Assembly: GCF_000143415.4 (NCBI RefSeq)
Contig: NW_003314448.1
Location: forward strand, 21,231 to 85,230
Direction of reading: 5' to 3'
Source of the DNA: Selaginella moellendorffii
Taxonomy: Eukaryota > Plantae > Lycopodiophyta
DNA length: 64,000 bases
Made by a program: the position numbers and the translations under genes. Positions 1 through 64,000 of the stretch are shown here, piece by piece (the first letter of the stretch is position 1; each line of letters starts with the position of its first letter). The notes under the pieces are model-generated. The model did not search any database and was not told the origin of the DNA. It worked only from the letters and a program-made list of their open reading frames with translations.

Positions 1-56
1 GAGCCAAAATATAAGTAGAGCTGGCGCCGAGCTAGGGTTAGGGTAGACACTAGACG

Positions 57-108
57 ACTACACCCGGCTGATGAGTCCCAAAAAGGACGAAACCGGTCTC
101 GGGTTGTC
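57..108 (+). ncRNA. Type I hammerhead ribozyme (minimal, PLE-associated)
   Basis: CCCGG(63-67)-CUGAUGA(68-74)-GUCC-CAAAAA-GGAC(75-88, helix II)-GAAA(89-92)-C-CG-GUC(96-98)-UCGGG(99-103, pairs with 63-67). Full catalytic core; predicted cleavage after C98; helix III is the short palindrome ACCGGU. Confidence 0.93.
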
Positions 109-135
109 TTTTGTCCTCTCCCTCGCTCACGAATG

Positions 136-1953
136 AATGAAAATTCATTCCCTTGCCTCCTCTACTTGCTCTCGATCATGCCGTCTCGACAACGGCACAC
201 GGAGAATGTGGATTGCACAAAGTGGTGCCGCAATCTCGCCGGATTGCAGCAAAAGCCCTAAGTTGTTTGAGGAGAGAGCTCGAAGGCGCTAGAGAGAGAG
301 TGTGAGAAAGAGGGAGGGAGCGAGCGTCCAGGGCGGCACAAGCATCGCAGACCGCGGCAGCAACACATGGAGCTCGTCTCCCTCCTCTTTCTCCTCTTTT
401 CTCTCGCTCTCTGTCGTTTTTATCGATATCTCCCAAACGGCTGGGAGAAACCTCGATTCCTTCGACAGGGGGCTTCTAGGAGTGTAGATTCTCATCCTCC
501 TAGAAGGCCGCGGCGAGATCTGCCACGGATCTGGAGATCTCGCTGGCCCTAGGTCGCTGCTGTTTTTAGGGTTCTTCGGCGGCGGCTAGGGTTTTTCGGG
601 GCTTAGAGATTTGGAGGAGTGGAGAGGACAGCTAGGAACACCACGGCTGCAGCAGCTGGACGCTCTCCTCTCCTCCTCTTCTTTTTTCGCTTCTCATGGT
701 TTCAAGGTTTTTGGGAGCTCATAACTCCTGAACGGCTTGGAATTTTTCCACAAAAATTCACAGGGGGATAGCTGGGAGGGAGCCTCACACCCTCCCAGAA
801 GCGCAGGCAAAAATTCTTCACGGTCTCAGAGTTCTCACCTGCCCTAATTCGTGGCTAGGGTTAGGGTTCTTGGCTGGCTTTTGCCCTAACTACGGTTAGG
901 GCAGGACTTAGGGTGGCAGTGGGATCTCCGATCTGGCCACTCTAAGTGTCAGGGATCTTCGTTGCATGTGGTTGGCACGGCAGCAACATGGTGGAAACGC
1001 GACGGTTGCTGGTCTCGCAGCTTCGAGTGGGATTTCTCGCCTTAGGTCGGGCCATGCAAGGTGGTGACTGAGGTACGGAGAGCGTGAAGCTGCATGTGTC
1101 GGAAGTTCTTGGCGACTTGAGTCGTGGAAACACGACCAAGTCATGGGAACTTTGTTGACTGGTGGAGAACAGTTCGGGACGACATCCCGACATAGCGAAG
1201 TGTCCGCGGTGGATGGACGTGGAAGACACTATGGGCGCATTTTTGGATCTAGTGACAGGGAAGTGCTGTCACAAAGGGGGCCAGTGGCGGATGGCCGAGT
1301 TGGTTTGCTCGCGGAGGGGATCCCACATGGTTCTTGCTTCAGGGCTAGTCCTTTGAGGAGGTTCGCGGAGGCTTGCAAGTCTTGTGATTGTCGCGATGCC
1401 GGCAACGGGGGCTCGTATATCATTGAAGGGGGCCAGCGCACTTGTCTAGTGTGGGAGGCAAGGTAGCACGCTCTAGTCTAGAGCTGGAGGAGGCTCACAC
1501 CTCGCTTGTTCTACGCCTTGGAGTTTGTTCGCAATGGGCACCGACTTAGTGCTGGAAGTACACTGGGGAGCTTGTGCAGTGGAGTCACCTTGGAGGCGAG
1601 TGACCCATGAGCAACGCCGGGTCATCGTGCTCAAGTTGGACCGCTTGGCTGCGACGACGTCGAGCTAGATCGACATGGTGTTTGTCTGGCTTGTCATCAT
1701 TGTGACCGAGTGGAGGAGTGGCAAGGCGAAGCAGGTGGCTTCAAGCTCCGCGGTGGAGTCACCTGGGAGGTGGACGGCCCAAGAGCAGCGCCGGGCGTTC
1801 GCGCTCATAGTTTCACTAGTTTCTTCGAGAGTGCGCTCTCAATGTTGTTTTGATCCCTTTGGGATTGGGGTAATGTACATATATGTTTAGCAATCTCGCC
1901 GGATTGCAACACCACGGGGTGTCTTTGACCCTAAACGCCTAAACGCGCCTAAA
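136..1953 (+). mobile_element. Distal copy of the 3' non-coding region of the telomeric Penelope-like element
   Basis: Near-identical direct repeat of 7586-9402 (offset ~7450; the small ORFs in both copies translate almost identically). Ends in the same GTCTTTGA-CCCTAAA-CGCCTAAA-CGCGCCTAAA terminus. Confidence 0.85.
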
Positions 1954-2095
1954 CTCTAAACCTAAACCCTAAACCCTAAACCCTAAACGCGCCTAAACCC
2001 TAAACCCTAAACCCTAAACCTAAACCCTAAACCCTAAACCCGTAAACCCTAACCCCTAAACCCTAAACCCTAAACCTAAACCCTAAACCCTAAAA
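1929..2095 (+). repeat. Plant-type telomeric repeat tract (CCCTAAA)n with variants
   Basis: About 20 CCCTAAA/CCTAAA units read directly. Confidence 0.97.
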
Positions 2096-2096
2096 C

Positions 2097-2153
2097 CGCC
2101 GGATTGCAGCACCGCGGGGTGTCTTTGACCCTAAACGCCTAAACGCGCCTAAA
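2097..2153 (+). mobile_element. Extremely 5'-truncated (57 nt) copy of the element 3' terminus
   Basis: CGCCGGATTGCAGCACCGCGGGGTGTCTTTGACCCTAAACGCCTAAACGCGCCTAAA matches 9346-9402 and is embedded between two telomere tracts. Confidence 0.85.
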
Positions 2154-2180
2154 TCCTAAACCCTAAACCCTAAACCCTAA
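2154..2180 (+). repeat. Short telomeric tract capping the 5' end of the intact element
   Basis: TCCTAAA followed by about 3 CCCTAAA units directly before unique sequence. Confidence 0.9.
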
Positions 2181-2284
2181 TCCAGAAAAAGCTCAATCTA
2201 GCTCTTTATGGGACGCCCAAAAAAGGAGCCCTGCACACCAGCACTACCAGCAGAGAATCGGCCCAGAATCTAGGGCTACAAAGA

Positions 2285-2472
2285 ATGGGTGTAACTTAGT
2301 CAAGGATGTCCTGCTCTCAACCTTGACCGTCTGGAGGCTTGAGGGTGGATTTCTTGCACTAGTTCCCTGTGAAGAATTTATGGGTGTAACTCAGAGAAGG
2401 ATCTCCTGCTCTTCTGCTGACCGTCTGGAGGCTTAAGAACAGATTTCTTTCACTAGCTCCCCATGAAGGATG
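2285..2472 (+). repeat. Diverged ~95-bp tandem duplication in the element 5' region
   Basis: Two copies of ATGGGTGTAACT...AAGGAT..CCTGCTCT...GACCGTCTGGAGGCTT...GATTTCTT.CACTAG.TCCC..TGAAG. Confidence 0.75.
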
Positions 2473-2655
2473 CAACGTGGATCTACACTCTCACCAAATG
2501 ACTTCATTATGACTCACCAAATGGCTGAAACCCTTCACCAAATGGCTGATCGTATGTTGCCACGTAGAATTAATCATCCATGTATATATATTTCTTCTTA
2601 GGTATCTCAATCCCTTACACTTTCTGCTCGCTGTGACGGTCTGTGAGTAGTAGGC

Positions 2656-5364
2656 ATGCAAGCTTCTAGCCCTTTTTCTTCATCTTCATCGCCACTTAGT
2701 CATAGTTTAAGTGCTGGAGTGCCCTTGAATCTCATCTGTTCTATCAACGCTGCTGCAGATCAGGAGATACCAACGAATTCCCGGTCCCCCACACCGGAAT
2801 TCTCACCTCCTGAGTCAAGGCAGAACACACACGACACGCTCGTCTTGCCTTCCCAACAGACACTTGTCTTGCCTTCTCAGCGTGCACAAGCTCCTCAATC
2901 TCATCGTGGACTGTGGCCGAATTTCTCTCACCGGGACGTTCGCTCATACTTCATCCGGGACTCTGGTCCAGGACCGATTGAGATTGAAGACACAGCTGCA
3001 ACTTCTGGAGTAATGCATGACCAGTGTTCTCTTCCTCTTATGGCAAATGCTCCTCCATCACCTCCTCACATTGCTTCATCATCTCGTCAAACACCAAATC
3101 CTCCACCATCCAATTCCATTCATGGATCAGCCCCTATTCACGGATTTACACTCTCATCTCGTATCATACCATCTTCTTCCTCCACACCAAATACAACGCT
3201 GTCTTCCATACCAATTACAACGCTTACTACCATACAAACGTCCTGCTCTGCACCAGTTCCAACACCACTACCACGCACTCTACCACCTCAAACGTCAGTT
3301 CCAACACCACTACCACGCACTCTACCACCTCAAACGTCAGTTCCAACACCACTACCACGCACTCTACCACCTCAAACGTCAGTTCCAACACCACTACCAC
3401 GCACTCTACCACCTCAAACGTCAGTATATGCACTCACGACCGAGTCTCCTCCAGCTTCTCCTGAATTCTTGAGGGAACTGGCACTTACAGAGGAACGACA
3501 CTTGGCTGAACGACACTTGGCTTCACGACCTGTCTCAGCACCACTGTCAACGGCTACATGGTCCACTGTAGCATCAGTGACAGATATGCAGCCCACTCTG
3601 CCTCCAGCAACTGCCCCAGTAGCAACTATGCCGCCTAGGAGATCCGTTGTGCCACCTGTGACCACCTCTACATCCCCTATGGCTGTGCCTACAACAAACT
3701 CACTCTCACCACATGCACCAGCATATACACCCATGTCTACGCTTGCATGTACCTCTGTGCTCACAACTACAACCATCCATACACCTACTCCATCGACAAC
3801 TAGCCCTCCTCTCTTTGCTACAACACCTCATACTCCACCAACTTTCTCCATCTCGCCTCCTGTTCCATTAACCTTCTCCACCACACCACCTTTCTCCATG
3901 GCCTCAACTTTACCAACACTCTTTTCATCAACAACTTCAATCCCACCACCTTTTTCATCCCCAGCTGTGCCATCATCTACTCCATTCTCTGGATTGGTAG
4001 ACCTCTTCACAGTGTTGCAGAATAGTGCTGGCATTTCTGCTACTGGAAACACTCTTCCACAGCAGTTGCCACCTTTCCTTGCCCCTGGCAATGCCCTCAC
4101 TAGCTCCTCGACTGAGGGACTTGGTAGGCTTGATGAGGCTCTTTCTGCCATCCTTGAATGCTCGATCAAGGAATTCATGAACGAGCTCAAGTCTCTAAAT
4201 CAAGCTCACAAGGCTGTGAAGAGATTGACTCAGCTCCGTGATAAAAAGCAGTTCCCTCAAGACCTTCGCATTCGTGTGCCAAAGCTTGAGGTGACCTCTC
4301 ACGGTCAGGAACTTCTTGATACCAGCATCAAAGCAATCCACGAACAATACTTGAAGGACCTTCTTGATTCTCTGCTCAAGGCACGAGAGGCTGAGGCTGC
4401 TACCCTTGCGGATCTCATCAACCATGGACTCTCTCAACGTTTTAATGATCGAATGGATGATTTTGTTCACTGTGCTTTGCAGGCTTGTGGCAATGCACAA
4501 CGAGAGGCTGTCACACATACTCTCAATGCCCGCAAGCATCAGTTGATAGCTGAATACCAACGTGCGACTGCAATTGGAGCAGTGGCATATGGAGTTGAGG
4601 AGAGCAAAAAGGAAAATGCTCGCAAGCAAAGGGAAGCTGCAGAGGATGCTGCACGAGCCAAGGCGGAGACACTGCCCAAGGAAGACACTGTTAAGATGCT
4701 TGTCCAGAGCTGCTTTGACAAGATGTGGAAGGAGAGGGAGCGTGGAATTCCGAGACAACACCACGAAGATGCTGGCAGAGGCACCAGATCACAAGGCAAA
4801 CGACAGCAAAGGACGGATACCTCACTCCACATACGTGAAGCAGGCTCTTCAAAGACACGCAAGGTTTCTCTCCCCAGTGGTGAACGTGACGTTACCCATG
4901 GACGGCAGGGAAACGAGCAGGGGCGGAATGTGGTTACTGGGACTCCTCCCACCCATTCCGATGCCCCGGGTTTTTCTTCAAGGGGTCCCTTGCACCGGCA
5001 ATCTCCAACCGTGCTTGGTTCCCAGCCAGCCATGACTGGCAGAGGTGGCCAACGCCAGTCTCGAGGAAACGGTCGACCCCCACGGTCCCAACCGAACTGG
5101 CCAAGCGGCCGAGGGCGCCAGACTACACCACGACCTCCTCCAGCAGCCCAACAACGCCAGCCAACTCAGAACCAGAAACCACCTTCACCTCCCAGAGGAC
5201 AAGAGATGCAGCCCTCACAGCACCACAACAACACCCCACTCCACGAACGAACCCAACGCTATGGCTTGGGAAGAAACTCGCCTCCACAGCAACGCCCGCA
5301 CTCTCCAGTTACGGCAGTGCCTGTGGACAGAAAAGGCAAGGCAAAAGTTTCTGGCTACCTTTGA
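2656..5364 (+). CDS. PLE ORF1 protein, 902 aa: P/S/T-rich N-half, predicted coiled-coil centre, basic R/G/Q-rich tail
   Basis: Long intact ORF with an upstream TATATATA (~2583). Helical/charged segment (IKEFMNELKSLNQAHKAVKRLTQL...EESKKENARKQREAAEDAARAKAE). Lies directly upstream of and overlaps the RT frame. Confidence 0.85.
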   Translation: MQASSPFSSSSSPLSHSLSAGVPLNLICSINAAADQEIPTNSRSPTPEFSPPESRQNTHDTLVLPSQQTLVLPSQRAQAPQSHRGLWPNFSHRDVRSYFIRDSGPGPIEIEDTAATSGVMHDQCSLPLMANAPPSPPHIASSSRQTPNPPPSNSIHGSAPIHGFTLSSRIIPSSSSTPNTTLSSIPITTLTTIQTSCSAPVPTPLPRTLPPQTSVPTPLPRTLPPQTSVPTPLPRTLPPQTSVPTPLPRTLPPQTSVYALTTESPPASPEFLRELALTEERHLAERHLASRPVSAPLSTATWSTVASVTDMQPTLPPATAPVATMPPRRSVVPPVTTSTSPMAVPTTNSLSPHAPAYTPMSTLACTSVLTTTTIHTPTPSTTSPPLFATTPHTPPTFSISPPVPLTFSTTPPFSMASTLPTLFSSTTSIPPPFSSPAVPSSTPFSGLVDLFTVLQNSAGISATGNTLPQQLPPFLAPGNALTSSSTEGLGRLDEALSAILECSIKEFMNELKSLNQAHKAVKRLTQLRDKKQFPQDLRIRVPKLEVTSHGQELLDTSIKAIHEQYLKDLLDSLLKAREAEAATLADLINHGLSQRFNDRMDDFVHCALQACGNAQREAVTHTLNARKHQLIAEYQRATAIGAVAYGVEESKKENARKQREAAEDAARAKAETLPKEDTVKMLVQSCFDKMWKERERGIPRQHHEDAGRGTRSQGKRQQRTDTSLHIREAGSSKTRKVSLPSGERDVTHGRQGNEQGRNVVTGTPPTHSDAPGFSSRGPLHRQSPTVLGSQPAMTGRGGQRQSRGNGRPPRSQPNWPSGRGRQTTPRPPPAAQQRQPTQNQKPPSPPRGQEMQPSQHHNNTPLHERTQRYGLGRNSPPQQRPHSPVTAVPVDRKGKAKVSGYL
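3254..3425 (+). repeat. 42-bp coding tandem repeat x4 (VPTPLPRTLPPQTS)
   Basis: Four perfect copies in ORF1. Confidence 0.95.
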
Positions 5365-7208
5365 TTGCCCCGCATGAAGCTTTACTTCATTTTGCCGGCA
5401 ATCAAAAAGTTTCCCAGCTAGAAAATAGAGTGGAGATTGGTGCTGTTCACAATTTGTCTTCTCGCATGTTGAGTGCCGCTGAAAAGCGCCTCCTTGCTCT
5501 TGGGCTCTCATTCATTCCTAATCCAGTGCCTCTCACGGCCAAAAAGATTATGGAATGCTTAGATGACTTTCAATGCTCAGTCCGTCTTCGTAATTCGTTT
5601 AAGGACAGCAACAGTCTTATACCAGAGTTTCGGGTTCCCAACCCAAACTTTGATCCTCCCCCTGCTTCCTGGCACATGGAGTCACGAGTTGCCCGCATTC
5701 GAGAGCACCTTCTCCAACGTCTTTCCTGTTGTAAAAGACCTCGATCTTTTCTAAGAGGATGGAGACGTGATGCAGTCCTTGCGCTGCGACACGATCATAG
5801 TATTGTGATTAAGCCAGCCGACAAAAACCTTGGCGTAGTTGTTCTGGACCGCACGTGGTACATTCAAGAGGCTATGCGCCAACTCAATGATCCTCTTGTC
5901 TACAAGAGAGTTGAGTCGATTCCACATCAACCCATGCATGAGCGCCTCCTCGAACTTCTCCTGAAGTATAAATCTTGCTCATGGCTGGACAAGAACACAG
6001 CCAAGTACCTCATCACTTTGCCCTCACCTCCACGTAAAGCTTGTTTGTTGTATTTTCTTCCAAAAATACACAAGCAGCCAATTCGTGGGAGACCAATTGC
6101 TAGCTATGTTGGCTACATTTGGGAGCCACTTGCAAAATGGCTCCACCGCCAACTTTTTGGCATTCTCCTCCAACAGGAAACCTTTCTTATGGACTCCCAC
6201 ACTCTCCTTCATGATCTTCATAAACAACAGCTCCCAAAAGACTGCCTCCTCTTCACTTTTGATGTGGAGTCGCTCTACCCGAGCATTTCCACACGTGAAG
6301 GGCTCTATCGCCTCCATAAATTTGTATATAGAAATTTTGGAGATTCGATGCAAGCACGCTTTATCATGGCTGCTGCAGGACTCATCCTTGAACACAATTA
6401 TGTTGAGTTCGATGGGAGTTATTTCCTTCAAATCCGAGGCACTGCTATGGGGTCAAACTTTGCTGTGGTGTATGCTTGCCTTTTTCTTTGTTCCCTCGAG
6501 GACGAATTTAAGGCCACCTCTTCTAAATGGCCAATATATCTTAAGAGATATATTGACGATGGTGTTGGAATTTGGGATGGATCAAAAGAGAGCTTGGAAT
6601 GCTGGTTGGCTAGCTATGGAAGCCTCTGCAATTCTATAAAGATCACCTCAGTGATCTCATTTGAATCTATGGATATTCTAGACATCCATTTTTTCAAAGG
6701 CCCACGTTTTGAGAAATGCAGGTGCCTAGACTCCACCACCTTTCAAAAGCCACTAAATGCATACCAATATCTTCCATGGAACTCAACGCATCCTCGACAC
6801 CAAAAGATTGCCTTCATTCGTGCTGAACTTCGGCGTTACCTCCTACGAGAGAGTAACCCTGAGAGCTTCTGTGCAATTCGCAAGCTTTTCTATACTCGTC
6901 TCCATGCACGTGGATACCCAAGAGCCTTCCTTATTGAAGCTTTCCGGACAATCCATTATACGGACCGAGATAATGTGCTCTACTCTCCATCACGCAAATC
7001 CAGTAGCAATAGTCTACAGGCCCCCCTCATTTTCAAGCTGCCTTATACTCTCCATAGTGCGGCACTTGATGTGGGGAACACCCTAAACCCTAAACAGGTG
7101 ATTTCTGAAGTTCCATCAGACTCACTCCTCAGAGTGATCACATGCTGGACACGGTCCCCAAACCTTGCTTCCCACTTGGTTTCAGCGAGACTCCCACCAT
7201 ATGGATAA
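4890..7208 (+). CDS. Penelope-like reverse transcriptase without endonuclease (frame open from 4890; ORF track start 5361 is a TTG)
   Basis: PLE RT motifs IKPADKNLGVVVL, LYFLPKIHK..IRGRPI, FTFDVESLYPSI, GTAMGSNFA, RYIDD, FQKP...QYLPWNSTHP and RGYP. Protein ends shortly after the thumb with no GIY-YIG motif. Confidence 0.93.
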   Translation, partial: RYPWTAGKRAGAECGYWDSSHPFRCPGFFFKGSLAPAISNRAWFPASHDWQRWPTPVSRKRSTPTVPTELAKRPRAPDYTTTSSSSPTTPANSEPETTFTSQRTRDAALTAPQQHPTPRTNPTLWLGKKLASTATPALSSYGSACGQKRQGKSFWLPLIAPHEALLHFAGNQKVSQLENRVEIGAVHNLSSRMLSAAEKRLLALGLSFIPNPVPLTAKKIMECLDDFQCSVRLRNSFKDSNSLIPEFRVPNPNFDPPPASWHMESRVARIREHLLQRLSCCKRPRSFLRGWRRDAVLALRHDHSIVIKPADKNLGVVVLDRTWYIQEAMRQLNDPLVYKRVESIPHQPMHERLLELLLKYKSCSWLDKNTAKYLITLPSPPRKACLLYFLPKIHKQPIRGRPIASYVGYIWEPLAKWLHRQLFGILLQQETFLMDSHTLLHDLHKQQLPKDCLLFTFDVESLYPSISTREGLYRLHKFVYRNFGDSMQARFIMAAAGLILEHNYVEFDGSYFLQIRGTAMGSNFAVVYACLFLCSLEDEFKATSSKWPIYLKRYIDDGVGIWDGSKESLECWLASYGSLCNSIKITSVISFESMDILDIHFFKGPRFEKCRCLDSTTFQKPLNAYQYLPWNSTHPRHQKIAFIRAELRRYLLRESNPESFCAIRKLFYTRLHARGYPRAFLIEAFRTIHYTDRDNVLYSPSRKSSSNSLQAPLIFKLPYTLHSAALDVGNTLNPKQVISEVPSDSLLRVITCWTRSPNLASHLVSARLPPYG
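4908..4989 (+). promoter_or_regulatory. Predicted -1 programmed ribosomal frameshift signal (slippery heptamer plus H-type pseudoknot)
   Basis: G GGA AAC in the ORF1 frame, just after the last -1-frame stop (4887-4889). 5-nt spacer; stem 4920-4934/4951-4967; loop GGGACUCCU (4939-4947) complementary to AGGGGUCCC (4981-4989). Confidence 0.8.
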
Positions 7209-7227
7209 GCTACCTTGGACTTGCCCA

Positions 7228-7550
7228 AAGCTACCTCTTGCAAACTCAGAGTGGAATATTCCTGGAATATTCTGATGCTTTGAAATATTTTTTGAGGTTA
7301 GCTATTAAACATGATGAGGAACAATTAGGACGTGCTGCATGGCTGATATCCATCACCATCACCGTTCACAATATACTGCTATGAATAAGCTACCTCTTGC
7401 AAAGTCGGAGTGGAATATTCCTGGAATATTCTGATGCTTTGAAATAATTTTTGAGGTTGGCTATTAAACATGATAAGGAACAATTAGGACGTGCTGCATG
7501 GCTGATATCCATCACCATCACCGTTCACAATATACTGCTATGAATAAGCT
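7228..7550 (+). repeat. 159-bp tandem duplication in the 3' UTR of the PLE
   Basis: AAGCTACCTCTTGCAAA... starts at 7228 and again at 7387; few substitutions. Confidence 0.92.
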
Positions 7551-9377
7551 TCACACCACTAAGCTTGTTTATTTCCTGACCACTAAATGAAAATTCACTC
7601 CCTCGCCTCCTCTACTTGCTCTCGATCACGCCGTTTCGACAACGGCACACGGAGAATGTGGATTGCACAAAGTGGTGCCGCGATCTCGCCGGATTGCAAA
7701 AAAGCCCTAAGTTGTTTGAGGAGAGAGCTCGAAGGCGCTAGAGAGAGAGTGTGAGAAAGAGGGAGGGAGCGAGCGTCCAGGGCGGCACAAGCATCGCAGA
7801 CCGCGGCAGCAACACACGGAGCTCGTCTCCCTCCTCTTTCTCCTCTTTTCTCTCGCTCTCTGTCGTTTTTATCGATATCTCCCAAACGGCTGGGAGAAAC
7901 CTCGATTCCTTCGACGGGGGGCTTCTAGGAGTGTAGATTCTCATCCTCCTAGAAGGCCGCGGCGAGATCTGCCACGGATCTGGAGATCTCGCTGGCCCTA
8001 GGTCGCTGCTGTTTTTAGGGTTCTTCGGCGGCGGCTAGGGTTTTTCGGGGCTTAGAGATTTGGAGGAGTGGAGAGGACAGCTAGGAACACCACGGCTGCA
8101 GCAGCTGGACGCTCTCCTCTCCTCCTCTTCTTTTTTCGCTTCTCATGGTTTCAAGTTTTTTGGGAGCTCATAACTCCTGAACGGCTTGGAATTTTTCCAC
8201 AAAAATTCACAGGGGGATAGCTGGGAGGGAGCCTCACACCCTCCCAGAAGCGCAGGCAAAAATTCTTCACGGTCTCAGAGTTCTCACCTGCCCTAATTCG
8301 TGGCTAGGGTTAGGGTTCTTGGCTGGCTTTTGCCCTAACTACGGTTAGGGCAGGACTTAGGGTGGCAGTGGGATCTCCGATCTGGCCACTCTAAGTGTCA
8401 GGGATCTTCGTTGCATGTGGTTGGCACGGCAGCAACATGGTGGAAACGCGACGGTTGCTGGTCTCGCAGCTTCGAGTGGGATTTCTCGCCTTAGGTCGGG
8501 CCATGCAAGGTGGTGACTGAGGTACGGAGAGCGTGAAGCTGCATGTGTCGGAAGTTCTTGGCGACTTGAGTCGTGGAAACACGACCAAGTCATGGGAACT
8601 TTGTTGACTGGTGGAGAACAGTTCGGGACGACATCCCGACATAGCGAAGTGTCCGCGGTGGATGGACGTGGAAGACACTATGGGCGCATTTTTGGATCTA
8701 GTGACAGGGAAGTGCTGTCACAAAGGGGGCCAGTGGCGGATGGCCGAGTTGGTTTGCTCGCGGAGGGGATCCCACATGGTTCTTGCTTCAGGGCTAGTCC
8801 TTTGAGGAGGTTCGCGGAGGCTTGCAAGTCTTGTGATTGTCGCGATGCCGGCAACGGGGGCTCGTATATCATTGAAGGGGGCCAGCGCACTTGTCTAGTG
8901 TGGGAGGCAAGGTAGCACGCTCTAGTCTAGAGCTGGAGGAGGCTCACACCTCGCTTGTTCTACGCCTTGGAGTTTGTTCGCAATGGGCACCGACTTAGTG
9001 CTGGAAGTACACTGGGGAGCTTGTGCAGTGGAGTCACCTTGGAGGCGAGTGACCCATGAGCAACGCCGGGTCATCGTGCTCAAGTTGGACCGCTTGGCTG
9101 CGACGACGTCGAGCTAGATCGACATGGTGTTCGTCTGGCTTGTCATCATTGTGACCGAGTGGAGGAGTGGCAAGGCGAAGCAGGTGGCTTCAAGCTCCGC
9201 GGTGGAGTCACCTGGGAGGTGGACGGCCCAAGAGCAGCGCCGGGCGTTCGCGCTCATAGTTTCACTAGTTTCTTCGAGAGTGCGCTCTCAATGTTGTTTT
9301 GATCCCTTTGGGATTGGGGTAATGTACATATATGTTTAGCGATCTCGCCGGATTGCAGCACCGCGGGGTGTCTTTGA

Positions 9378-9818
<441 letters not shown>

Positions 9819-11064
9819 TGTAAGCAACTAATTTTTCCTAGTCCTAGTCTTTGCCAGAATCGTTGATGACTTTTTGAGGATGGTCTTCAATGTTTTGTTC
9901 GTTGCTTCTACTTGACTGTTGCCTTGAGGATAGTGTCGATAATGATTTTGCGGTAGAAATTGGTGAAGCTAAGGCAAACCTGAATGTCTGACATTGATTG
10001 TGAAGGCTCCCATTCGAGAATAGTCCTAACTTTGGCAGGATTCATTGTGATACCTGTAAGCGACTAATTTTTCCATTTTACTTTAGTCACTTAACCACAC
10101 CTCCGACCACTTGGAGGAGTCTCATTCACCACCTCCATAAGTCTAATTCAGGACTTGGGACTTGTTAGCCCCGAGAATGGCATCTATGCCACTCAATATT
10201 TGCACTTGGTCCAAGTGCTCCATGTGTCCGATCCCATGACCGACACTCAAAGGTACCACCGACATGGCAGCCTGTTATGCTAACGCCATGCCCAATCACC
10301 TTTGCCACACTGGTAGTCCAATACCACTTGCATCACAATCTTGGCTCCCCAAGACTAGGCAATCCATCCATGAGTGGTCATCTCAGATCCACTCCTTAGC
10401 ATCCTTAGGATGCCCACCGACAAGGGGAATAGCCTTCCCCAATATCCCTCTGTCAGTCTCCCCTAAGTCCCTTTCTGCCTCTGACCATGTTTGCCAACAC
10501 TGCCACTGGATCGAGGCCCACAGCCCCGACCACTAAGTCCCACGGTCCTCTGGGACTTCCTCACCACACGACTGTGTCCTTGGTCACTACCCTAGAGGAC
10601 TGCTCCTCTTCCTTTCCACAGTCTGGGCCTTTGGGACAACATTTCGGAACACCGTGGCCTTACGCGAGCCACCTGGGTACTCTCCCCGCCTTCTGCCCTT
10701 GGGTGCTCTAGCCATGGGCTTAGAGCGAGGTTCCGTTGAGCCACGCCTGGTATCCAAGTAGGTAGTGCCACCCACACTTGGACTGGGAGCATCGGCCAGT
10801 CGATCTCCCGGGGGAACTAGAACCGGCTCTTGAACACTTCACCAAGCTACCCCGCTTGTCGGTCCATGTTCACTCTAGTCTTGGACTTCCCAGTGGTCAG
10901 CTCATCACCCAACACTGGGTCTGGCCTTCCTGGGCCAAACTGGCTCCACTGGGCTCCAACCCCCACACTCTCCTTACTATACTTTTGGAACCCCCCGCAG
11001 CCCCCCCCCCCCCCCCCCTGGGGGACGATCGCTTTGGGCTTTCACCCAACTGCCTGTATTAGTA

Positions 11065-11713
11065 TTCGGACTCGGACTCGGGCTCGAACTCGGACTCGGA
11101 CTCGGTCTCGGTCTTGGTTTCGGACTCGGACTCGGTCTCGGTCTCGACTTCGGCCTCGGTCTCGGTCTCGACTTCGGCCTCGGTCTCGGTCTCGACTTCG
11201 GCCTCGGTCTCGGTCTCGACTTCGGCCTCAGTCTCGGTCTCGGTCTCGTGTCCATCTCGGACTCCATCTCGGACTCCATCTCGGGTCCATCTCGGGTCCA
11301 TCTCGGACTCCATCTCGGGTCCATCTCGGGTCCATCTCGGACTCCATCTCGGACTCCATCTTGGGTCCATCTCGGACTCCATCTCGGGTCCATCTCAGAC
11401 TCCATCTCGGGTCCATCTCAGACTCCATCTCGGGTCCATCTCGGGTCCATCTTGGACTCCATCTCGGACTCCATCTCGGGTCCATCTCGGACTCCATCTC
11501 GGGTCCATCTCGGACTCCATCTCGGGTCCATCTCGGACTCCATCTCGGGTCCATCTCGGTTCCATCTCGGACTCCATCTCGGACTCCATCTCGGATCCAT
11601 CTCGGACTCCATCTCGGGTCCATCTCGGACTCCATCTCGGACTCCATCTCGGGTCCATCTCGGGTCCAACTCGGACTCCATCTCGGACTCCATCTTGGGT
11701 CCATCTCGGGTCC
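11065..11713. repeat. Mosaic minisatellite: (TCGGAC/TCGGTC)n followed by (TCCATCTCGGG / TCCATCTCGGAC)n
   Basis: Direct reading; produces repetitive ORFs in all frames. Confidence 0.92.
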
Positions 11714-12012
11714 CTTTTGGAGCCTCGCTTATTGCTCGTTTCGTGCTCATTCCTCGAGCACTTCGTTAGGAGTTCCACTCCCGCTCTCGACCTTTCAAGT
11801 TGGAGCTTTTGGCCCAAACGTGTTACACTCGTTTGGCTTTCGCTTTGGCCACTACCACGTGGCACCCTTCCGGCTCCACTTTGGGGCCTAGGGATTTTGT
11901 GTCTCACAACTCCACCACCCATAGACGAAGTTCGATGTCCTCATCAAACGGTAAACCCTTTTATAAAGTAACACCCATATGTATTACCGTTTCCATCCTT
12001 GGCCCCCGGCCA

Positions 12013-12142
12013 ATATTTGTCTATGGTTTGACATTGAAGGCTCACCATGCCTTCTCCATATTTGTCAATGGTTTGACATTGAAGGCTCACCATACCTTCT
12101 CCATATTCGTCAATGGTTTGACACCAAAGGCTCACCATGCCC
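12013..12142. repeat. 45-bp tandem repeat x3
   Basis: ATATTTGTCAATGGTTTGACATTGAAGGCTCACCATGCCTTCTCC-like units. Confidence 0.85.
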
Positions 12143-14747
12143 TACCCATCCTCTAAGGAGGGTAGTCTCTCCAACTTAGAGACTAATTGAACCACAGGTA
12201 GTGGTTCTCTCCTTTTATTGATTTAGTTCTCGCTAAACCTCTTAGAGACCCTTCTCTAAGTCAATACCACTACTCCTTCTCGAGTAGTCTCAATTTCCAT
12301 TGATTGAACGTTTGCACCTTGGAACTTTTACTCTTTGACTTCTGGAAGTCAATTCCCTAGGTGTCTCCAACACCTTGCATTGCACATATTGTGCAACTCC
12401 ACTCCCTCTTCCTAGGAAGTTCTCTACTTGAGGGCACCATCATCCTCTCTTTTATTTCGTGCCACCTTGGGCACTAAGTTCCAGTTATCATACTTTGTGC
12501 TAGGGCTGTCCATGGCCCTATCATTTGGCTACCTTACCGCTACCTCCCTCGGAACTTCCCCTTTCGCCAAATCGGAGCAATTCCGAATCCATTCTTGGAA
12601 ACTCGTTTCCTTTCCCGCAATTTGTTAGCATCCAACACATTAGTGTTCCTCGCCTAACTTTGCCACTTGGATTCCTTCCAAGGGATTCCACGGCCCTATC
12701 TTGGCCACTCATCTTTTACTCCTATCCGTTGATTGTTGCACCAAGCAACACCGAATCTCTACCTCCCTCCTTGAGGTATTCTTTTGATTCCATAGCAAAG
12801 GCTCGGCTTTGCCAAAACTAGGGTGTTCACCCCTAGTAAGTCTCTTTAGCATTTTCTGTTGTGGGCTCTATCCATGGCCCAACTTTGTGACCCTCTCATG
12901 GGTCTCTTATAGAGACTACTTTCTTGGACACACTATGCCATCGCAATGACATAGCTCATTTCCCTAAGGTGCTTTTCCCCACTTGGTCACCTTGACCAAG
13001 CCACACCATCCTCAATAGTTCAAATCAACACTTTAAACTAAGGACCTTATTCCTTACCCCAAACAAGGACCTTGTCCTTATTTAGCCACAAGATCACCTA
13101 GTGATCTCACCTCGGCACCTTAACAGGTTTGCTAATAGGTACTAGGTCTTCCAGACCTTTAACTTGTTAACTACGACCCCAGGGGCATCCCCCACACTTG
13201 GCGGTGCGCCCAAGCCAGCCCTTCTGGCCAAGGGTTCATAGCAACTGAGACTGAGTGTCCCCATCTCATTCACCACATCCTTGGTGCCACTTGCACCAAA
13301 GTGTTCAAGTTAGATATGCTGAGCCACACTAAGCAATCTAACCGTGCATCACGACTCCGAGGCATCCCTCGCTTGGCGGTGTGCCCAAACCAGTCTCCAC
13401 ATTGAGAGTCCATGACCACCGAAAAATGAGTGTCCTCATATTCCAAACCATCACCACGCCCTAGTGAGTTGGGACTCGAACCCAAGCACTAGAGGGTCGG
13501 GACTCGAACCCAACCTCCATATATGGGCGGCATCACCCAGGATGCCTAGCGTGACTCCCCACGCCGGTGCACCAACTTTTACTCAAAGCGCGCTATAGAT
13601 CACAGCTTAGGAACCTAGTTCCTCCACACTGTCAAGTCCTCTCACTTGACAAGTCTGTGATCATGCATGGACTCCTCCACGCTTGGCCCCATGGCCCACC
13701 CTTTTTGAAGTTGTCACCTTCAACTAGGGTATTTATTCCCCTGACTTGCCAATCTCGCTTGGCAAGTCCTCTAACCACTGTAACATGGTTCTTGCACAAG
13801 CATGAAAGTCCTTGACCATCGACTTTCGTTCAAAGCCCTCTCTTTGAACACTCGGGAACTACTTCCCTAACCTTGATAGCCTTGCCTCATGGCAAGCTTC
13901 AAGACCACGCTTCTGCTGCGCCACTCTGATTTCGCGCATTCTATGAACCATTTACGCTTGGCCTTTCTAGGTACTAAGCTACCTAAAATCATCTTTGGGA
14001 ACCTTGAAGGAACTCTGTCCCTTAGCTTGCTAAGGCCTCCCTTTTTACAAACTTTCCAATTGCCACATAGTCTAACATGGACAATTCCATATTTTAGACT
14101 CTCCACGGCATCACGGTTGCTAGCAGCAACAACCCTCAAGCCCCCACTTGATTCTCCCCTCCCAGCTGGCATAACCAACCTTGGTTATGCCCTTCGATTC
14201 TTATGGTTCGGTTCTATCCCCTTACTTCTTGCTTTTGGCTTCGCACCTTTCCTTTGGTCCTCTAGACCAGGAGGATAGCTTTGCACTTTCTATCATGCCT
14301 TAGCAAGTATTCCTAGGGATGAACCTACCCAATAGCCCAGGGAGTGGTTCCTCAATCCGGGTATGCTCACCTTATAATCCCACACACTGGGATTATATTG
14401 TTGTTTATGGGTCTTTACATACCCGTCACTAGCCTTGCCAAAATTCCATTTTTGGCTTTGTCCAACTTGGGTAGACAGTCTTCTCCTGTCTCTGCAACCT
14501 TGGACATTTGGATAGCACCTTCTATCCATCATTCGCTAGGGACTTAATCCCTTGGGCCTTATCCATTGCCTTCGCAACATCAAACACCACCTTCTTGTGT
14601 TCTAGAGTGTTCGGGTGTCCCAATGATGGCTTTCTTGACAATGAGTATTTCCTTTTATGACATTGACTTACTATATCGCAACACAAGCAACTTATCCCCC
14701 GTAAGGGTATATCCAACTTCCCTATGCTATTAAGAAGTCTTGGGTAG

Positions 14748-15342
14748 TGTAAGCTCCTGAGTTTTGGACTTCCCGGGAGGTCACCCAGCCCAGTACTATT
14801 CAAACCCAAGGACGCTTAACCCCAAATATCCCAAGACCCTTAACCGATTGGAAAAGGGGGTGCACTCTTATTCATGGGCCCTTTCCCTCTATATTTGAAC
14901 CCCATGGATCGTCTCTCAAGTCGTTCCCTTTGGTTGCTTACAATCCACCACGCTTCCCTGCAAGTTCACGCCCTCGTGAACGGAAGCTGAGAGCCGCAGC
15001 TCTCCCGAGAGCCCCGCTCTCTTGACACCCTACCCCTCGGGTCGAGCCCAGCGGGAGCAAACTGGACCAGCCAGATGTCAATCAACATGTGGTGCGATTC
15101 CCCTAGCCAACCAACAGAGTCGGACCCGAGACCGCTCCGATACCAAATGTAAACTCCTGAGTTTTGGACTTCCCGGGAGGTCACCCAGCCCAGTACTATT
15201 CAAACCCAAGGACGCTTAACCCCAAATATCCCAAGACCCTTAACCGATTGGAAAAGGGGGTGCACTCTTATTCATGGGCCCTTTCCCTCTATATTTGAAC
15301 CCCATGGATCGTCTCTCAAGTCGTTCCCTTTGGTTGCTTACA
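14748..15342 (-). mobile_element. Complete Cassandra-type TRIM with 5S rRNA-like LTRs
   Basis: Two 195-bp LTRs (14748-14942, 15148-15342) that appear to differ at one base, TG..CA ends, TSD GGTAG. PBS TGGTATCGGAGC and PPT GGGGAAGCGTGGTGGA on the minus strand, 205-bp non-coding interior. LTR contains GTTAAGCGTCCTTGGG...TAGTACTGGGCTGGGTGACCTCCCGGGAAGTCC, resembling the 5S internal control region. Confidence 0.93.
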
Positions 15343-18300
15343 GGTAGCTACCTTCTACCCGTTTAACTAGTTATTCTGCACCTCTTGCTTAGTTGCCTCA
15401 TAGTTGTCAAGTCCTACAACTCATTGCTTGGTGCTTCCACACCTCCATCATTATCTGGGTCACCACACTCCAATTGCATGCTCTATAGCTTAGGCTATGC
15501 CATTCCCATTTCCATTGGGATTCCTTTGGCAAAGGGTTCTCATGAACCCACGAACATAGCCTCAAGGTATCACACCTTGGCACATTTGGTGTCTCCACAC
15601 CATCGGCTCCACGAGCCTACCTCTATGACACTTCCCCTTTGTGTCTAAGTCTTTGCCAAGACTAACACCGCTCTTTCTCATGCCAACCATCCGTTAGCAT
15701 TGCACCATAGAGGTCACACACAACTTTGTGTCAAAGTTGTTTTCTTCTGGGAACACCTTTCCCATAACTTTAACATGGCACATTTTGCCATCGATGAGAT
15801 ACCCTCTGTTCTCATCCTTGGATCCTATGATCCCCCCCATCCTTCGTGGGGTACAACACACCTCAGTCCAAATGCTTCCATCAGTCCTTTTAGGACCATT
15901 CCTTGACTCTACTTGAGTCATCCAGCAGTTTTGGACTTGGTTAATCCACAGACCCGTAAGGTCCCACTTGTGAGGCACTAGCTCACTGGATTACACTTCC
16001 TGCATTCCTGTCCTACTCAGAAGGACTATTTTCACAAGTGTTACTAAACCCTGTAAGCGACTAATTTTTCCATTTTACTTTAGTCACTTAACCACACCTC
16101 CGACCACTTGGAGGAGTCTCATTCACCACCTCCATAAGTCCAATTCAGGACTTGGGACTTGCTAGCCCCGAGAATGGCATCTATGCAACTCAACATTTGC
16201 ACTTGGTCCAAGTGCTCCATGTGTTTGATCCCATGACCGACACTCAAAGGTACCACCGACATGGCAGCCTGTTATGCTAACGCCATGCCCAATCACCTTT
16301 GCCACACTGGTAGTCCAATACCACTTGCATCACAATCTTGGCTCCCCAAGACTAGGCAATCCATCCGTGAGTGGTCATCTCAGATCCACTCCTTAGCATC
16401 CTTAGGATGCCCACCGACAAGGGGAATAGCCTTCCCCAATATCCCTCTGTCAGTCTCCCCTAAGTCCCTTTCTGCCTCTGACCGTGTTTGCCAACACTGC
16501 CACTGGATCGAGGCCCACAGCCCCGACCACTAAGTCCCACGGTCCTCTGGGACTTCCTCACCACACAACTGTGTCCTTGGTCACTACCCCAGAGGACTGC
16601 TCCTCTTCCTTTCCACAGTCTGGGCCTTTGGGACAACATTTCGGAACACCGTGGCCTTACGCGAGCCACCTGGGTACTCTCCCCGCCTTCCGCCCTTGGG
16701 TGCTCTAGCCATGGGCTTAGAGCGAGGTTCCGTTGAGCCACGCCTGGTATCCAAGTAGGTAGTGCCACCCACACTTGGACTGGGAGCATCGGCCAGTCGA
16801 TCTCCCGGGGGAACTAGAACCGGCTCTTGAACACTTCACCAAGCTACCCCGCTTGTCGGTCCGTGTTCACTCTAGTCTTGGATTTCCTAGTGGTCAGCTC
16901 ATCACCCAACACTGGGTCTGGCCTTCCTGGGAGGATTTGAGATGACCACTCACGGATGGATTGCCTAGTCTTGGGGAGCCAAAACTGTGATGCAAGTGGT
17001 ATTCGACTACCAGTGTGGCAAAGGTGATTGGGCATGGCGTTAGCATAACAGGCTGCCATGTCGGTGGTACCTTTGAGTGTCGGTCATGAGATCGGACACG
17101 TGGAGCACTTGGACTAAGTGCAAATGTTGAGTGGCATAGATGCCATTCTCGGGGCTAGCAAGTCCCAAGTCCTTAATTGGACTTATGGAGGTGGTGAATG
17201 AGACTCCTCCAAGTGGTCGGAGGTGTGGTTAAGTGACTAAAATAAAATGGAAAAATTAGTCGCTTACAATTTGGTATCGGAGCTGTTCCTTAATCCGACT
17301 TTTATTGGTGCTCAAGTATATCACCATTGATATTGGCATCGGAAGGTCCTAGGAGTGGGCCTATCCTTGAGGAGTAGCACGTCGAGAGGACATGGCTCTC
17401 CACTCGAGTTCATACATGAACTTGGGCGCGATGTGGTGGATAGAAAAAGGGGCCAGTAAGGGAACAACTTTGGGATTTTGGGAACAGTATATGGTTTTCC
17501 TCAGAGAGTTGAGGATGTGACCCAGATGAGCGTTTGACTTAGCAAACTGGCTAATGTAGTTGTGGTAAACAACTACAGTTGGGATCACGGGAAAGAGAAA
17601 GACTCCAAAGCAATAAAGGAGTCACAAAATTATCCTCATATAGTTGAGGTTGGTGCTCATAAATGTGAGACCAGAAGTAATGACCATGGGAGGTCAAATA
17701 CGGAAGAGGACTCAAGTCCTTGAAATGGTAACCAGGGCTACCTTTAATAAATGCTGGAACAACCCAAGGGCAGAAGGCGGGGAGATTACCCAAGTGGCTC
17801 GCGTAAGGCCACGGTGTTCCAAAATGTTGTCCCAAAGGCCCAGACTGTGGAAAGGAAGAGGAGCAGTCCTCTGGGGTAGTGACCAAGGACACAGTCGTGT
17901 GGTGAGGAAGTCCCAGAGGACCGTGGGACTTAGTGGTCGGGCCTGTGAACCTCGATCCAGTGGCAGTGTTGGCAAACACGGTCAGAGGCAGAAAGGGACT
18001 TAGGGGAGACTGACAGAGGGATATTGGGGAAGGCTATTCCCCTTGTCGGTGGGCATCCTAAAGATGCTAAGGAGTGGATCTGAGATGACCACTCACGGAT
18101 GGATTGCCTAGTCTTGGGGAGCCAAGATTGTGATGCAAGTGGTATTCGACTACCAGTGTGGCAAAGGTGATTGGGCATGGCCTTAGCATAATAGGCTGCC
18201 ATGTCGGTGGTACCTTTGAGTGTCGGTCATGGGATCGGACACATGGAGCACTTGGACCAAGTGCAAATATTGAGTGGCATAGATGCCATTCTCGGGGCTA

Positions 18301-18411
18301 ACAAGTCCCAAGTCCTGAATTAGACTTATGAAGGTGGTGAATGAGACTCCTCCAAGTGGTCGGAGGTGTGGTTAAGTGACTAAAGTAAAATGGAAAAATT
18401 AGTCGCTTACA

Positions 18412-19200
18412 GGTATCACAATGAATCCTGCCAAAGTCAGGACTATTCTCGAATGGGAGCCTTCACAATCAATGTCAGACATTCAGGTTTGCCTTAGCTT
18501 CACCAATTTCTACCGCAAATTCATTATCGACACTATCCTCAAGGCAACAGTCAAGTAGAAGCAACGAACAAAACATTGAAGACCATCCTCAAAAAGTCAT
18601 CAACGATTCTGGCAAAGACTAGGACAACAAACTTCTCAATGTACTTTGGGCCTATCGAACTGCATATAAAGTCACCACCGACATGACACTATTGAAACTC
18701 ACCTTCGGAACAGAAGCCATCACACCAATCGAATTCATCGTCCCGAGCTTGTGAGTCACCGTCAAGTATAATCTCAACACACGACATGCTATTCAAGAAA
18801 GGCTTTAGCAACTCGAACGTCTCGAAGAACTTCGACTCAACACCCTCTGGACACTTCACGCTATCCAGAAACAGAGAAAAGCTCGGCACAACCGACAAGC
18901 ATCCTGGCACAACATTCCAGACATACAGCGTCGACGATCATGTTCTCTGGTACCAGGGACCCATCGGCAAACTTGGTCAAAAACTCCACACTAACTGGCA
19001 AGGACCTTTCAAAATCATTGCACTCTACCCCAACGGCACTGCCAAAGTCGGCACACTCACCAAAGACTTCACTGAGATCGTCAACCTCAACAAGCTTCGA
19101 CCATATCACATCAACATGTTCAGCATCAGCACCTCAGCACATTTCCAACCCAAACCAACAAACACCCCAAAACCAACAATCACCCTGGCAGGCAAACTTT
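18412..19200 (+). pseudogene. Continuation of the gypsy RT fused to a degenerate integrase
   Basis: GITMNPAKVRTILEWEP...TNFYRKFI, then HYPQGNSQVEATNKTLKTILKK...LWAYRTAYK, and a GPF motif (WQGPFKIIALYPNG...VNLNKLRPY). Confidence 0.82.
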
Positions 19201-20189
19201 AACTCAACTCAGTTTGACATAACTCAACTTGACTCAACACGAACTCATCCACCAACTTCAGCAACAAACAGCAGCAAAAATCTCAAAGTCCCAAGCTACC
19301 GTTGGATCAATGCCACCTCAGCAGATATCAACAGTTGAACTTGAGTTAGCTTCATCAGCAATATCCACCATTGATCTTCAATCAAGCCAAGTCAAACCAG
19401 ATCAATTCGGTCAACAAATCTCTACCTAGCAATCAAGCGCCACATGATCAGCCAACCAACAGTTACGGGTCTCAAGAACCCTAATGGGGCTAGCACTTCG
19501 ATCACAGAAAATGAAGAGAAAGATGCCAGCTCATCCACCCTAGTGCCTCAGATACGTCATACACCATATTCCTAGGCTTCCCAGCAACAACACAACCACC
19601 TGGCTCAAGGACCATGGATTCAAGCTCCTCCACAAGGCCTTTTCAACACACCCTGACCAAAAACTGGTGAGGAAGCTGGCTGCCTCCTTCAACCCCAAGA
19701 ACAGCACCATAACCGACGGTGCCAACAAGATCACCTCAGCCCAGCAAGAATCTCTTCCGTTTTCAAAAATTCCAAGAAGCATCACCTCTATCGACTTGAG
19801 CAGCAGCAACAACAAGTGATGGAAACTGACTATGTTCGCACCAAGGACAGTGTCTAGTTCTGTCAAGGGAGCAGAGTGTATCAACCAAAAACCCAGGCTC
19901 AGGGGACTCGATTTTGAACCCAGGCTGCATCGGAGCCATAGATTGAATCATGCACAGCATATACCATTCAGTAGCATATGCTGGCAATTAGAACAGCCAA
20001 CCTTTTAAAGGGGGGAATCCAAATTGTGGATCCCCATCTTCATTTATCATTTTCTTATTAATACACAACATTCTTTCACTCATCTTTCTTCTCAGCCCTT
20101 GGAGATCGGGCCCTTTTCTCTTTTGTTTTCTCACTAGCAATAGATTTGCAGCTAAGAGGAGTATCCACACCTCTTCAGTAACTTCATCA

Positions 20190-20770
20190 ACATCTCCATG
20201 GTGAGTGTAAGCATTGATCAAAGTATTGCACGAAACCACGCTCTTGAACGGCATGCCGTGAAATGCAGCTCTCGCCTCCTCCAAGCTCACCACACCTCCT
20301 GTACATGTTCATGATCGAGTTACTGATCTGTTCTGAAACAATCCCGCTTAATACCACCCACTGTTCTCTGTTTCAAGTCTGGAGCATTGATGTTTCGAAA
20401 ACACTGATGAACGTGATATCGCTTGCTCGCAGTCCATCTTCTGGAACAGCACCACGCCTTCCTTCTGATGTCCCTGCTGACAACATGCTAGGTGTTCTTG
20501 ATGCTCATCTCCCCGAAAACAGATCTCACATCCTCAAAACTCCCGCAGTTCACGTACATGCAGATCAAAGCCGTGATGTGAGATTCCCGAACTTCAAAAA
20601 TCGAGCGTGGAGCTGCTTCCAGCAAGTTCTTCTCGGTCCAGTTCAATGCAAGCTTCCAGTGCACGAACGTGCTGATCCTCTCATCAAGTTCTTTTCAATC
20701 AAGCTTCAAGTGCATGAACGAAAGTCATGCATACAACTTCCAGAGCTGAATCACTCTCTCCATTGTTGAC
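20190..20770 (-). pseudogene. PPR gene fragment
   Basis: SLEEARAAFHGMPFKSVVSCNTLINAYTHHGD and adjacent frameshifted PLS-type repeats. Confidence 0.7.
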
Positions 20771-21268
20771 ATATCCTAGCAGCAAAACATTCAAGGCTAG
20801 CAAGCTCCGTGAAATCATCCCGTCAAAAAACACATCAAACTCTTCACGTTTCACTCGCTTACTTCTCAAACCTTGGTTGGTGTAGTCTTCCTGATAAGAT
20901 TGTCGACAACGTCAGATTTGATGGCGGAGATGAAATCGCATAGGTTGGACAAAAATATCTCCTCGACCTCTTCTTTACCTAGATAGCCTACCAGTCTTTT
21001 CTGACTTTTCACCCACTTAGAATACTCATGCATCTATTATGGCATGCCTCCTGTAGCTTCTGGTAAGAAACCGTCTTCACTTCCTCTGACGTCCTTGAGT
21101 ACATGCACTTGGGATTTGTTATCCCCTTTACCTGATCCTATTCTATCTGATTCCTCAACGTCAACTGCAAGAACACAGAAATCAGCACCTTATTCCTCTT
21201 CATAAAGCACATCACGTCTAGACTCAATAGGCTTGTATACATGAAAAATATAAGTTACTTATCTGAAT

Positions 21269-21813
21269 GTCGTTGGAAATATTCAAATAATGAAGTTTAT
21301 AAGTTTTCCCTCCACATAATTATGACATTCCCCACAATACTTGGCTTATAATTTGTCCCAATATGTTAAACTGTATGTTTTAAAAACAACATCAATTTTT
21401 TAACGACTTCTCCTTATCAAATATGCATGATAAATGAAAAATATTACGTTTCTATAAATGTTTCCACAACGAAACGAATTATTCTTCAACCTCTCCATCA
21501 AACTGAAAAAGATGCCCCTTCACATGTTTCGATTCAAGATTTGATTCAGATGTGAAGGGACATTTTTTAATTTGATGGAGATATATAATAAATGTCCATC
21601 TAACTGTGGAAACATTTATAAGAGATCAATAGTTCTTCATTTATCATGCATCTTCGATGAGGAAAAGTCACAAAAAAATTAATACTGTTTCCAAAACATG
21701 CAGTTTAATGAATTAGAAACGACGTTGGAAGAAATTAGGGTTCTTGGGCGCGATGGAACTAAAAACCAAATATTTTGGGAATGTCATGTTTGTGTGAAAG
21801 AAAGCCTGCAAAC
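21269..21813. mobile_element. Fold-back / MITE-like element
   Basis: Long imperfect inverted repeat centred ~21535 (ATGACATTCCC/GGGAATGTCAT, ATGCATGATAAATGAA/TTCATTTATCATGCAT, CCCTTCACAT/ATGTGAAGGG), flanked by the direct repeat TTACTTATCTGAAT. Confidence 0.7.
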
Positions 21814-21897
21814 TTACTTATCTGAATATACGAAGTATTAGATGGAATGGGATCAAGCAAGGGGACAACGAATCCTAAGTGCATGTACTCAATGACA

Positions 21898-22416
21898 TCA
21901 GAGAAAGTGACAATGACTTCTTACCCAGAGTACTGTGAAACTGCCCTTCCCAATCTGAAAGAATTGAGCTACCAGCGTATATAGGGACATCCTGTAGTCA
22001 CTGGAATCCCAGGTCGTGAGTTGAGCATAGAAGTCGTCCACAATGGATTCGCTCCAGCTTCCATTTTTCATCAACAGCTCCAAACAAGTCACCAACCAAT
22101 GCTTTCTACCCTTAAACTTTTCAAACAGTCTGCTGCAGTTGGCTGTTGTAAGGCCAAGCATCTTCAAATACTTTTCACAGAAGTTGTAGATCTCCCATTT
22201 GTCGAAGATTGTTACGAATCCAGGGGGCCCGTTCGCAGTTTTGGCCACACTGGACATGATATAACTATCCAGTTCCATCTGCAGGACGCTGATGCTCGTC
22301 CCTGCAACGCAGACCGCTGTACCGAGCCTCCCGTCAAGCAGCACCTCCATAATCATAGACTTTACGAGTTTTACCACAGCCATTGACCCCCATAAGCAGA
22401 ATGCATCCAGATACAC
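21898..22416 (-). pseudogene. Fragment of an unidentified protein, possibly P-loop NTPase-like
   Basis: 172-aa protein-like ORF with AVCVAGTSIS and FKGRKHWLVTCLE segments; family not certain. Confidence 0.3.
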
Positions 22417-22856
22417 CCGATTGTTTCACCCTCTCCACGAGTTTCCAAGCATCAGAAGTCTGATGAGATAATAGGAGGAAATCATACCTGAGGAAGAGGG
22501 TCTTTGAATCATGACATAATACACTGAGTCATTTGTGAGAGGTTCTTGGGTGAAAGGAACCCAGAAGAACTCTGGAGCGGCAGACCCAAATCGCAGCTCC
22601 CGCAAGCTAGAGAACTGGGATCCTTGTTGCGCAAGACCTAGAGACAGAAGATGCTGCTGCAATGAGACATAGTCATGAATCATCCGAAAGAACACCAACT
22701 CGTCCTTGAGCTATCCTCGCCCGCCTTGACCTCCACCTCTCATTCTGAAAGGTTGTTCAGACTATGAACTAAGTTCACTCACACGCTTGAGGTCCCCGGT
22801 TCGAACCCGGGGCTTAATCAGACTAGGTGAAATTCACAGAAAAACAGGAGAACATT

Positions 22857-23606
22857 TCAGGCTGTTCTTCTACCACTCAAAGTCCATGGCGGCTTCCAAT
22901 TCCAAGTGACACCGGAAGGTCTGACGTTCCTGAAAGTCCTCATTACCAGCCACGTGCCAAGGAACTGCTGCTGCTTTTTTGCTGACCTGTGCTTGATCCT
23001 CTTCCATCGAGACGCGAGTGAAACCAAGAGATCCAACCAAAAGCTGACAGCGGCTCTGATGTCGTTCGGCTGAGTCCTGCAGTGATATAAGACGTCAATT
23101 CTTTCTCTGTAGATCATCCATAGAGTCAAGATCCGAATGACGTCCCAGAGTTCTGTGTTCAGGTTGGTGTTTGCAGCCACAAGCGGAAGATGTTGTTGCT
23201 GCCAAGTTCGATGACGAAGACGGATGACAAAAGCATCTGCGGGCGGAAAGCTATGCTTGGTGCCGTACTTGATCACTTCCCACGTAATATCAGTTGCACC
23301 CGGAACTACCAGAGGCTCAATCTCAAGAATGGGTGTACCGTTGTCGTGTACCCGCAGGAAGTCTCCACCGTTCATGCGATCCAAGAGTCCCAGGCTGGCC
23401 AAACTCCATAGATCAAGCCAGGCATCTGTTCTCCCAGAGCTTTGCCGTTGTGAACAAACAAACGATTGAAGAAGATCGGCTGGCGTGCAGGTCAATCTGG
23501 GGTTGTAACCTAACAAAGTCCTAATCAGACTAGGTTTGATGTGATGGTGAGGAAATCCTTTTTGTTGGTGTAGAGGCAAAATATTTGATGTAGCTTTTAG
23601 AGGCAA
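22857..23606 (-). mobile_element. 3' remnant of a non-LTR (L1-like) retrotransposon ORF2
   Basis: Trp-rich C-terminal pattern LWDVIRILTLWMIYRER...FLGTW, similar to LINE ORF2 tails; no RT core present. Confidence 0.5.
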
Positions 23607-24559
23607 TTTTGTAGATGCATATTATTTGTGGCAAGCTTGAGGCGAATTTGTAGCAAATTCATGAATTTTAGCCTTACAATTTGCATTGCAGCATCTGCTG
23701 GGGGATTATCCGAAACAGCAACCGAAGCAGCTCTTCTGAGCCATTCGCGTACCCCTGCAAGCAGGAAGAACATTCCAGCCTCTTCCTCTGTCTTGGTCAA
23801 GTCAATTTCTTCGTCATCGGTGGCAGAAACAGTAGCAAATGCGCTTCAAGCTGAGGTTTCTTAGCCTCAGGCCCGGCTGTATCTCTGGATCAGCAATCTC
23901 CGCGACCGGCTGGATCTCAGTATCAGCCATCTCCAAAGCAGCAGAATCAGCAGAGAAAGCAAAAGAAGCAGAATCAAAATTCAAAAATTGATTATAATGG
24001 GCATAATCGGCTTAACTCCCTTAACCTGACCTGTGTTCTTTCATTTGAGTGACCAGTCTGCGTTTAGTTTAAATGTTCGGTTTATGATTTTTGATTTGAC
24101 ACGTGTCATTCATCCAATTGCCAAAGTATGTGAGCGAGTGAAACGTGTAGAGCTTTGGAATGATGAAGAAGAAACGAGTATGCTGCCCTGGCTGTATAAT
24201 GGTTTTTAAACGGAATAATGTTCGCTTCAGCCTGACTCTAATTCTTAATCCTTAACTGAATCTCGCTATGAATATCCTTTGCTCAGCGGGAGTTTCTTCA
24301 CAACCTAACGGGCTGGCTAATCTGCCTCTGGAGATGGAAAGCAACAGCCTTCTTGGATCTCAGCTTCTGGAGCAAGTCCTGGATATTCTGGTATATTTTT
24401 AGAATGTTACACTTTGATGTATATCGTAAGATCGATCTATGATCTTGCAGTTCAAAGGTGAATATTAAGGTACATACTAGAGGACATACTCTTTTAACAG
24501 CTTCTTGTTACATAGCTCTCAAGCCTTCAACAAACAACTCCAGGTTTGCAGAAGACGAA

Positions 24560-24860
24560 CCCCCTTGCACAACGGCCCTCTTGGCATCCCTGCCAAGCTC
24601 ACCCAAATTTCGTCATATCTCCTTCCCTTCCCATTAATCAGAACTCTGCCAGCCTCCTCGATCACTGCCTTGTCAATAACTCCGTCTTGTCTCCTTCGCA
24701 GGCTCAATGCGAGCTTCTTCTCCACCAGAAACGCACAGTTCAGATTCTGCTCGGATAAACACGGCCAGCCAATCATTGCCACGCCCGTGCAAACACTCTC
24801 CAGTGTCGAGTTCCACCCACAGTGAGTGATGAATCGACCCACAGCAGGATGCCTCAAAAC
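24560..24860 (-). pseudogene. UDP-glycosyltransferase fragment (PSPG box)
   Basis: HPAVGRFITHCGWNSTLESVCTGVAMIGWPCLSEQNLN; the rest of the gene is absent. Confidence 0.88.
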
Positions 24861-25169
24861 ATGATCAAATTCATGATCACTAACAGCATTTACTCGAGGC
24901 TCATGAATGTCACAAACTCGCTTCTGATCGACATCGCCTCACGGCTTCTGAGTTCAAGGTTGGTGATCAAATTTGGTTATTTCAGCATAACATTCAGACT
25001 ACTTGTCTATTTGGTAAATTTGACTATCAATGCCTCAGTCCCTTTTGCATCTCTGATTGCATTCATGAGGTTGCATATCAGTTGTATCTTCCTTTGACCA
25101 TCTGTTTTCATCCTGTCTTCCACGTTTCTTTGCTTGAACCATACATTGTTAACGACATCCCAGGTTGAG

Positions 25170-25877
25170 TCATCCCACTAGCTCCCCAAGTCCAGATCGA
25201 TGGTCACTCTGAGTACGAAGTTGTTGGGATCCTAGATTCCAAGATCCTTCACCATCGACTGTACTACTTCGTTGACTGGGTTGGCTAATCCTCAAGTGAT
25301 TGGACATGGGAACCCTCAGGAAATTTAATAAATGTTTCAAGTAAACTATCTGACTTCCACATGTGGTACCCACTCAAACCAGGACCAATGATTTGTGGAA
25401 TTCGTCATGGAAAAGGGGAATAATGTCACGGAACCAGTATATATGGACACATTCTGTCTAACACTCCGGTACATTCTTTAAAAAAATTTCTCCGTAAGAT
25501 TCCTTGAATATTCCATCATACTCGGAAGCTTTTCAAGCAAGGCTCCAAAAGCTTCCTCAGTTTCTTCATACAGAAGACTTCCCAAAATAGCAAATGTAAG
25601 TTTAAGTCCAATGTAACCGCCACATTCTCAATTTAGCAAGTTCGTCTTCAGCAAGTTCCGAAACCTTCCAGTGCACCTTCCGTGAAGCTTCCTAGCACGC
25701 TGAGGGAGACTATATAAGGAGAGCCCCAGCGAGAGTTTTAATATTCCTGTTCAACACCAATTTCAGGCTTCCGTCTCCAGTCTTCAGCATAGGGTCTTCC
25801 TTCTTGTGCTGGCTCTTGTTCTTGTACTTCTTGTTGCTCGTAATCCTATTCTCGTTCCTGTGGCGACCGCTGCAACA
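25170..25877 (+). mobile_element. 3' end of a chromovirus (chromodomain, PPT, 3' LTR)
   Basis: IDGHSEYEVVGILDSK...YYFVDWVG*...TWEP..NL chromodomain; PPT GAAAAGGGGAA; LTR begins TGTCACGG at 25424 and probably ends GCAACA at 25877. Confidence 0.78.
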
Positions 25878-25899
25878 CACTTTTCTCACTCCATAAGTG

Positions 25900-27420
25900 C
25901 AATCTGGAATGATTGTGCTGTGCTGGCATCGGCATTCTCATGGGGAACTCCCGTAGGTGGTTCTCCCATGGTGATGCGGCTCATATAATCGGCTTGCTTG
26001 TTGTCAGCGTATGATCTGAAAGTCAAGTTCTTGCAACAACAAGGAACCATCACGTCAGTCTTCCTGTGTGCCTCGTTTTCTTCAACAAATGTACGAGTGC
26101 TTATGATCCACGATGAACTTTACCTTGTTTGCTAGAAGGTAGTGTCTGAACTTCTTTACCAAGTACATCATGCTAAGTGCCTCTTTCTCTGTGGTTGTGT
26201 CATTGCTCTCTGCGGGTGACAACCTCTTTGATCCGTGATCGTTCCTGTCATCCCGGGTCTGTATCAGGATGCACCTGATTATGATGTCGGTGATGTTTAC
26301 CTCCCCATGAAACTCCCTGTCCCACCTCAGGGAGGCAAGGATGGGTGCATTTGTGAGTACACTCTTCAACTCCTGAAAGCCCTCGTCACATGCTAGGTTC
26401 CACTTGAACCATGATATGGTCACCAGACTTTGTGAAGAAAACACATTTCTCTACGATCTGGAGCCCTTGGCATTTCACATCAAGAGATACTCCCTAAATG
26501 CTTCTGACACCAGTTACTGGAATGTAAATGACCCATTAAGTGTATGCTCATCATGGACTAATGAACGCCATTTTTGGTTGGTCACACTCTTCCACTTGCA
26601 GCCGGTCAATCCATCTAAAAAAGAGTACATGTTATGGCTGGCCAGCACAGCAAGAATCTCCTCCATGTATGGGATCTGGTATGCATCTTTTTTGTGTGAC
26701 TACATTCAACTTCTTGTAGTCCACACAAATGTGCAGTTTCCATTTCTTCTTAAGCACCACCACAATAGGTGACAACCACTGTGCATTCTCCATCAATTTC
26801 CTTCTTGACTTTAACAAAATAAATTTGGTTCATCTTATATGCTTGCTGTCTCCATGCTTCACCATTAGGGATGAGCTCTATTTGATGTGTGTAAATCACA
26901 GGTGGCACCCCCTTCAAATCCTCATAGCTGCAAGCAAAAACGTCCACATTCTTCCTCAGAAGAGCCAAGTCTTCTGTTCTGAATGCAGGATCCAAATATG
27001 GTGTGATATGAACCTTGTGTTCGCCAGCAGTTCTGTGGTTGATGGTGACTTCTACTTGCTCATTAGTTGTTGTCTCCATCTGCATGGCAACCACGTTAAA
27101 CTAATTGTGTTCTGTCTCCGGCTGGATTTCCTCCACCACTGGCCATACAAATTTCTCAGTTCCAAGTGCAGCCATGTTTTCCAATATGGCGTTCACGTGT
27201 GTCATTGTGATCTGGTACAAATCTACCTGCTCAATCTCCATCACTTCCAGTTAGTTCCAAAACAGCGCGTCTTCATCCTCCATGGTGAACCCGTCATACC
27301 AGTTGTAATCTTCCAATTTCTGTGGTTGCTCCATGTTGCCTATCTGGGTCTTGTGCTCACGGATGATAATGACTGTCTTCTCATTCTTCTCCCAGTCGTG
27401 TCATGCTTTGGCCTCTCTTA
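25900..27420 (-). pseudogene. Degenerate Ty3/gypsy pol (RT-RNase H)
   Basis: QWLSPIVVVLKK..LHICVDYKKLN and LSPAESNDTTTEKEALSMMYLVKKFRHYL, with frameshifts. Confidence 0.8.
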
Positions 27421-27894
27421 GCCACGGTCACAAATGGTAGGGAGGTTTAGCCAAAAGCTTCAACATATTCCATTGATGTTGATTTTCACTCCGGCACAAT
27501 CCCAACCGGATGCACCTAGGAATGGGGCCATCTCCAGTGCACCTGGTCCCAGTGTCTTGAACATTTCCTCTTCTTGTATTGACTCCCGAACCTCCATCAA
27601 TAGATATATCACCGACTTCATTCCTTTCGATATAGTTGGTACTTTCTCATCCCAGTCAGCTTTGTCCTTTGAGATTGTTACCTTGTTATCTTCTAAGGGT
27701 CTCACAGGTTTCCCCGACTCAATGGCATTTGCAACCTGCACTTTGAGGTGCAGAGCTAACACAAGCAATTCCCCCAGACTGAGTTGCAGGGAGTTTTGCA
27801 ACAGCACCGCCACAATTTGTTCTCCCAGTGGTTGTTTTTGGTGGTGGGTTACTCTCAGGCTCTGTCAAGTTAATGAGAGGAGTCTGTTCACTTT

Positions 27895-30650
27895 AAGGGA
27901 TGAGCAAGGATTTGACCCGGAAGATAAAGATAAGGCAAAGACAGCAATCCTTTCCAAGCTAGTGGATGTGATCTTGATGAGGGTAAGGAATCTTTCTGCT
28001 CAACAGATCTGGATCTACCTCATAAATCACTACGGGCCTCCAAGGTCAGCACGATCGAAACTGCAATCAATTCAAGATTGGTGACAGTTTTGAAGATCTG
28101 GTGGGCAAGCTGCAGGAGCATTGGGATGACCTGGAAGGCTGCGCTGTGGGATTCTCTGAAGCATGCAAAATTGATGCTCTTTGTGAATGTTTTGATGACA
28201 GAGTTTTCACAGAAATCGTCATGGCAGTGAGGGTAGCAGCCACAACGTTCGAACATGCTGAAACTCTTCTCTCACATAGTGTAAGTTCTTGGCAGAGAAC
28301 GGATCAGGTTCTCATGTCAATGCTTTGTCAGCGAGAGTTGAGGCAAGGGTTGAAGAAGCTTCTGCAGATGGCCATGGTCGAAGGTGAGGGTGCGGCGAGG
28401 ACGTGGACACAGAATTCAAGAAGGACGCCCAAGCAGTAGTCAAGGAAGCTTACAAAGTGATGGAACTGACAATCTTGGAGCTCGTCGTGCTTCAACATGC
28501 TATGGCTGTGGATTGGAAGGGCATCTCAAGAAAGATTGTTAAGTTCTGCAGTGGCTCAGCCAACTTGAGATTGCAGCAAATTTTGCAGGTTCAGCTCAAA
28601 TAGAACAGCAGGAGGCAGTCACAGACGAGGTAACCAGAGTTGAATCCTCTTGCACACTAACACTTGATTCAGGATGTGAAAAACACCTGATGAAGGATGA
28701 GCAAGCGTTCTCCAAGCTCAAGCGCTCACTAGCAGGTCGAGTTCGAGTTTGAAATGGTGGAGTTGTTGAAGTTTCTGGAAATGGGGATGCAGTGGTGCAA
28801 GTTGGTTCGAAGAGTTTGCCTTTGAATAATGGGTGGTTTGTCCCACAACTTGTCAAGAACTTAGTTTCAATAGTTAAGTTTACTTATGCTGGGATGAACA
28901 TTCTGTTTAAACTCTAAGAAATTTAAGGTTTTCTCACAGCATGAGGTTGGTGAGTTCCTCCAAGAGACACCAGCAGATCTAGTGCTCGAGCAACAAGCAG
29001 GTTCGTCACGCGTGCCAGAAGTTGACAGGCTGACTCCATTTGATCCTCTCCGCTATGGTCGGAATCAAGAAGGCAAATCCACCCGAACCCGTCTGTGAGC
29101 TTTGACGGCCCTGACAAACGAAGAAGAAGCATACAGGCCATCAACATATGAAGAATCGAGCACCTCACCAGCGAGCAAATACTGGGAGCGAGTGATGAAT
29201 GAAGAAGTTCAATCTCACAACGACCGCCTCATGTACTTGCTCGTTCATTCTCATCCTGATCGCAAAATTGTAAGCGGATGATGGATCAACACACTCATGT
29301 GGCGGGATGGCAAGATTAAGCAATACAAAGCTCGGTATGTTGCTCAAGGTTTCTCACAAATTCTCGGGATTGATTTTCAAGAAACCTTCTCTCCCATCGT
29401 CAAGTCAACGAGCATTCGTACTCTGGCAGCATTAGCAGCTCAGTTCAACCTCAAACTCCATCACATGGACGTCAAAACTGATCCTTAACTCTGGACTTGA
29501 CGAGAAAATCTATTTATGGCCACCCCCAGGTTTTATGGAACACAACAAAGATGGACACGAGTTAGTTTGGAGAGCTATCTACAGGCTAAAACAGACGGCG
29601 AGGCAGTGGTACATCTGCATCGATCAACACCTCAGAAGTTCTGGATTCACCAAGCTGGAGTTGGATGGGAACCTCTATGTGATGAAAGATAGTGGCAATA
29701 TTCACATTGATGGCAGTTTATATCGATGATTGCCTGCTGGTTGAAAATAGCAATGACCTCATTAATCGAGTGAAGCAGATTTTGCAGCAGCGACTGATCT
29801 CGGTGAAGCTTCTAAAGTCCTTTGCATTGAATTCACTCGCAACATAGATGCAGGCCTTCTGAAGTTCACCCAATCCAACTACACACAACATCTGCTTCAA
29901 CAATTCAACATGTCCAATAGTCGACCAGTTTAGCTACAAGCCAACTGCTGAGGGGGAGTTGTTACAGATCACTCGTTGGGGGGCTGCTCTACCTTGCCAA
30001 CATAACTCGTCCTGAGGGAGTTCTTAGCCAATACAACTCATCTCCAACAACAGTCCACTGGCAAGCAGCAAAACGAGTTCTCAGATACCTCTGTGGCACT
30101 CAAGACTTTGGACTGCTGTTCCAGCAAAAAGCTTCTCCACAGTTTCGACTGCAAGCTTTTTCAGATGCTGATTGGGCAGGGGATCTGGAGACAAGGAAAT
30201 CAACGTCAGGAGTCTGTTGCTTGCTTGCCGGTGGTTCTGTAGCATAGTTCAGCAAGCAGAGAATTTGGCAGCAACATTGGTAGCAAAAGAGATTGTTTGG
30301 CTGCGATGACTACTCAATGAACTGAAGCAGGAACAGAAGAGTCCAACAACACTCTACTGTGACAACAAAAGTGCAATCGCCATCAGCAAAAATCTTGTTC
30401 TTCATTCCAGAACCAAACACATCAATACTCAGTAGCACTTCATCTGCCAATGCGTTGCAGATGGAGACATACAACTCGAGCATGGTCCATCCTCTGATCA
30501 AATCGCAGATATCTTCACCAAACCACTTCTTGTCAGACTCTTCTTCAAGCTTCGTCTGCTGCTTGGCGTCTTAGCTTGAGGGGGAGTGTTGGAGATCTCA
30601 TACGATCTCTCAGGATCCTAGGCTTCCGTATAAAAGGTTTCATATGATTA
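27895..30650 (+). mobile_element. Degenerate Ty1/copia retrotransposon
   Basis: YKARYVAQGFSQILGIDFQETFSP, HHMDVKT, IYRLKQTARQW and FSDADWAGDLETRKSTSG. PPT TGAGGGGGAG followed by an LTR start TGTTGGAG at ~30587. Confidence 0.88.
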
Positions 30651-31069
30651 ATCCATAACGAATTTTTCCATCATCATGGTGAAGACAATGGTGTAGGTTA
30701 GGCTCTCAGCAGCACAACGTTGAGGTATTGATCAAAACATTTCGTTCATTTTTCATTCATTTTTTAACCATAAGAATATACACTTTGGTGACTTAAGTAA
30801 TACTGAACCAACGTAAGTTGAGTTAGGATTTTTCTGGTTAGGTGCCCATTGTCATCATCACACCTCATCTTTGACTTTCCAGAGAGCAATCGTCACACCT
30901 ATCATCTTTGACTTTCCAAATGTTTGAAGACTAGATAACTACGAAACTTCAAGTAGTAGTTCTAGTGTGAAACACTATTACTAGCTAATGTATATATAGA
31001 TGACTGACCCATTGGCTTCAACACACATTCAAAATTTTCTCCTTCTTTTCAGCTTGAACAGTCGGCTCT

Positions 31070-31390
31070 ATGGCAGCCAAATTAGTGGGTTTGATTTACT
31101 TCATATTGATGTTCTCTGCAGCAAAAGGCAGTGGGCTTTTTGCATACTGGGAGAACGAGGATTGTTCCGCCACTAACAATAACAGGATTTTCTATGGCAA
31201 TTGTGGATGTACAAACTTCGATATCGACTATCGTGATGGTTATGAATTCTTCTACAACCGAAACGAAGTGACATATTTATATAATACTCTCAATTGTCAA
31301 GGCAATCCTGTTACTACACTTGCCCAGTATCAAAAGGATTGCCGTGATTTTGGCTGGAAGAGCATCCGCATATCTTGTAATGGCTTCTGA
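31070..31390 (+). CDS. MiAMP1-family secreted antimicrobial peptide
   Basis: Signal peptide, six Cys in the MiAMP1 spacing, motifs CGC, GYEFFY, LYNTLNCQG and FGWKSIRISC; TATATATA ~80 bp upstream. Confidence 0.92.
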   Translation: MAAKLVGLIYFILMFSAAKGSGLFAYWENEDCSATNNNRIFYGNCGCTNFDIDYRDGYEFFYNRNEVTYLYNTLNCQGNPVTTLAQYQKDCRDFGWKSIRISCNGF

Positions 31391-31817
31391 TATACACAAG
31401 AGAATATAATAAGAAGAATTGATTTCTGTTCGGTGAGTTAAATTTCTCAAGTCGCAAGCCGCGAGCAGACCACCTTGCCCTAATCGAAAGAACTCGAGCA
31501 GCAATAGGCGCCGCGGCCATGCCCCCCAAATCTGGAATCCCTAGATTTTAGTGTGTAGGAATATTCGTAAAGATATTCCATTTGTGATGATGATATTCTG
31601 TTTTTTCGAAAACATATTTTAAAACAAGCTCAAATTGTAGAGAAAGTGTTGCACAATCTAAATTTTTTTGACTTAAATGTTTTGATGGGACCTCCTGTAT
31701 GCTCCGAAGAAATGTCGGACTCAATGCAAAAAAGAGTTATTTACTGCAGCTCACCACACTGATCGGACCTTTAGTCATTTCTTGCTTAAACATTCACTGA
31801 CAGAAGCTTTTTCAAGT

Positions 31818-32985
31818 TTACCATCTGATCTTTCTCACGCCCATATCTCCTGCCTTTGACCGCGGAATCACTCGAATCACGCCTTCCATGTGGGATCCAA
31901 TCGGCCCAGCAAAACTGGGATGTCCAAATCCAAAATCGACATCGTTCCACGGCAGTCCTGACCACCCCGTTATGAGAACATTAGGATCGTATCCCGTCCT
32001 GCTTCCCCCGGCCGTGTTGGGCTTCAGATTCTTGAAAACGTAATCCACCGCCGAAATCATATGCTGCTTGTTGTTGGTTTTCTTCAAACTCGCCTTGACA
32101 ATCCCCGCTGCGTAGCTCAGAGGTTTGCGAATCAGATCTTCAGATGCAATGGCGTCCGTTGCGGCAGGAAACACTACATTCCAACTAAGCTATCAGGAAC
32201 TCCCAGCGTTTTCCTTCCGTTGATCAGGCAAAGAAGAACCGTTCTAGGGTTACAAGTTGTACCGCGAGCGACTGTCACTGATCTCCACAAGTGCGTGGCG
32301 AAGGATTCATGGGAAGAGTTCGCCTGCAGCACAAGGCGTTCAACTCAAAGTGAAGTCAACTCTGGTCAACTCACGTCCCGGGGGAAGTGGACTGGCAAAG
32401 CGGGTGACGGGATACTCTTTGTGTTCGAAGGAAGGCTGGCCATGGATGTTAGGCATGGGCATGGAACGGTCGTGAACGGGTTTAGTCAACCATGGTAAAC
32501 CTCTGGTTGACCGACCCCAGCTATTGAGAAGTGTGACGAATCCATGCGCGTCTGTGACATAGTGATGCCTTCCCAAACCAAGCACAAGGCCCCCGCAGCA
32601 AAAGAAAATCTTTCAGCATTGATTCAAGCAGATCAGAGACTTACTTGAACATGAAGAAGTTAAGGTGGTGGAGACAACGACATTGAGAGCGGCATGAGTT
32701 CTTCCAGAGCGCCATGATCCCGCTCCAGATGATCTTTCAGCTTGTCATCGGCGTTCGCCTCCACAAAGACGACGCCTTCGTTTTTGAAGCTGATGCGATA
32801 CTCCGGCTGCTTACATGAGGATCGTTTTTGGAGCTGATTCGTCCCGCCCATTCTCGGTAGTAGCCTAGCAGCCCAGAAAGGCTGTGTTTGAGCTTCTCAG
32901 TTGATCCTTGCGGCGCTTGAGTGTAGGTCAGCACTACCGGCTCGACGATTCTGGGAACAATGGTGTCTATGGGGTGAGAAACACA
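31818..32985 (-). pseudogene. BAHD acyltransferase pseudogene
   Basis: EKLKHSLSGLLGYYREWAGRI, EGVVFVEA, HYVTD (HxxxD) and VDFGFGHP (DFGWG-like), split over several frames. Confidence 0.85.
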
Positions 32986-33439
32986 TGATTCAGAGTGGGA
33001 TCTGTAGTTGGAGTTGTGATTCTTGAAAAGCTCAAGTTGGGGGTCAGCTTCTCAATTCGGAATGACATGCCAATAGTCATTGTTTCATTCAACAGACAGT
33101 GAAGACTGTTTGATATGACTGGAAAAGCCTTAATAGGGAGCTAATCAATACTCAGGAAATGAGCTGCTGCGATTTTTAAATGCTGACAGTTTTCGGCACG
33201 AAAAAAATTGTTTAGTCCCAACCTGTTTACGACGTGCCAGTGGAAGCAGTGTTAGTTGAAGTGAGAAACACGTTATTCGTGATTCGGAGGATCTGCAGTG
33301 ATTCTTGGAAAGATCAAGCTGGGGGTCAGCTTCTCAATTGCACATTTGCAAACTATTTATGGGGGAGCTGAAGAATCTCCAAACCCTCTGGCTTGATTAC
33401 AGTAATCTCACCCATCTACGTTGATAAACGTGCAGGAAA

Positions 33440-34204
33440 CTTGTTGATCTGGATTTATCTGGTAATTACTTCACTGGCAAAATGTTATCAACTGCACTTC
33501 CCGTGAATATGACCTCAATTGACTTGATTTTTAACATGTTCAAGGGTTCACTGCCACCTTCGTTTTGCAACGAGAGACCTGTAACCTGGACTCACATAAG
33601 TTTGGTAAGAGTCTATACATTTTTGATCTTTCATTCAACAACTTTCATGGTCAACTCGCCATCAACTGCAGTGATCAAAACTTAAAGATTGCAAAGAACA
33701 GACTGGTGGGGGAAATTTTGAGAGCCGTTTTAGTGCAGCTGATACTGTAGAACTGTTCAAGAACATTTCACAAGCAGCATACCACAACATGCTAGAATCA
33801 ATAGTCGTGTTATCAACTTGAGCTACAACAACATGACTGGAGCTATCCCAGACACAGTCTGCAAATGGAGTGGTACAGTGATCATATCCTTTGCACACAA
33901 CAACCTGGAAGGTAGCATTCCCAGCTGTATTGCCAACCTCACTAACCTGCGGATTTTTGACCTGTCACACAACAATTTGTCCGGCGAATTACCCAAATCT
34001 CTTTCCAGCTTATGCTCATTTGGGCCAAGACTTTGCGACTTCAAAACAGATTATTTAGACAAGGGAGTCATCGATACTTTTGTATTCACCTTCAGCTTGT
34101 ATGTTGAGAAGCAGATCATTCACCTTGAAAAAATCCTCTTCAGCAACATGACATTCCTTGACCTCTCCAGCCTTCCAGCGCTTGCATCAACAGGGGCCTC
34201 CTGA
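33440..34204 (+). pseudogene. LRR receptor-like gene fragment
   Basis: Plant extracellular LRR repeats: LSYNNMTGAIP, FAHNNLEGSIPSCIANLTNLRIFDLSHNNLSGELPKSL; frameshifted. Confidence 0.85.
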
Positions 34205-34879
34205 CAAAGTGGGTAGTAGCTGCCGTCTTTGGGTAGCTGGGTACCGTCAAAGCTGATCCTATTAATCATGTTTCACATGGCTTCTTTCAGCCTCCAAAAG
34301 AGAATCGACAAGAAATTAATGGAGATTATTAACAGTTATGCAATTCGTGAAAGTCCTGTTCTCTGGGGCATTCGCAGCTGCTCTCCCATTTCCTGTGATG
34401 CCCCCGAGCTTGCGATTCTCTGTTTCGCAAAATCAGTCAATTCTTCGTTCTTCTCCATCCCAATCACATGTCTCCCAGAGTCAACAGTGTAGTTCCAGTC
34501 CCAGTTCCAATCTCTGCCAAATAATAATTAATAGATATAATACCATTGAAAACCAGAAACTCAGCATGATAACTGATCCTTGTCCGGTCTATCCACCAGC
34601 ATGTTACTCGTAATCAATTTCAAAGAATTTATTGTTTGTACTGCTCTTGATGTTGCAAGATCAATAACTGAACAATTATCTCCTGCATACACGAAATATG
34701 TCATCCACGTTCAAATCTTGAAATCATACATTTATTCCATCACGATAGCCCCATCCTTTAGGTCTGTAAACTTTGTAGACACCAGTCATGTCCAGTTTCA
34801 CTATTCTTGCAACCTTGCTGACCGAAGGAACTATATCTAAGGACACAAACAGCATCATGTAACCGGTACTCTGCCACAT

Positions 34880-62270: not shown

Positions 62271-64000
62271 ATTGAGTTTTTCTTTCTCGATTTTTCCCGA
62301 GTTTCTTCTCGAGGTCACTTTCCCGAGTCTAGCTCAAGAAAGGTCTTGTATTTGAAAAATCTAGTGGTGTAAGTAAGCACGATTTTGTTTGTTGGAAGGA
62401 GGTTGGTTGTGTCATAAATTGATCAATATAGCTGTTCACTAGTAATATTAGATACTGCTCGCTAGATTTGGGATCAAGCAAGTATGCAAACGATTGCAAC
62501 TCTCTTTAGTAGTCCAATCTTGTCTAAATTCTTGAACAATTATTTTGGTCTCTTACAATGTGTTGGTTGTACTGGAATGTGTGCTCTCACTTTGAGCGTT
62601 TGTGTTTCCTAGTCGATGGTAATATTTGAAAATGCTAAATACAGCAGTGGTTGTATTTTTAATGTCCTAATTCTTGTATGTTTCTTGTCTCAGGTGACAA
62701 ATCTATCTAGTGCACTTTTCTCTAAGGTCCTTTCTTTATCCTGAGGTAGGTATGTTCATGTATAGCACTTTTGTCGAGTGTAAAATCTCTTTGATCTAAT
62801 GTGTTGTTGTGCAACTCAAATGAATTCTTGATGTTGTTAACTACTTCCATTAACTCATTAGTTCTGCCTTACATGTCACCTTCAATTTCGTGATGGTTCA
62901 TTTCCTTGATTCTATACTTGCTGGAGTTGTTCAACTTCCCTCTATCATATAGCACGTTCTCTTTCATGATCAGAATCAATTGCTTCGCGAACTTCCCAAG
63001 GCATACTCTTAATTAATATTCTTGCATTATAAGTTTGAAATCTTGACACAGGATCTCCTAAAATACTCCTTAAAATGTTGAGATTTCTTGGACGCACTCT
63101 TCCTTGTTGGTTGCGAATGATATATATCTCTAAGCTAGGGTTTCGACATTGGACCTCAGTGTCAAAGTTAAAATTTATTACTGTATTTAATCTTGGCCCA
63201 TTGTGATTCCGTCTTAAATTTCTCCTCCTTTGATTCGTAATCCTCGAGCTTTCAAGTCATTCCCTTGAACTTGACTCAAGTTCAGGTTCCCGTCAGTTTC
63301 TTGAACTCGAATTCCTAATTCGAATTTGTTGATTGCCTTGTCCTTAATTTCTTAATTCTCTAGCTATTCTTGTCTATCCTAAATGATGCTAACATGCTAT
63401 AGTGTATAATTTGTTAAGAGTGCTTGTTGGAGGACTTTGAAGAAGTTGGTAAGTAATTTTGCATTCTTTTCAAAATCTCTAAATCTAAGTGTGTCAACAA
63501 ACCAACAAACTTGTGGTTCAAAGGTTCCACACTCTATTGCTGTTAAAACTCTCATCAAATCAATGTTGAAAACAAGTGTTAATAGTTGAAAAGTTTCATG
63601 TTTATATATGCCTAGAAATTTGATAATTATTTGCTGAAAGATGTGTCCGTGATACACTTAAGTCAGGGTTCTTCGAGTTGTAAAGAAATCAAAGTAAACA
63701 TATTTTTCTTTCAACATTTCCTCATTTTCGCATTCTTCCTATTTGTTAGTCAATTTGTAAAAGAGTCACAAAAGTGTTTCTTGAAGTTTTTGAAAGCAAC
63801 CAAAGCTTTGTTTCACTTCTTTTTCTAAACTATTGTTACTCTTTTTGGTGTTGTCTTCTTGGGTTATTTCTTCTTGTTTCTTTCTCTCTTCTGCTGTGGC
63901 ATTTTCATCCCTAATTTGGAGTTTTGCTTTTGTTTGCTTGTAAGTGTAGCATTGCTGTTTTGGATAGCATTGTTTGTATGGTTTTGCACAATTTTGAAAC

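Follow-up and report, generated by a model that had tools for sequence, protein, structure and literature searches.

A canonical type I hammerhead ribozyme motif in the 3' terminal region of a telomere-associated PLE of Selaginella moellendorffii

The stretch of S. moellendorffii DNA analysed here (64,000 nucleotides, referred to as the window) carries, near its start, a hammerhead motif that is confirmed from its sequence as genuine. By its sequence features, the motif is a member of the canonical type I class and not of the minimal form. We consider it likely that this is the standard dimer-gated hammerhead of the telomere-attaching, endonuclease-less Penelope-like elements (PLEs) of this species, through which single-unit RNA would stay whole and multi-unit read-through RNA would be trimmed to permuted monomers, possibly circularising.

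Hammerheads of this kind are already known. Canonical type I hammerheads with tertiary-contact bases were reported in 2014 from the terminal repeats of S. moellendorffii telomeric PLEs (Cervera and De la Peña 2014; PMC4209133, Fig. 3A), and the model of dimers and circles for PLE hammerheads was published in the same paper. Its available text separates the S. moellendorffii canonical motifs from the minimal animal motifs, presents the Selaginella motif together with those of schistosomes and human and reports it without a cleavage assay (PMC4209133). The role of PLE hammerheads in vivo is still open (PMC7761336). The present locus offers a test case in which natural variants occur together, namely the native 170-nt tail, its counterpart carrying a 1.66-kb passenger, and a unit whose RT is intact but which has no ribozyme.

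The hammerhead motif and its class

The coordinates of the motif and of the elements around it are given in Table 1. Family A and family B denote two S. moellendorffii PLE RT families distinguished in this analysis. Sequence upstream of the window was taken from scaffold GL377752.1 of assembly GCA_000143415.2 (L001), which is 100% identical to window 1-17208 and extends 4,535 nt further upstream.

Table 1. Features of the hammerhead motif and of its surroundings in the window
Feature	Position	Strand	Remarks
Canonical type I hammerhead ribozyme, predicted	52-109	+	Cut site after C98
Hammerhead catalytic core	68-74; 89-91	+	CUGAUGA; GAA (letters of the window)
Hammerhead helix II	75-78/85-88	+	4 bp; loop CAAAAA 79-84; begins G75-C88 (G10.1-C11.1)
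Hammerhead helix I	62-67/99-104	+	6 bp, open-ended
Hammerhead distal stem	52-56/105-109	+	5 bp, beyond 5-nt bulge 57-61; bulge ends UAC (59-61)
Palindrome ACCGGU (helix III)	92-97	+	1-2 bp in monomer; 6-bp duplex between two molecules
Cleavage triplet GUC (NUH)	96-98	+	C17 = C98; predicted cut 98/99
End of family-A PLE 3' UTR	1-51	+	UTR and RT C-terminal remnant continue upstream (L001 ~3273-4535)
Native 170-nt family-A tail, 5' part	99-248	+	Includes first 19-bp target copy 230-248
Non-coding insert, 1,660 nt	249-1908	+	Counts second 19-bp target copy 1890-1908
Tail end with element-encoded variant telomere-like docking repeats	1909-1953	+	Repeats begin at 1929
Telomeric tract between element units	1954-2094	+	C-rich strand
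Family-B PLE body	2184-7577	+	5' region, ORF1 2656-5364, endonuclease-less RT 5361-7208, 3' UTR
Second family-A tail with the same insert	7578-9404	+	No hammerhead in unit; 19-bp duplication 7680-7698/9339-9357

An Infernal search against Rfam, which had been proposed as a check, matched the motif to Hammerhead_HH9 (RF02275) over the full length of the model (41.5 bits, E value 3.6e-7). This score falls under the HH9 gathering score of 52, thus the motif is HH9-like but is not filed as HH9. The bare core pattern is not significant, with 0.57 occurrences expected per window; the full descriptor (helix II of at least 4 bp and helix I of at least 6 bp) was not found once in 200 windows simulated with matching dinucleotide composition. 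The letters themselves, the HH9 match and the empty simulated windows bear out the complete type I core that was originally claimed, and the predicted location of the cut site of this telomeric-PLE type I hammerhead, 98/99, is agreed. Helix I had been placed at 63-67/99-103, where it is present but one base pair short of its full extent.

Every sequence feature of a canonical type I hammerhead was found, i.e. the core, the NUH triplet, helices I and II, the contact bases and a palindromic helix III. The UAC at 59-61 and the loop CAAAAA align to the HH9 consensus at the loop 1 and loop 2 contact bases, which suggests a contact between the two loops. The label 'minimal' in the original prediction is therefore not retained: minimal PLE hammerheads (min-HHR) have no loop contacts, a long helix II (7-8 bp), a short helix I and an extra base at 9.1, whereas the window motif combines contact bases with a 4-bp helix II, a 6-bp helix I and no extra base. 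It also differs from a non-LTR retrozyme, a short non-coding tandem unit with a hammerhead at either end that is expressed as circular RNA, in that one hammerhead lies within a PLE 3' UTR; on the further S. moellendorffii scaffold L002, hammerheads are separated by 4.2-6.8 kb, and searches with the core pattern and the descriptor across the 64-kb window and 4.5 kb upstream gave no second hammerhead.

Compared with the motif reported in 2014, that of the window agrees in species, element class, position and architecture (helices I-III and tertiary-contact bases), as matched by the description in the text and not letter by letter; neither the nested insert nor the hammerhead-less chimera present in the window is mentioned in the available text of that paper (PMC4209133). 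The points shared with HH9 and with the canonical type I motif of Schistosoma mansoni are the full-length model match, the internal loop with UAC and the loop CAAAAA. Helix III of the window motif does not have the 5-nt loop of its HH9 counterpart, and the score remains below the gathering score of the family. The minimal hammerheads of animal PLEs and the 3' hammerheads of Terminons likewise are of type I, lie in a PLE terminal repeat and are thought to act as dimers (PMC4209133, PMC6431247). The Terminon hammerhead is located upstream of reverse-complement telomeric repeats and immediately adjacent to them, in contrast to the native gap of 170 nt in Selaginella (PMC6431247).

Conservation and the palindromic helix III

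Conservation of the core in other genomic copies had been set beforehand as a test that could refute the motif. Two further S. moellendorffii scaffolds (L002 and L003) together hold four more hammerheads, and all four share the 54-nt core (window 55-108) without a single difference, so that the motif withstands this test. Two of them belong to family A and depart from the window only outside the core. The other two lie downstream of a family-B RT that is 98-99% identical to the RT of the window, and their flanks differ in letters yet rebuild the distal stem; family-A and family-B RTs are ~68% identical in DNA.

The search was extended to the loci of seven more distant RT relatives (36-45% identity). 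A type I hammerhead was located near the RT in six of the seven, at about one per tandem unit, a density seen in L009, L012 and L013 as well as in L002; no convincing hammerhead was found at the seventh locus (L015), whose contig goes no further than the RT stop. None of the seven distinct motifs has lost the catalytic core or the NUH triplet. One relative, L009 (GCA_030272615.1; protein named Cryptomeria japonica), shows RT units of 4.3 kb in tandem; every unit has a hammerhead with the palindrome ACAUGU, and there is no telomeric tract within the 9.7 kb examined. Loci L012-L014 hold a metagenomic endonuclease-less PLE in tandem arrays with TTTAGGG-type tracts and a hammerhead ~550 nt upstream of the docking repeats, so that the layout of the Selaginella elements recurs in another organism.

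A 6-nt palindrome is kept as helix III in all seven distinct PLE hammerheads, in five variants (ACCGGU in the window and ACUAGU, ACAUGU, AUGCAU or AUCGAU in relatives). In the alignment of the seven motifs, two-sided changes occur in 9 of the 12 pairs and 88% of the alignment cells are paired, against 30-49% in slid controls; as the structure was derived from the same sequences and the descriptor required helices I and II, the counts for these two helices lean upward. The palindrome was not required by the descriptor, and 21 of 21 helix III cells are paired, including the central pair of adjacent bases. Such a central pair, being made of adjacent bases, can form only between two molecules. The proposal that the palindromic helix III reflects cleavage as a dimer is thus supported by the covarying palindromes and by the fully paired helix III cells, and cleavage is, judging from these comparisons, probably dimer-dependent. 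For plant-type PLE hammerheads, the five covarying palindromes speak, on comparative grounds, for cleavage as a dimer.

Folding predictions also suggest an off-state of the monomer. Its minimum-energy fold is inactive (-19.4 kcal/mol, versus -8.5 for the active monomer), with 64-67 paired to 93-96, and the pair probability of helix I in the monomer is 0.02-0.24. The double hammerhead, at -37.3 kcal/mol, is near the energy of two inactive monomers; the predicted dimer minimum is lower still (-41.9), tertiary contacts being outside the folding model. A motif of the same build from the axolotl gave 6% cleavage as a monomer and cleaved far better as a dimer (PMC7229834). This motif, HHR_Amex1, and the amphibian satellite-retrozyme type I motifs share with the window motif a helix III of 1 bp with a palindromic tetraloop, loop 1-loop 2 contacts and, as we infer for Selaginella, dependence on dimers. 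They differ in that the amphibian motifs lie in 330-nt non-coding tandem repeats and that of the window in an RT-coding telomeric element.

Host element, nested insert and neighbouring chimera

Upstream of the window, the family-A RT C-terminal remnant (L001 ~3273-3487, + strand) is followed by a 1.1-kb 3' UTR and then by the hammerhead. The family-A RT is interrupted by a minus-strand Gypsy LTR element that ends at ~L001 3272, and in-frame stops occur in the family-A RT remnants examined. Hence the ribozyme is on the sense strand of a PLE copy that is both defective and interrupted, within its 3' terminal region. The original prediction had placed it on the sense strand of the element chain, which agrees with RT-homologous sequence being found on the + strand both upstream and downstream.

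The structural features of telomere-associated endonuclease-deficient PLEs were found. A domain search of the RT at 5361-7208 returned RVT_1 only, with no GIY-YIG match; the tracts on the + strand are C-rich and the sense strand points away from the chromosome end; the PLE 3' ends carry reverse-complement telomeric repeats, and telomeric tracts separate the units and cap their 5' ends. The S. moellendorffii elements have been listed as Coprina (PMC13159263). The ORF1 and RT frames overlap (window 5340-5364) and the RT frame is open well upstream, as expected of a -1 frameshift fusion. Two telomeric repeats lie inside the RT coding sequence of both families (window 7080-7093; L002 348-362), and one copy on L002 is 5'-truncated and telomere-capped exactly at such repeats. 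The 3' UTRs of family A (L001 3500-4330) and family B (window 7228-7550) consist of diverged tandem repeats with a homologous unit in common (score 65; 0 of 300 shuffles).

The ribozyme had been described as lying, unusually, ~1.8 kb upstream of the annealing 3' end. Taken literally the distance stands, as the first docking repeat begins 1,830 nt from the cut in the window copy, but 1,660 nt of this are insert and the spacing is no peculiarity of the ribozyme. Two copies of a 19-bp sequence, at 230-248 and 1890-1908, are 1,660 nt from each other, and the duplication recurs at 7680-7698 and 9339-9357, while three sites on L002 carry the 19-bp target once and no insert. Subtracting the insert leaves 170 nt as the native spacing of the window copy, which is that of the insert-free family-A copies (n = 2); window 136-248 is 100% and 99% identical to two insert-free L002 copies. 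In family B the spacing is 166-167 nt. The 1.8-kb spacing is therefore a property of the nested insert. The distance is not fixed across the group, since ~550 nt separate the cut site from the telomeric docking repeats in the metagenomic relative L014.

The two copies of the insert (249-1908 and 7699-9357) are more than 99% identical, non-coding, and have the same 19-bp target, which lies in the terminal hairpin of the PLE. The target alleles flanking them are A/A at the first and G/G at the second, and both alleles occur at empty sites. This pattern fits two separate insertions, although the base just after the duplication follows no such pattern. A collapsed assembly is an unlikely explanation of the two window tails, which differ at ~14 scattered sites over 1.85 kb in addition to their target alleles. 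Within L002 8724-9015, a 5' telomere-capped piece of ~240 nt (8724-8961) joins the PLE tail at the target position of the insert; its last 40-odd nt resemble the 3' end of the insert by eye, as they might in a truncated copy, but the overall alignment score of 58 is no higher than in shuffled sequences (maximum 62). A purine/pyrimidine hairpin inside the insert (window 304-393, minus strand) gave a weak MIR156 match of 31 bits, versus a gathering score of 62, which is probably compositional.

The neighbouring RT-intact unit, 2184-9404, is a chimera of family B up to 7577 followed by a family-A tail with the insert, and the descriptor search found no hammerhead in it. The family-A tail is entered ~30-37 nt past the cut site of that family, and the final 490 nt of the UTR, the hammerhead and the tail of family B are all missing from the unit. 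This arrangement was seen once, and its B/A junction (window 7570-7590) lies near the counterpart of a small hairpin at window 131-150. We considered whether the 159-bp repeats in the UTR of family B (7209-7585) contain a decayed hammerhead and rejected the idea (local score 22, p = 0.11); true family-B copies, furthermore, hold an intact motif ~490 nt beyond the end of the chimera's UTR.

Proposed mechanism and alternative readings

In the mechanism we favour, which is the simplest account and the one already published (PMC4209133), the ribozyme belongs to the 3' terminal repeat and has a native distance of 170 nt to the downstream repeats that would dock on the telomere G-overhang. The monomer would be mostly off, with helix III unable to close and the palindrome mispairing with the 5' arm of helix I, and an isolated element RNA would stay whole and be copied from the telomere end through the ribozyme. 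Where two hammerheads meet, either in two units of one read-through transcript or in two RNAs, a 6-bp palindrome duplex would form and both would cut after C98. The products would be permuted unit-length RNAs comprising the tail, the telomeric tract and the ORF1-RT and UTR of the next element; their 5'-OH and cyclic-phosphate ends may allow ligation into circles and copying beyond unit length. The 1.66-kb passenger would only lengthen the 3' product of the window copy. Of this scheme, the motif, its conservation among copies, the covarying palindromes, the insert and the native spacing are observed, whereas dimer cleavage, the monomer off-state (from folding only), read-through transcription and circularisation are what we infer. 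Sequencing runs that contain the stretch were found, and none of them is recorded as RNA. Because the next unit carries ORF1 and RT, a read-through RNA cut at 98/99 would be coding, unless it ended at the telomeric tract. As no other hammerhead lies in the 64 kb or the 4.5 kb upstream, a partner would have to be located far upstream or act in trans.

Cutting would part the ORFs from the docking repeats, yet the motif is intact and continuous in each of the five copies that extend as far as it, and the templates must therefore have been uncut or re-ligated. This bears on an unlikely alternative, in which cleavage frees the 3' piece (the 170-nt tail with or without passenger; in the window 99-1953, the non-coding RNA of the original prediction) as a non-coding template that is copied by RT onto chromosome ends, in the manner of a telomerase RNA or a SINE. 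Many short tail copies do lie between telomeric tracts; however, the five short telomere-capped ones begin 112-157 nt downstream of the cut and none at the cut itself, which ordinary 5' truncation explains, and no transcript end is known at 1953. The A/B switch of the chimera, only ~30-37 nt from the cut site, is in favour of such a template, although the junction is not at nt 99. An extension in which RT, copying the free 3' product, jumped from near its cut 5' end onto the mRNA of the other family and so produced the hammerhead-less chimera 2184-9404 is similarly doubtful; if true, the ribozyme would serve two ends, the making of telomeric filler and the exchange of tails among PLE families.

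Less probable again is that the fold is mainly structural or protein-binding and presents the docking repeats, with cleavage auxiliary. A structural role has been proposed for rotifer Terminons and telomeric PLEs (PMC6431247), and the 166-170 nt spacing is held in two diverged families. Against this, the docking repeats are not adjacent to the hammerhead of the window, the units with a spacing of 1,830 nt and one hammerhead-less unit still end in telomeric tracts, the distance in L014 is much longer, and what is kept in every distinct motif is the catalytic core with its NUH triplet. That the ribozyme is a dispensable passenger of the PLE is very improbable: an RT-intact unit without it exists in the window, and Naiad and most Chlamys PLEs thrive without a hammerhead, with parasitism having been raised (PMC8557442), but the motif is unchanged between two diverged families and shows covariation in six more PLE families, and the hammerhead-less unit may be a dead end.

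Other features were noted further along the window. Two 195-bp repeats lie 400 nt apart (14748-15342), and each gave a partial match to 5S rRNA that scores under the gathering threshold; with a third copy at 61821-62016, near the window end, they are presumably of the Cassandra-type TRIM kind. A cytochrome P450 coding piece at 55436-56620 represents an ordinary host gene.
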